Part shown: positions 1 to 64,000 of the stretch, piece by piece
Layout of the letters: every line of letters starts with the position of its first letter
How positions within the stretch are numbered: position 1 is the stretch's first letter
Origin: Pelomyxa schiedti
Lineage: Eukaryota > Protista > Evosea
Direction of reading: 5' to 3'
Length of the DNA stretch: 64,000 nucleotides
NCBI GenBank assembly: GCA_020536535.1
Contig: JAHLWZ010000814.1
Span: forward strand, 53,789 to 117,788
The notes under the pieces: generated by a model
Seen by the model: the letters and a program-made list of their open reading frames with translations, nothing else
Databases searched by the model: none
What the model was told of the DNA's origin: nothing
Program-made: the position numbers and the translations under genes

Positions 1-273
1 TTCCGCTTCTGCAACCCCTACCGTGTCAGTAGCATTGGATCCAAGGATAGAGCAGGTACAACAACGCCACACAGAGCTTGTGATCCTGGCTCTTCAAGTA
101 CTCCTTTTCTTTCCCTTACTTGACAAACCCCTTCCTCCTCCCCAATTTAACCCACACCCAAGGGCTGGATAGAAAGGTCATATGCCAAGCAAAAGCACAC
201 CGCGGCGGTGGATTTCAGGGCTTCTTTCCACCACGACGTACCCGTTGGACCCTGCGAGGGGAAGATGTTGTAA
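1..273 (+). CDS. 3' end of a hypothetical protein (partial, 2 exons visible)
   Basis: Frame SASATPTVSVALDPRIEQVQQRHTELVILALQ, intron 98-162 (GTACTC...CAAG), then GWIERSYAKQKHTAAVDFRASFHHDVPVGPCEGKML and TAA at 271-273. No family recognised. Confidence 0.4.
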
Positions 274-651
274 AAAAAAAAAGAACCACCCCCAACAGGC
301 TCCCCAATACAACCAACCACCTCTGCCTTGTGCCACCTCAACCCTAAGTTCCTGTGCCACACTACAAAGCATTCCTTTGTGTAATAATTTCTCTTGTTTT
401 TTTTCTCTTTGTTTTTGTTTTGGGTCTGTTTCACTGCAGTGCGAGATTTTGATGTACTGCTTTTATCTGAATTCAAGATTAGGAAATCCATTACAAAAAG
501 TGTGTAACTTTCCTTCACAATCACAATCGGCCTGGTGCACCAAAATTACAACCACAGCGGGCTTTTAAATCGTCTTGGAGTTTTGGCCAAAAGAAGAAAA
601 AACCCAGGCAGTAGAGGCGTTGCTGATCTCCCACCATAAAAGAAATAAAAA

Positions 652-1918
652 ATGATCTCAGTGAAGACAGTGGTTGCGGCATTGTGCGTGTTGTTTGTTG
701 CTAGATCCCTTGCAGCAGGGTGTTTCGATGGATGGTGGGAAATAGGCTCATACGAAATCACTGTCAATGACCCTGTTCGGTGTGTAAGTCTGTTTTGGAG
801 CCTTTGTGCTTGTGAGAGTTATTTTTGTTCATTTGTAACTCTCGCGTAGTTGGTACAGAAGTACATTTAAGGCTGAAGTACATTACCCAAGCAACGCTGG
901 ATCATGCACTTTCCCCATGGTTGTTTTCAGCCATTCCTACATGCTGGGTGCTGGGTATTTCTTTAGAACTTTGGAGCTATCTCCATATCCTTGTATCACT
1001 AATTTCCTGAGCACAGGTGTTACGACTATCTATGGACAACCCTGGTTCCCTTGGGGTTTGTATTTGTCGATATGGACGATTTGGCGTATGACCCTCTTGG
1101 TATCTGCATTGTGTCCACATGTTTGCATAACTAATTCCCTCTCAGAGGAACCAATTGAGGCAGGCAAGGATATGGCTGCCACTCGCAATAGGCTCCTTAG
1201 TGACAACGTCGATGACCCATCAAGCCCCGTCTATGGAAAGTTGAACGGCATTGTTGGAGCCATGGGCCACTCATTTGGAGCTGCTGCGTCCATTGTTGCC
1301 ACCTCCAGCCCAAATGTTCTCGCAGAGTACAATGCTACGTGGGATATGGTTCTCCCAATGGCTCCTCCCGATTTCACTGATGTTGTTGACGACTCGATTG
1401 TTACCATCCCAGCCCTTATGATGGGTGCTACGAAAGACTGCATATGCCCTCCCGATACTAACGTGTGCGTATTCATATTTCCAACAGTGGAAAAAATTCC
1501 CGAATATTTTTCTTTTTTTTTTGACATTTCACAGAGACCGTGTCTTCAGCCGGTCAACATCGACTTGCAGGACCCTGATTGACATTGTGAATGGTACTCA
1601 CTGCAAGTTCTGTGATTTGGCACCTGTCTTTGAAGATGTAAGACTCTAACTGTTGGGTACATTCGCGAGAGTAACCATACTAAGGCCTGCATTGCTGTTG
1701 AAGATGTACCTCTCACCTGTGGTTCCGTCTTCTTCAGTGACACGATTGATATAGAAATTCAGCACGATCTAGTTTTACGGTACACAGTGCCATGGCTTCA
1801 GTACATACTACAAGGAAACTTGGAGGCTGCCAAGACTCTCTCCAGTGCAGTAGGAGCTGACACTGGCAGTGGCGCTATTGTCTCTCAACATAGCACACCC
1901 GCCTGCCCTGGCTTTTAA
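652..1918 (+). CDS. Secreted alpha/beta hydrolase, chlorophyllase/cutinase (dienelactone-hydrolase-like) family
   Basis: Signal peptide MISVKTVVAALCVLFVARSLAA; FPMVVFSHSYMLG; nucleophile elbow GAMGHSFG (Ser 1271-1273); TIPALMMGATKD (Asp 1436-1438); IVNGTHC (His 1599-1601); C-terminal RYTVPWLQYILQGN; several short introns; TAA 1916-1918. Confidence 0.85.
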
Positions 1919-1988
1919 GTGAGCACGGGTGCCTCCTTGAGACTTTGTATTTTGAAAGCATAAATGAACATTGCCCATTCATTGGCAT

Positions 1989-3165
1989 TTAGAGTGAAGA
2001 ACAATATTTTATAGTCCACGGGCAGTTGCACATGCATAGCCCACAAATGCTGTGCCCAAACTTCTCCCTCATAGAACCACAGCTAGTAAAGCAGTGTCAG
2101 TGTTAATTGATTAGAAATGAAAGAAAACGAAAAATGCAATTCCACACAACATACTGTGCAGCACAGGCCTCTACATCTAATAGGTCCTCACGTGATGTTG
2201 TTTCTTGTCCTCGCCATTCAGTCCCTTTCAGTACTCTGGGAGGGCATGCATTGAAGCAAGCTTGACAGGAACCACACCGGGATGCCAATACCTGTGTTTG
2301 AGGAGATGGTGGTGCCATATCACACAGAATGGTGACCAACCTGTGAGAATTAGGTGGACAGAACGGCAAAGAACCAGCGAGAACGGGAGTCCTTCCTACC
2401 TGATGGCGCTTCCAAAGTTCTCGTTGACAAGGAGGCAGGATTTTCCTATCCAGCCTAGTCCAGATAGTGATGCAATGGTTTTGTGAGGTAGTTCAGTGCC
2501 AATTGACCCACCAGGTCCCTAAAAGTACTTGACTTTGAGGGTGCTGACATCATTTGCATAAAATCACATACATTTCGAGGTAAGCTTTGGCTACCCATCA
2601 AAGTGGGTGGTACAGGTACACTGTCAGGGGCAACGATTAGCGAATTAATAAGACTGATTTAAGGCTCAATATGCATAAGACAAGCAACCAGTTGGATGTA
2701 GCAAACAAAAAAAAAAACACAAAAACACAAACAAACATGGCATTATGGCCCATGCGTCGAATTTCTTCAGTGCACAATTGAGATAGAGCACTCAATACAG
2801 TGTTGGCACGCTCGTACTCGTTTTTGTATTCCATAGAGGGTGCCCCTGACGTCCTAACACCATCCACAATCCGTTTATCCAATCCAACTGCAATACTAGT
2901 GGTTTCACGTAGTTAGAGACACAAGAAGAAAAAACAGGTTATAATTTTGGTGGGTTTTATTCCATGTATTAATAACGGTACATTTGCATTGTTAATCTTC
3001 ACTTGTTGTGCTACATAGGGCGAATTTGAAAAAAAAGTGCCTTATTCCTACAGGCATATTTCGCCTGACATCTGAAGGTATTGCCGTGTGCGTGAGATCT
3101 GCAGCTCCCACAAGTCCAGCCCCGTGCCGTTTTAGCGTCTCAAACAACGCTGCGTACTTGTCCAT
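1989..3165 (-). CDS. QueG (epoxyqueuosine reductase)/reductive dehalogenase-like 4Fe-4S double-cluster protein
   Basis: Spliced product MDKYAALFETLKRHGAGLVGAADL...GISIAVGLD...EYERANTVL...[36 protein letters not shown]...CGSCQACFNACP...ICGLCMCNCPWTIKY; five introns, the first GC-AG. Confidence 0.85.
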
Positions 3166-3230
3166 CAGGTGACTGTTTATCGAAATTGTGATTGAATTTC
3201 ATTGATGAGAAACAAGTGAACATCGAGTCG

Positions 3231-6200
3231 ATGTCATTTCAAGATCGATTTGCTTCTAGAAGCTGGGTGACAACTTGGGAAACTTGCCCTGGTTCTGTCT
3301 GGCCCACTTTTCTGTACGACCATTTAAGAGTGAGAGAAAAAGACCAAAGCAACATAAAAAAAACCCAAAAAAGCAACACGATGAAGGGCCACATTCCCTC
3401 CACACAAACCGACCCGCAGTCTCAACAGCCACAGCAACAAGAACGAAACCAAGCAAGTTATGGGACCCCTCCTCCAGCAACTGCGACGGTGGCGACATCT
3501 GCAACTACTTCAACAAGGGCCGATTCCCTTGGTCCTACTTTTGCTGCTCCGATTCCCGTTTCCGGAGTGGGTGCTGCTTCTTGTTCGTCGACGAGCCTGG
3601 GTTATGGGAACCAAAGGGACACGTCCACTGCAGCCTATTCCAAAGTTACTGTGAAAGTCATTTTTGATAGCAACTCTGGGAGGCCTTCCCCATCAAGAGT
3701 TGTCAGGGAGCTTAATGCCAATTTTGCCTCTACATTTGGCTCTGGAGTAGTTTCGTCGTGCTCAGATAGGTATTCTGGTTGGAGCTATCCTATTACTTTT
3801 GCAAATCCTGAAATTGCAAGGCACTTGTTGGGTCTAAGCTGGTAGTGTCTAGCCAAACTTTTTTTTTTTTTTTTGTTTTTCTAACACTCGAATAGCATTA
3901 CAATTCAGGGAGTTAGAGCACAAATCCGCAAGTATCGCTTAAAGTCTCCCTATGACCAAGAAATGGAAGCTATTTTGGCACCACATAATATTCGAAAAGA
4001 CATCACCATCTCAATAAAACATGGGAGCAGTGCAACTCTCATAAATACTTCTGTTATGTACACTCTGAAAATTACCAATGATGGCTCTAGACCTTTTGAC
4101 GTGTATTATGTGAGGTTGGTTCACCCTATGTTTTTTTTTAGGTTTATCTCAACGTCCTGTTAGGAGACTGGGAAGTGGAAACTTCTATCTTCACAAACCC
4201 CGTACAGGCATAATAGCTCGTTGGTATCCCGTTTCAGTGATTGCATTAACACTCCATAGAAACAATTCTGCCCGAGAAATCAAAAATTGTGAATGTAGAG
4301 TTTAAATCGGCAAAAAAAGGGGTTTGTTTCGCCATTGAAGCCTAATTGCTTACATTACAAGACTTTCACAGCTGTGTTTATTTTTGATACTTCTATTGGC
4401 AGTGCGGCTACTACAATGTTCTGTGTTGCTAGCAAGCTCAAACCTCCCTGCCAGAAGGCCCCCACTACAGTAGAGTAAGTAGCATACTCTAATTCCGCCA
4501 TTCTTACTTCTCAACCAGTGCTCCTAAAGAGGAATCTCCCAAATTTTTACGAGTTGACTTCTTCAAGAATGTAGCTGAGGCCAAATCAAGCCATATCCAC
4601 AACAAGTACTTGCCATATGAGTGGTCTTTCCAGGTACAATACCTTTCCTATCTGAGTTGTGTAATTGAGAAATAGCCCCCAGAATATGAGCTTCCATCTG
4701 AGTTTTCTCTTGAAGAACTAAGCCAAAAAATACCTCCACGTGCAGTCAATCCGTGGGCTCAAAGGCAACTGCACAAAAACCGACTTCATGATTTGTTATG
4801 GATCGAAGAGGCACAATCTCTTCATGACCTTGAGCAATATAGCATACTCAAGGCATCACTCGGTAATTGTTTGACTCAAGATGGAAAGCAAGGTTATTCT
4901 GTCACGGTGTGTATGTAAACGGGGAAGTGTCACGTAAGTTACTTGAAACTTCAAGGTGCCCGGCATTGCAGAGAGTAGGCCGTCTGTTCAATTCAATGAT
5001 GAAATCTATGCCTCCAACGCTCAGGAGAGGGTGGAATACCAGGGATATGTTGTTGGAATTAAAAATCAAGAAGTGATCATGCAATTCAGTGACATATTTG
5101 TAAACAAGTAAGCAATTTCTTTCCTCTCTTCTGTTCGCCTGAGAAATGTAGCTTTCAGCCAAGCAAGAAATATGATATCCGTTTTTCTTTTGATCGGATG
5201 TCTATGCGAATCCTCCATTGGGCTGTTGACAACACATCATTAGATCAGATTTGGCCCAATATCTTGTCTATTGAGGAACCAAGTGCCCCAACAGTGCTAA
5301 ATGGGCTTAGCACCCAGTTTACTTTTGATAGGGAGCAAATGATGTTTATCCAGAATTGCTTTAAAAGGTGGGCAATTTTAGTTTGTTTTCAATATGTTCA
5401 TCGAGCTTTTGTTCAGATCCTCCAACAATACTCCTCAAGTTGTGTCTGGGCCTTTTGGAAGTGGTAGTTATTCTCACTCACACTTCCCCTTTCACAGCTC
5501 ACTTCTGAAAAGGGAAGACAGCAACTTTAGTGGAAATCATCAAATTGTTATTACTTTCCAGTAACAATAAAATACTTGTTGCCACCCCTACTAATAGGTG
5601 ATAACCCACTCTGTTTTCCATTGTCATTCTCAATTACTTTCAGTGCAGCGGACAGCTTTGTTCTTTCCCTGTCAAAAATATTACCCCTGGACTACCTTAA
5701 AGTGAATTTACTACGTCTGGTTTACTTCCGCAGGTGAAGGGATATCTTGGGAAGACCTAACTAAAGTCTCAAAAATTTTTTTTTGCCCTTTTGATGAAGG
5801 CATCGATCCACTGTACCATCATTTGTCCTGCCCTTCACAATATATGACGACAAGCTGGACATGTTTTCGCTTCCACCCCTGTCCAAACTGCTGCAGTACA
5901 AGATAATCATTACCACAAGGTAACACTCAACAAAGCACTTCAAGTTTCATCCAACCCTTCGGCAAAGTCTCACTGCTGCGTATCTTGCCTTTGCTGGAGT
6001 CGGAAAAGATTTTTTTACTCACATCATTCTTGATGAGGCTGCTCAAATGTCAGAACCTGATGCGCTTGTAGCACTCAGTTTAGCAACATCTTCAACACGT
6101 GTATTCCTTTCTGGTGATGCCAAACAACTTTCATCACGTGTGAGATCTCGGACGGCCAGAAAAATGGGTCTTCAAACATCTCTTCTGGTTGAATACTTGT

Positions 6201-8941
6201 GATTTTCTCCCAAACTTACCTCACACAGGAAAGAATACTTGCTCTAGACGCATATATGTCTGATACTCAATTTCAGACCCATGTTCAGGTTTCTGTTGCC
6301 CTTTCTAGTCCGTATTTTTCTTAAGGATGATTAAACCAATCATTTAGTTGTACTCGAATTATAGGAGCCATCCTGGGATCGTCCAACTCTGTTCTGAAAT
6401 ATTTTATGGCGGAACTATAAAACCTATTAATCGTGTCGAAAACCCCAAATATAATGTACTTCCCGATGTACATTTAGTTACAGGACTTATGTGGGTGATC
6501 GGGGATTTGGGGAAAACAGTGGTTAATATCCTGGAAACCGTTTTTGAGCAAGCCAAGCAACCCAGTCGCTTTCGTTGCGAGCCACGCCCCCGAGCAAAGT
6601 GATCCTGACTCCCCCTCGTTTTTTAATGCTGGAGAAGCTCAATTGGTTGTACCTTTTTCCAAAGTTGTGCTTTTGCCAATTCTGAGGGCAGATTTGTTCT
6701 TTGATCCAAGAAGTATTATCAAAATCTTCAGACCTTGCACCAGATCCATCAGATATTGCAGTCGTCTGCCCTTTCCAACTTCAAAAGAAGAAAGTGCGTG
6801 AAGTGCTGAGGGCAGCTTCTCTAAGGCAAGAAAATACATTAACTCATAGTCTTAATTTGCTTTAGTCGTGTAAGTGTTCTGGGTGTTGATGAAATACAAG
6901 GGCAGGAGAAGAAAATCATTTTCGTGAGCTGTGTGCGCAGTGAGCCCTCGAATGTAAAGAAATATGACCAAAAGTAAGTTCTATCATCAGGCCTTTACTT
7001 TTTACTCACATGACTGAAGATTTGATGTGGGATTCATCAACAATCCCAAGAGAGTGAACACGACGTTTTCACGAGCAAAAGGTTTGAAAATTACTCTTGC
7101 CCGCGGTATGTGACCATTTTTTCCAGACTGCCTTGTAATTGTTGGAAATCCAAATGCACTCTGTTGTGACAATTTGTGGAAGACTATCATTGGTTGGTGC
7201 AAAGAAAACGCCAACTACAAGGAAGTTCCAAAACCATCGAGTATCACTTGTCCTGCACTGCATGCTGACATAGAAATACCAATAATATCAAAACTTTCCC
7301 CAAATCCAGAGATGGATTTTGAAGAAATGAACACTCAAACTACACCGCTTCAGAGTGTGCACCAGGTCATGGTTAAGTTGTCCAATAACTCACTGACTGA
7401 CGCTCCCAGCAGGTATGTGAGGACTTCTGGAAGGAACCAATTCAGTCGTGTCAACTTGACTTGAGCACTCTTTCCAACACCTGGGCAGAAGTCAAAATTA
7501 ACGAACCCGAATTCGTTTCCTGTGTGTTGGGTCATTTCCCTTCTAAGTTTCCTGATTTTCCCTCGATAGTGGCTCACTTTGGTGACAGCTGGCATCCTTA
7601 CACTCTTATGCGATCCCTGCCAGGGGCTCCCCTACCTCCTGAAACCCATTTTGAGAGAGGGAATTTCTTCAACATGTTCATTTTTTTCCCCGTCATCTAC
7701 CTTGAGTATTTGCCTTCTGCCTTTTTCACCAAATAACTTTCCTTTCTCAGAGTCAAGAGGACATTAGTAGATACGTTATATTTATGTGTCAACAAGTCTT
7801 TCCAAATGGAGCTAAGATTACCTCCAAAATATGTATCTCAACATTCTACAAGAGATAGTCTCAATTTCCCTAGGATGTGAACACCTGCTGTCTGAATGTT
7901 TCTAGGCCACCTTTTGCCTTGTCAGATATTATCTTCATCTCAGCAAAGGAAAGAATGATGTTTGCCTATCCACAAAGGACACCACCTCCTCAACTAAATT
8001 CTAGTCATAACCTTTATTCGCAAGAAAGAGCCAACACCTGCGCCACAGCCCCTTCGCATCTGCCAGCACAACCTCAAGTCCAAACACAACAGCCAGCTCA
8101 CCCGCTTCCAGTATCGCCTAAACCTCAATCTGAGGCCCCAGCACCAGAACGGGATACAAGGTCAGAACCTCAGCCAGTACCCAAGCCCCTTGAGAAAAAC
8201 AAAACGCAGCCACAGTCAGTAAAGTCCAAAACAAAGTCCAAAAGTTCCCCTAAACGCACAACCAAACAACCCCCAAGTAGCACAGAGCCAAATCTTTCAC
8301 AAAATCAACTCAAATCCGAATCCCAACTACCTCCATCGCAAACAACAAGTTCCTCTACAACAAGGTCTAAAAGAAAGCCCAAGTCCAAGTCAAAGCCAGA
8401 ACCTAAGCCTAAGGTTGAGGCCAACAAAACTCCCACACAACCAATTCCCCAGACACAAATCCCCAATCAGCAACAGCAACAGCAACAGCAACAAAACCAA
8501 AAGCAACACACAATAATCATTACTCGCAAAAAAGAAATGCTTCCTCCTGCTCCTCCCAAAACAACTGTGGCTCAGACCAAAACCAATCTCAAACAAAAAC
8601 AAAAAGTTCAATCACAGCCCGCCACACCTGCATCCAATGCGAACACTACAAAAGCCACAACCACCAAAGCAGGAACACCAACAATACTAAAGTCAAAAGC
8701 AAACACCAACACCAACACCAACACCAAAACCAAAACCAAAACCAAAAACAAAACCACAACAACAACCACAGCAACAACAGCACCCTCACTAAAGCCCCAG
8801 GCAAAACTGCATGTTCCTAGTTTGGGTGCTTCTCAATTATCACCATCATCCACAGCAAAACCAGTAGAAGTTCACGCTCAAGCAACAGCCAAACCCAACA
8901 CTCCACAACAAACTAGCACAAAACGCCAGCACAAATCCTGA
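3231..8941 (+). CDS. MOV10: MOV10/SDE3/Armitage-like SF1 (UPF1-family) RNA helicase with long P/Q/T/K-rich C-terminal tail
   Basis: LHDLLWIEE, VPGIAESRPSV, Walker A SGPFGSGKTATLVEII, ILDEAAQ, GDAKQL, NYRSHPGIV, FFNAGEA, VDEIQGQEKKIIFVSCVRS, GFINNPKRVNTTFSRAK, VGNPNAL. Joining of the 7877-8941 tail is inferred; it could be a separate gene or continue past the gap. Confidence 0.82.
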
Positions 8942-9048
8942 ACAACAGGCCACTGGCCCAGAAATATGTGAAATTCAAGTTTTTTTTCAAGCGAAAACGC
9001 AGTGTGTTTCTTATCAGTCCCACAATTGGAAACGGCAGAAAGAAACCT

Positions 9049-9148
9049 NNNNNNNNNNNNNNNNNNNNNNNNNNNNNNNNNNNNNNNNNNNNNNNNNNNN
9101 NNNNNNNNNNNNNNNNNNNNNNNNNNNNNNNNNNNNNNNNNNNNNNNN
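9049..9148. other. Assembly gap (100 N) flanked by a 121-bp exact duplication
   Basis: 8928-9048 is repeated verbatim at 9149-9269, typical of overlapping contig ends. Confidence 0.95.
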
Positions 9149-9645
9149 AGCACAAATCCTGAACAACAGGCCACTGGCCCAGAAATATGTGAAATTCAAG
9201 TTTTTTTTCAAGCGAAAACGCAGTGTGTTTCTTATCAGTCCCACAATTGGAAACGGCAGAAAGAAACCTTTCCTGCCTCGAGGCAGCATGGGTAAGTTAT
9301 TAGTATGCAGTCGATCCGTTGCACTCAATTCTTCTACACCAACACATTCCAACTCCTGGAGTCTCACCCACTCCATGCTCGAGATGGAGCCGAGCTGCAC
9401 TGTCTTCCAGTGACATCACTCGAGATTTGGCATTGCAACTGCGCAGCTCCGTTTCCTAAGGGAAGGAACTCTCAGAATCTGTAATCGACTCAGATCTAAC
9501 CAAACCTATTCCGGCATTAGTTTTAAGGAAACAAAAAAATTGCACATACATCGGCTTGTCGGTGTGTCGGTCGTCGTCAGCAACCGCGTCGGTTTTTTAA
9601 AGACTACCTTTGGAAAGAAGAAACGTGCTTTCTGTTACAATTACA

Positions 9646-12621
9646 ATGCAGACTGACTTGAACGTTGACATCAACCACGATTGGATTGACGAAGCATCGT
9701 CAGGTACATTTGGAGAACCGTTTGCGTTGTGTTACGCTTGAAAAAACCCACTATCGTTTGCTAATTCGATGCGCGATACGATGATCTGGATGTCTTAACA
9801 CTGCCGAATAGATACCGCAACAAAAAAGGGAGCCCCACAAAACACGGGACCTGCACCGAAATCTACTGCGTGGTCTACAGCTCCGCCCAAATCAACACCC
9901 TCTGGTTTGCATATGCCCTTGTTTACTTGAAATCGTGGATTTTTGCAGTAATGGGTTTTTTTTTTTTTTTCTTTGCAGGTTCAATTGACAAAGAAAGTTA
10001 CCCTGCCTTAGGACAGAAAACCAAGGTATTTTTTTGTTCTCCTTATGTAGCTCTTATTTTGTTTCAAGCCAAAAAAAGGAGCTGAACCTGCCAAGCCGTA
10101 ATTCCTTTTCACAAATATCTCTCCACTTAGCAATTATAGGCCTGCTCCAAAAGCTCCAGAGACCTACCGCCCACCTGCATCTAACACATATGCAAATAGA
10201 TCAGATGATAGGTTGATACCTTTCCTTTTCCCCAAAAAGAGTATAACAATCTTTGCAGAGACTCATCCCGTGGTGGGGATTACAGGAGTGGAGGAGACTC
10301 CTATCGTGGTGGAGATTCTTACCGTGGAGGAGATTCCTATCGTGGTGGTGATTCTTATCGCGGAGGCGATTCGTATCGTGGAGGCGATTCGTATCGTGGT
10401 GGGGATTCTTACCGTGGAGAGAGGGAATCACGCCCTCAAAGAGAAAAGTATGAACGGACTTCGCTATTGCTTTTTTTGTCAACTTTTTTTAGAAATCCAA
10501 TTCCCACAGCTCCCCCCTATAAAGCCTACGTCGGAAATTTGCCCTACGATTTCGCTGATATAGATTTGGAAGATATATTTTCCCAAACTTGTAAGGTAGT
10601 GAACAAGTTGACCCACTCTTTTTTTTCTTTTCCTGACTTCGCCCAGGTTCGTGCCTCGACCTTAGTCAGACGTGATGGCCAGTCCAAGGGTTTTGGCTAC
10701 GTTGAATTTGATGATGTAGAATCCCTCCAGAAAGCATTGGAGCTTGACGGGCAGCGAATTTCAGGGCGAACGATTTCTGTCGATGTGGCTGATCCTCCCA
10801 AAAGTAAATATACTGTGACAATCCACTTTTCTCAAGGAAAAACAGGTAGAGAATATGGCCGAGGAGGCTATGGATATGGCAGAGACAGCTACGGAAGTGG
10901 AAGCCGAGATGGGTATAGCCGAGATAATTATGGTGGTGGTAGAGATGGATACCGCCGAGACTGTTATGGCAGGGAGGGTGAGCGAGATGGTTATGGCGGT
11001 GGTGGTAGAGATGGGTATGGCAGTGGTAACAGAGATGGCTATGGCAGTGGTAACAGAGATGGGTATGGCGGTGGTAACAGAGATGGCTATGGCGGTGGTG
11101 CCAGAGATGGCTATGGCGGTGGTGCCAGAGATGGCTATGGCAGTGGTAACAGAGATGGGTATGGCAGTGGTGCCAGAGATGGCTATGGTCGTGGGTCTCG
11201 TCAAGAAGAACCGTCTGGCAGGTACTTTTAACAAAATTAGCTTTAATTCACATTAAATAGGCCTAGCAATGACTGGCGAAAGTACTATCCTTTTTCCTTT
11301 GTCTCCTTTGCCAAATGTTTTTTTTTCTCCTAGTAACCGCTCCCCTGACGAGACTGAACGAGATGGTCCTAAGGCTTCTTCGCCACTTCCCCCAACAGAC
11401 CACAGTGACCTTCCTGGTTTCTTTTTCATTTGTAAATTTTCAGTTTCTCACTCAATTTTAGCAAGCCGGACACCAGATCCAGTTGAGAGGTTTGACATTT
11501 AGCTTAAGTTCTTTCAAATAATCCCACATTCCAGACCCAAATCCAACAGTGACATGAATTCCCCTTCTGCCACCCGATCTTCGGCAGATTCTTCTGCACC
11601 CGAGTCACCACAGACCAAGCGGTCTCAAGCAAGCTTATTTGGTAGTGGAAAGTGTGTACGCTTCTTCACATTTTGTGCTGCTCACTTCATCAGGCCTCGG
11701 GATGAATTTGCGCAACAGAGAAGGAGAGATGAAGAATTAAGGAGAAAAGAGGAAGAACTCCGCCGAAGAGAAGAGGAGCTAGCGCAACGAGAAAAACAAT
11801 TGTCAGTGAGGTGAACTTTCCTTGCCAGAGTCTCGTTTATCTCACAGTTTTTGTAGCTCGGTCCCTGCCACACAACACCCCTCCCCTGCACCTGTAGCAA
11901 CTCCAGTTGCCCCTCCAGCAGTAGCGCCACAGGCTACTCCATCACATTCCGCTGCTAAAGGAATTTCTCAACCCCCTACACAGAATCCCTGGAACAAGCA
12001 GTAATGTTCCCCAATACATCCTTAACTGACGTTATGTAGACACCAAGGTGAATCACCGGTATCCGAGCCAACCCCCAAACCCACTCCGGTCGTTGCGGCA
12101 GAACCGGCAGCTGCTAAGTTACCCGATTCCCCAACAGAACCCTCCCAATTCCCCCCAATCAGGTCTTGAACTTTTCTATCCTCTTTTCTCTATTTGACCC
12201 CCTTTGCAGTGGAGGCAAAAAAAAGAAACCCAAGAAGAAGGCCGCAACTCCAGCTGAAACCAAACCAGTAGATAGCCACCCCGCGCCCCAAGAGCAGCAA
12301 CCAGCTCCTGAAACAGCAAAACCTGCAGTGAAAGCACCAACCGTGGAACCCACAACTAACAGTGCTCAGCCAACCGCAACACCAACAACTGTGGTACCAA
12401 CGCCCACCGAACAAGCACCCGCGAAGGAGCCCGCACCAACCGCTAATGCAACTGCAACACCAACACCAACTCCTACCGCAGCAGTAAGCACCCCCGCTAC
12501 AGAAGTACCCAACGAGCCCCCCAAAGACAAGGCGGAAGCAACGCCCACACCCGCCTCTGCTGCACCAGCCCAAGCACAGCCACCCAAGAAGAAGGGCAAA
12601 AAGAAGGGCAAGAAGCTTTGA
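9646..12621 (+). CDS. EIF4B: Eukaryotic translation initiation factor 4B (RRM, D/R/Y/G-rich repeats, coiled coil, P/T/A-rich tail)
   Basis: RRM PPYKAYVGNLPYD...KGFGYVEFDDVESLQKALELDG...RTISVDVA; DRYG-type repeats; LFGSGKPRDEF motif; start MQTDLNVDINHDWIDEASS at 9646; end KKGKKL. 3' exon joins inferred. Confidence 0.8.
10293..10418 (+). repeat. Coding tandem repeat 7 x 18 bp (GDSYRG)
   Basis: Seven consecutive copies with synonymous variation, upstream of the eIF4B RRM. Confidence 0.95.
10983..11198 (+). repeat. Coding tandem repeat 9 x 24 bp (RDGYG[GSR]G[GNAS])
   Basis: Nine consecutive octapeptide copies downstream of the eIF4B RRM. Confidence 0.95.
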
Positions 12622-12765
12622 CACTACTATCTACGAAAAGTAGCGAAACAAAAAACCAATAGTTTTTCCTTTTTAGTTTTCTGTTCATTTGTGATCTATT
12701 GCGCAAAAGGGAACAAAAAGGCGAACGAACGAACCATCGTTGGGAGCCACGAGTTCGTGATTTGA

Positions 12766-15700
12766 ATGGGTGAGACACCACGGGGGGGGAAAAAAAAAGC
12801 TGCATTGGCGAATGGGCAACAGAACGCACCACCCCAATCAATTAACACACCCATAATGATGACACTTAGCTTACGAGTTGCACACGCACGCGCAACACAA
12901 CGACGTTGCTGGCCTGGCTGCATGTTTGAAGAGGGGTGACAATATCAACTGTGTATTTAGCTTTTCCTCTATGTTTATTACCTTTCTTTTTCTTTTTTTC
13001 CCCCGCAATGCCCTAATACTCTACTGCAGCAGGTTTCTTTTTTGTTGTTTTCTTTCTGGCAAATTTCTTACACAAATCCATTGGGTTTCTTTCACTTTGA
13101 CAGCTGGTATGGGTTGCTTCCTTGACTTTTCTTTTCTAACTCCCAAAATTAAAGCCAGTATGTTCATCTCATTGGCTTCTATGATTTTTAATTCCCTCTA
13201 GGATGTATGGAAGGGAAGGGGAGAAAACTTCCAACTTTATTTTCTTACATCTCCTCCCTCATCCCTCCCCCCCAAAAAAAAATTCAATCTGGGACTTGGA
13301 CTAAACAAAGTCGGTAAGTTGTGTTGTGAGTGTACCCAAGTTAAAAAGTTGGGATGATGGGATGGGGATGTGGTGGAGAGTAAATGTGTTGTTTACTTTT
13401 TTTTGATGCAAATTTAGTGGGTATGCTACTCCCTAGGTTTAAGTGAGAACTAAATAAATTTCAAATAACTTCTTGCCTTGGAAAAGTTCAAAGTATTCCC
13501 ACATTTCACATTTCTTCTGTTCTCATTTATAAAATAGAATGTAAGCCTTCCCTCTAGCTATCTTTGATATTAATCAAAACTTGATCCATTGATTCACTTT
13601 GAAAGGGGGTGAGTCCTCATTACTTTACCTTCAAAAACTTAGTTGTTTTTTTAAAAAAAATTCAGCCTGTATGTTTCTTACTTTACTTTTTTCCTGAGTT
13701 TAACTTTGTTGATATGGTGTCACTCCTAATAGAGAGTACATTCCTTCTCCATTCCTCCCAACTCTTAACTAATTCGATTGTAGAATGTGTGCCTCTTTCA
13801 AAATCTCCTTTGACTTTTAACAAGGATCCAAGGACACCCCACTTCACATAGCGTGCAGACTTGGTCACTTTGAGGCAACTGAGTTTCTAATACAAAGTGG
13901 AGCAGATCAGACCATCAAAAATAGTGCACATCGAACACCAATGCAAAATGCGAGCCCCAAACTTGTTCAACATCTTGCAGGTGTGCTGCAGTTTTCCCTC
14001 TAAGATTAACATTCTTTAACAGCTTCAAAACAAATGACTCCCTCTACCCCTGTTGAACCTCCACCTCCTACCCCTCCTACACCTCCTACTCTTGATATAT
14101 CGCATAACGAAAGCTCTGGCTTGAGTTCAACGGAAGCCGTACTGCTGCCACCAGTTGAAGCAGCACCACTACCCCCAACTGAAGCAGCTCCACTGCCACC
14201 CGTCTCACCGTCACTGAGTACAACTCCAAGCCCCCCCACTTCTTCAACACCAACTACGTCTACAAAAACTGTGGTATGGCCAAAAAGTCGTTTCCTTTCT
14301 TCCAAGATTACCTTAGAATGAATTTGGACGAACTCTGGCGAATTCTGTACTGCCTGGCACGAGCGTTCCTTATGTGATTGAACAATGCATCACTCATCTG
14401 ACTTCACTTATTCAAAGCAATGCTCTTCCTTTGGATATATTTTCTCCTTTGCCACCTGGTCATGAACCAGTCACTGCACTTAAGGCAAACTTTGAGGTGC
14501 ATGATGGATCAAGTTCGACTCCATCTCCTCTCTCAACAACTCCTTCTTTGACTCCTCAAGTCATTGCAACTGTTCTTTTGACATACCTCCAGCAGTTACC
14601 ACACCCTCTACTTCCTGGCGCATACTATTATACCGGTCTGTAGAAATACTATGGGGTTGTTTTGTCCTCTCACTGTTTCCATTAGCTCTTCGAATAGCCT
14701 GCATTCCTTGTGAGCCTCACCGTCTTCACCAAATCCGAGTTCTCATCACCAAATTACCTTCAATACCACGTGCCACCATCCTGCGATTATGTTCTTTCCT
14801 TTCTTCGTCAAAAATCCCCCTCCCAGTAATCATTTCTCTATTCACCCCTCTTATACTGCGGCAGCAACACCAACAGACAACACACACAGCACCAGAGGAA
14901 CCTCAGCTTCACCACGAAGCAGCACAAATATTTGTTAGACTTATTTTGGAGAATATGGAATTCATGTCACTCCAAGTGCAGATAGATCCAGTAAATGAGA
15001 GCGAATACAGCTTCTTGCTCAAAGGGAAAGCTCAACAAGACCAAAAAGGTATCCGAGTTAGTTTCTAAAACTAATGCAATGTAGGAAATGATGTCATATT
15101 GGATTTTAAGAAAGGAGACCTCATCCATCTCATTGCGGTATACAAAGAGGGGTGGCTAGAGGGTGTTGCAGTAGGCGCAGGAGGTGGCCTGGGCTCTGGA
15201 ACCAAGGGCTTAGTACCTGTTCCAAGCATAGTTTTAATGGCCGTAAGCGAGAGCATTCCATTACCAGGATTGCCATCTGCAGTTAAAGTGTGTAGGAGTT
15301 AGTTTTACAACCTCTAAGAGTACTTTAGGCTGGCCCTGAAATGTGTGGTAAACAAGTTTCAACACCGCTACCAGAAGTTTGTATACTTTACTCCTTTTTT
15401 CCCCACCATCATTCAATCTGACCTCTTCAGGTACCTACACCAGTAACAAAAGAAGAAGTTCATGAGGTATTATTTTTCTCAGAGTTAACCTAACCTAATG
15501 GGGGAAAAAAGGAAAAAAAGAAGAAGGTAAATGGATGGCGGGAATATTTTCGTGATAACGTGATGTTAATAGGGCTTTCTCTCTGGTCTCAAATCTCGGA
15601 TTGGGGTATGGCCTACAGTCCTTATGCCAATTTTGACATTTGTAAGGGCAAGAAAGATGCTCCTACTTCTTCAACCACATCAGGCACTACAACTACGACA

Positions 15701-17475
15701 CCAACGCCAACACCAACAGCAGCTTTACCTACACCCACAACTACAGCTGCCACACCTCCTTCACTCCCACCAGGATGGAAAGAAGGGTTTGATCCAGCAA
15801 ACCGGAAGGCCTATTACATCAATATGTACACAAGAAAAGCACAGGTTTCTCTTCTACAGTCACTGCAACCTGAATAACAATCTCCACAGTGGGTAAGACC
15901 TACAGCTCCAGCAGGACCGGGAACAATTGATCCTGCACAACAGAAGATGATGATGATGCAGCAGCAACAACAAATGGTGATGATGCAACAGCAACAACTA
16001 CTCCTAGCACAACAACAACAGATGTTAAACGGGGGAATGGTTGGCGTTAACCCAGGAATGACTATGGGAATGCTTCCTGGAGCAACAGTGGACGCTGCAT
16101 TACAGGAAAAAATGGAGGCTTTGCACATGGCAGAGGTGGAAATGGAGAAGCGCCAGGTTTCACTCGTAGCTTCCATTCTTTTCCTGATAAGGCCGTCAGG
16201 AAGCACTCAAAAAAAAAGAGGAACACCTCGAAGCACAACGTCGTGTTGACCAACTTGCCAGAGGTGGTCAGAAACCCAACTGGCAAATAGAATATTCTGA
16301 AATCGAACTTCTGAACCAAATTGGAGAGGGTGGATTTGGTAAAGTACGTATTCCAAACAGAGGGACAAAGGAAAACAACATCATAGGTCTTTCGTGGAAG
16401 ATGGAGAGGCACTGAGGTTGCTGTAAAAACTCTTAAAGGTGGGGAAGACGCTTCTGTCCAGGAGGTGGCCGTTTTTTCCAAAGAAGTGTCTATTTTGCGT
16501 TCATTGCACCACCCACAACTTGTACTATTCTTGGGAGCTTGCCTATCACCTGTGCTTGCGATGGTATTTTTTTAATGGGTGCAAGTCCTATCTGATTTCC
16601 CTTTAGGTATCAGAATTTATGACAGGAGGCAGCTTGTACGATTTATTGTGGGTTTGACTTTGATAAGCTTCTCTGTAAATACCATTAGGTACAAGAGTAG
16701 AATTCTTCCCAATCCAATCCAACGGCAAGTTTACGCACTCGATATCGCAAAGGCTATGGCCTATCTTCACAACTGTAGACCCCCAATCATTCACCGGTAT
16801 ATTTGATCTATTTCTTTCTTTCGTACTCACACCCTATCAGGGACTTGAAGAGTGCAAGTATAAACCAAGTTCATTACACGCCAAGTACTCACAAAATTTC
16901 AGACATCTTGCTCGATGAAAAGGGTGAGCATGCGAAGGTATGTGATGTAGGCCTTGCTAGAGTGAAAAGTGACAACGTTGTTTTAACTGGAGCAGTTGGT
17001 ACATTCGCGGTATGCATCGAACAGCTCAACCAACTCATAAGAATAACCACGACAACTTACAACCCTAATCACAGTGGATGCCACCTGAGATGATGAAGGG
17101 TCTTCAGTACGACGAACGCGTCGATGTATACAGCTATGGCCTAATTCTGTATGAGCTTGTCACGGCAACAATACCGTTTGCCGGGCTGAATCCCACACAG
17201 GTAACCACCCTCCTGTAAAGCAATCCAATAACAAACAAACCACCCCAGATACAACACATGATAGCTACCCTGGATCAACGACCTCCCCTTCCATTTGATG
17301 TATGCTATGCTTAAACCCTCACAACAGCTCCCCGACTAGCAAACAACTAATAATTCAACCCCCGCAGCTTTCACCCAAATGGAGTACTCTTATCCAAACG
17401 TGCTGGGCTACAGACATGACACTCCGTCCCCCGTTCATGCGCATAATAGACACACTACCAACTATCAACATGTGA
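12766..17475 (+). CDS. Multidomain signalling kinase: ankyrin - RhoGAP-like - SH3 - WW - Q/M-rich - TKL kinase
   Basis: ATG G|intron|CT TAC GAG start (MAYELHTHAQHNDVAGL); ANK DTPLHIACRLGHFEATEFLIQSGAD; RhoGAP-like VPYVIEQCITHL...IATVLLTYLQQLPHPLL; SH3 LDFKKGDLIHL...EGWLEG...GLVPVPSI; WW LPPGWKEGFDPANRKAYYIN...QWVRP; kinase IGEGGFGKV, VAVK, HRDLKSAN, DVG, WMPPE, DVYSYG; TGA 17473-17475. Confidence 0.85.
12953..13832 (+). other. Array of 11 putative 3-nt micro-exons separated by 44-117-nt introns
   Basis: AG|NNN|GT at 13030 CAG, 13104 CTG, 13155 CCA, 13202 GAT, 13311 TCG, 13418 TGG, 13538 AAT, 13606 GGG, 13666 CCT, 13733 AGA, 13784 AAT; 8 of the 11 donors are GTATG, GTAAG or GTGAG. Confidence 0.72.
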
Positions 17476-17606
17476 TTCGAATCAAAAACAGAGAACCCCA
17501 AACATCGACACACAATTTTTTCAATTTACCAAAAAAGAACGATAAACGCGCTCCGGGGTGCGACCGACACAGGCATCCCACCCAGTCAGCCAGGCGAAAC
17601 ACGATT

Positions 17607-19544
17607 ATGGCACCACGCCTACCATCGACGTTTCGCGCAACAACAGCAACAGCATCGTCGTTATTGTGGCTCTGCTCCCTACTCCTTGCGTCCATATCTA
17701 CAGTCACATCCCAGGACACGTGCGTGACCCCCACGTCAGTAGTACTATCGTCGGGGTCCTCCTTGTTCTCGTTCTACTACAACACATCCGCGGCCACGAC
17801 GACCACCGAGTACACGTGCACCCGCGACGACGTCAACTCCAACGCCACGGCCGTCCCGACCTCGGGCCTGTTCCTCCGCTACTACAACAACCTGACGGCG
17901 TCGTCCCTGCTCCGCGTCCGCGTGTGCGCCCAAGGCGGCAGCGGCCAGTTCACGGCCCCGAGGGTGGAGGTGCGGCAGGCCTGCGGGACCGGCGACTGCG
18001 TGGCGGGCGCGGCGGTGCCCGACGTCGAGGGCGACAGGTTCAGCATCCAGCCGCTGTGCAGCTGCGCGGCCGGCCGCGACGACCCGGTGCAGTGGGGCAC
18101 GGGCGTCGTCAACCACACGTTCCTGGCGTGGCGCTGGGGCTCCTTCTCGGTGCTGGTGCAGGGGCTCGCGGGCTCCGCGGGGGGCGGGCAGGGCCCGCTG
18201 GGGGTGGCGCTGGGGGACGACGCGGCGGCGGCGGGGAGCCTGAGCAGCGGGGTGGTGTGCGGCACCGTGCAGGCGGTGCCGTTCTCGCCCGGCGGCACCT
18301 GCGACACCTCGCAGGTGGTGCGGGCCGTGCCGGCGACCGTCGCCGCGCAGACCACGAACCTGGCCGAGTCGAGCGTGTCGGCGTCGTGCGGCGACGTGGT
18401 GAGGGGCGGCCAGCAGGGACTGTGGGTCAGGATCAACGGCACCGCCGTGGCTCCTACGACGAGGAAGCTGACTGTGCACTCGTGCAACTCGGGCACACGA
18501 ATGAATACTGTGATATCTGTCATGACATCTTCGACTGCCTCGGCGACGCCCAGTTCAATGTGCCAGGAGTCCTTCACGTGCGTGCAGCAGAGCCGCATTC
18601 CGGCGACTAGCTGTGCCTCTGGAAACCCTGCAATTACCTGGGAAGCTTCCAGCGACACGCAGTACGCTGTTTATGTAACCTCCTTGGACCCGTATCGATC
18701 GGGGCTTGTTGAGCTGGACCTAATTGAGGGGGAATTGCAGAGCAATATAGAGTGCCAATCACCAACAGCAATTGTATTTGCGGAGCAGGAAACTAACTCG
18801 GTAGTTGTTGATGATACAAGGAAGGTAGTGATGACATCGAGCACCTGTCAAGACTCTGTACAAACTATGTGGTACGAATTGGAAGCGGCAGAGGGAATGA
18901 TATACAACTTTAATATAGTGTCCAAGACCTCTGATGTGTCTTACCCGTGGGTGCCTACAATGGAACTTTACACCTCATGTGATGCTGGTAGGGTATGTTT
19001 GGCCTCAGGAACGAATGTAAGTGTACATGGAGTCACAAAGATTCTACTCTCTGTCATCCCATCATCGCGATCTTTCCGTGCAGGCCCGTTCAAACTCACA
19101 GTTACACGGTCTCCAAGCTCCATATCCGAACCAACTACAGGGTTTTCTGGCTGTTGTTCCTCTGTCAGTTCATCACAAAGCTCCAGCAGTGTCAGCCTTA
19201 GCAGCAGCAGCAGAAGCTCAAGCAGCAAGAGCTTCAGCTCAAGCAGTGATAGTTTCAGCTCAAGCAGCAGCATAAGCATTTCATTTGAGACCCCAAGTTC
19301 CACAGTTCCAAGTACAGAATCGAGCCCACTTACATCATCTGAGGCCAAGTCCTATACCCTGTTGATAGCTGGAATTGTGACTACCTGTATATTGTTGCTG
19401 GTAGCAGGAGGTGTTGCACTCGTTGTAGTTATTGTGAGATACTACAGGGCACACAAGTACGCAAAGATAACAACAGAGGGAGAGCTAGTAAAGGACAACA
19501 CATTTTCAACTGACTTAGATGCTGGAGTTGCAACTATAAACTAG
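17607..19544 (+). CDS. Single-exon type I membrane protein with Cys-containing ectodomain and Ser-rich stalk
   Basis: Signal peptide MAPRLP...LLWLCSLLLASISTVTS; long uninterrupted ORF; poly-Ser stalk; TM LLIAGIVTTCILLLVAGGVALVVVIV followed by RYYRAHK. The ORF-track start at 17379 overlaps the kinase 3' end. Confidence 0.8.
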   Translation: MAPRLPSTFRATTATASSLLWLCSLLLASISTVTSQDTCVTPTSVVLSSGSSLFSFYYNTSAATTTTEYTCTRDDVNSNATAVPTSGLFLRYYNNLTASSLLRVRVCAQGGSGQFTAPRVEVRQACGTGDCVAGAAVPDVEGDRFSIQPLCSCAAGRDDPVQWGTGVVNHTFLAWRWGSFSVLVQGLAGSAGGGQGPLGVALGDDAAAAGSLSSGVVCGTVQAVPFSPGGTCDTSQVVRAVPATVAAQTTNLAESSVSASCGDVVRGGQQGLWVRINGTAVAPTTRKLTVHSCNSGTRMNTVISVMTSSTASATPSSMCQESFTCVQQSRIPATSCASGNPAITWEASSDTQYAVYVTSLDPYRSGLVELDLIEGELQSNIECQSPTAIVFAEQETNSVVVDDTRKVVMTSSTCQDSVQTMWYELEAAEGMIYNFNIVSKTSDVSYPWVPTMELYTSCDAGRVCLASGTNVSVHGVTKILLSVIPSSRSFRAGPFKLTVTRSPSSISEPTTGFSGCCSSVSSSQSSSSVSLSSSSRSSSSKSFSSSSDSFSSSSSISISFETPSSTVPSTESSPLTSSEAKSYTLLIAGIVTTCILLLVAGGVALVVVIVRYYRAHKYAKITTEGELVKDNTFSTDLDAGVATIN

Positions 19545-19710
19545 TGGAAAGGCCCTAGGAGAGCTGGATGGTTTTTGTTGTCACAAAGCATTATGAAAAA
19601 AAAAAGTATTAAAAAAAACCCAGAAAAAGTAGTCTCCCTTAATTTATTACAAGCCTTGATACAGTGGGAGATGTTGGGTTTCTCCTTTGTCCTAAGGCAA
19701 TTTTGATGTG

Positions 19711-20510
19711 TTAGGACTTTGCTTTGGAGGCATCTTTCAGCCGTCCAGTAAGCCACTCAATGCCCTCCCACAGACCGACTCCATTTCTGGCGTTTGTTTG
19801 TTGTATTAAGTAGGGTCTTCCTCTTGCGAGCTCATCCAGTCCTAGTTTCTCGCCGAGTTGGTCTGATGTAACTGCTCCGGTTTTATCCTGCTTGTTGGCA
19901 AGAACAAGCAGCGGTGCTGTTTTGAGTGAGGGAACTTGCATAATCTTTGCAAGTTCGCTGGTGGATTCCTTAAATCGCGAGGATTCCGATGCGTCAACAA
20001 CAAATATCACACCCTCTGCAAATGTGAAGTATTCACTCCATAGAGGCCGGACCTAACAAATAGTCAATGTGCTGAGTGTCATAAAGCGCTGTACATACAT
20101 TTTCGTGACCTCCAAGATCCCAGAGAGTGAGCTAATAAATCTTAAGTGGGAAGAGAAGGACTGAGGGGAAAATACCCAACCTTTGCTCCTGCCGTTTCAA
20201 TTACTTCCACATTCTGTGTTGCGCGTGAGAATAGGAAAGTAATTTGTGGTGTGAAGTACAAAACCCAGAGTCGGCTCTGAATCCACTCTCTCCCCTCTTT
20301 CCAGCAATAAGGAACACACACAATCAAGAAATGATCGCTAAACAAACTAAACTGCCATACGCACTTGTGTAACCGATGAAGCACTGTTGTCTTCCCAGCA
20401 TTATCCAACCTGATAATTAACGATATTAGACACACAGGTCCTATAAACTGGTATTCGTACCCGACTATCATCACTCGGTGCTCCACGAGTTTGCTCTTAC
20501 CACCGCCCAT
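19711..20510 (-). CDS. Arf-like small GTPase (ARL) with His in the G3 motif
   Basis: MGGGKSK N-terminus; GLDNAGKTT; PTLGFNVE; WDLGGHENVRPLW; IFVVDAS; LANKQD; TNARNGVGLWEGIEWL; four introns. Confidence 0.9.
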
Positions 20511-20936
20511 TTCGTCGTTGCTAATTAATTTGAGATCTGGACCCGCCAAAAGGGACACATTACAACCTAGACGAAGCAGGCAACGAATAACGCCAAACGG
20601 TTTTGATTTTGTGAAGAAAGGGAAAAATAAACACCCTGAACTGTCTCAAGACTCTGTGGTTCTCCTGTTGGGTTTGTTACAACATCAACTGGAGACCCAG
20701 TATTCTACTGAGTGACTAGGGATAACTTGGCTGTTTTGTGGGTCACAAACTAATTGCACCAAATTCGTGGTGAACAGGAAATGGGTAGTTTTGTTGATCA
20801 GGTGTGTTGCCTGCAACTCTTACATTAATTCTTTGAAATTCCTACATAGAGGTGAGTTGAGGACTGCACAGTGGCAACATATGGAAATAGGGCTGTGATT
20901 ATTGTCTTTGGTGACACCTTTGGTGAGTTTTCCTGT

Positions 20937-21376
20937 TTATACCTCAGGGTGTCCAAGTGGGTGGTGAATAACAGCACAATTCTTGCGGAATGCTTCCCGT
21001 CCCTCCTTATCCCACACATTTACGTTTTCCTTGAGGTTTTTATATTTCGTTGTACTTTTTCAGGCCTACCTGTATGAACCTATCATACACACAGCCCAGA
21101 ATGGACCCTTCGGTAAAGTTCTCCCGTACTTCGCACACCTATTTTTACATGCGATGTAATACAATAAAGCACAATAAGGCAAAACAAAATACCACTGTTC
21201 ACATATTGCTCTTCCCAACGAAACGAAGATAGGCATACTTTCTTTATCACTGCCGAAGAGGAATTAAAAGCCACCTCTTTTTGCAACCTCCCGAGGTACC
21301 CCATCCCATAAGGAGTCATTGTTAGCACCACTGCCGTAAATATCACAAGCCAAACGGCTACGCCCACGTTCTTCAT
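20937..21376 (-). CDS. Small hypothetical protein with N-terminal hydrophobic segment
   Basis: MKNVGVAVWLVIFTAVVLTM..., two plausible phase-0 introns giving VCEVRENFTEGSILGCVYDRFIQ|ENVNVWDKEGREAFRKNCAVIHHPLGHPEV; 3' end uncertain. Confidence 0.4.
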
Positions 21377-21539
21377 TTTGCCCTGGCACTCTCAAGCACT
21401 TTTTTATTCCTTTTTATTTTTTTGAAAAAAAATTGCCATAAACCAAAAGAAAAAAGAGCCTGCTGAAATGTCCTTTGGTGCAAGGGTAGAGCCCAAGCCA
21501 GTGTTAATAGAATACAACATGTAAAATGGTGACTGAACT

Positions 21540-24487
21540 TCACTCCGTTTTTTGGGTGAGTGCTCTAAGCCTCTCCAGGTTTATCCTTGATTTCTTAGGT
21601 GGGACTGGTTTCACTTTCTTGTTCACACTGGGTCTCTTTCTGGACTTCTTGGTGTTTCTTTTCTTGGTTGTAGGGTCAGAGTCAGGTATTACAGTGGTGG
21701 GACTAGGTGGAATGTTTCTGCTTGCTCTCATTTCTGAGAACACTTGCCTCTGGACCTCGGCGTCACATTTGTCAAGAGGTACAATGCAAGCATTTACTTC
21801 TTCATCATCAGATGTGTTGTAGAGGTAACTTTCTTGGTTGCGGTATTGGGCAAGCAGGGAATCAAGGTGTCCTCCTAGTATACTCTCAGGCTGGCAACCT
21901 CTGTGTAGGAGTTCCTCTATTTGTGCATCTTCAAGATCAAGTGAGCCAAACAAGTCAGCATCTTCCTTGCTCATATTCATAAAAGGAGTGTACTCGGCGA
22001 GTGGGTTGTCTTCTTGTATCTTAGTATCCATGAACAGGGACCTATTTGCTATCTCAATGCGCTTAACTGCCTGCTGGACTTTATAAGCAAGTCTGGCCCT
22101 TTTTTGCTGGAGTGTTATGTAGGCCTTGGGTAATTGTGACGTCCCTTGCAAAAGGGGTGGTTGCCGGTGTTTTGGTTTTGTGGATGTGCCAGTCAGAGGT
22201 GCAGAGGGTGTAGGAGTGTATGGTGTGTTAGAGGGTGCGGGAGTGTACGGTGCGTTAGAGGGTGCACGAGTGAATGGCGTGATGGCCGGAGATGGACTAG
22301 TCAACAGTCTTGTACTTTGTGGGAGTGAACAGGGTACAGATGGGGGAGGAGATTGACTTCCAGTGGAAGTGGGAATTACTGCAGGGCTTGCTGTTTTATC
22401 TTTCCGGCGGATAGTTGGCATTTGTGGAGTTTGGATCTGTGGTGTACCCTGTGATAGTGGGGGTTGTGGTGGCAAAGGTGAAGGTGAAGGCGAAGGCGAA
22501 GGCGAAGGCGAAGGCGTACGCGGTGAAGGAGTGAGTGGTGGTGGTGTGACTGGTGGAGGGGTGAGTAAAGACTGTTTGACACCAACATGGCCACACAGAA
22601 GTTCGGGTTCAAACGGTGTGACTGCTTCTGCTTTTATGGGTGGAGGGGAGTTAACTGGTTCTACTACATGTTCACAATCAACATGAAAGTCTCTTCTCAA
22701 GACAGAGAGTTTAGTCAGACTTCTCATTGATAACTTTCTTTCTTTCATTGACATTACGGCTTTTTCCGTGCATGTTGAAAATTTTGGCTTATATGTGGCA
22801 TGGGGTATAGCTCTAACAACCATTTCCTGGGAAGTTGGCCCAGGCACGGAACAAGGTAACTCTATTGAGGTATCAGTGGGCAGTGGTGTGTTGCCAATGT
22901 TAGGAGAAGAAAGGCGAGTAGTCATATTGATAGGAGTACAAGCATTATCACAAATTGTTCGAATCAAGTGCAGGTTCTGCCCAGGGTTAAAATAGAGGCA
23001 GTAAAATGATAGAAATTACGTTGATAATGTAATTTAGGCTCGAACGTGCATCTTTGACTGAATGGAAAGCAAAAGGAGCTTTCTGTGAAGCGGCAAGAAG
23101 ACCTTGCAGAATATCGAGAACCCTAATGTCGTTAGGCTTGGCCATTGGAAAGTACACATACCTTCCTTCTACAACACCCCGACTGATTGCAAAAGACCGC
23201 CAAAGGATAGGACCGATTGGTTGTTTTACACCACTATACATGTTGGCGTGCAGAGAGAGTTCTCGTGGAAGCGTATAGTTGACATCCACAGACTCTAGAA
23301 CAAGCTGTAAGGCTGCTGCAGCGATCTGGGTTGGTTTTGCCCCGTTGAGCAAGTCATAGTCATGCAGAAAACTGATCAAATCCATTGTCTTCTTTACAAC
23401 CTGTTCGTCATCACACTTGGGCGGCTTTGTTGCGTCAATATTTCTATAGTCAGGTTGGATATCCTTCAGGGCACTGACAAGGAGAGATTTTGTGTCGAAT
23501 GGTGGTATTGAAGGGTTCAAAGCCTTCACACAAATTCTGTAAGCCTTTCCAATGGAAGTAGACCGGAAACCTGTTTTTTCCTGTAGAAAAGGGCTAGTCA
23601 AGGCAAGTAAAAGAAAGTAACTAACACACGGCAATTTGACTTAGAGTAAAGAAATGAAATCCATCTTTCTTCTGACGCCCAAACATGTAAATGAGTGCAG
23701 CAACCATCAATTTTCCAGAGACTCCCCCTCGCCAAACACCCTCTTTGAAATGAGTCCTGGAAGAATAACAGGATGGGGAAAATTACGGGTTCTCATGAAC
23801 TTAGTTGATGCCAATAACTCCCACTGTAGCCTCCCTTCATAGTTGAATTGCCTTGATACATATTCCACACTCTTTTTCATCATATCCTAAAGACCAGAAT
23901 AATGTTAATGGTTGCAGGGGACAAAAATTGAAGAAACCTCCACACGGCGTCTTTCAGGGAATTCCCCAGTCACCAGTGTCCCAGCTTTCCGCAACCGGCC
24001 TTAAATGCTTATCAGTCAATCAGTGGGGTGCATAGAAAAGGGGGATACCATTCACGGTAATTACTTCGTCCACTACTGTGAGTTGGCATTCCTCTGCGAC
24101 CTCCCCACACAACGTGCACACCTTCACGTCTGCCATGACCTCCAACATGTGCTTGCCGTCAGGTGCAACACTGCAGCGACTTGATTTTACTCGAGCACTT
24201 GCATTTGTGGCCTCTCTTCCCTCGCCACCATCCACGCACTCCGAGTCATTCAACGCGCCGGCGCCGTTTTTCGCGTCGACCCAGAACGTGTCGTCGGGGT
24301 TGGGAACTGCAGATGTGAAGGACGAGCGAGATCCAGTCTCGACAGTCTCGCAGTCCCACTCTTCTTCGTAGTCCTGGCCCGTGTCATCTTGCACTCCTGA
24401 GTCGTACGGATCTTCCGCCCTGTCAGATGCGTAGGCGTCTGTGTACGCATCTCCGTCTGCGTCCCCGTAATCCCCGTCATCTCCCAT
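21540..24487 (-). CDS. BRF1: TFIIB-related factor BRF1 (TFIIIB subunit)
   Basis: Zn-ribbon-like VCTLCGEV; cyclin-fold motif LLNGAKPTQIAAAAL; BRF1-like acidic blocks LDLEDAQIEELL and SDDEEVNACI; C-terminal KSRINLERLRAL. Confidence 0.72.
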
Positions 24488-24684
24488 TGCCGTTTATTTT
24501 TTCTTTTTTTCGAGTACGGTAATTTTCCACTTTGGCATGCAGCGAAATTGTGTCAACACAAAGCAGATTTTAGGCTTGCTCCTTTAACAAAACAGAAACG
24601 AAAAGAAAGAAAGCAAAGGGAGATTGGAGATTGGATTGAGAGAACTAGGTCTTTTTGTTATGTAACTATCTTGAGGGAACAAGT

Positions 24685-25976
24685 TTACTCAGAAGACTGG
24701 GTTGTCTCAGTCTCGGCAGCGGGGGCATCAGCTGGGGCATCGGCTGGGGCCTCAGCGGCAGGGGCGGTGTCGACGAGACCGAGCTTGATTCTCTTGGCTG
24801 CGATGGCTTTTTTGCGTTGCTTGAGGCTGAGCTTGTGTGGGTGCCTGTACTTCTTGAGTTGCTCGCGTGTGTAGTTCTTGGCTGGTTTCTTGACAAACAA
24901 TGGGTTCTCGCGAATCTTCTTGTGTGCCTGGAGAAAGGGAAGTAAGTAAAAAGGGGTAGATGCAACATATTTAAGTATAGTAGAAAGAAAAGAAACCTCG
25001 GCGTAGATGTTCTCGATATCCTGGGGCTTGATGTTGGCAGCCTTGTACCTGCTGAAGAGCTTGGCGTACTTCTCGGGGCTCTTCTCAAGTAGGAGTTTCA
25101 TGTACGCGGCAACGTGTCCTCCGAAAATGTACTTGCGAAGAATCTTTGCGTCGAGTTGGCTCTTCTCCTCGTTGTAGCCGACAAATCGCTTATCACTGTG
25201 TGGTACATTGACGCCTCCATCGCACATACCCTACAGTAGAAAGAAAAACAAAAAGGTTAGGCGCCCATTGGATTCAATAGATAATTCGATTCGCATAAAC
25301 TAGGAAAAAGGGCACAACAGACCTTCATTGCGGAGAAGACGCGGCTTCCGGTTGTGGTCCTCGCAAGACCAACGTCGAGAAGGCACTTGAATGGATTCGG
25401 CCCCTTCTTGTTTGGTGCAACGTTGTAGTCGGCGCCGCTGGCCTCGAGGTTGCCCTGGTACCTCTTGTCCAGGTGGAACTTTGTCAGAATACGTCGGGCG
25501 AGCAACAGACCGGTGCAGTACGCGGCGGCGTAGTTGGTGAGGCCGAGCTTGACGCCGTAGAGTGGGAGCTCGTGGCTGTATGCGGCGGCGACGATGATGT
25601 CGCCCTCGATGGTGGAGTAGGCGACCTGGCAGACAACGTCTCGGTTGCTAAAGCGTACGACGAAGCGGTACTTGTGGGCGCCGTATTTGTTCTTGGCCTG
25701 GGCTACCAAGCGTTTTCGGGCATAGTAGTCGGTTTTACCCTCTGCAAAACAATACCAAAATTAAAAATTATGTACAACCTGCCAAACGCCAACAGCACCA
25801 CAAAGTAAAAGGGAAAAAAACATACCACGGCGACGGCGGTACTTGGTCTGGAAACGCTTGTGGTACGCCTTGTCCTTGACGACCTTGATGAAACCCTGCA
25901 CCAGCAGCCATTTAAAAAAACGAACGGCTTAGGCACGGAAACGGCGCGAAAACAAACGGGAGAAAATACAAACCAT
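24685..25976 (-). CDS. RPL5: 60S ribosomal protein L5 (uL18)
   Basis: [37 protein letters not shown]...[14 protein letters not shown]...[15 protein letters not shown]...GGHVAAYMK; intron directly after ATG. Confidence 0.97.
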
Positions 25977-26384
25977 GGTGCGATGAAGAAGTCGGTGTTG
26001 CGACGCACGAAGTGACGGAACGACTTTTCTAAATCAAAAGAATCGAAGAAACGAAGACAATTATTTTCTCCCAGATCTTTTTTGCAATTGAATGTCATAA
26101 GCAACTGAGCCTTATCGGAACTGAGCGTTTCTATTCTATTCGGGTTTAGACGAAGACCAAGGCGGGGCCTCAAGGGTGTCCTCCCACCGTACTACCAACG
26201 GTACGACGTTGTTAGCACCTGAGGTGAATTGCAATGCCTTTCCGTTTGAAAAGAGATCCTGGAAACTGCGACTTCAACACCATCTGGCTGAATAAAAAAA
26301 ACACCAGACCACCGATCCTGGGCAACGATAAGGAAAATGACACCGTTCCGGTCTGTTGATTATTTTTATTCAGCCAGCTTCAGA

Positions 26385-26493
26385 GCTGAACTGAGCGTGA
26401 ATTACAAAACTGCCAAGAGGGCAGACAACTACCCTGACTCCGTCACCCTCGACACTTCTTGCACGGTTTCGGGCAAGATATGTGGTAGTCGTC
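26385..26493 (-). repeat. Intergenic element copy 1 (~109 nt), candidate structured ncRNA
   Basis: About 90% identical to 29621-29727; outer stem GACGACUACC/GGUAGUUGUC, hairpins UCUUGC..GCAAGA and UGAC-GGA-GUCA. Strand inferred from a G-U wobble. Confidence 0.75.
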
Positions 26494-27192
26494 CTCGACC
26501 GAATAGTCTCTTGTCGTTCGTCTGCTCGTTGTCTTGTTCTTTAGTAACAATAAAAAAAAACGAAGAAAAGGAAGTGGGGTGTGAGGTGTGAATGGAGTAA
26601 AGAGCGTTCTTTTTTTGGATTGCCATTTTCGCATATGTGGGCACACCCACTATGACTAGACCGAGGACCCAACCTGGCAAGAGTCAAGAGATCTAACATC
26701 CAGAATAGAACGATAGCCGTGACGTCAGTTAGCACCTGCAACTCGAACGATAACCAGAGTAAATGAAGAATAATAGACACCCAAAGTTATCCCACTTTAT
26801 TCCTTAGAAGACCGTCGACGACTGCACATACCATCAGTGTCTTGGTTTTTTTTTGGTGCTCGGAGTCTCCAACAGAGCATCAATTCTCTGGATGCCAGTC
26901 CCTCCATTGCGGCCCTACGCCATGTCTCCAGTGTTGTCAACGTTATCAATACACCCTTCAGGGTACGGTCGGTAAGGCCTTTTCTACATATCTGGGAAAG
27001 CTTGACAAACAAGGTTGTATGTTCTTTCTCGCAAACAGGGAAACGGGTTGTTGGGTTGATCTGCCTGGGGCATTGATTATTCAAAGGTTCCAGGAACTTC
27101 TTTATTCGTATTTTCCCTGTGGGATCACCTTGGTTGCCAGTTTTTTGGTTTTCTTGAGCAAAAAAAATTTTACATTTTAAAAGCAAGGGTAA

Positions 27193-29543
27193 ATGAGAGG
27201 ACTAGTGTTGGGGTTGTGTTTTATTGTCATACAACTATGTGGAGTGGCTGAGGGGACCTCAGGACAGCTTATTGTAAACGCAGCTATGGGTGGCCAGACA
27301 TCAACACAAGGAGTGGGTTCAGCTTGGTGCATCACTGTTAACGCAACTGCAGAGTAAGTCTGACAAGAACAAGGGCTATCACATTAACCTGTAAATAGTA
27401 CCGGAAATTATTGGCCGATGGAGATACTGCGTAATGGGGTCCCTTCAGAGTGGTACTACTACTCCTCTGTTGGTTCTGAAGCCACTGCAAATCGTCTGAC
27501 CATTGATCTGCTCATGGAGAGGAACATCACTTCGATGTTACTGTTTTCTTCAGTGTATGGAGGCTACTATTCTATGCTCAACGTTGAAGCCTCAGCGATG
27601 AATGGGATAACAACTTATCCCGTTACACTGCTTCCTAGTATAGCCCAAAGGATGTCGCTTCTAGTTGCTAAGTTTTTACAGGATGGACGGCTGGGGGGCC
27701 ATGGGATTACCAGACTGCGATGGAAGTGTATGTAAACCGAAAAGTCAGGTACATTACAATTCTTGAGAAAAAACCTGGCTCGGGCTGGTGGTTCTATATG
27801 GGGCGAATTCACTTCTATGGTTTGGATAGCATTTTTCTGCAGTCTCGACTAACACGCTTGTAGAATGCGCAACTCCCTGTAACTATGAAACTATGTTAGA
27901 TCCGGGGACTTGTACTTGCATGACATGTAACATTTTGATGTTTACTCCCAAGCTCAGCTTTTCCAGTGCCACAATGCAACAGATATGTGCAGTCCACACA
28001 AGTTAATCAGTGGAGTCCATATATTCTATCCTCCCAAAGTGGCTTCACATCGACAGATACCTTAATGATAACATTTATCAAGCCAATTGTAAATGGTGAA
28101 GGACCCCTGTCTATTTTGACATCAGGAGGTAGAAACCAAGAATCAACAAACTTGTGGAAGTAACGTAGGCAGAAAAAAGCAGTGGCTGTGGGTGCCCCTC
28201 CAGTTATTGCACAATGACTCAGTCGGGATGTGACCTTCGATATACGTTCACCACAAATTGGCAGTTTTTCTTGAATAACTGTGGTCCTGAACTCCTTCCA
28301 TCCGACGCCTCTCACCTGTACTACAAGACCACTTTTAATTGTATGTGTAGAAGTCAGTTTGGTTATCATTTCCTGAAATTCTCCCAGACAACTTTGAAAC
28401 GCGTATTGCCAATTCTTCTGTTATTCAAGCCACCAGAGAATCAACTCCAATATTTGTGGGTGAATTCTATGTTGTAGAACCCTCCTGACAATAAGTTATA
28501 GATTTCTATACCCAAGGTGATTGAATTGACTTCCGTGCAAATCAACGTTACAGATCCATATCTCCCTGTAGAGGTTAATGCTTATGTATGTGGACCATGG
28601 CTCTTTCTTTGGTTTATCTTAATGATATAAGGTTCAAGTGAAGGAGATAGTCACAAGGCAACTCCGCCTCGAGTTTTATACAACTACACTGAGCCCATAT
28701 GATCTCAACATTACAGGGATAACTCAAAATGCAATGTTTTTAAACCAGACTTTGACAGTAAAAAGCCTTTCTTCAACGAGGAGTGTTAATATGAACGTAG
28801 CACAAAAGTACCGTGTGCACCCTCACGACGCCGACTTGTCAGCAAAACTGGCTGGTGCAGAGTTTCCTTGCTTCAGGTTAGCCATTCCAACAGACTGGAG
28901 ATTTTTAACCTATTTCATTCAAGAGGTTTGTATTTTCGAAGGACAGCCACTATTTCTTCCATTCCAGCTTCTCTGTCTCTCTGGTGCATCTTGTTCCTTT
29001 ATGGTTAATGGAGTGGAAAAGCGCAGTGGAACATTGAGCATTCCGTTGTGGTCTCCTGATCTCTGTGGATCTGTGCAGGTATGATTACAAGAAAGGCTGT
29101 AGTAAATCGAACGCACTTGTTTCCAGGTCAATGCATCCCTTACTGGAACAATGAACATTTACAGTGACAGCTCATGTGCAACTCCCAGCACCTCTTTCAA
29201 AGCTGTTCCTCCATCCTTTGGATATCTCCTGGTACATTCTTACCCGGCATAGCCTTTCACTGAAGTGCACAATAGATTAGCTTGGCCTCAACGATTTCCA
29301 TTGATTCGATCACAATCAAGAACTTTGGCGCGATAATTAACGGGGTCCCCATTGTTATTGTGTGAGTGTGATCACTGATGAGTTGAACCTCAATTTGACA
29401 AGGAGCAAATTAGGTTCAATGGAGTCAACACAGCAGTCGCCACACAAGCCAAGTTCAGTTCCACGAACCCATGGAATGCCGCAAAGTCAAAAATGCAGAT
29501 CGCCCTAGAGTTCAACATCAACTGGCTCACTCTTGGTATCTAA
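27193..29543 (+). CDS. Hypothetical secreted multi-exon protein (~600 aa)
   Basis: Signal peptide MRGLVLGLCFIVIQLCGVAEG; open exons joined by GT-AG introns; last exon EQIRFNGVN...FNINWLTLGI, TAA 29541-29543. No family recognised. Confidence 0.65.
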
Positions 29544-29620
29544 ATTTTCCCTTTCCCGCGCGCCTGCATCATCACTCAAAACGTGCAGAGATGGGGCAGA
29601 TTAAAGAGCTGAAATTCTAT

Positions 29621-29727
29621 GCCGAACTGAGCGTGAATTACAAAACGGCCAAGAGGACAGACGACTACCCTGACTCCGTCACCCTCGAAACTTCTTGCAC
29701 GGTTTCTGGGCAAGACATGTTGTCGTC
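29621..29727 (-). repeat. Intergenic element copy 2 (~107 nt), candidate structured ncRNA
   Basis: Paralog of 26385-26493 with the same stems retained despite substitutions (GACGACAAC/GUAGUCGUC). Confidence 0.75.
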
Positions 29728-30299
29728 AGCATCATCTCTTGTCGTTCATCTCCCCGTGTTCATTGTCATGTTCTTTGCGTGTTTGTTCCTGTAAAGGAAA
29801 AGTCTTTACTTGAAGGGAAAAAAAAAACAAAGGCTGAGGGGGGGAGAACCAGGGGATGGTGAATGGAGTAGCGTGGGGTTTTTGCCTCGCCGGGGACGCA
29901 TGCCATGCGACCCGGGAGGCTGGCCGGTTTCTCTTTTCAGGGGAACCCGGCCAATATTGCATGCAGTTGCTCTGATGAGGATATTATTCGAAGTACCACA
30001 CTCACATGGGAGCACCATTGCTCCCCCTCATCCTCCTCTCAGCCCGAATTTGAAACAGTATAGGTCCTTTTTGACCCTTTTTTTTCATCCAACCAGCATT
30101 ATGGGTTTTGTTTTGGCTTGTTGTACTCTACGGTGACGGCTGTTACTTTCAGGACCCGCCGTGTTGGCTATAGTCGTTTGTTTCCTTGTGTGAGTTATTG
30201 GTTCTTTGTGTGGGAGAATACCTTCTACACCGCCTGGGAAGTATTGGCAGAGTGAGTCCTTCCAGAGTTTTTCTTTGACTGCTCGGTTGTTTCAAAGCT

Positions 30300-31090
30300 A
30301 CAAGTTGCCCTGACGCGCATTTCAGAGGCTTGATGGCAATCCATTCCTTCACGGCTCCACAGGTGAACTCAATGTGCCTGGGTGACGAAATCGCCAGTTC
30401 CATGAACCGCTCCTCGACAATTGTGGTGGTTATGATGACTAAGTCCCAATCGTGTGAGCAGGAGTTCCCAATCGAAGACCTTGCTGGAAGGAGTGGTAGC
30501 TTTCCCCTTCACCCCCAGGCCATATCTCTGAAAGGAGTGATTCTTCAGGACGAAACTTTGCTATACCGCCCCACGTGCATATATCAAGTGAACAGAACTT
30601 GCCAGCCTATGGTTTACCTTGTTACCTCACAATCGCCATCCAATAGAGCACTATTCCCACAAGCCCGACCCCTGGCCGGGCTCTCTCGCCCCAAATCCGC
30701 AAAATCGGAGCTTGAGCAGCAAGAAGCGGCCCCACCAGGCCACCACAATCCCCGTGCCTCTCCATCCCCCCGGCGCCGTGCCCGCCGCAACCACCACCAC
30801 TCCCGCTCCCACTCCCTCTTGGCCACCTCGTCTGCTGCCGGCGGCTGCCCAGCACCCAGTACTTCTACGTCTACTTGAACTGCTTGAGCGAGTCCACCCT
30901 GAGGGCCTCCCTGCAGGCCAAGGCGACGAGCGGGAAGAGTGCCTCGGCGACCCCGAGGAACCGCACCACGTGGCGCCGCTCTACGGGCTGCTTCTTGTGC
31001 CTCGTGCTCCGACAGAGAGTACTGGTTTTGTTGCTATTTACTGGAATTTATGGTGTATGGTGCGTGTCAAGTGCGTGCAATTTCTAGGTA
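30300..31090 (+). CDS. Probable hypothetical protein, exon structure unresolved
   Basis: Long open frames (30330-30878, 30619-31476) and GC3-rich codons near 30830-30990; no motif and no consistent model found. Confidence 0.3.
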
Positions 31091-31124
31091 TGTTGTGGGT
31101 TGCAGTCCAGATTCATGGGACACT

Positions 31125-32534
31125 TCAGTGCAAAAGTTCCAGTAGAGTTAGCATAGCCCATGAAGTGAGGGTTCTTGCGGGGCTCTTCGCACCTGTTCTG
31201 GGAAACGTAGCCAGGCACAGAGAAAAAATCCTCTGCTTGTTCTCTCTGTGCCGCTCATCCAGAAGACTCTGTAGTCGTGAATTCGCCGGCCTGGGGGGTA
31301 AAAGTACGAGGTCAGGGTGCAGCGCCACGCAACGAGCTGAGTTTTCGAATTGTGGGAATCTGCAAAGGTATTCCAGGAAGTACTGGTTATGCCAAGGACT
31401 TGGTAGGAAAAGGTTAGGGTCGCAAAGCGGTGAGCATACTATAGCGTGTATTGCATTCACTATGTTTGACGTGTAATATCCCTCCACTCTGTCATCTAGA
31501 ATTTTCTGGATGCAGTCGCTTGCAAGAGATACAGCCGACTTAGTTCCTGGTTCTTTAAGGGCCAGTAGTAGCTCCACGGAAATGCAGCTGGATGCTGATA
31601 TGGCGGATTGCATATTCTTACTAACACAATCTACAAGGATGTCTCTTGCAAGCTGCAGTAGTTCCGGATCCGGGATGACTGGGTAGTTACTTTCACTACC
31701 ATCAGTTGCAATACGGGTACCTATACTGGTACCAGGTGAAGTGGCAGCAGCAAGAGAAGCAGAAGACGGGGTTGTAGAAGTAGTGATAGACGTGGCAGTA
31801 GAATTAGAAGAAGTTGTAGCTGGAGAAGCAGTGATAGTGGGGGTAATGGTGCATAATGTGCGCGCCGCGGGATAGTCCCGGATTGTAGTTCTTCGAGTGA
31901 GAGATCTAACAAAGAAGCACACACTATAGTACGCACGATACTGGATCAATCCACGCAGTATGTTGGTACAAGCATCCCCGCTAAGCCTTGATAGGTTGAC
32001 CCTCTGGCAAATCTCTGCAGCAAAGGGGTCCCCCAAGCCCTTGTATGACATTGACAGCTGAGCCAGCCTCAAAACTCTATCCGTTGGGTCAAATTTAGGA
32101 TGCCTCACTATCTGCCTAGCAGCTATAGTATGAGAGCCCTCCACCAATGAGAATTCCAGGGCACACACCCTTCCACCAACGTTCTTGAGCACATAGTCCC
32201 TTGAATTAGGGTCAAAGCGTTCATCAGCAGCAATCACAGTTGCTGCACTCATTGACCAGTGATTTTTCTGCGCTGCTGCAAAGTACTGAGGAAGTCTCCG
32301 TGCATACAAAGACTCACCGTCCGTCATCCTCCTGATGCTAACAGTCTCTCCCGTGCTAAACTGCCTTTCAAGGTTTGTCTCCATAAAAAAAATGAATTCA
32401 TTGATCAGCTGTTGGTCTGTTGCTCCTGCCATTCTACTTGACAACGCGGCTGACGTTGCCATTGCATTCTGCAACATTACCAGATTTTCATAATATTTAG
32501 TTGGTTCTGGAATAAGACCCAGGGGGCGTTGCAT
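31125..32534 (-). CDS. Single-exon hypothetical protein (~469 aa)
   Basis: 3' part of ORF 31125-32945 starting at MQRPLGLIPEP; the upstream part of that ORF belongs to the LRR gene and an A-rich spacer. Confidence 0.65.
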   Translation of the reverse strand: MQRPLGLIPEPTKYYENLVMLQNAMATSAALSSRMAGATDQQLINEFIFFMETNLERQFSTGETVSIRRMTDGESLYARRLPQYFAAAQKNHWSMSAATVIAADERFDPNSRDYVLKNVGGRVCALEFSLVEGSHTIAARQIVRHPKFDPTDRVLRLAQLSMSYKGLGDPFAAEICQRVNLSRLSGDACTNILRGLIQYRAYYSVCFFVRSLTRRTTIRDYPAARTLCTITPTITASPATTSSNSTATSITTSTTPSSASLAAATSPGTSIGTRIATDGSESNYPVIPDPELLQLARDILVDCVSKNMQSAISASSCISVELLLALKEPGTKSAVSLASDCIQKILDDRVEGYYTSNIVNAIHAIVCSPLCDPNLFLPSPWHNQYFLEYLCRFPQFENSARCVALHPDLVLLPPRPANSRLQSLLDERHRENKQRIFSLCLATFPRTGAKSPARTLTSWAMLTLLELLH

Positions 32535-32691
32535 GTTGTGGCTTACGGTTTTATGGGAGTGTGATGAAAGATGCGAAAATTGGTGATGAAAAACTGTGGG
32601 CCAAAGTGTTTTTCGTTTTCGTTGTTTTGTGTTGATACTACACTTGATTTGTTTGGTGTTTCGTTTGCTGGTGGAACGTTCTTCATGAATT

Positions 32692-33765
32692 TCAAATGTA
32701 TCTTGCGGGGCGAGTCCTGCCGCTGTCCTGGTTGTAAAGAGTGAGTAGAGTGTGGGAGTGTATTGTTGTCGGCTGGGATTGCATACCACCCAGTAAATAG
32801 AGTTGTACTCCTCACCGTGAAGGCAGTCGATGAGCTGCTTTTGTCCAAGTCTGGCGGCCTTGTCGAGAACTTCATGTACCGGGTTGAGGGAGACATCCAG
32901 AGAGGTTAAGGGGCAGTCCTGGAGGTCTGAATCATGGGATATCATAATGTTAATATAATGTATCCTGCTGATAACGACACACCTGCGGGTAGGTACTTTA
33001 TCTGGTTGGTGTTGACGTTGATGGTTTTAAGTTTCTTGCAGTTGCACAATTCTGGAGGAAGATCAGTGAGGTGGTTGTTGCTGGCGCCAAGCTCCTCCAG
33101 TTGTCCACACCTTCCGATATCAGGAGGAATGCTAGTGAGGTTATTCCAACTCACATGAAACTCGATGACAGTGTTTAGAAGGCCTATCTGAGTAGGCAGT
33201 TCCGTAAGTCTAAGGAACTATTAGACATTATTGGTGTTTATGGAAGGAATACTTGTTATATGAAAGATCTAATCGTCTAAGTCTGCTGAAGTTTCCAAAT
33301 CCTCGTGGAAGAGAGACCAAGTTATTGCAACTGAGGTTTAGTTCCTCCAAGGCCTACTTGAAGTTTAGTAAAAGCAAAATTAAAAGTGACCTACTCCAAG
33401 ATTGGCTATTTCCGCTGGAATTTCATTAAGTTTATTGTGATACAAATTAAGTGTCACCAAATTGGCAAGAGAGCCTGTAGTCAAAACTCAGTAAAAGCTA
33501 ACCATACAAGAAGCGGACCTATCTCAGGAGGCAATGAAACAAGGGAATTGAAACTCAAATTGAGGACCCTCAAAGACTTTACTATATTTTGTGGAAATTA
33601 GTACAAAACGAATCCCCCTAAATACCAATGGGAAAAAAAAAAAGTTAAGAACACACCCAGGCCAATTTCTGGAGGCAGAACATCAATTCCTCTATCGCGC
33701 AGTTGCAAATCGCGTGTCCCTTGTGCCGCCGCTTTTTCAAATTTCTTCGCTAGTCCTCCACCCAT
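32692..33765 (-). CDS. RSU1: Leucine-rich repeat protein, Ras suppressor RSU1-like
   Basis: MGGGLAKKFEKAAAQGTRDLQLRDRGIDVLPPEIG; repeats LNLSFNSLVSLPPEIG, LSCNNLVSLPRGFG, VSWNNLTSIPPDIG; cap LDVSLNPVHEVLDKAARLG...EEYNSIYW. Confidence 0.75.
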
Positions 33766-33815
33766 AATTGTCGTTGTTACGCAAACACCGCACGAGGCGC
33801 GTTATGTGTTGTTCT

Positions 33816-36800
33816 TTAATTTTTTTGTGCTTTTGATGACCCGGAAAATATTTTTTTGATTCCGGTAAAAAGGCGTTGGGTGGCTTTGAATAAGCCTAGC
33901 TCCTTTTTTGTGATGCGAGTATGTTGTTTAGTGTTGCTTGGTAGGCCATGGAATAAAACAGGTTGAGTTCCTTGACGAAACTGTTGCCGGTCTAAGTTCT
34001 GTGAGGCGAAAAAGTGGCAAATGTGGTGAAGATAGAACCTTGATTGCATCTAATCGCTGGAATAGTTGAACTGTGGCACAGCGAACGGGCTCGGACTGGT
34101 GGAATAAGCCTACGGCAACAGGTGACAGGCCACCTTCGGACTCGGGTAGATATGAGAGAAACTGGTGCCATTAGGTTTGAGTTTACTCGTTACCAACGAA
34201 GAAATACCTCTTCTAATTGTTCCTCAGTTTTGATGTTATCCAGAAAACATTGGTACATTGCTTCAATTTCATGGCAGCTTAAATGGTTATTAAGGCCAAA
34301 AAGGATGTCTTTACCTAATGTTTTTGCATACACGCAATTTCCGCAAATTTTTCTGAATTTCATTGGATGCCGGAAGTGATTTTCCCATGGGTGAATCTTT
34401 TTCCTTTCTATAGAGTTGGAAGGCTGCTGATGACCGACAAGGAGCCGCCCGTAGTTCGTTCATTTTTTCTGTACGAATGCGGACGTCTTCTGTGGGGTAG
34501 ACTTCATCTCCATATGTGACATCAACAAGATGTTGTGTGTACGTATGAAAAAGCGAACGAATTTTATCCGCACTGTAGTGTGCATTCATAAAGTATTCTA
34601 CCTGAAAAATCAGAAATCAGAGGATCTTTACACAGAGATGAAGCTCACATCGTCAAAGAAGTCATTGTCTTCTTCAGCATAAGTTTCGCTTGGAAATTGT
34701 CCCAGCAGTTTAGGATTTACTGTTACTTTTCCCGTCTGAATATTGCACAATACATCCCACCACTCAGCATGTTGTTCAAACATAGGGTTGGCAACTCCCG
34801 TTATGTATCCCGGTCTGTGGATTGTTAAAAAAAGACAGAAAGTCATAGAGAAGTACATAGACATAAAGTCAAGGTAGCACAGATTTGTATAAGGGAAACA
34901 CCTATTAACAACCCCTTTGAGAGGCGGGCACACCTTTGGAAAATATCATCAATGAGAAAGCTCCCTGTTGGGAAAAAGGAGGGAGGAAGAAACCATTGCC
35001 ACAGTTGCTAACACAAAGAGGCAGATAGTTTCAGTTGTGCACCCTTCCAGAGCACTAGCTTCTTCCAGATTTCCACCAGTGAAACCGAGAAATATAATTC
35101 TCTTTTCTTGTAGTACTGCGTTGTATATAATCATAACCTGTCTGCCAAACTTCTTTAGTAGCATAGTGATACTAGGCTGTTTTGTTTAGACAGATACAAT
35201 TGCACATTTATATGCATACATCGCCGACTTCATCAGGGAAAGTTGTCAGTGGGATATAAATTGGTTGTTTCTTGGTGATTTTGGCTCCAGTTGTAGGGTC
35301 AACTGCGACTGTCAATGTAACTGAAGCAGGAAATTTCTTTTTCGTCTCATCTGCAGCACTTCTTAGAACTCTGCGCTGTTGTTCAATTATTGAACAATCA
35401 GTATCCAAGTATCACTTATAAAAAATACCTTGTGATCAGGAAGTATGGGCATGGCAGAAAGATCAATTGCATTCAAGGAGTGATAGAGCTCAGTCAGGAC
35501 AGTCATATCACGAGTAGTAAAGTATCTATCAAGAGCAAGAAGGATGAAAGGCTAAAATTGAAAATTAATAAATTATTACTCCTCTCATTAGGAGAGTCAC
35601 CCTAAAAAGCTCTATATAGTGGTGCTTTGAACATATTGCAAGTGCTTTCACAATAGAGCCTCTTGTGACTGTGGAATCCTTTTTGTTTGTCACTCTATTA
35701 AGACAGTAGAGTAATTGCCCTGGAGGAAGTGGGGGTGGTGGTGGAGGGTCATCTGGCGCATCTGAAGAGGGGTGAAGATGGTCTTTATGTATGGAAGCAT
35801 ACCAATTATCGATTGCAGGTGAGTGAGAAAAGTGGTTGCATCTTCGGGATTCGAAAAACGAAGACCTGAAGAAGTAAATGTACATTTCCATAAGAAAAGG
35901 AAGTCACCAATGGCAGTTTCCTTTTCATAGTCCGGAATTCCAATGAAGACATTGTCCATTTTGGAGTACTCCATGTGCGGTCGTTTCTTTCTGTATGCAT
36001 TTAACCTCATCCTGTATTGAAGGGAAGAAACATTTCATCAACTTGTTTTCCAGTGTCATCTTTCACAATGATTGGAATGGACAAGTTAACGCGGTACTTT
36101 TCGCCAGTTAATCGCCATCCTACAGGATTTTGTGGTATGAACAAAAAGAAAAAAAAGGTTAGGTGAATAAATACCTTCGTTTTGCTTAGCTTTATCGAAC
36201 CGGAAAAATTGTGCATCTAAGGTTTTTCTTGTATAAAACTTAGCAATATTCTAATGTTCTGCAGCATACGACGATTTTTTAACAGTCTTTGTGGAAACTT
36301 GAATGGAATCTCTTAAATTCGCTTTGTCCTTCCAGTAATTTGAGGGGTAATATATAAACACAAAGCTTACGGCATCAGGTCTATTCAAAAAAAATACAGT
36401 CCAATCATCAGATCTTTTATGAACGCCGTCTGGTAACATAAATTCGGCAAGGACTCTAGGATTGGTGAACTCAAAGAAGAACAGTGTTGTGACTACGATT
36501 CGTCAATTCCAGTAGTATACGGGTACTGCAGTTTTACACCACTCCCAGTAAGAATATCAAATTCCGCCAACAACAAGAACTGCACATGGCCACCACTTGC
36601 ACTGGAAACTGGCGTAGTTGTAGTTGGTGTTGTAGCATAACTTGTTGTAGTAGAAGAGACAGAAGTTGTAGAGGCCACAACAGAGGGAACAGAAACTGTA
36701 GGTTCAGCCACAGAAGTGATGCCAGTGATCTCCGGTGTAGTAGTGGTAGGAACCACTGGTGCTTCATACGAGGAGTACGGGTCGTCGTACCCGTAAGAAT

Positions 36801-37110
36801 CGTAGCCGTCGCCCTCAGGAACACCATAGCTCTCCTCCACCGGCGGAGGCGGCGGCGGAGGCGACGGGGACCCAGGCTGTATCTGAGGAGGTGAAGGAGG
36901 CGAAGGAGTCGCCGAATGTGTCCCGATCAGGTGCACCTGGACGCCGGTTGGTGGCGGTTTTGCGTGCAACGGGGGCGTCAGAGGGGGTGTTGTGTGGGAC
37001 GTTGTACTAGCAGTAGTAGGTGGTGCTGCCGGTGGTGCCGTTGTTTGGGGACCAGATCTTGGTGGTATGGGTGGTAGCTGTTTGCCGTGCTGTGCGTGGT
37101 GGTGCGACAT
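33816..37110 (-). CDS. Afi1/MesA-like polarity protein (Afi1 N-terminal longin/DENN-like domain, PH/WH1-like insert, SPA domain)
   Basis: HVQFLLLAEFDILTGSGVKLQYP; LAEFMLPDGVHKRSDDWTVFFL; LLYCLNRVTNKKDSTVTRGSIVKALAICS; IIYNAVLQEKRIIFLG; GYITGVANPMFEQHAEWWDVLCNI. Confidence 0.8.
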
Positions 37111-37289
37111 GTCGTTTCGTGAGAATTGTTTTGATTTTCTCGTTTTTAGGGAAAAAAAAAGGCGAGCAAGATCTGATGCCCGCCGGGGACTGATGCCAAT
37201 GCGATACAAGAAGAGCAAAAAAAAAAATAGTTTTTTCCCTCGAAGGGTTTTGCCATTGGCGATAAATATGTCAGTTTATTTTGTCTAGT

Positions 37290-38097
37290 TTAGACCTTGT
37301 CATATGAACCCTTCTTTTTGAAGAGCATGGCCATAAAGACTCCGAAGCAGCAGCACAGCACTGTGTGGAGTTAGAAGAAATAAGCAAACACAATTAGAAA
37401 TAAAGAACGCACAAAGACTGAAGAAGAGGAAGATGGCTCCAATGGAAAGCTTCACAATCCAGTCGGTGGGGACATTTGGTTCATCAATGCAATAAACCTT
37501 CGTCTCGCTGTCGGGGGAATCTTCGATGTTGTACCTTGAAGGTGGCTCAGTTTAGGATTGTAAACAAACTAGAGAGCTTGAAGTTACTCACCACACTGGG
37601 ATTTGTTGACCAGTGAAGTACAAGGTCTGTGCCCAGTTAAAGAAGTCTTCGGCACCATCACCCATAGAGGAGCCACAGCACAGAGTATCACAGCAGTAGC
37701 TTGTGAGCAAGGTATCTTCGGTTGGTTAGAACCAAGTGACATCATTTAGTTGTGGCGAGCGCTCTTACAAGTTCCTTGGTACTGAAGGCCCACTTTGGTC
37801 TTATGATACCATAGCCACGTCGATTCATAGTACAAATCCGTTATCGTAGCGTTCGTTGCCACCGTCGGAACGTCTCCGAGTCTAGAGAAGAGGAGTAAGC
37901 AAGTGGGAATTGTCATTATGGGGTCAGAGAGCGAGCAAAGCAAAACAAAACAAAACATAGTTTCGTTAAGGGAGCGAAATTTCTTACCCTTTCTCTCTCG
38001 ACACGTAGACACCATAGTAGCACGTAAACACGATACCAATAACGAAACATGCACAGGCACCGCCTCCCGCTCCTCCTCGATGTCCATGGTGAACCAT
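37290..38097 (-). CDS. Small two-pass membrane protein with Cys-containing loop
   Basis: MVHHGHRGGAGGGACACFVIGIVFTCYYGVYV TM1; loop YCCDTLCC; TM2 WIVKLSIGAIFLFFMLCCCFGVFMAMLF; four introns keep the frame. Confidence 0.6.
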
Positions 38098-38382
38098 TTT
38101 ATTTTAATAGTAAGAAGTGTTGGTTTTTGGTGTTGGGGGCAAGGCGGCGGTAGGGTCCGGCTTTTTAATTGGTTTTTTTGTTTTTATGACTTTAAATCTT
38201 TAGGTTCGCGTGCAATTTTGGTTACACGAAAAGCTGTAGGCAGGCGAATTCTGAATTTCTTCCTTTACTTTAAATTTTCACTTCGGCAAACAGGAAAAGA
38301 GAGATCTGTCCATGAACCATTAGCAACTGAAGGATGTTCGTGAAGTACTTGTTCAGTTTTTGAAAGGTGGGGGTGAAAGGAA

Positions 38383-40225
38383 TCAACCAAAGGGAGTGTC
38401 AGTGGGTTCAACTTTGGTGGTGTCAAACAGTCCGTGAAGGATGTAGGAATATGCATTGACTGGTGGTGTGTCTGGTGGTGTAGGTAGTACATCCGGTGAA
38501 GCCGGAACTGTTGTGGTTGTTGGGGTTGGAATTGGAGTGGATGTTGTTGGAGTTGCGGCGGCCGTGGAATTTGGCGCTGTGGTGGGATTGGCGCTGGGAT
38601 TGGGAGTGAGACTTGGACTGGGTGGTGTGCCACTCTTGGTGGTGGATTGTGCAGAATGTGCAGTTGTAGGAGTGCTAGAGGCCGCGGTAGAGGCCTCAGC
38701 CGGCGGTTTTGTGTGGGGTGTTGTGCCGGTTTTGGGGGGGATGGGGGGCGCTGCAAGATTTTGTGTGGGTGTGGTAGTTGTACTTGATGTGGAAAGAGGG
38801 CCGCTTGAAGATAATGTGGGTGTAGTGCTTCCTGTAGCGTCGGGAGGTAAATCTGGTTGACTAGAGTTACAAAAGGTGGGGGGGGGGGGGTAGGGAGAGC
38901 CAACCTGGCGTGCGGCCCTCAAAGGGAATAAATGCAAGTGGTGTTGGACCTTGTATTGGGTTGCGGGAAGTACCAATGAACTCTTGTAGGTCCGCACTCC
39001 AGTTGAGCTCTGAAACTGCAGTACTCAACATTTTCACTGACGCTGTATAGTCTGAAGGAAGTTCCTGAAGGTTTTTTTGTTGTTATTATTTTCATGTACA
39101 ATCACATATATAGTTGTCTTACCAGTTGCATGGAGAGAAAAGCCTTTGCGCACTTGTCAAGAAAAGTAAATTGGAATTCCATTTGTGTCTGTATTTCTGC
39201 CAGTAGATGTGGAATGTCTTCAACATACAACTTCTTCTGGGCATTGTTTGCTGCGAGAATTGCATTCTTAATTTCGTTGTAAGTTTCTGTAATCAAACTT
39301 TCATCAAGCCGCACCTGATACACCATTTCCAATTGGTTTGCTTTATCAATACTCTGCTTTCGTTCCATTCCAAACTTCAGGTCCTGTCACTAAAACATCA
39401 CGATATGTGTATTCTACTTTGGAAAGAGCTATGGATAGTCGTGCTCTCCTGGATTCAGGGGTCGCTTTAACCTCCACTTCAGCATCCAAGTACTGTTGCT
39501 TTGCATACTCAGCGTCTTTACAAGCTTTCACATAGTTTTCTCGTGTCTAGATAATTTGAGATTTTGTTAAAATATTGGAGCCTCCTATGTACTTTATTGC
39601 AAACTGCAATTGCATCAGTGTAAAACTTAATATCGCAAGAACCGCCTGAAAATACCTTGTGGCAGATGAAACAAAGAAAGAGAAGGGGTAGACTTACCTT
39701 TCTCCTGTTGCTTTCTTGAGTTTTAATTTCGATCTCCAGTGGTTTAATAATCTCTTCAACAATCTTCACAGCTATCTGATTGTGTTTGGCCCCCACCTTT
39801 GACCCGCTCTCCGAGATTGCCAACATAGTTTCTTTCAGTGTCCTGTACAAAATTTTCCAGCACAAACACTCAGTGGAGTTTTTTTCCTTCAGAGCTCGAA
39901 ACGTAATAATAATGATGACTTGAAATACCTCTCCACCTTATCGACGGCGGGCGATCTTCCACCTGGATGAACCCTGCATAGCTCGTGTAACTCCTTCCCA
40001 TAGTCCCGTTCCAGCCGTGCTCGCTTCTCAAAAAACGCCAGATACTCCTTCTCCATTCTTATGACCAGGTCCAACCTGCCAATGCACTTCTCAAACCCAT
40101 CCTGCCAGGTTTCAAACAAGAACGTGAGCAAAAAAAACAATCCCACATGTAAGGAAGGAAGTTGATGAAATAAAAAGGACAACAAGCACAAGCCGCACCC
40201 ACAACGTATCTGCCAACGAGGCCAT
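38383..40225 (-). CDS. F-BAR (FCH) domain protein with P/T-rich tail
   Basis: MASLADTLW|DGFEKCI...FFEKRARLERDYGKEL; helical coiled-coil exons; DLQEFIGT...PTPLAFIPFEG; no SH3 seen. Confidence 0.75.
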
Positions 40226-40416
40226 TGTTGATGATCTAATTACAAACAGTGATCCCGAAAGGACAACACTAACTCTTATTGAGTGCTCCTCAAAGAATGT
40301 CAGATTCTCCTGCGGCTTCTCCTCCTGGAGTCTTCCACTCAGTGCACATCTTTGTAGGAAGGGCGGTTTTACCGAAATGGGAAAACCAGAAGCAATAACT
40401 AAAAAACATAACCACA

Positions 40417-40923
40417 ATGACAGACTACGCAGCGTTACAAGCTAGCAACACACCATATACAAGTGGCCTCAAGGGCAGCGAGGAATTCTGTCCCCACGAC
40501 TACTCTGCAGTGATCCCGGACGACGCAGCGGCCTCGTCCGATTCTTGTTGCTGCTCGGCCACGTCGTGCTCCCCCTCGTCCGCGCCCACGATGCACTACC
40601 GCGTGGTCCCATCCAAGTCCGCGCAGCCCGAGGTCACACTGGTGCCGACGGCCAAGGAGCACTTCGTAGGCACCACGACGTCGTCGCCGTCGCAGTCGCT
40701 CGCGTCGGTCGACAGGGAGTACGTGGGGACCTCCTCGTCGTCGGCTTCCGCGAAGCCGCCCGCCGTGGCGCTGGTGCCCGCGGACAAGACCTACTTCTCC
40801 ACTTATGGGAACACCTCCTCGTATTCTTCTTGCTCCTCGGCCCCTCGTGCTTCCTACTGTGCCCCTGTCTCTTCGACGAATCATGTGTCTACTTCGAGGA
40901 TAACGCCATACTTGCGCTCTTGA
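40417..40923 (+). CDS. Single-exon Ser-rich hypothetical protein (168 aa)
   Basis: ATG-initiated ORF with GC3-rich codons, head-to-head with the F-BAR gene. Confidence 0.45.
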   Translation: MTDYAALQASNTPYTSGLKGSEEFCPHDYSAVIPDDAAASSDSCCCSATSCSPSSAPTMHYRVVPSKSAQPEVTLVPTAKEHFVGTTTSSPSQSLASVDREYVGTSSSSASAKPPAVALVPADKTYFSTYGNTSSYSSCSSAPRASYCAPVSSTNHVSTSRITPYLRS

Positions 40924-41050
40924 TACTGAAAAGTGAAAGGAGTGAGGAAGGAACAGTTATTGTAAATAAAGGGCTATGCCCGTTGATAAAAATACGTTTG
41001 CTGTTGTTTTGTAATTTTTTTGGTTCTTGTTTGTTTTATGTGTGAGAAGA

Positions 41051-42198
41051 CTAGAGGGTTACTATCTTCATATTAAAGTCGAGTGCCGGCACTGAGTGGG
41101 TTATGGAGCCAACACTTACGAAATCAACTCCTGTTTCTGCAACGGCTGCCAGTGTAGTCATATTGATACCGCCAGAGGCTTCAAGTGGGACCTTGTAAGA
41201 AGTGAAGTGAGTTTGTGTGGCTCAAACTAGGCTGCTTAACCCACCTTGTTGCTGGTGATAAGAACACAAGCACGCAGTTGATCAACTGACATGTTATCCA
41301 ACATTATTCTGGTCAGCAGTGGCTCGATTGACAAAGCTTCCCTGAGTTGATCCTGGTTGGCCACTTCAACTTCAATGGGGAGGCCAGGGAATTGCTTCCG
41401 GGAAAGTGTCACTGCCTGAAAAAATTGTAAGGTATCTGTGAGATTATGCAAACACGTACAGCCGTAATGCCACCAGCAGCTGTAATGTGGTTATCTTTTA
41501 TGAGAATCATGTCGGCCAATGACATTCGGTGGTTCACACCACCACCTGTTTTGACGGCATACTTCTCAAGTACTCTATATCCTTAATTGTGTGAGTGTAT
41601 TTTTGGCCTTTGTATTCCCACCAGGCAGAGTTTTTCTTGTGTCAAGAATGCGGCAGCGTGTGTGCCGCACAGCATCCACATAAGACCTTGTTTTGGTGGA
41701 TATTCCAGATAACCTCTGCACAAAATTCAATGCCGTTCTCTCTCCACTCAAGACGCTCACAACAGGGCCATCGACGTGGGCAACAACATCGCCTGAGGTG
41801 AGACGGTTTTTACATCGCAGAACAAACTGTGAGCAGTCAACACACCCTTTGCCACTGTGTCACCATCCTTTGCCAGCAGTGTAACAGCAACCCGGCGGCC
41901 CTCGGGTGCGCTGTATTTTTCATCTATCACTGCAAACACCATTGGGATCACAAACAATCCGCACGCAACCCCATTTTCCTTCGCCATCACTTTGCCTCTT
42001 ACCTACCAAGTATTACCACCAAAACAAAAAACAAAAAGAACAAAAGTTCATACGGACCATAACGCACTCAGTCACAGAGCCAAAAATCGACATGGACGTC
42101 ACATCTGGGAGATCTTCTTCTATTGCCATCCTTATGATGTGTTGTGCTCTGTCTCGCAACTCCGCGTCGTGCGTTGCCTCGGCGCTAGTGGCAGCCAT
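41051..42198 (-). CDS. nadC: Nicotinate-nucleotide pyrophosphorylase (quinolinate phosphoribosyltransferase)
   Basis: [11 protein letters not shown]; [17 protein letters not shown]; [10 protein letters not shown]; [14 protein letters not shown]; IKDNH; IEVEV; IMLDNM; EASGGI; SVGSITHS. Confidence 0.95.
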
Positions 42199-42325
42199 TT
42201 CTTTTGTTTTTTTTTTTGTTTTGTTTGAAACCGAAACAGTGGATCTGTTGCCAAGAGATCCTGTTCGCCAAAATGCTTCAGGAAATTAAATTTTAAAAAA
42301 AAAACAAGGAGATCTGGTGGTTGGG

Positions 42326-44743
42326 ATGCCGCCCAAGAGAGTGCCGGCCGCAGCGGCAACTACGACAACAACGACTACAAAGGTTACACCACCTGCCCCT
42401 GTCCAAGAAGGTAGAGTTGCCATTGTGCTTCTTTTTTCCCTAACCTTTGCAGAAAAACTCGCACAGCAGAAGAAGAAAAAGTACTGGTTTTTTTTGTTGC
42501 CTTCTTGTTGGGCCATACTTTTTCTTCTTGTCTAGTTTTGTTTGTTGTACTTCGCTGTGTGCGTTTTTTGGTTGAGCTTTTACCAAGAGAATCGGATTCT
42601 TCTTCCGAGGATGGGTCTGGCCCCCCAAAGAAAAAGTACAGACCTGCTGGTTCCCCAACACACCCCCAGGTCCCACTACCTTCAACGTCTCCGGACCCCC
42701 AAGTCGTGGCTACTCCTACACCAGCTGTTGTAACGACACCGCCTGCCACGACTTCTGCCGCGACTCCTGCCGTGACTCCTGCATCGACTCCCACAGCTCC
42801 TACTCCGACACCTCCTACTCCCAGTGCTGATCAAACTACACCGGCAACATCTGCGCCTGCTGTTTCTGCAACCACTGTTGCAAGCACTTGTACTGCCACA
42901 TCGGCTGCAGACCCTCCGTCAAAACCTGGTGAGCTGCCACTGTGTCCCTACGGAGCAAACTGTTACAGGAAGAACCCGAGTCATTTCCAGGAGTATAGGT
43001 ACTTGTTGATTGTTTTTTCTTTTCTTTTCTTTTTTCCCCCCCTGAAAGCTGAAACAATCACCAGACATCCTACAGTTGCCTGTGAAGACATTATCAGCGA
43101 ACATGAGAAAATGAAAGCAGAGATGAGGAGAAAACGAGAGGAGGCCTCCAAACCACATCCAAAACCAGTCACCAAGCCAGCTCCTGTTATTGTCCCTCCC
43201 CCAAGCCTGTTATCTTCTATGAACTTTCAGCTACAACCCCAAATCCAACATCCACTCTATCAACCTCCCCCACTGCTTCCAATGCCTAAACTAACACCAC
43301 TCCCCCTCCCACCAATACCCTACACACCGATGAATGTTTCACCAATACCTATTCCACATCCCTTGTCCCTCTTAGTTCCCCCTCCGCTTCCACTTCAGGT
43401 GCCGCCACCCTTGACACATTCTGTGCCTACTTCGGCAGCAGCACCCTCTCCAAGCAAAATTAAAAGAACCACCTCAGGCGCTGGTGACCTTGTAAAAGAT
43501 GCTGCTCCAAGTGATGAAGTGGTGTGTATCTTTGTTCCTGCCATCTACACTCATGCAGGGTTCGTTTTGCAAAGCTTCACAAGATTGAATCATACAAGTT
43601 ACTCTTGAAGGGGATTTTATGCAAAACGAAGGTGTCTGCTGACGAAAAGCGTGTCCTAAGAAGCTACAGAAAGAATGCCGGGCTTGATGACAAGTATCAC
43701 AACATGCTTCTCGGACAGTTTGGATGGACAGAAGATGAATATGAGGATGGGGAAAGGGTACACTCAGACCTCCCCGTTACTCAAAGTGACTTGTCATTAA
43801 CAGAAAGCCGAAGATGACATTGACATTGAAGCTGAAAGACAATTTTATGAAAACAAAGCAAATGCAGGAAGATGTGAAATCTTTTGGCTCAGAAAGGGTG
43901 CTCTTCGATCTAAAGATGAGGAAAATACCTTTTCTCGTGTATGCACGAAGTTCTATCAGACCATGTCCAAAGCTCAAGGTGCCTTTCAGCGACATGAAGA
44001 ACTAATTAACAAAACTAAGGCAACTACAACGTTGTGAAGATAGGGCTAATTGCAAACTTTACTTTGAAAGAGGCCTATGAAATGAAGCGTGCGGAAATGA
44101 GAGCAAAGTCTCAAGGAGATGAAGAGTGGGGATTCCATGGAACTTCAGAGAAGGTACTAACGCGTGCTAATTGTGGGAGAATAAAACAATAAATAGGCTA
44201 TAGATGGCATATCTAAGCTCGGATTCCTTCATCCTGACAAAATAGCACAAATAAACAACTCAAAGGCCCCAAAGGGGAAAAAAAAGAAAGGTGCCAAAGC
44301 ACCACCAGCAATATCCGTACTTGATGATGGTTTCTTTGGAAAGGGCATTTACTTCAGGTACATCTTGTAGAATCTTACTCCTGAATGAAATGAATGTGTT
44401 AGCGTTTACTCTGATTACGCTTTATGGTATTCGGCAGAGCGCGATTCATCTCAAATTTTGCTTTGTAAGCTTCTTACAGGAAGAAGTTACAAATGTGATG
44501 GAAGGTGAAGAAATTGTAACTACACTTGTGCGCTAACAATAGTTGTGTAGAATGGATGGAGCGGGTTGCAGGTCAGGTTATGACTCGCACTTCAGCCCCA
44601 AGGGTAATGAAATTATAATGTTCGCTCCTGAAAGTTGCCTTCCCAAGTATGCACCCAGTTCAGTGGAATTGATGTAACAAACCAACAGATACATAATCGA
44701 GTTTGAGGAACAGAAAGCCAAGGACCGTGACCAAGAAGACTAA
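42326..44743 (+). CDS. PBZ zinc finger plus PARP-like ADP-ribosyltransferase domain protein
   Basis: PBZ CPYGANCYRKNPSHFQEYRH; catalytic motifs WGFHGT, FFGKGIYF, LLCKLLTGR, GYDSH, GNEII; TAA 44741-44743. Confidence 0.85.
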
Positions 44744-44970
44744 AGTTGTTTCTTGAAGAAAAAAAAATCTGATGTTTGTTTTCCTTCCGTTTTCTGTGTT
44801 CCCTTCACGAATAGATTAGAAATATAGGATGTTTAGAATAATCAATTGCGTCACGTAAACATCACAGTTGCTTCGCTATCTCAAGTTTTGTGAAGACAGA
44901 TTAAATTTCTTTTTCGCACTTTTTTTGCGGTGTATACTTTTGAGATCCCCAGCCCTGTTTTGTAGTAGAA

Positions 44971-45997
44971 ATGGGTCGCAGTGCGTGTCGCCCCTTGATC
45001 CTCTTACGCACAGCGTTGCTATCACCATCGCGCTTTCGACACGTCACCATTTTTCTCGTTTTTAACGTTTCTCGCAGGGCCTGCTCGATGGTAGATGTTT
45101 CGACTGTTGGTTTTTTGGCGTTTTTGTGTTGCGTGTTTTTGTGCCTCTTCGGCGGTACTTAGTTTCCCATTTGTGCAGCTATCGCTACATTACTAGCAGA
45201 CCCTTCATCAAGTCTCGCTACTGCCGAGGTGTCCCCGACGCTAAGATCAGGTACTTTTTTGCTATTTTTATGAGTAACCGTTTGCTTTCTTCATCTGTCA
45301 CGCACCGGTACTTATTCGCTCTAAAACAGGATTTACGATTTGGGCAAGAAGAAGGCCTCTGTCGACGAATTCCCTCAGTGCATTCACTTGGTCTCCCTCG
45401 AACGCGAGAACCTCAGCTCCGAGGCTCTTGAGGCTGCGCGTATTTGCGCCAACAAGTACATCACCAAGATGACCGGAAAGGACGGTTTCCACTTCCGAGT
45501 CAGGACCCACCCATGGCACGTAATCCGTATCAACAAGATGCTTACCTGCGCCGGAGCTGATAGGTATGCTTCTGCTGAGAAATGGTCTTATTCTGGGCAC
45601 TCACCGCTTCTTCTAGGCTCCAGACCGGTATGAGACACGCCTACGGAAAACCCAACGGTGTTGTAGCTCGCGTTGGTTTTGGCCAGATTATCTTCAGCAT
45701 CAGGACCAAGGAAGCCTCGAAGCCACACGCCGTTGAGGCCCTCAGGCGCTGCGCCTTCAAGTTCCCCGGCCGACAAAAGGTAAACCAACCTTCTTCCATT
45801 TTCCACTCCTAATCACAAACACCCCTCTCTTTCACGCACAGGTCGTTGTCTCCCCCAACTGGGGCTTCACCGTGTTCGGCAAGGAGGAGTACCTTAAGCT
45901 CAAGGCCGAGAACAAGATCATCCCCGACGGTGCTCACTGCAAACCCGTTACCACCCACGGCCGACTTGAGGACAAGGTTCACCACGAGAAGGAGTAA
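44971..45997 (+). CDS. RPL10: 60S ribosomal protein L10 (uL16)
   Basis: MGRRPARCYRY...[19 protein letters not shown]...[15 protein letters not shown]...[18 protein letters not shown]...[14 protein letters not shown]. Confidence 0.97.
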
Positions 45998-46056
45998 AAG
46001 AAAATAGCTATTTCTTTGTCAGAATTTTTTTTGTTTGCTATGGGACCAAAGTCACT

Positions 46057-47996
46057 TTAACTACTTGTTGTTCCTGTTGGTTGGTTTGTGGGATTGTTTT
46101 GGACTTCTGGAAGTGGATTTGCTGCTGGTGAGTACGTGATGGAGAGTGATCCAAAAGAGCCTTGAACAGTTGCCACAGTGGGGTCTGTTGGGTTAGTTTG
46201 GAGGGGCACAGTCTTGGTGGGAAGCTTGGAACATTCTTGTGTTAGGTGGTTGAGCTCTTGGTCGAGATTAAGAAGAATTGGTGTGGGGGTTGGTTTCGTC
46301 AGCAGAGCAGTGCCTGCTTTCCGAGCTGCTGACAGATTCTGTATTTGGAAGGTGTGAGAAGGATGTGTTTTTGATGCGGTGTTTGAGGAGGTTGGTACCT
46401 TGTGATCACAAGTGTTGCCGCTTTCCTTCTCCGCTATTAAATAGTCGGAAAGCTGGCGAAAGATAGCTTGAGCAGATTCCGTGTAAGGGGAGTGATTTGC
46501 TGGGATGTTACAGGTTAATAAAGCGGAAAGAATAAGGTACTGTGACAGACTTTCATTCAAGTGCTGAAAATGGGCCTTATACGTAGGTATATCAGTTATC
46601 ATTCCATTTAAAAGACCGCGAATAGTAGTAGAAATAGTGATTTCATCATATGCGCTTCGACTTAACCTGTTCCATTTGGCAAGGTGTGGCCAGTACATAC
46701 TAAGACGTTGTGTGATGACGGGATCTTTGGAAAGAGGGTAAGTTTGTGAAGACAAGTGATTCCATGAAGACCTGTTGCCGCTGTCACCTGTAATATACTT
46801 GAGCCGTACTGAGTGTTGTTCAACTTCATGACACCCCACAAGTCCCCACTGTGGGGTGAGAATCTAATCAAAGTATTATGGACCTTCGCTCCGGGCTTTT
46901 TCAAGTCCGAGAAGTAAATGGCCATAAATCTGCCAGTTGATCAGATTTGTTAGATGAGATGTGCAGGGGTACTTGGAAACTCCACAGTTTGACGTTAAAA
47001 AAGTGGTAAACTCTCGGCAGCCACAAGAAATATTCCGGATGAGAACAAATCTTTTTCTTGTGGTTAGATCATAACCCAATACTCTAAGTACCTTATCGAG
47101 TGTGAACATATAAAACTCTGTAGACAATCATTATTTTCCTGTGGATATTGTGTCGCTTGAAATGGGTTTGAGGAAATTGGGGGTTGCTGTGTGTATTGTG
47201 GTTGGGTTGTCGGAAGGAAGGAGGGCGTCTGTGGTGGCGAAGTAAAAGCCATTGAAGATTGTGTTGTTGGCCCAAATGACATGGGAGAGGGTGTCGAAGT
47301 CGAAGGATTGAAAGGAATCTGTTGTTGGGTTTGGGGATTGAAAGGAATCTGTTGTTGGGTTGGAGGATTGAAAGGCATCGGTGGCTGTACAGCCGGACTG
47401 AAAGGCATTGCAGGAGGTCTCTCGGGTTGACCATACTGGGGCATAGGGGAGGGCCACGGCTGACCCGGCTGCGGGGGAACTTGGTATCCAGGTTGCATCT
47501 GAGGCTGCATTGGTTGCATTGGCTGCGTCGTGGTTGGCCTTTGGACATAAAGGGATTCAAGTGCCTGCAGATTTTGCTGTGTGGGTGACGGGGAAACTTG
47601 CTGCTGCTGCTGTTGTTGTTGCCACTGCATTTGTGGGGCAAACATAGGTTGTGTCTGCTGCTGCTGCTGCCATGGCTGTCCCAATTGGGGACCAATGGAA
47701 AAGTTGTTCCATTGTTGTTGCTGTTGTTGTGGTGGTTGTGGAAACTGTGAGTGCTGGAACTGCTGTTGTGGAAATTGTTGCTGCGGTGGAAAATGTTGAA
47801 TTTGTGGCTGCTGGCCGTATTGCTGCTGATGCGGGGCCAGTGCTTGGTGCGAAGGCAGTTGTTGGGCCTTCGTTTGGTACGCTTTGTTTTTGTTCGCCTG
47901 GGCCTTGGGAGGTTTCTGTTTCTTTTTTTTCGTTTGGGTCTGCTGCGGTAGCACCATGGGCAGAAACGCCTGCGCGTTGTCCTGTCTCCCGTTCAT
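46057..47996 (-). CDS. Q/P-rich protein with a helical C-terminal region (possibly ANTH/ENTH-like)
   Basis: 310-codon Q/P-rich first exon (MNGRQDNAQ...) and 260-codon downstream ORF; middle exon joins unresolved; the domain guess is weak. Confidence 0.5.
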
Positions 47997-48220
47997 CTCG
48001 CCTCTTTATTTGTTGGCAAATTGGTTGCGGCCGAGATCTGGGTGGCTCTGAGTTGGTCTATGGGAAATCGACAAGACACGAGTGGCTGGCAGGGAAGTAA
48101 TGCCACTAATGTGTCTAAAGGGCACGAATTCCAATTTGTACTTAAACTAAAAATCCAAGTCTCGTTGTTCGCCAAAGAAGAGCAAACAACCAAATTAAAA
48201 CGGCCCCACGAAGACGACGA

Positions 48221-51200
48221 ATGTCTGGCAGTTCATCTGGGGTTCAAGATCTCGCTGTGGACAGGGCCTTTGTTGCTGCTGTGGTTGCTGTTTCAGTGGC
48301 GTACTTTGTTGGTTTCTGCGGTATTCCACTCGGAGTTTTATTGTGGCGTTGTTACACAAAGCTGATGCGGTGTTTAAGGCGGCGCGCAGTTGCGCGTTTC
48401 AGTGATTCCATGGAACCACTCACGCCCGGCACCACAATAGAAACTCCTGTCCTACACCCACTTTCTGGCTCTTCTTCGCAGATTTTTTCGTCAACTCCTT
48501 CGCTGCGTCCACCCACATCGCCTTTTCGCAAGTCAGGTCGTTCACCTATCAGACTATCGTCACCTGCAATAACTGCAAAGCCTCCATCGCATCCTCCCTT
48601 ATCTGCAGCCGCTGCAATTGCAGCTACATCAGCTGGCGGCGTGTTAAGAGAAAACGTGCGACCTAGCTATGGCAGCTTTAGTTCTCATAAGGGAGCCAGT
48701 TCTTTGTCTATGTCCAATAGCAGTATCAGTGGAAGCAAACACCCCCGTTACTTGAATCTCAAGTCCGACGGCGAGTCTTCCAATGATGTTGACTTGGACA
48801 TCGATACGGACACATCTGACACTGACTGTGATATGGAGTACTTCTACCATTATACTCCTTTCAACATCTCCTTAACTGTTTTGACAGAAAGGCTACTGGA
48901 TTGCCAGGCGAGTCAGAAGCTGTTAAATTAAGTGAGATCAATCCTAGTAACAATGCGAAAGACCCCCAGAATGTTCTTTTACCCCGCAGTAGTGTGGGGA
49001 CAACTGCTTCATTAAATAATGCTCTTATTTTTGCTCTCATATTCACTGGTTCTGGTAAGTCTTCCTGAAATGAACTAGCCTCATTTTTCTCAGTTAGAGT
49101 GGGTGGGTTCTTAAGTGCCTTTGACGAAAATGCTCGAGGCCCTTTATCCACAGGTATTTGTCGCGAACTTATGTCATCATAACAAATACTTACAGATGTC
49201 CTGGATATTGGACCCACACTGTTCTATTTTTCGACACTCTCTCTTTTTGTTTGTATCTTCTTTGCCAAGGCGAATCTAATTTCTTGTAGCTTTTCAAAGC
49301 ACTTGAATCTGAGACCTCTGTTCCAGGTAATAGGAGAACTGGTTTTCCTGATTTCTTTCTGAGATTTAAAGGATTTGGCGACTTACGGAGAAGAATCAAA
49401 ATCCTTGTACTGGGGAACCTGCTTTACTACTGTAGTTTCTTTGTAGTGTTTTGTGCTGACTGCTTTGTGAGTGACAAGCATCAACCACAGATGTAGCTAC
49501 CTGAGAACATTCCTGCTTTGTATTAATTAGGAAATAGGGAGAAAGGTGTACAAACAGCTTTTTGTATTCTACTTTCTGTTATTTCCTTTTTTTATGCGAT
49601 TGGTAACTGCACATCACAATTTACATTCCTCACTTGACCCAGCCCTTTCTTTGTGCGCGATATTGAAGTATTTTCTCCTTCTGCGCAAGCGTAGTACTTT
49701 GTCTTGGGCTGTAAGTTTTCACTAATGTAGTGCCACTTTATAATTCTGGTACAGGTTTTTTACTGCATCCTTGTGGCAATAGGAGTGGGCGTTCTATCAT
49801 GCCTCTATCGGTGTGCACTATTATTACTCCCAGACCATTTCTTTCAGTCTGCGAACGACACTGACCCTGGGAGATATCAGTTTGTTGGTACACACTATAT
49901 CTTATCTAAGTGAGAGATAGAGCATCAAGATCCTCTGTTCTGATATGCTTAAGTGGGTTTCTTTTTTTGTTTTTTGGGAAATAGAATTATATACATCCTC
50001 TGGATATGAAAAGTCTCTTTCCTGGATTATTTTATATTATTGTGGCTCTGAAGTGATACCTGGCATATCTCTAATGTGCGGGTACATTTTGCTGCCATCC
50101 AGTAAAATGTCTCTTCTGTATTATTACTATGAAGAAGAAATGCCCGAAGGTAACATTCAATCTGAGAGCATAACACAACGTTCATGCACGATTAGATGAA
50201 GTACGAAATCTACTTGGTGATGCTGTTACACAAATACCATTCAAGGAGCTCGAAAATGTACACCAAATAGGGTACCTCAGAGAATTACCTTTGTGAAACT
50301 TATAATATTTCAGAACGGGAACTTCCCATATCCACGTAGCCAAATGGAGAGGTCTAGATGTGTGCGTGAAGATGATTACAAGTAAAAATAAAAATCTCAA
50401 CGATCCTCTCCTGCTGGCGTTTTGTGATGAGATTAACATCGTTTCCCGACTTTCCCACTCTAATATTTGCCAAGTTTTGGTATTGCATAGGATTTTTGTT
50501 TCTTTTTGTAATCTCAGTTCTTTCACAGGCAGCAACGATTTCTCCAGTATCACTTATTACTGAGTATTTTCCGAAGGGAACTTTACGGGAAGTACTTGAA
50601 AAAGAGGTTCGGTGTGCATTGTAATGCAGATTGCTGACTTGAAATGTCAGAGCATTTCTCTTCCTTATAGAATCAGACTTGGTAAAGAAATTGCATTAGC
50701 AATGAATTATCTTCATTGTAACAACCCCCAAATACTACACTGGTTTCTCTTCTTGTGTACATTCGTTCCAAACTTACATTTCATCCAGTGACCTAACATC
50801 TGAAAATGTTCTTATTTCTGATGAATACCATGCCAAAGTGACAGATTTCGGGTACCACTTCTCTTGACTTTTTTGTTTTTTTGATTTATAGCCAGGTTGG
50901 CAAAAACCAAGCTTGCTCAATCTGTCTCAAAAAGAGACAAATACAAATCCTCCATTGAACTGGGCAGTGTTGGTGTATGTCTTTGTCGCATTACTTAGCA
51001 CTTATATCCTCAGTACACTGCACCAGAAGTTTTGCTGGGGGGTGAGTTTACCCCAAAATCGGATGTCTTCAGTTATGGAATGTGCTTATGGGAACTAGCT
51101 ACTCAGCAAGGGGTACCTTTCCAAGGGATGGACCCTGTGCAAATCCTTACACATGTCACGCATGGCATCACCCTTCACCTCCCTCAAGACACAACCAAAT

Positions 51201-51418
51201 TTGTAGCAGACTTGATTAGAAGCTGCTGGCAACTAGCTCCAACTCCACGGTATCCGCTCCATTCTATTCCATTCACCACAATTTTCCTAATACTCAGCAG
51301 GCCCTCGTTTGAGGTAATCATTGGGATTTTTGAACACAACAGCGCCGAGTTCGAGCAAAGCGTGCTCAATGCACCAACACTCACCCCCGCAGCAAGCAAA
51401 TTCCTTAGCACAATCTAA
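48221..51418 (+). CDS. Multi-pass membrane protein fused to a TKL protein kinase
   Basis: TM1 AFVAAVVAVSVAYFVGFCGIPLGVLLW; Ser-rich loop; further hydrophobic exons 49000-50150; kinase WRGLDVCVK, EYFPKGTL, LHCDLTSENVL, KVTDFG, APE, SDVFSYG, CWQLAPTPRPSF. A single-gene model is inferred. Confidence 0.68.
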
Positions 51419-51506
51419 AAAGCCAACAAGCAAAAAAGAACACACCCAACCCCCACTCCCATACTTGTCTGCCCTGAAAAACAAAACAGCAAAAGAATTG
51501 TAGTCT

Positions 51507-53047
51507 TTACACAGTACTCAAAAACCTATGCAGTCCGGTGTTTGAGGGAACAGGGCATGCATTCAGTGAATGAGAGTAGCGGTACAGCCTGAGTGCCTCG
51601 CGCGAGTCTTGCCAACGGTGGGAATCCCCAAGCAGCCCCTCGTGAATCGCGGCGAGCCTGTGGGCCGCCAGCGAGTGTGGCTGGTTGCAAGCCAGCAAGA
51701 ACAGCCTGCGGGCCTCCACGACGTTCTTCTCCACGCCCTTGCCGACCACATACAGGAATCCTAGCCCCTGGAGCGCGTCCGAGAGGAACTGCTCGGCCGC
51801 CTCGCGGTAAAGCTGCACGCCGAGTGATATCTCCATGCCTTCGCTTCCCGGGTACCCGGCGTCCTCGGCTCCGGCGTCGCCGTTCACAAGCATCACGCCG
51901 AGGTGGAACTGGGCATCGCACACCCCTTGCCTGGCAGCGGCGGCATACAGCTGTATACTCCTCCTCTTGTCCTTGGCTACTGATGCCCTTCCCCTCCTCA
52001 ACATCACGCCAAGGTTGTACCTATGGCAATTCAGTTGTTAACAGTATTAAATCGAGAAGTTATTATCAGAATCCTTTCGTAAAAAAAAGAGAAGCAACAT
52101 ACGTTGCAGTAGCATGGTGTTTCTCAGAAGACAACTCAAACATACGGGAAGCCTCCGCCTCGTTCCTCTCCACGCCTCTCGCAGCATCCAGCACCACTCC
52201 GTACATGTACTGGGCCACAGCATTGTCCGCACCCGCCGGGTCCGCCAGCATGGCAAGTGTCTGTGCAGCCCCCACGTCGTTCTTCTCGTGTAGCCCAACC
52301 CCCCACATCTGCATCGCACAGTGTATCAAGTACCCAGCCGTCCTCCTGCCCCTCCACCCACCCGACGCCCTGCTATGATGTGCACCACTACCACTAGTCG
52401 CTACACTGCTGATGCAACTGGCACTGCTGTCATTGCTCATACAACCACTGCTAATGCTGTTTTCATTGGTGCTGTTCTTGGTTACATCATGGCGGTCCGT
52501 GTCAGTGTCAGTGTCATCAATGATATCAATGTCAATGTCAGTGTCAGTGTCAGTGTCCGTGTCCGGGCCATCAGCAGAAGAGACGAGGCGGCAGAGGGCG
52601 TCGCGGGCGCGGTGGGCGGCGCAGGGGTCGGCGACGGCCTTGGCGCGGGCGAGGTGGCTGTCCAGCACGAGCTCGCGGCGGGAGGCGGGGAACAGGCAGG
52701 GCAGCTGGCGCCCGATGAAGCGCAGCACCACCAGCGCCACGATGTCGCAGGGGTCCGCGGCCGCGCACTCGCCGCACCGCGCCACCGCCTCGTCCAGCCG
52801 CCCGTCGTCCCACGCCGCCACCGCCTCCAGCGTCTCCCGCCTCGCCCGCAGCCTCCCTTCCCCCCCGTCGCCGCCGCACGTGGTGCACGAGGGGGGAGGC
52901 GGGCCGAGGCGGGCCGAGGCGGGCCGGCACGGGCGCCGCCCTGCACAGTGGGCACGTGGGCATGATGCTCGTCGTCTCCGGAGTCGCCGCTGCACTGCGA
53001 AGCGAGGCCGGCGGCGACGATGATGGTGATGAATGGTGTGCCTGCAT
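51507..53047 (-). CDS. Sel1-like repeat (SLR) protein
   Basis: AQYMYGVVLDAARGVERNEAEASRMFELS; AQFHLGVML; LGFLYVVGKGVEKNVVEARRLF. The 5' end is GC-rich and the start frame is ambiguous. Confidence 0.78.
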
Positions 53048-53168
53048 CGTTTTTGTTTTGTATTTTACAGCGAAAAGTGGGTGAAACTCATTTCATCACG
53101 AACAAAACGAAAATTTTTCCGCCAAGGCGCCAAGAGGTGGTCAGAGGCCGGGGAGGTGCTTCGCAATT

Positions 53169-54175
53169 ATGGGGTGCAAAGTGAGCCATGCTGTGCCTCG
53201 TACGGAATACTTAAATAATGGCCTTGTTGTTTAAAATATAATAAAAAAACCCGTACTGAAACCAACCGATTGGCAAGATAAAATTGCTGCGGCACCTATT
53301 CATAGGGGAACAGAGCCCAACGTTGATAAAACTGCTCCTGCTGCCATTAGTACCAATGAACCTGGGAGTAAAACCAACGAGGCAGCCTCTGATGATCAAA
53401 ACTCCACTGTTGGGAATCAGGTTGCAAGTCAAATTCTCACTGAGCCAGTGGCTTCATCAAGCAACCCTGCAGAACCTCTGTTAAACCACGTGATGGAGTC
53501 TCAGGCATCTGCCATCGATGCGCCAAAGGATGAGACTATCTCTGGTGCATTGGTGGATGGCAAACATCCTGTGAAAATAGAGACTCTGACCGTCCAACAG
53601 AAGTGGGCTTCTATGCAACACGTGAGGACATCTTTCCATACTACGAAATTATGGAGGCAAATTCATACTATACAGAACGAAAGAGCAACATTGAATGAAG
53701 TCCAGAGGGCGCTGCTCGAGTTATTTCCTCACCATGCTCAAAATATGTCTGTCTTAGCTCGTTCATATAAATTTATCCCTCTCAATCATGTATGTACATC
53801 TGTAAGCTATCCAAAACAAACTGAGATGTAGCTTGTTTTCCAATTTCAAGATTTCCAAAATTTGATTTCTCTTTTGGTCCACTATGACCGAATCTATCAC
53901 CAGTTCTCCCATCTTTCGAAAAATGGTGACAGAAGGTCCTTCCCATATTATATTAGCTTTTTAAAGATGGACTAGGTTATACTTGGATGATTGTAAAACT
54001 GCTTGCTTGGAGCTGCAATTCAATATCCCCTATGATGTTCTTAAAGTCGATTTTTCTAAGGTCATCCAACATCATAAAACCAAGAGTTTTAATGTTCCGA
54101 CAGATGGACAAAATGGGTGCTGGTTATGTATTATATGAGGACTTTTGTTTTTATTTATCAGCCAAGCATTTGTAA
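53169..54175 (+). CDS. Acylated EF-hand protein, calflagin (flagellar calcium-binding protein)-like
   Basis: MGCKVSH N-terminus after intron GTACGG...CAAG; C-terminal DFSKMDKMGAGYVLYEDFCFYLSAKHL; DRIYHQFSHLSKNGDRR degenerate EF-hand. Confidence 0.55.
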
Positions 54176-54950
54176 CAATTGTTTTATTGTAAAAACAAAG
54201 CTACTTGTTGGAATGTGTTGACTGTGGCCTCAATGACCACTGTTAATTGTACACAGCAACACAAACCATGTTTCTGACCAACATGGGGAAAAAAAGAAAC
54301 AAAAAAATGGATTGGTGCTCTATAGAGGAGCTGTTGGTGATTGGGTAACATGCGAAATTGGATGGGAAATCAGCCTGTGACAGCCAAGGGCCCCACCCAG
54401 TTTTGTAAGACCAACCGGGTAAACCCGGCCGGCCCACCCTACCTGTAACCTCCTTTCTCAGTCTCCGCCTGCCCCAGTCGCCAGAAATAGGCGCACGTGA
54501 CAGGATGACGTCGGCTGTGGGTACCGGTTTTTCAGTGGCGTGGCGGGATGGGTTCCCGTCACTCCCGGTTGATGTCCAACCCACACCAGGAAGATTTGCC
54601 CACGTACGCCCACGACGAAAAGATTTCTCCGTGAGGCACGCAGCCGAGTCGTCGAATTTCGAGATTAAAGATCGCAGGGGGATTTCTTTTTAGTGCGAGT
54701 TGATGGAAAACTTTTTATTTTTTGCCAGCTTGAGTAGTTCATTTCGATGCAGCACGTTCACATTTGAGCACCATTTATTCAACCACCCCACTTCACACCA
54801 ATCCAAAAACCTTCCCCGCGGCCCAGCCTCTTAAGCGCCAAAATTACATGTACAGAAGGATTGTGGGATTGGACGGTTGTGTTTGAGTGGCTTGTTAATT
54901 TTATTCAAAAAAGAAAAAAAAAGAGCAACAGACACAGAACAAGTTTTAAT

Positions 54951-57798
54951 TTACTCCCAGTTTCTTGGTGTGTGTTAGTGGGGTGTATCAGTGGAGAAAG
55001 AACGTACTCTTTGAGAATTCCAAGTTTGATTGCTGTGGCAATAGTCTTCTGTGCTCGGAGAACAACCGGGCGATCTATCATTTTTGCACCAAGGGCCACA
55101 ACTCCGGATGCACCTGCCTTGTTAAACGCTCTTACAATGTCCTTTGCACGGGTGAGCTCTTGTTCAGTGGGTGCAAAACAACTGTTGCAAATCGTTATCT
55201 AATGTGTAGTCGGTTATAACACCCTCCAGCGAAAATGGAACTTTACCTGCTTGGGGTGGACACATCGTTTGCCAACATAACCCAAAGACTTGGCCAAAGT
55301 GATGCTTGTTTTGAGACCATCGATGTTTCCAAAGTCACCAAAAACAGTGTCAAGAGGAGGAACTCTTGCAGCATGAGCGGCATTTGCCAGACGCCGGATT
55401 GCATAGGAAGATTCTTCGTTGGAAGGGGACTTGATCATACCACAGTCCGCAGTATAATCCTCTAGACCCTAAGGGAAAGATTAGAGTGATCAAGTGACGA
55501 TTGTACATGCCATGCAAATTCCAAGGATATGATGAGGAGGGCGGAGAATGTCATTGATGTTTTCAATTCCAACTGCGGTTTCGATCAGCGGGAACAAGGC
55601 CACTCTAGAAGATTCCCACTTGCACACTTGGCATATATGACTCTCTAGGATTTCAATTTCCCTCCTAATGTCTACCTAGAGCAAACTTTAAGACGAATAA
55701 ATGGAGTAATAGAAGAATTACTTTAGGAATCACCAGCCCATCGACGTGGCAATATGGAAGGATTACAGAAATATCTTGCAGACCTTCTGCTCCCTGGTTT
55801 ATTCTCACTAGTCTCTCAGCGTTTCTGAAGTCAAGTGCACGCAAGGCATTTCTCACCTTTTCCGTGTGAGAAATATATTTTCACTAGAGTGAGTACAAGT
55901 ATTCTGGATGCCGCTTTCAAAGGAGGGGCAACAGCATCCTCTAGGTCAAAGATAGCCCCGTCTTCTCCAGAGGAGCCTGCCTTGCTCATCATATAGGGAT
56001 CTCGTCCAGGAATATAAAGCTGTGACCTTCTCAGATGATCGGGATTTATTGCTGGGAAAAGGATGAGGTTTTTTCAGTGGATTTATGTATACCTATTGTG
56101 GACTGATCTGGAACATTAGGATCAAGGGGTAACAAGAAAGGCGGAGCTTGAAGAACTTCAGGGAATGTGCATTTCACTGCATGCTCTATTCTTGCCGCCA
56201 TTACCCATGGAAGGGAAGAGCAATCCCCAATTGTCACAGTAACCGACTGCCTGGGGTTGGAGAAGTGAGGAGAGAAGTGGCTGAGAATCCTGGTCGCCAG
56301 TTCTACTGCCTCTGCTTCCGAGACAAATGCGTTTCTATCATAAGACTGTACTTTAACCTGAAGAAGGTTAATTTATTGCGCAGTGGTTTGAGAGCAAACC
56401 CCATAGATAGAGGTTCCTAAGTCTTGCTTTTCCACTTTTACAGTACAATCACACCTCAAATCTTTAGGTCGGTGCAGAGGTTCCCTGACCACATCCAAGA
56501 CGGTACCATCTCGCCATTCAATTACACCAATAATGCGGTCTGTTGGAGGTTAAAGAATATGCTTTCTTTCGAAGAAGGGAAACCTGTTGTTTTTGGTGGT
56601 AGTGCAACGCGACCTGCCTTTCTATACCCAATATCCCTTAGTTCTTGTATGGTCTACAGCAAACAACATTGGAAAAATATTTCAAGGGAAAAAATTACGA
56701 ACTTTGAGTTTCAATTCATCTGCATACGGAGCAAGTTTTTCCAGTAGATCTTTGCGCTGAGGATTGATAGCAATACCCTCGTCTGTGACAATTACATGAA
56801 TGCATTCACCCTTTTTCTCCATCAGTCTAATGACTTGAAAGATTGATTTAACATACAGGGGTTGTGATTGAAACAACATTATCAACAACAATGGGGTTAA
56901 TGCCACGAGCAACAGGGCAAGTAATAATTGTCAATTTCGATCCGGCAGCAGTATCCTGGTGCTTGGTCAGTCGAACAACGGTGCTCTAATTTTTCACCTG
57001 ATGGCCGCCAATCCCATGAAGTAAGTATCCATCAGCATGAGTGTTGACATTGCAGTTAAAATTGACATCGACCTTAAGGCTTTAAACACTCTTATTTTTT
57101 CTTCTCGGGGAAAAAAAATCACCTCGGTAGCGCCAAGTACAACAACGTCTAAGAGGTTAACCACAGCACCCCTATTTAAAGGGTTTGCATACTGGTCAAT
57201 ATCAATTTCGCAGTGGACCTTTTGGGTTTGTATGTAAGTTCATAAGTATTTGTAGATAAATGGAATGCCTTGGGATCATCACGGAGGGACTCCACAGCTG
57301 GAATATCAAATGCTTGACAAGTTGAAAGCTTCTTCACTAGCCCCTAAAGAGTTGAGTAAGAATTGGGGTGGTATAACAATCAAAAACCTTGCGTAACATG
57401 TCTACTAAAATGGCTGTGGTCCCACCATTGGCCCATCCAGCAACAATTTTGTTTGCCTGCATTATTTCGGACAAGAATTTTACTGATGTCAAGGAACTTC
57501 CACCTGCTCCAGCTTGGAGGCCGAAACCATTCTTTACATATCCTGCTCGATAGGCACACTAGTGTGCAAGTGAGAAATTAGGGGGAAATAAAAACAGTTA
57601 CCAATGCAGCAAGCCGTGAGCTCTCAAGAGCTTCATCAGTATCTGCAATACGCGTGGTTCCAGAAACAATTTTCTTTGGGTCACCAATTGAGTCCACTTT
57701 GACTACAAAGTCCACAAGCGTGCTGGGAATTGAGATTGGGATGCAAGGGTACTCCATTAGGTAATCAGTTACAACAATGACCTATTGTAGATAGATTA

Positions 57799-57831
<33 letters not shown>

Positions 57832-59111
57832 GGAGGGTGCCAACCCGTGATGCACATCGGGCATCAATGTTAGAATATGCTAGAGGTCCACATGCACTCT
57901 TCCCAAGTACACCATTGGCATTGCCATATTCATCTGCACATGGTGCAGCTATAACCTTTAGTTCAGATGTTACGGAAATAAAGGGAATGGTTTTGAAAAT
58001 ACAGCAATATCGATTCTAAGGTCGCCTTGCATAATAGCACGGACACGGCCACCATGAGACCTCAGAACAGCAGGTGTTGGAATTCCTCCCTCGGAAGCAA
58101 GCATTCCCTATCGTATTTAGGCTTCAAAATATGTAACGAAAACCGTACAATGGCTCCATTGAGTGAACCAATGATTCCTTTTATGGTTCCTCTCTTCACC
58201 ATGTCTGCAAGGGGTGCATGCACATTAAAGAGTGCTGTTGGTGCAATAGTAATATCTTTAACCCCAAGTTGCTCCACGGCAGTCATGCACTGAAGGACAA
58301 CAGCATCACCTTCTCTGTGAGAAAAGTCACAGTTGTATTACGGTTCAAAAGAAAAACCTCAAGTGATGGTGGAAAGAAAGAGTCATTCCATTTCGAAGAC
58401 CGCAAGCCACAAGTGCTTCCCTCAGAGTTGCAATCATCTTACTCTGTCCTGGAATGACAACATGTTTTGGTGTGAGCATTCCATTTGGCTGGAAAGTGGG
58501 GGATGTAGTAGCCGTTGGAGTTGTGAGTGCATGTGCGCCCATAAACGGGGTTACTTTGCCGTATCCAGGAATGAACCTAATCAATTTCAATTAGCAAGGA
58601 ATTTTTCTCATGCAAAGTAATATGTTGAAATGGCGTACTTTGGAAGAACTCTGCCACAAGCGTTGGTCACTGTATCAAGGCTGGCAGTAGCATAAGAAAT
58701 GGGAGTAGAAGTGGAAACAGAGCTAGGAACGGAAGGAGTGGTAGAGGAAACAGTCGTGGTAGTAGAAACGGCGGGGCTAACGCTCTCTGGTTGTGGCTCT
58801 GTTGCAGGTTTCTTAGGCTTCTTGTTTTTGCGTTTCTTTTTGGCGGCAGTTTGATCAGACGGCTGGACCGGCGTTGCTTGTGCCTCTGTTGCAGCTGGGG
58901 TGGCCGCCGCAGTTTGGAGTGGAGTCGTCAGAGTAGTGCTGGCGGCAGGCGGCGCCTTAGTTGCCACAACGGCCGGGGTTGGTGTGGGCTGAGGTGTCAC
59001 CGCCGCAACAGGTGTTGCGTTGACTTGCGGTGTTTGCGTAGGTGGCTGTGCTACCACCGGCTCCGCTGTAGGTGTTACGGACGCAGTGTTCTTCTTTTTG
59101 CTTCTCGGCAT
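54951..59111 (-). CDS. citF-citD-citE: Citrate lyase alpha-gamma-beta fusion (CitF-CitD-CitE) with basic, P/T/A-rich N-terminal extension
   Basis: CitF: LRNGMTLSFHHHLRNGD, GDPKKIVSGTTRI, IIGVIEWRDGTVLDVV; CitD-like: LRCDCTV...VTIGDCSSLPWVMAARIEHAV; CitE: LRRSQLYIPG, AIFDLEDAVAP, VRNAL, LIETAVG, GLEDYTAD, GKRCVHPKQ, ALGAKMIDRPV; many introns. Confidence 0.88.
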
Positions 59112-59211
59112 CTTACGTAAGTGGCGCACGCTGAAGAGGTACGTGCGGGGGGCTTTTTTTTTGTTTTTGTTTGTTGCGAATGGTTGTTTTTAGGCGTTTC
59201 CTTAAAGCAGG

Positions 59212-59311
59212 NNNNNNNNNNNNNNNNNNNNNNNNNNNNNNNNNNNNNNNNNNNNNNNNNNNNNNNNNNNNNNNNNNNNNNNNNNNNNNNNNNNNNNNNN
59301 NNNNNNNNNNN
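59212..59311. other. Assembly gap (100 N)
   Basis: N run next to very GC-rich sequence; probably hides the RRP4 start codon. Confidence 0.95.
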
Positions 59312-60670
59312 GGCGGAGGCGGAGGGGGCGCCGCGGCCAAGACTGGGTCGGTGGCGGAGGGCCTGATGGTGGTCCCCGGCGACGTGATTGCGCCCGGCGG
59401 GGGGTCGCTGTACATGAGGGGCCACGGGACTTTCCTCGGCGGCGACAACAACGACGACATCATGGCTAGCGGTGCGTTTATCTTTCTGGTCTAGTGTTCT
59501 TGTCAATTTGTCAATATGCCAATCCGTGTTGATTGGTTGGTTCATTAATGTGGATGGAGATCCACATCCCATCATTGGGTTGGAGAAGGGGTGCTGGGTT
59601 GTCTTTTGGTTTTGTTGTTGTTATTTTTGTATAGTACTTAATACTACTTGACATCTATTTTTACACTCTAAAATACAAAACAAAAAGTTAGTGGAATGGT
59701 GGAACGTGTGGACAAGCTTATTTGTGTGAGATCACTCAGGTGCAGATACTTGGGTGAGATTGGAGATGTTGTGGTTGGCAGAGTGACCCAGGTGGGGCAG
59801 GGGAAATGGAGGGTATGCTGTATTACCGCTATGATTCTCGAGGATACACTTTCTTCGTGTAGGTCGACGTGAACAGCCGTGTGGATGCTGTGCTGCTCCT
59901 TTCTTCCATAGATCTCCCCGGTGGTGTTCTTAGGAAGAGAACTTATTCTGATGAATTGAATATGCGAACTTTCTATGCTGAAAATGATTTGATCTGGTAA
60001 GTTTACAGCAGACCTATTTTAACAATTCCAATAACCTCCACTTAGTGCTGAAGTACATTCTCTCAGTGGCAATGGTGCAATGAACCTTCAAACACGATCA
60101 CACCGTTATGGAAAACTACTCAATGGAGTACGGTCAATCTTACCCTGAAAAACCTCTAACTTGTATTACTAGATTTTCATGGCAATCCCACCAACACTTA
60201 TAAAACGGAGTAAATCACATATGCACACATTCGACTTTGGTGTATCTGTAATTTTTGGAAACAACGGCTACATATGGATTTATGTCACCGCCGATCCTCT
60301 CGGAGCCGTACATGGAGACCCAACACAGGCAGCACAGGAGGAACAGCCCACCGCACACTCTGAAACTACTCCTACCTCTGCCGAAAACCCACCCCCTGCC
60401 ACCACACCAACCACAAATCCTCAGCCATACCGCCCGACTCCGGCCGAGCAAATAGAAATGCGAACGCGGCTTGCCCGCGTGCGCAACAGCGTATCCACGC
60501 TTGCCTCTGTGCACTGCTGGGTCCATCCTGATGCCGTTTCAGCTGTCTACCAAGAATCCTTGCTGCAGAAACTCACACCAAAGGAAATGCTCAACCCCGC
60601 GCTCTGGGCTTCTCTGACTGAACCAGCCAGAACTAGTGCAGTTGACCTATACGCCGTGTCTTCCTCATAA
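59312..60670 (+). CDS. RRP4: Exosome complex component RRP4 (EXOSC2), 5' end in gap
   Basis: VVPGDVI...YMRGHGT; [17 protein letters not shown]; WRVDVNS; [16 protein letters not shown]; DELNMR; LIKRSKSH; [10 protein letters not shown]. Confidence 0.92.
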
Positions 60671-61023
60671 CGCCTATCCACTCTGTCCACAGCACCTAAA
60701 CACAAACCCAAAACGAAAAAAGTTCTCGTCACGAGACAACTTGGGCCTAACTTTCTATTCTTTGGAGTGACACCTTTCTATTCGGGTGACAGTTTCCTAA
60801 TTAAATCTGACAGATTCCTGCTTTGGAGTGGCATTACGTCACATTCTGACATGTGACAGTTGGTTATTTTCTTTCTTGACAGGCTTTATAAGAGATAAGT
60901 GGCAGCCGACGACATTAAATAAAAAAAAGCGCACTTAGCGACAACTTCTTCAAGATCTCAAGCGAAGCAACAAGCAACTAATCGCCTTCGGAGCGAAACG
61001 TACGTGAACTAAACAGCGACAAA

Positions 61024-62539
61024 ATGGCTACCACAGCGACAAAGACACCGGCAACAACCGCCCCACCCGTGGCTCAGACGACACAACAGTTGGCTCATGT
61101 TTCCGATATGGGCGACGGCAACGTTATGGAGACTAACGCCGAAGAGTTTATCGACAACTTTGACCACATGGGACTTTGCGACAACTTGTTGAGGTATTTC
61201 TTGTATATTTTATTATTTTTTTTTGTGGCATTTGGTGGTTTATTTACGCTTTACCTCAGAGGTATTTACAACTATGGTTTCGAGCGACCCTCTGCTATTC
61301 AGCAGCGTGCTATCAAGCCCCTCATGAGCGGCCGTGACCTTATTGCTCAAGCTCAGTCTGGTACAGGAAAGACTGCTGCTTTTGCTATTGGAACCCTTCA
61401 ACAAATTGACTTGAACAACCCTGAGTGCCAGGCTCTCTTCCTGTCACCTACCCGTGAGCTTGCCATCCAGACTCACAGGGTATAGTACATCAGTATTGGT
61501 TAGCTTCTTTCTCACGTTGGTTAGGTCGTCTGTGAAATTGGCTTGTACCTCAAGGTTTCCTGCCTTTCATGCATTGGTGGAACCAGCGTTCGAGAAACAA
61601 TTGACAAGATGAGGGAAGGTTGCCAGATTGTTGTTGGCACTCCTGGACGTGTATACGATATGCTTTGCAGGCGTGTTTTGGTCCCTCGCTCTATCAAGGT
61701 TCTCGTGCTGGACGAGGCCGATGAAATGCTGTCCCGAGGTTTCAAGGAGCAGATCTATGACATTTTCCAAGCCCTTCCACGCAACATTCAAGTCGGTCTT
61801 TTCTCTGCTACCATGCCTCAGGAGGCTATTGAGATTTCCCAGAAGTTCATGAACAACCCCATCCAAATCCTCGTTAAGAAAGACGAGCTGACCCTTCAGG
61901 GTATCAAGCAGTTCTACGTCAATGTTGAACGAGAAGATGGAAGTGAGTACCCTTTCCTACTTACTGTCACCTTTAACGCATTTCTTTCAGAACTTGAAAC
62001 TCTTTGTGACTTGTATGATACCCTCAGCATTGCTCAGTCTGTCATTTTTGCCAACACACGAAGAAAAGTAGAATTTATTTCTGACCAAATGCACCGCCGA
62101 CACTTCACTGGTACATCCTCCAATTCCCTTAACTGAATCATTGTAACTCTTGTGCAGTTGCTTCCACACACGGAGACCTGGCACCAAAGGAGAGAAATGC
62201 CATCCTTGCCGATTTCCGAGCTGGACACAGCCGTATTCTTATCACCACAGATTTGCTGGCTCGTGGTATTGATGTCCAGCAAGTGTCTCTTGTAATCAAC
62301 TACGACTTGCCAACCAACCCAGAGAACTACATTCACAGGTTAGTGAAAAACAATCCCACCCAGCAAACCCGGAAAACTTACCTCTATTCAACAGAATTGG
62401 CCGAAGTGCACGATTTGGAAGAAAAGGTGTGGCAATTAATTTTGTCACAGACAGAGATACAGAACTTCTTCGCGACCTGGAGAGGATGTATGACACCCAA
62501 ATCAAGGAGATGCCCGTCTCCATTGCAGACTTGTTGTAG
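61024..62539 (+). CDS. EIF4A: Eukaryotic translation initiation factor 4A (DEAD-box helicase)
   Basis: [18 protein letters not shown]; [10 protein letters not shown]; PTRELA; GTPGR; [12 protein letters not shown]; SAT; [18 protein letters not shown]; HRIGR. Confidence 0.97.
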
Positions 62540-62628
62540 ATAAGAAACAAAAAAAGAAGAAATTTTTTTTTTATCTTCCTAAAAACTTGGATTTATCCTT
62601 TTCTTCAACTGGGAGGTTGTATCCTGAC

Positions 62629-63626
62629 TTAGAGCTGTTCCGGTAGTTGTTTAGGTTTTGGCATACGGAACAGACCAGCAACGAGAACAGACAGTACACC
62701 TAGAGAAGAGACAACAGAAATGACACCAAAAGTAATCCAGTACCGGTGCCGACTTGTGTCTGTTAGTGAGGCAAAAAGCAATATTACAAAGGAAATACAG
62801 ACTCTGGCAGAAACTGGACTGTAACAAAGAATGGAGTGAAGTTTGTCCTTGCCTGGAGTTGCTTTGAAGGTGCCTCAATCAAGAGAAAGCGGTTCTGGTA
62901 TTCAGTTTTTAGTGTCATACCAAATGAGAGGTTATCATCATACTCTTGACAACTGATATGAGCAGGAAGAGTTCCAACAAACAACCTTGGCTGAAGTCGT
63001 ATCATAAACCACCTTATCTAGAGCTATGAAAGCTGAACCAATAGTAACAGTATCACTGTGACAGGCAGTCTCCCACACAAACTGATACAAACCGCTTTCC
63101 ATGATCTTTTCCTGATAAAAATATCACAAATAATTTATGTAAATTTCAGAAACACACGGTTAATCTCAAGTGATACCCTTGCATGCCAAGTACAAAGTGG
63201 AAACGCCTCCCCTGTGCATATCTTTCCATCTCCCTTTTGGCGCAATATTATTATACACTTAGGAGTGGGAAGTGAGTACTTGGCACCAAAAATCAGGTAA
63301 AACGAAATCATTGCAGTTGCATCACTGAGGATTTCCACTTCACTTCCTTTATTTATCCACATCACAATACCAGCATGGCCACTTGATAACCCCAAAGGAA
63401 TTTGCACCATAAGGCCTTTCTTTTTGTACAGGATAAGTTGTTTTCTTCCACTATCAAAATAAATACACGTTTGGCATAATTGCGAAAGCAGCTGCCGACC
63501 CAAACAACAAACCTTCCTCTCCTCGATGACCACAGGCTCATGTTCCATCAGATACGATACAGAATCAATCGGCCAGCTATTGACCAGTACGCGTGTGTGC
63601 CACCCATCACGTGGCTCAATCAGAGC
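62629..63626 (-). CDS. Hypothetical membrane protein with C-terminal TM helix; 5' exons unresolved
   Basis: Last exon YWITFGVISVVSSLGVLSVLVAGLFRMPKPKQLPEQL; upstream exons SGLYQFVWETACH and ALIEPRDGWHTRVLV. Confidence 0.4.
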
Positions 63627-63702
63627 CTATATCTCGCGTGAGAACCAGCACATAAACAAAAAACACCAACGCCGCATCATCGCTTCACTCCCATAATTCC
63701 CG

Positions 63703-63784
63703 CACACCACACCACACCACACCACACCACCACACCACACCACACCACACCACACCACACCACACCACACCACACCACACCACA
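63703..63784. repeat. (CACAC)n pentanucleotide microsatellite, ~16 units
   Basis: Direct observation; one small interruption near 63730. Confidence 0.95.
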
Positions 63785-64000
63785 GGACGCCCCACCACAC
63801 GAATCCGGTGATCCAATCACAACTAATCAATCGTAGTCGAATCCACGGGGGGGACCTGCTGGGCGTCGTGCATAGGGAATTCCAACGAGTAGCGACGAGG
63901 TCTCATGGCCACCACAACAAGTAGTACAACGACTGTACCAACGGCCGTCATAGCCATTGTGCCACTACGAGAACAAAACGCCCCCATCAGCATCACTAAA

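Follow-up and report, generated by a model that had tools for sequence, protein, structure and literature searches.

Organization of the gene and its micro-exon array

The window, a 64,000-nucleotide stretch of Pelomyxa schiedti DNA, carries on its forward strand a gene for a multidomain signalling protein composed of ankyrin repeats, a proline-rich stretch, and RhoGAP, SH3, WW and kinase domains. Intron density in this species is 7.4 per gene (PMC8887013). Apart from the proposed micro-exons described below, the exons of this gene measure between 17 nt and over 300 nt, and RNA contigs show 36–68-nt introns and one 17-nt micro-exon being spliced elsewhere in it. The exons for the first two ankyrin repeats are separated by an interval in which an array of micro-exons is proposed. 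The features of this region are listed below, together with their counterparts in an orthologous gene on the metagenome contig L001.

12766–12769, + strand: putative start exon ATGG (ATG and base 1 of codon 2), read from the sequence, then donor GTGAGA
12870–12952, + strand: exon of ankyrin repeat 1, ending ...GDNINC in phase 0; donor GTATTT at 12953
12953–13832, + strand: array of 13 GT...AG introns and 12 micro-exons; 880 bp, 36% GC
13030–13032, + strand: micro-exon CAG (Q); in L001 CAA (Q) within the upstream exon
13104–13106, + strand: micro-exon CTG (L); in L001 ATG (M), the last codon of the upstream exon
13155–13157, + strand: micro-exon CCA (P); in L001 micro-exon CCG (P) at 8687, synonymous
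13202–13204, + strand: micro-exon GAT (D); in L001 micro-exon GAT at 8733
13311–13313, + strand: micro-exon TCG (S); in L001 micro-exon GCC (A) at 8814
13418–13420, + strand: micro-exon TGG (W); in L001 micro-exon TGG at 8859
13487–13492, + strand: micro-exon TTCAAA (FK); in L001 an identical 6-nt exon at 8947–8952
13538–13540, + strand: micro-exon AAT (N); first half of the L001 6-nt exon AATGGG, 8991–8996
13606–13608, + strand: micro-exon GGG (G); second half of the L001 exon AATGGG
13666–13668, + strand: micro-exon CCT (P); in L001 micro-exon CCT at 9071
13733–13735, + strand: micro-exon AGA (R); in L001 micro-exon AGG (R) at 9112, synonymous
13784–13786, + strand: micro-exon AAT (N); in L001 micro-exon ATG (M) at 9189
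13833–13980, + strand: exon of ankyrin repeat 2 (DTPLHIACRLGH...), ending in phase 1; assigned by Pfam Ank and the orthologue

The ankyrin exon preceding the array has stops in its frame just 5′ of 12870 and no in-frame ATG; its start is corrected to the acceptor at 12868–12869. Joining ATGG to CTTACGAG yields M-A-Y-E-L, and RNA depth there is 0. The first exon of the L001 gene has its own ATG. The exon at 12870–12952 shares 52% identity over 27 residues with L001 8551–8631, and its register agrees by eye with the ankyrin consensus. Its 28-residue piece was too short to be scored alone by Pfam Ank and was placed by register and orthologue. The exon at 13833–13980 matches Pfam Ank with E = 2.5e-8, its first residue falling on profile position 3, and shares 58% identity with L001 from 9230 onward. 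The phase-1 intron that follows it is common to the two genes.

The introns of the array measure, from 5′ to 3′, 77, 71, 48, 44, 106, 104, 66, 45, 65, 57, 64, 48, and 46 nt. Eleven micro-exons are 3 nt long and one is 6 nt long, and all are in phase 0, stop-free, and flanked by AG and GT. The original prediction had listed eleven AG|NNN|GT sites and twelve intron lengths (77 to 46 nt, including one of 117 nt that contains the FK exon); every site lies at its predicted position and every length is correct. The hexanucleotide TTCAAA at 13487–13492 is AG/GT-flanked, as predicted; listed there as optional, it is conserved in L001. With FK conserved, the loop is not the 11-residue peptide first proposed but QLPDSWFKNGPRN, 13 residues from 12 exons.

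A twelfth AG-NNN-GT match, TAT at 13159, is a mere overlap of the CCA|GTATGT donor. Sites of the form AG|GT with zero spacing occur only twice in the interval, once as a CAG|GT overlap at 13031–13034 and once 16 nt past a donor. No conventional hidden exon with ankyrin-like content was found in the interval. A search for known RNA families returned only sub-threshold plant-miRNA-like noise, and a possible hairpin in the RNA that would enclose the FK exon, with z = −2.1 for the window, has no counterpart in L001 and was discarded.

Site density and spacing

The density of the sites and their exact 3-nt spacing far exceed chance. The interval contains 12 AG-NNN-GT sites, whereas 5000 shuffles that preserved dinucleotide composition averaged 1.96. 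The shuffle maximum was 8, none of the 5000 reached 12, and none could be tiled into introns of 30–130 nt. The reverse complement of the interval has a single site, indicating that the pattern is strand-specific. By itself the raw count is not unique in the window, as G-rich antisense coding stretches hold 9–11 sites in 880 nt, although these are unevenly spaced and have weak donors. Distances from AG to GT in the interval display a sharp mode at 3 nt. All seven GTATG/GTAAG donors inside the interval have an AG at −5, as had been noticed, versus 6 of the 90 that lie outside it.

The donors are also stronger than usual for this gene. Strong donors are present in 8 of 13 array introns and in 2 of 13 RNA-verified introns of the same gene (Fisher p = 0.02), and the array donors are nearer the GTRWG consensus than its ordinary ones. 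The 12 tiny exons of the window and the nine of L001 are all multiples of 3 nt in length (chance ~1e-10). The branch-like motifs fared less well: CT[AG]A[CT] is in place in only 3 of 13 window introns, not above shuffles, although it is significant in L001.

A naive scan for chains of 3- or 6-nt “exons” with any GT returned chance chains of 5–10 in coding DNA. When a donor filter was added, everything but the array in the window and simple tandem repeats dropped out. An apparent array in the repeated WLWD contig family turned out to be continuous ankyrin coding sequence.

An orthologous array

The L001 gene shares about 50–58% protein identity with the window gene. Between the same two ankyrin exons, at the matching position, lies a gap of 589 bp that holds an array of its own, with nine tiny exons, all flanked by AG and GT, and introns of 38–85 nt. 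The spliced translation is open and joins the two ankyrin repeats in both species. The loop reads NINC-Q-L-P-D-S-W-FK-N-G-P-R-N-DTPLH in the window and NVNHQM-P-D-A-W-FK-NG-P-R-M-DTPLH in L001, with identity at 10 of 14 residues and 32 of 42 nt. The QLPDSW..GPRN loop for which orthologues had been suggested as a check is found with the same codons in the same order. Three codon pairs (CAG/CAA, CCA/CCG, and AGA/AGG, window/L001) differ only synonymously.

The two arrays are not divided identically. Q and M belong to the ordinary upstream exon in L001, and N and G are encoded by one 6-nt exon. Ten intron positions are common to the two genes, and three window boundaries are missing in L001. The introns themselves have diverged completely, with an identity of 0.477 for orthologous pairs versus 0.471 for non-orthologous pairs. 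That the introns are unalignable while the codons are kept indicates that only the codons and the splice dinucleotides are under selection.

Conservation in the N-terminal region peaks in the loop (10 of 14 residues, versus 52–57% in the flanks). Third positions are identical in 6 of 9 cases in the loop and 11 of 28 in the next exon, a difference that is not significant. The codons sit within splice-site regions on both sides, and some of their conservation could therefore reflect splicing rather than protein constraint.

L001 is the sole orthologue found; the other candidate contigs are too short or carry paralogues. The P0004 contig has only 326 nt upstream, that of P0005 is short, P0003 and P0006 are RhoGAP-Ras paralogues, and 55 JGI metagenome loci proved to be generic ankyrin genes. 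A protein search with the RhoGAP exon as query returned no self protein and only eight relatives, to which a search with an alignment query added none.

Probable translation of the micro-exons

The interval in all likelihood consists of 13 ordinary short spliceosomal introns (44–106 nt) and 12 phase-0 micro-exons, whose translation would add 13 conserved residues, QLPDSWFKNGPRN, to the hairpin that links ankyrin repeats 1 and 2. Sequence comparison makes it very probable that these tiny exons exist and are translated. The comparison with L001 backs the core of the original prediction, namely that the loop is spelled codon by codon. Inclusion of the micro-exons in the mRNA is most likely constitutive, to which the loop’s standing as the best-conserved part of the N terminus also points.

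RNA depth is zero over 12674–14356 in two single-cell RNA runs, and a protein search with the downstream exon matched no transcript-derived ORF. The DNA contigs of two runs span the interval in one piece and display no differences, ruling out an assembly artefact.

A direct join of 12952 to 13833 stays in frame, whereas use of the acceptor at 13825, which had also been considered, shifts the frame and leads to a stop after 12 codons. The argument that a direct join is too short holds: by the Pfam alignment and the ankyrin consensus, NINC-DTPLH falls 5 residues below the 33-residue ankyrin register. By the same measure, the hairpin with all micro-exons exceeds the canonical ankyrin loop by 8 residues.

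Alternative explanations

The array may have arisen by intron fission, an account that deserves consideration but is doubtful. An ancestral long intron, in a lineage whose spliceosome copes with short introns only, would have been split repeatedly by new AG-NNN-GT sites, leaving codons as a by-product. Three nucleotides are the smallest frame-keeping remnant, and a tolerant ankyrin hairpin would have taken up one residue per split. The exons would still be present in the mRNA, but the selected function would be splicing rather than the peptide. The lengths of the array introns (44–106 nt in the window and 38–85 nt in L001), set beside those of the RNA-verified introns of the gene (36–68 nt), are consistent with this origin, as is the excess of 8 residues over the canonical hairpin. 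In addition, 13 independent intron insertions within 39 nt of coding sequence would presumably be extraordinary. However, the loop outconserves the flanking ankyrin helices (10 of 14 versus 52–57%), which suggests that the peptide itself matters now, and the three boundaries absent in L001 would need exact intron losses.

A tentative extension is that the peptide was born from an intron codon by codon. In-frame AG-NNN-GT splits would have added one residue each, and the resulting 13-residue insertion may then have gained a function and been frozen with its introns across a deep divergence. If true, an intron-born peptide would represent a new route for intron multiplication by fission and for the de novo origin of peptides.

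The original prediction also proposed that the micro-exons serve as combinatorial cassettes, any subset of the 12 being skipped in frame so that loop variants tune binding. Every exon is in phase 0, contains no stop, and has a length divisible by 3, such that skipping would keep the frame, and symmetric micro-exons are used in this way in schistosome micro-exon genes (PMC10526429). But nearly all codons keep their order and identity while the introns are saturated with changes, which is the pattern of a fixed peptide, and strong donors favour constitutive use. Combinatorial skipping is thus improbable.

It is more improbable still that 12953–13832 is a single 880-nt intron removed at once, with the AG-NNN-GT sites as unused decoys, U1 landing sites, or chance matches. 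Splicing could use the donor GTATTT at 12953 with the acceptor at 13832, and their join is in frame, and the zero RNA depth does not contradict such an event. Against it stand the site count that no shuffle matches, the AG at −5 of every strong donor, and the strand specificity. The codons are conserved with synonymous changes, all L001 tiny exons are multiples of 3, and Q and L/M are exonic in L001. Such a join would also leave the ankyrin register 5 residues short.

A degenerate tandem repeat or insertions of mobile elements (introners), with unit ends that happen to bear AG...GT, can be dismissed almost outright: a few 14–26-nt similarities lie near some sites (families D2, D5, and D9), but the pieces between sites share no similarity, with local alignment scores barely above shuffles and T-rich runs as the best matches, TRF yields only trivial repeats, terminal inverted repeats and target-site duplications are absent, and the codons all differ.

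A possible course of splicing

Translated micro-exons, the favoured reading, pose the question of how they are spliced. An acceptor and a donor lie 3 nt apart 11 times, a spacing too tight for exon-bound factors or for exon definition. Each short intron of the array could be recognized singly by intron definition, and the introns could be removed successively, probably 5′ to 3′ during transcription. At every step the donor would end an exon that is already long, and no 3-nt exon would need defining. The strong donors of the array would compensate for the absent exon contacts. The unusual mechanism that was originally invoked would not be needed, as stepwise removal of ordinary short introns would probably suffice.

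The array may serve as a natural test bed for intron definition acting alone, for the removal order of neighbouring introns, for the donor strength needed without an exon behind, and for intron multiplication by fission. It also bears on annotation. In such genomes, gene predictors and even transcript-guided pipelines would silently lose residues, and in the case of this gene they would yield a truncated protein or one without the ankyrin module.

Comparison with known systems

Single exons of 1–3 nt are known curiosities, but an unbroken run of twelve in two distant species marks a limit of splice-site recognition. Literature searches found no account of such arrays.

In recursive splicing of long Drosophila introns, ratchet points of the form AG|GT act as zero-length exons that leave nothing in the mRNA, and the introns span tens of kilobases. 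The proposed stepwise removal of the array formally resembles this process. In both, a long noncoding interval is cleared in steps by way of composite acceptor-donor sites, each step bringing the upstream exon next to a new donor. In the array, however, one codon would stay behind per step: acceptor and donor are 3 nt apart at 11 sites and 6 nt apart at one, the remnants are presumably translated, and the interval is shorter than 1 kb.

The stwintrons, or spliceosomal twin introns, of fungi likewise require several consecutive splicing reactions per interval (PMC9024468, PMC5639578). Stwintrons are nested, with an inner intron interrupting a splice site of the outer one, whereas the array introns lie side by side and are independent.

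Ultra-short micro-exons of 1–15 nt have been described in plants and animals, including a 1-nt exon in APC11/VPS55 and a 3-nt exon in MAP4K5 (PMC8831610, PMC8632122). Like the array, they comprise coding exons of 1–6 nt between canonical GT-AG introns, are conserved across species, and are missed by gene predictors; the smallest adjoin well-conserved strong donors (PMC8831610, PMC8632122). Unlike in the array, the known cases occur singly or with at most two or three adjacent, such as the neighbouring 5- and 12-nt exons in PMC8831610. The array contains 12 in succession with no normal exon between, and the introns of the two species' arrays are minimal (38–106 nt).

Schistosome micro-exon genes (MEGs) also contain runs of symmetric exons down to 3 bp, the skipping of which keeps the frame (PMC10526429). 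The likeness drawn in the original prediction is partial, covering these symmetric tiny exons. MEGs consist almost throughout of micro-exons, have introns of up to 5 kb, and encode secreted variable proteins by alternative splicing. Here, just 39 nt of a cytosolic-type signalling gene are affected, the introns are tiny (44–106 nt), and the peptide is conserved. The set of predicted domains (Ank, RhoGAP, SH3, WW, and kinase) and the conserved peptide argue against a secreted variable product of the MEG type.

Organization of the array

The window DNA is eukaryotic and rich in introns, with a GC content of ~45%. Two ankyrin exons of a predicted multidomain signalling gene are separated by 880 nt with a GC content of 35.7% and stop codons in every frame.

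Features of the array locus (window coordinates, forward strand)
to 12952: upstream ankyrin-frame exon, ending ...GGTGACAATATCAACTGT, then GTATTT
12953–13832: array of short introns and micro-exons
from 13833: downstream ankyrin exon, beginning GACACCCCACTTCAC, preceded by ...GGATCCAAG

The eleven AG-NNN-GT sites of the original prediction are all present at their positions (11/11). A twelfth match (TAT, 13159) is a mere overlap of CCA with its own GTATGT donor. The hexanucleotide TTCAAA, previously regarded as optional, is letter-identical to a 6-nt exon in an orthologous gene on metagenome contig L001 and is thus a real exon. The predicted intron lengths hold except for the 117-nt piece, which is consequently two introns of 66 and 45 nt. 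The array is composed of 13 GT...AG segments of 44–106 nt. Joining 12952 to the acceptor at 13833 preserves the reading frame, whereas the alternative acceptor proposed at 13825 breaks it, the join reading NINCDPRTPHFT followed by a stop codon.

The first micro-exon lies within CAGCAGGT (13028–13034), a tandem acceptor. If the second AG were used, the result would be a zero-length AG-GT junction and loss of the Q codon. Since Q is exonic in L001, the comparison favours the first AG as the likelier acceptor.

Tests against chance, repeats and artefact

The array exceeds chance. Shuffled controls, which the original prediction had named as a possible counterargument, are far less dense in sites. 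Dinucleotide-preserving shuffles of the interval contain 1.96 ± 1.31 AG-NNN-GT sites (maximum 8); none of 5000 reaches 12 or more, and none can be tiled into introns of 30–130 nt and stop-free 3-nt exons (0/5000), as the real interval can. The reverse complement of the interval has one site. Distances from AG to GT in the interval show a single sharp mode at 3 nt, and an AG lies exactly 5 nt before all seven GTATG or GTAAG donors inside it, compared with 6 of 90 elsewhere in the window (~6e-9). The raw site count is not unique, as G-rich antisense coding stretches hold 9–11 per 880 nt, although these are unevenly spaced and have weak donors. Many chance chains within coding DNA likewise emerged from a loose chain search; with a donor filter, only the window array and simple tandem repeats were left in the 700 kb scanned.

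The array pieces are not copies of one another: local alignment scores are near shuffle level, and the top matches are T-runs. TRF and a repeat finder detected no substantial repeats in the interval. The recurring element is therefore the splice signal, not the sequence.

The sequencing data come from a single study and comprise two DNA runs plus two runs of single-cell RNA. Contigs from the two DNA runs span the interval in one piece and without differences, which rules out an assembly artefact. Outside the interval, the contig of one DNA run has CCG inserted after 12550 and a C>A change at 12622. These allelic or between-cell differences lie in or just past the upstream gene's C-terminus, which is rich in Pro, Thr and Ala (ORF 12166–12621, end KKKGKKKGKKL).

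An orthologous array

HMMER, queried with the RhoGAP exon, identified P0001, an ORF of 87 residues with 51% identity. The ORF is located on L001, a contig 95.6 kb long from a metagenome assembly in ENA, and on the Logan contig L002.

The orthologous gene on L001, relative to the window gene
Ankyrin exon 1: 52% identical
Ankyrin exon 2: 58% identical
RhoGAP and WW domains: present
Kinase: 45–70% identical over aligned segments

RhoGAP-Ras fusion genes on two further contigs, L060 (6001–9086) and L061 (6001–8224), are RhoGAP-domain paralogues, not orthologues. They come from the same metagenome assembly (ERZ21831265), on contigs of 350–500 kb, and have long unbroken ORFs.

The two ankyrin exons of L001 are separated by 589 nt with a GC content of 29%. 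This gap contains eight AG-NNN-GT sites against 1.18 expected, a number reached in 0/5000 shuffles. It divides into 10 segments of 38–85 nt with clear CTAAC or CTAAT branch motifs.

Ankyrin loop read as exons
Window: ...GDNINC Q L P D S W FK N G P R N DTPLHIACRL...
L001: ...GDNVNHQM P D A W FK NG P R M DTPLHISCRL...

The orthologue of the QLPDSW..GPRN loop, which the original prediction suggested looking for, reads P D A W FK NG P R M at the same place. The loops are identical at 10/14 positions (32/42 nucleotides), above the 52–57% of the flanking helices. For three codon pairs, the only difference is synonymous (CAG/CAA, CCA/CCG and AGA/AGG). Exon boundaries differ: Q and L/M are micro-exons in the window, but in L001 the ordinary upstream exon ends with them, and N and G, separate exons in the window, lie together there in a single 6-nt exon. 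Every one of the 21 tiny exons of the two species has a length divisible by three (chance ~1e-10). Orthologous intron pairs reach an identity of 0.477, no real gain over the 0.471 of non-orthologous pairs, so neutral sequence has become saturated between the two. The array bears the signature of translated sequence, with differing codons, kept order, synonymous changes and exact frame, and no other explanation considered fits. That micro-exons code for the ankyrin loop, as predicted, agrees with the same codons following in the same order, in frame, in L001. The comparison of species strongly supports a coding micro-exon array, which we regard as very probable.

In the L001 array (8641–9229), donors are mostly GTGCGT or GTACGT, compared with GTATG or GTAAG in the window, and branch sites are yeast-like (TACTAAC, CTAAC, CTAAT). 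The 5′ splice-site preferences of the two organisms seem to differ.

An imperfect 27-nt inverted repeat (window 13440–13529) would form an RNA hairpin with TTCAAA in its loop (−18.2 kcal/mol, z = −2.1). The hairpin is probably due to chance, because it has no counterpart in L001 (z = +1.2).

Short introns and a micro-exon verified by RNA

Contigs from the two single-cell RNA runs have zero depth over 12674–14356, array included. Downstream in the same gene, RNA contigs verify 13 introns, each of 36–68 nt, and a micro-exon.

Micro-exon in the kinase region (forward strand)
16841–16857: 17-nt exon GGACTTGAAGAGTGCAA, flanked by introns of 44 and 45 nt, RNA contigs from two runs

This exon holds kinase catalytic-loop residues, and HRDLKSAN is read across the spliced junctions. 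In L001 it is joined to the upstream exon, the preceding intron being extra in the window lineage. The gene and its spliceosome thus demonstrably cope with very short exons between ~45-nt introns. An RNA contig also has a loose end past 15467, AAAAAAAGAAGAAG, and matches again from 15573 on. This points to a further E/K-rich micro-exon of ~15 nt at ~15512–15526 between two short introns, its acceptor position being approximate.

Protein context and gene start

The downstream exon encodes an ankyrin repeat (Pfam Ank, E = 2.5e-8) with residue 1 at profile position 3. The upstream exon is in repeat register to position 27, by eye against a 33-residue consensus. A direct join would leave a hairpin of one residue, compared with six in the canonical repeat and 14 with the full array; the loop is therefore an 8-residue insertion in an ankyrin hairpin.

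No ATG lies in frame in the upstream ankyrin exon, which is opened by an acceptor at 12868–12869. The gene probably starts with a putative 4-nt coding exon, ATGG (12766–12769), with donor GTGAGA and an intron of 100 nt. In the L001 orthologue, the first exon is instead of ordinary size, contains an ATG and adds ~10 residues at the N-terminus.

Splicing and origin

Array introns of both species overlap and somewhat exceed the 36–68-nt span of verified introns. Donors nearer the consensus occur beside tiny exons in 8 of 13 cases, against 2 of 13 ordinary donors of the gene (p = 0.02), resembling the conserved strong donors of plant 1-nt exons (PMC8831610). Each array intron would be recognised singly through intron definition, and the introns would be excised in succession. 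Once the first is removed, the next donor would end a long exon, and a 3-nt exon would never need defining. The sole real difficulty, two spliceosomes crowded on sites 3 nt apart, would be solved by ordered removal. Sequential removal would thus suffice in place of the unusual mechanism originally envisaged.

Ten intron positions are common to both arrays, so the array is older than the divergence of the two lineages. Three boundaries are present in the window but not in L001, as is the extra intron before the kinase micro-exon. Either 39 nt of coding sequence were invaded by 10–13 introns, or successive new in-frame sites divided a long intron again and again, one residue being added each time. 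Such fission fits the narrow size range of the introns and the over-long hairpin, but we consider it only tentatively. Combinatorial skipping, suggested earlier and possible in principle as all exons are symmetric, is improbable, since the constant order and content of the exons point to a single main product.

Comparison with known systems

Documented micro-exons include single exons of 1–3 nt and adjacent pairs (PMC8831610, PMC8632122). A literature search for long runs of consecutive single-codon exons found no description. In schistosome micro-exon genes, as in the array, exons are symmetric and can be as short as 3 bp, but the introns are long, the products are secreted and variable, and micro-exons run through the entire gene (PMC10526429). 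Recursive splicing is similar in its stepwise removal, but each step of the array would leave one codon behind. We class the array with coding micro-exons, as a new and extreme variant that is distinct from both the schistosome family and classical recursive splicing.

Follow-up and report, generated by a model that had tools for sequence, protein, structure and literature searches.

A predicted single-chain citrate lyase of Pelomyxa schiedti whose CitD-like domain has probably lost the usual cofactor

The window, a 64,000-nucleotide stretch of the Pelomyxa schiedti contig JAHLWZ010000814.1, contains a gene on the minus strand (59111..54951) whose 21 exons give an uninterrupted reading frame of 1077 amino acids, with CitF, CitD-like and CitE domains following one another in a single chain. 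Citrate lyase is classically described as a bacterial complex of three subunits that depends on an unusual CoA-like prosthetic group and three helper enzymes. In the Pelomyxa protein both catalytic domains appear intact, while the usual cofactor is probably no longer attached to the CitD-like domain. The interpretation that we favour, with rather better than even confidence, is of a laterally acquired, ATP-independent single-chain citrate lyase that would work with free acetyl-CoA and no prosthetic group, the CitD-like domain being retained as a structural relic.

A spliced gene joining CitF, CitD-like and CitE domains

The gene runs from ATG to stop at 54951..59111 on the minus strand, as judged from the gene model, the identity to a database protein and the joints seen in RNA. 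Exons 1 to 7 lie at 59111-58639, 58576-58358, 58314-58149, 58107-58003, 57955-57845, 57781-57602 and 57558-57388, exons 8 to 14 at 57343-57269, 57218-57123, 57072-56998, 56955-56857, 56810-56703, 56653-56584 and 56539-56400, and exons 15 to 21 at 56357-56093, 56051-55897, 55856-55722, 55675-55511, 55468-55247, 55198-55008 and 54963-54951. The 20 introns are 40-63 nt long; 18 are GT-AG and two are GC-AG. The GC-AG intron after exon 8 (57219..57268, minus strand), for which there is no fitting GT donor, is seen as a joint at 57217/57268 with 50 nt skipped in three RNA runs, and the one after exon 18 (55469..55510, minus strand), which comes from the gene model, is likewise found as a joint with 42 nt skipped in three runs. 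At every residue the model is the same as the database protein P0005, named 'ATP-citrate lyase [Pelomyxa schiedti]' by NCBI.

The RNA evidence comes from one study, as contigs of three single-cell RNA-seq runs in which the predicted exon joints are present. A single spliced contig of 2456 nt extends from exon 20 to exon 3, crossing both the CitF/CitD-like and the CitD-like/CitE boundaries, and has no letter differences from the gene, so that the RCDC codons discussed below are also present in the RNA. Both GC-AG introns and the final 13-nt exon are confirmed by RNA contigs; of exon 1, where the N-terminal extension is encoded, the contigs reach only the last 44 nt (58639-58682). Some 100 nt before the ATG a run of N marks an assembly gap. 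The initial annotation had described one intron-rich minus-strand CitF-CitD-CitE gene and had asked for its fused transcript to be confirmed. Both points are borne out, with the CitD-like segment kept between CitF and CitE in one spliced RNA, and its domain limits agree with ours to within a few bases.

The CitF domain (citrate lyase alpha, citrate CoA-transferase) comprises residues 150-672, encoded by exons 1-14 (56472..58664, minus strand). On the whole protein the Pfam CitF model PF04223 matches residues 203-669 with an E-value of 3.7e-143, covering profile positions 2-465 of 466, and in the PDB the domain matches 2hj0 and 1xr4 with E-values of 1e-123 to 1e-127. Of the 96 columns with 95% or more conservation among prokaryotes 89 are kept, and the seven departures are shared by Mastigella. 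The CitE domain (citrate lyase beta, citryl-CoA lyase, with the HpcH_HpaI fold) comprises residues 786-1077 of exons 16-21 (54954..56049, minus strand). Here PF03328 matches residues 793-1008 (E 7e-37, profile 1-221 of 221), and 44 of the 51 columns conserved at 90% or more are kept. Exon 19 matches the NCBIfam citE model TIGR01588, and for the exons tested the equivalog models citF (TIGR01584) and citE gave the best matches. To judge from this conservation, both catalytic domains are intact.

The CitD-like domain and the register of its RCDC motif

The domain between them comprises residues 673-767 of exons 14-15 (56145..56471, minus strand). An HMM built from prokaryotic CitD sequences alone matches residues 677-761 with an E-value of about 1e-6, and all four of the invariant CitD columns are kept. 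The CitDs used for comparison were drawn from 80 prokaryotic loci. The corresponding Pfam family (PF06857) gave an E-value of 0.059 with the CitD-like exon, below threshold, and no match with the whole protein; an NCBIfam search of the region also gave no match. Relatives in the same alignment do pass the Pfam cut-off of 25.1 bits, Barthelona with 26.9 and Kipferlia with 28.3. Neither the CitD exon nor canonical CitD, as a sequence or as a profile, found a significant match among PDB sequences; a mixed CitD profile reached MdcC, the acyl carrier of malonate decarboxylase, only at E 0.32, and a word-based protein search with the Stygiella CitD segment found no match.

An AlphaFold2 model of residues 664-772 has a pLDDT of 86.9 and a pTM of 0.80; the full-length model, with a mean pLDDT of 71, was used for secondary structure only. 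MdcC (PDB 5vit/5vj1) belongs to the same Pfam family as CitD, and its chain 5vit_C aligns with the modelled domain with a Z-score of 6.0 and an rmsd of 2.7 Å over 75 of 97 residues, at 19% identity, though it ranks only 23rd in the structure alignment, among many chains with an S5-domain-2-like arrangement. A Foldseek search of the model against the PDB gave no clear match. The MdcC-like carrier fold (beta-beta-alpha-beta-alpha) is present in the model, in which the RCDC loop directly precedes strand beta1. From the profile match and the kept columns we take the middle domain to be homologous to CitD.

The register of the motif was anchored on the invariant Asp together with the Gly six residues upstream of it. 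The Asp is found in 54 of 54 prokaryotic CitDs and corresponds to Asp680 in Pelomyxa. In the canonical stand-alone CitDs, where G10, T11, E13, S14 and D16 are invariant, the motif is ES[NGM]D and Ser14, the site of the prosthetic group, lies two residues before the Asp. Pelomyxa has no Ser there; the position is taken by Arg678, as it is by Lys or Arg in most bacterial CitD-CitE fusions. Cys679, one residue before the Asp, stands instead in the place of the Ser of the RSDC motif of those fusions. A register with the RSDC Ser placed on Ser14 was rejected, since it breaks the invariant Asp, the Gly six upstream and the hydrophobic periodicity of the next strand. The bacterial RSDC motif that had been noted initially is thus real, and RCDC is its Pelomyxa counterpart, but the proposal that the acyl-carrier Ser has been replaced by Cys does not hold, as Cys679 lies one residue beyond the canonical site. 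The RCDC letters themselves stand, unchanged in the RNA contigs; the codons for R678-C679-D680-C681 are at 56445..56456 on the minus strand, one base off the 56446-56457 first given.

MdcC also differs from the Pelomyxa protein at this site. Its prosthetic group is attached to Ser25 (PMC5534430). Pelomyxa has Arg where MdcC has this Ser. By alignment, Ser25 presumably lies two residues upstream of the conserved Asp.

Relatives among prokaryotes and anaerobic protists

The closest relative of the CitD-like and CitE part is found in bacteria with two genes, CitF and a CitD-CitE fusion, a form that has been noted for Ignavibacterium album IALB_1146/1147 (PMC3362086). Pelomyxa shares with it the x-[KR]-S-D-C architecture, with Lys or Arg at the canonical Ser position, but has CitF fused N-terminally to CitD-CitE, Cys in place of the motif Ser and an additional low-complexity N-terminus of 149 residues. 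The three-subunit enzymes (Klebsiella pneumoniae and E. coli; here Clostridium and Synergistota loci such as L028) have homologous CitF, CitE and CitD, and presumably share with Pelomyxa the ATP-independent cleavage of citrate. The Pelomyxa protein differs from them in being one chain, in the 20 spliceosomal introns of its gene and in having Arg at the position of Ser14 with Cys adjacent.

With the exception of two TSSD sequences, none of 29 prokaryotic CitD-CitE fusions has Ser two residues before the Asp; most have Lys or Arg. Across these fusions the residue immediately before the Asp may be S, G, A, N, Q or E, though it is Ser in 12 of the 13 fusions nearest to the eukaryotes, so that a shift of the attachment site to this Ser is conceivable. 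Genes for citC, citX or citG were found within 8 kb on either side of 13 of 20 canonical ES-type loci, as against none of the 29 fusion loci, even at E<=1. In prokaryotes, therefore, the type of motif correlates with the absence of citC, citX and citG within 8 kb, and the branch of the family made up of the bacterial CitD-CitE fusions and their single-chain eukaryotic descendants appears to be free of the prosthetic-group machinery. CitE-CitF fusions without any CitD also exist in prokaryotes (P0025, P0033, P0034 and P0040). Only five CitF columns separate the partners of canonical CitD from the partners of CitD-CitE fusions, and the eukaryotic sequences are mixed there, which makes these columns uninformative.

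Joined genes are found in at least seven genera of anaerobic protists and in many environmental sequences, the hosts being Archamoebae, several metamonads, a jakobid and protists from gut metagenomes. The CitF-CitD-CitE order is the same in Mastigella, Mastigamoeba, Paratrimastix, Kipferlia and Barthelona, whereas in Stygiella the parts are in a different order, with an Aconitase_C domain (Pfam) at the N-terminus. The closest orthologue, Mastigella eilhardi P0002, is 69% identical to the Pelomyxa protein and keeps RCDC; other triple-fusion relatives are Mastigella P0009, Mastigamoeba balamuthi P0012, Paratrimastix pyriformis P0007/KAJ4455428, Kipferlia bialata P0017 and Barthelona P0006/P0014. 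Two further matches, P0003 and P0004, were treated as spurious, being long repetitive proteins with many short matched stretches. In the CitF tree the triple fusions fall into a single clade (support 90). In the CitE tree the eukaryotic fusions including Stygiella form one clade (98), which groups with 13 xRSDC-type CitD-CitE fusions of prokaryotes (95), in keeping with the bacterial type first assigned to the enzyme.

The motif varies among the eukaryotes. It is LKSDC or LKSDV in Barthelona and Kipferlia, while LRCDC is confined to Pelomyxa, Mastigella and an uncultured relative. The largest group takes in Mastigamoeba, Paratrimastix and a further copy from Mastigella together with numerous environmental sequences; it has lost the motif Ser as well as the Asp (LG-SHA or LGINNA), with CitF and CitE still conserved. 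Among the three Pelomyxidae-type sequences of the LRCDC group (group B) the stretch HRPKDLRCDC is identical, although over the full CitD-like domain identity is no more than 57-62%. The loop is thus constrained, which a pure relic would not predict.

The fused enzyme is not peculiar to Pelomyxa, and several databases already label such proteins 'citrate lyase'. We found no paper describing the triple fusion, and none of the metabolic reconstructions of fusion-bearing protists that could be searched mentions the enzyme. The single-chain form is shared by anaerobic protists of distant groups.

Proposed function and alternatives

On the reading that we favour, the CitF domain would move CoA from free acetyl-CoA onto citrate, giving citryl-CoA and acetate, and the CitE domain would split citryl-CoA into oxaloacetate and acetyl-CoA, which is thereby regenerated. 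The net reaction would be citrate to acetate and oxaloacetate, with acetyl-CoA acting catalytically and no need for phosphoribosyl-dephospho-CoA. The CitD-like domain would carry no cofactor and would serve as a folded relic that tethers the two catalytic domains. Isolated alpha and beta subunits are reported by Dimroth, Buckel and co-workers to work on acetyl-CoA and citryl-CoA (EC 2.8.3.10 and EC 4.1.3.34). Use of free acetyl-CoA without CitC, CitG or CitX was one of two options in the initial annotation, and Arg678 at the Ser position and the prokaryotic fusion loci lacking citC, citX and citG within 8 kb favour it. We infer this use, as well as the identity of citrate as substrate and a physiological role, which is likely to be the supply of oxaloacetate to the malate-fumarate-succinate branch reported for Pelomyxa.

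The other option was a Cys thioester, for which nothing speaks beyond the motif being conserved among three close relatives. Covalent acyl carriage by the CitD-like domain, with Cys679 holding a prosthetic group or a direct acetyl or citryl thioester, would explain why three species agree completely in RCDC and its flanks but have diverged elsewhere in the domain; the loop also lies just before beta1 of a confidently modelled domain, and MdcC has its carrier Ser at the tip of the equivalent loop. We nevertheless regard this as improbable, since Cys679 is one residue past the site of the canonical Ser, and since Asn, Ile, His or Ala occurs in this stretch in sister groups whose catalytic domains are intact. 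The known linkage of the prosthetic group is a phosphodiester on a Ser hydroxyl, which counts against a Cys carrier. A bare side-chain thiol would moreover lack the long arm for reaching the active sites, which in malonate decarboxylase are about 60 Å apart (PMC5534430). Slightly less probable still is the specific proposal that the strictly conserved HRPKDLRCDC loop of the Pelomyxa and Mastigella lineage has made a new covalent thiol carrier out of the relic domain, with Cys679 either acylated directly or given a cofactor by some other enzyme, independently of CitX, CitG and CitC.

The substrate may also be questioned, although we think it unlikely that the protein is a lyase for a related acid, such as citramalate or another 2-hydroxy-di- or tricarboxylate, or takes its CoA from a different donor than acetyl-CoA. 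The close homologues in clostridia lie in glutamate-fermentation operons, adjoining genes for methylaspartate ammonia-lyase and mesaconase, a citramalate lyase context, and are probably citramalate lyases themselves. Genes of the aconitase family or LeuCD-like genes adjoin 7 of the 13 closest prokaryotic fusion loci, and given also the Aconitase_C domain of Stygiella the partner dehydratase could take citraconate or mesaconate rather than aconitate; citrate, however, fits the aconitase neighbours equally well, and the citF and citE equivalog models remain the best matches for the exons tested. As for the GenBank name, which is all that suggests an ATP-citrate lyase, we give it hardly any credence. 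On P0005 Pfam finds CitF, HpcH_HpaI and C-C_Bond_Lyase only, and no ATP-grasp, CoA-ligase/succinyl-CoA-synthetase-like or citrate-synthase-like domain. The name is wrong for this protein and could mislead metabolic reconstructions. Nor is the gene the 'ACL' of the Pelomyxa paper, Pelo_5333, which has a different sequence.

If the favoured single-chain citrate lyase is active, these protists would be able to turn citrate into oxaloacetate and acetate without ATP, by a route that is absent from current metabolic maps, among them that of Pelomyxa, on which there is no citrate synthase. To enzymologists the single chain would offer a simple object, a citrate lyase free of its cofactor.

The N-terminal extension (residues 1-149; 58665..59111, minus strand) has no family match, its NCBIfam search returning noise only, and it is missing in the closest orthologue, Mastigella P0002, so that the targeting role suggested initially is hypothetical. 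It is of low complexity, with Pro, Thr, Ala and Ser abundant and Lys concentrated in two clusters, and among the triple-fusion relatives it is particular to Pelomyxa.

The fusion gene and its transcript

Reading of positions 54800 to 59250 gave a citrate lyase fusion gene on the minus strand, running from 59111 to 54951, with 21 exons encoding 1077 amino acids. Its 20 introns are each 40–63 nt long, 18 of them GT-AG and two GC-AG. The modelled product is identical end to end to the GenBank protein P0005, named by NCBI "ATP-citrate lyase [Pelomyxa schiedti]". The predicted exon joints are present in RNA contigs assembled from three single-cell RNA-seq runs of one study. Both GC-AG introns (57219–57268 and 55469–55510, minus strand) are excised as in the model, and the joint to the final 13-nt exon is as modelled. 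A single contig of 2456 nt extends from exon 20 to exon 3, spanning the joints on either side of the CitD-like exon, and shows zero letter differences from the model, so RNA carries both the fused frame and the RCDC codons that the initial annotation had proposed. The final exon is also backed by the Mastigella orthologue, which ends in ...ADWE... compared with ...ENWE in Pelomyxa. The N-terminal extension is modelled with the least certainty, because the RNA contigs cover no more of exon 1 than its final 44 nt and an assembly gap (a run of N) lies at about 59211–59310, some 100 nt upstream of the ATG. An upstream exon or promoter may be absent from the assembly owing to this gap.

The share of GC-AG introns in the gene, two of 20 (10%), is well above the roughly 1% typical of eukaryotes, and it may reflect the Pelomyxa genome as a whole. 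Intron 5 holds a run of about 50 A (57792–57841), and the contigs assembled from the DNA of run X4 break off there.

Domains and the carrier position

Pfam searches with the whole protein identified CitF at residues 203–669 (E 3.7e-143) and HpcH_HpaI, the CitE part, at 793–1008 (E 7e-37), with solved CitF structures matching at E about 1e-125. Pelomyxa keeps 89 of the 96 most conserved columns of CitF (reference, 79 prokaryotic sequences) and 44 of 51 for CitE (reference, 55), and by this conservation both parts look functional. An identity as ATP-citrate lyase was rejected as Pfam finds no domain of that enzyme anywhere in the protein. Nor is it the ATP-citrate lyase of the Pelomyxa genome paper, which is a separate protein, Pelo_5333. 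The GenBank name is a misnomer.

The middle segment matches Pfam ACP weakly when the exon is the query (E 0.059). An HMM built from 54 CitD sequences, all prokaryotic, matches residues 677–761 at E about 1e-6, all four columns invariant over 32 CitD-type sequences are kept, and co-aligned relatives exceed Pfam ACP's own threshold. The AlphaFold model of residues 664–772 is confident (pLDDT 86.9) and superposes on the malonate decarboxylase carrier MdcC, the only solved carrier structure in the CitD/MdcC family, with a Z of 6.0 (rmsd 2.7 Å, 75 of 97 residues), a score that many unrelated chains of the same arrangement also reach. Together the HMM, the invariant columns, the relatives and the model support homology with CitD.

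One Asp is invariant in the 54 prokaryotic CitDs. Canonical stand-alone CitDs, from Clostridia and Synergistota, read G-T-x-E-S-x-D, with G10, T11, E13, S14 and D16 invariant, and Ser14 is the known attachment site. The equivalent residue of MdcC is Ser25 (PMC5534430). CitD-CitE fusions mostly have Lys or Arg two residues before the Asp, and the residue immediately before it is Ser in about two-thirds and otherwise Gly, Ala, Asn, Gln or Glu. The alignment register is firm, since the spacing to a Gly six residues before the Asp and the hydrophobic pattern of the strand after it are the same in canonical and fusion CitDs. Pelomyxa has L-R678-C679-D680-C681, placing an Arg at the canonical Ser position, and relative to the bacterial fusion-type RSDC it has a Cys in place of the Ser. 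The proposal that the carrier Ser had been replaced by Cys is therefore correct for the fusion-type motif only, and nothing shows that the Ser of that motif is a carrier residue. In Thermoplasmata, the motif of stand-alone CitDs is EKGD, which has Ser at neither position.

Is the carrier used?

In a survey of 80 prokaryotic CitF loci, a gene for one of the carrier helper enzymes (citC, citX or citG) lies within 8 kb at 13 of the 20 canonical (ES-type) loci and, in the same local neighbourhoods, at none of the 29 fusion loci, even when hits up to E ≤ 1 are counted. Nine of these 29 CitD-CitE fusions have Ser at neither position, and there are CitE-CitF fusions without any CitD. Among the eukaryotes, Barthelona and Kipferlia have LKSDC or LKSDV, while Pelomyxa, Mastigella and an uncultured relative have LRCDC; in the largest group both the Ser and the Asp are gone, with the catalytic domains still conserved. 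Taken together, the absence of helper genes nearby, the fusions lacking Ser or CitD and the loss of the motif in eukaryotes favour, with somewhat better than even confidence, an enzyme that would work on free acetyl-CoA and citryl-CoA, the middle domain serving as a scaffold. The main observation that this leaves unexplained concerns HRPKDLRCDC, which the three LRCDC sequences share unchanged while the whole domain is only about 60% identical. Cys679 lies within this stretch, and a covalent role for it seems to us very improbable. That the substrate is something other than citrate is also unlikely, if less so.

At many of the surveyed loci from Calditrichota and Thermoplasmatota, CitF has neither a CitE nor a CitD gene directly upstream. 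Lack of a carrier may be widespread among prokaryotes. The Clostridium liquoris locus (L028, 3878–12187) has a row of genes for methylaspartate ammonia-lyase, a two-subunit fumarase-type hydratase, CitD, CitE, CitF, CitC, CitX and CitG, and looks like a citramalate lyase operon of glutamate fermentation.

Distribution and origin of the fusion

Searching the whole library with the CitD-like exon returned a 943-residue Mastigella eilhardi protein and a 129-residue gene fragment of the uncultured relative. The contig that holds the fragment is eukaryotic and 324 kb long, and pieces of CitF flank the fragment upstream and pieces of CitE downstream. The fragment (L083, 6001–6390) is one open frame running through the Pelomyxa exon-14/15 boundary, so that intron is not common to the relative. 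With the Mastigella protein as query, triple fusions of 900–960 residues were found in Mastigamoeba balamuthi, Mastigella (a second copy), Paratrimastix pyriformis, Kipferlia bialata, two strains of Barthelona and many environmental assemblies. The triple fusion is real in Pelomyxa but is not confined to it, occurring also in other anaerobic protists. Several of these proteins already carry the database label "citrate lyase alpha (and beta)"; within the searchable literature, genome and organelle papers on these protists mention only ATP-citrate lyase and not the bacterial-type enzyme. One environmental cluster lies on intron-poor eukaryotic contigs of gut metagenomes; such contigs (L084, L085 and L086) carry P0132, a 952-residue fusion of the motif-less group, beside CHD1-like, eIF5B-like and CLU genes. 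Anaeramoeba has a stand-alone CitF. The domain order in Stygiella incarcerata is Aconitase_C-CitD-CitE-CitF; its transcript (P0019) is a single ORF with an Aconitase_C-like part, a CitD reading VKSDC, CitE and CitF in bacterial operon order.

The CitF and CitE trees are both quick searches with no outgroup. In the CitF tree, the 16 eukaryotic fusions fall into a single clade (support 90), nested in a larger, strongly supported group that also includes Anaeramoeba, Stygiella and a small number of unplaced sequences; one of these sits on a clearly bacterial contig. In the CitE tree, the fusions and Stygiella group together (98), and their sister group (95) is a set of 13 prokaryotic CitD-CitE fusions, with Ignavibacteriota, Chloroflexota and Zixibacteria among their sources. 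A CitE-CitD fusion has been noted in the bacterium Ignavibacterium album (PMC3362086). Aconitase-family genes adjoin seven of the 13 closest prokaryotic fusion loci, a parallel to the aconitase segment of the Stygiella fusion.
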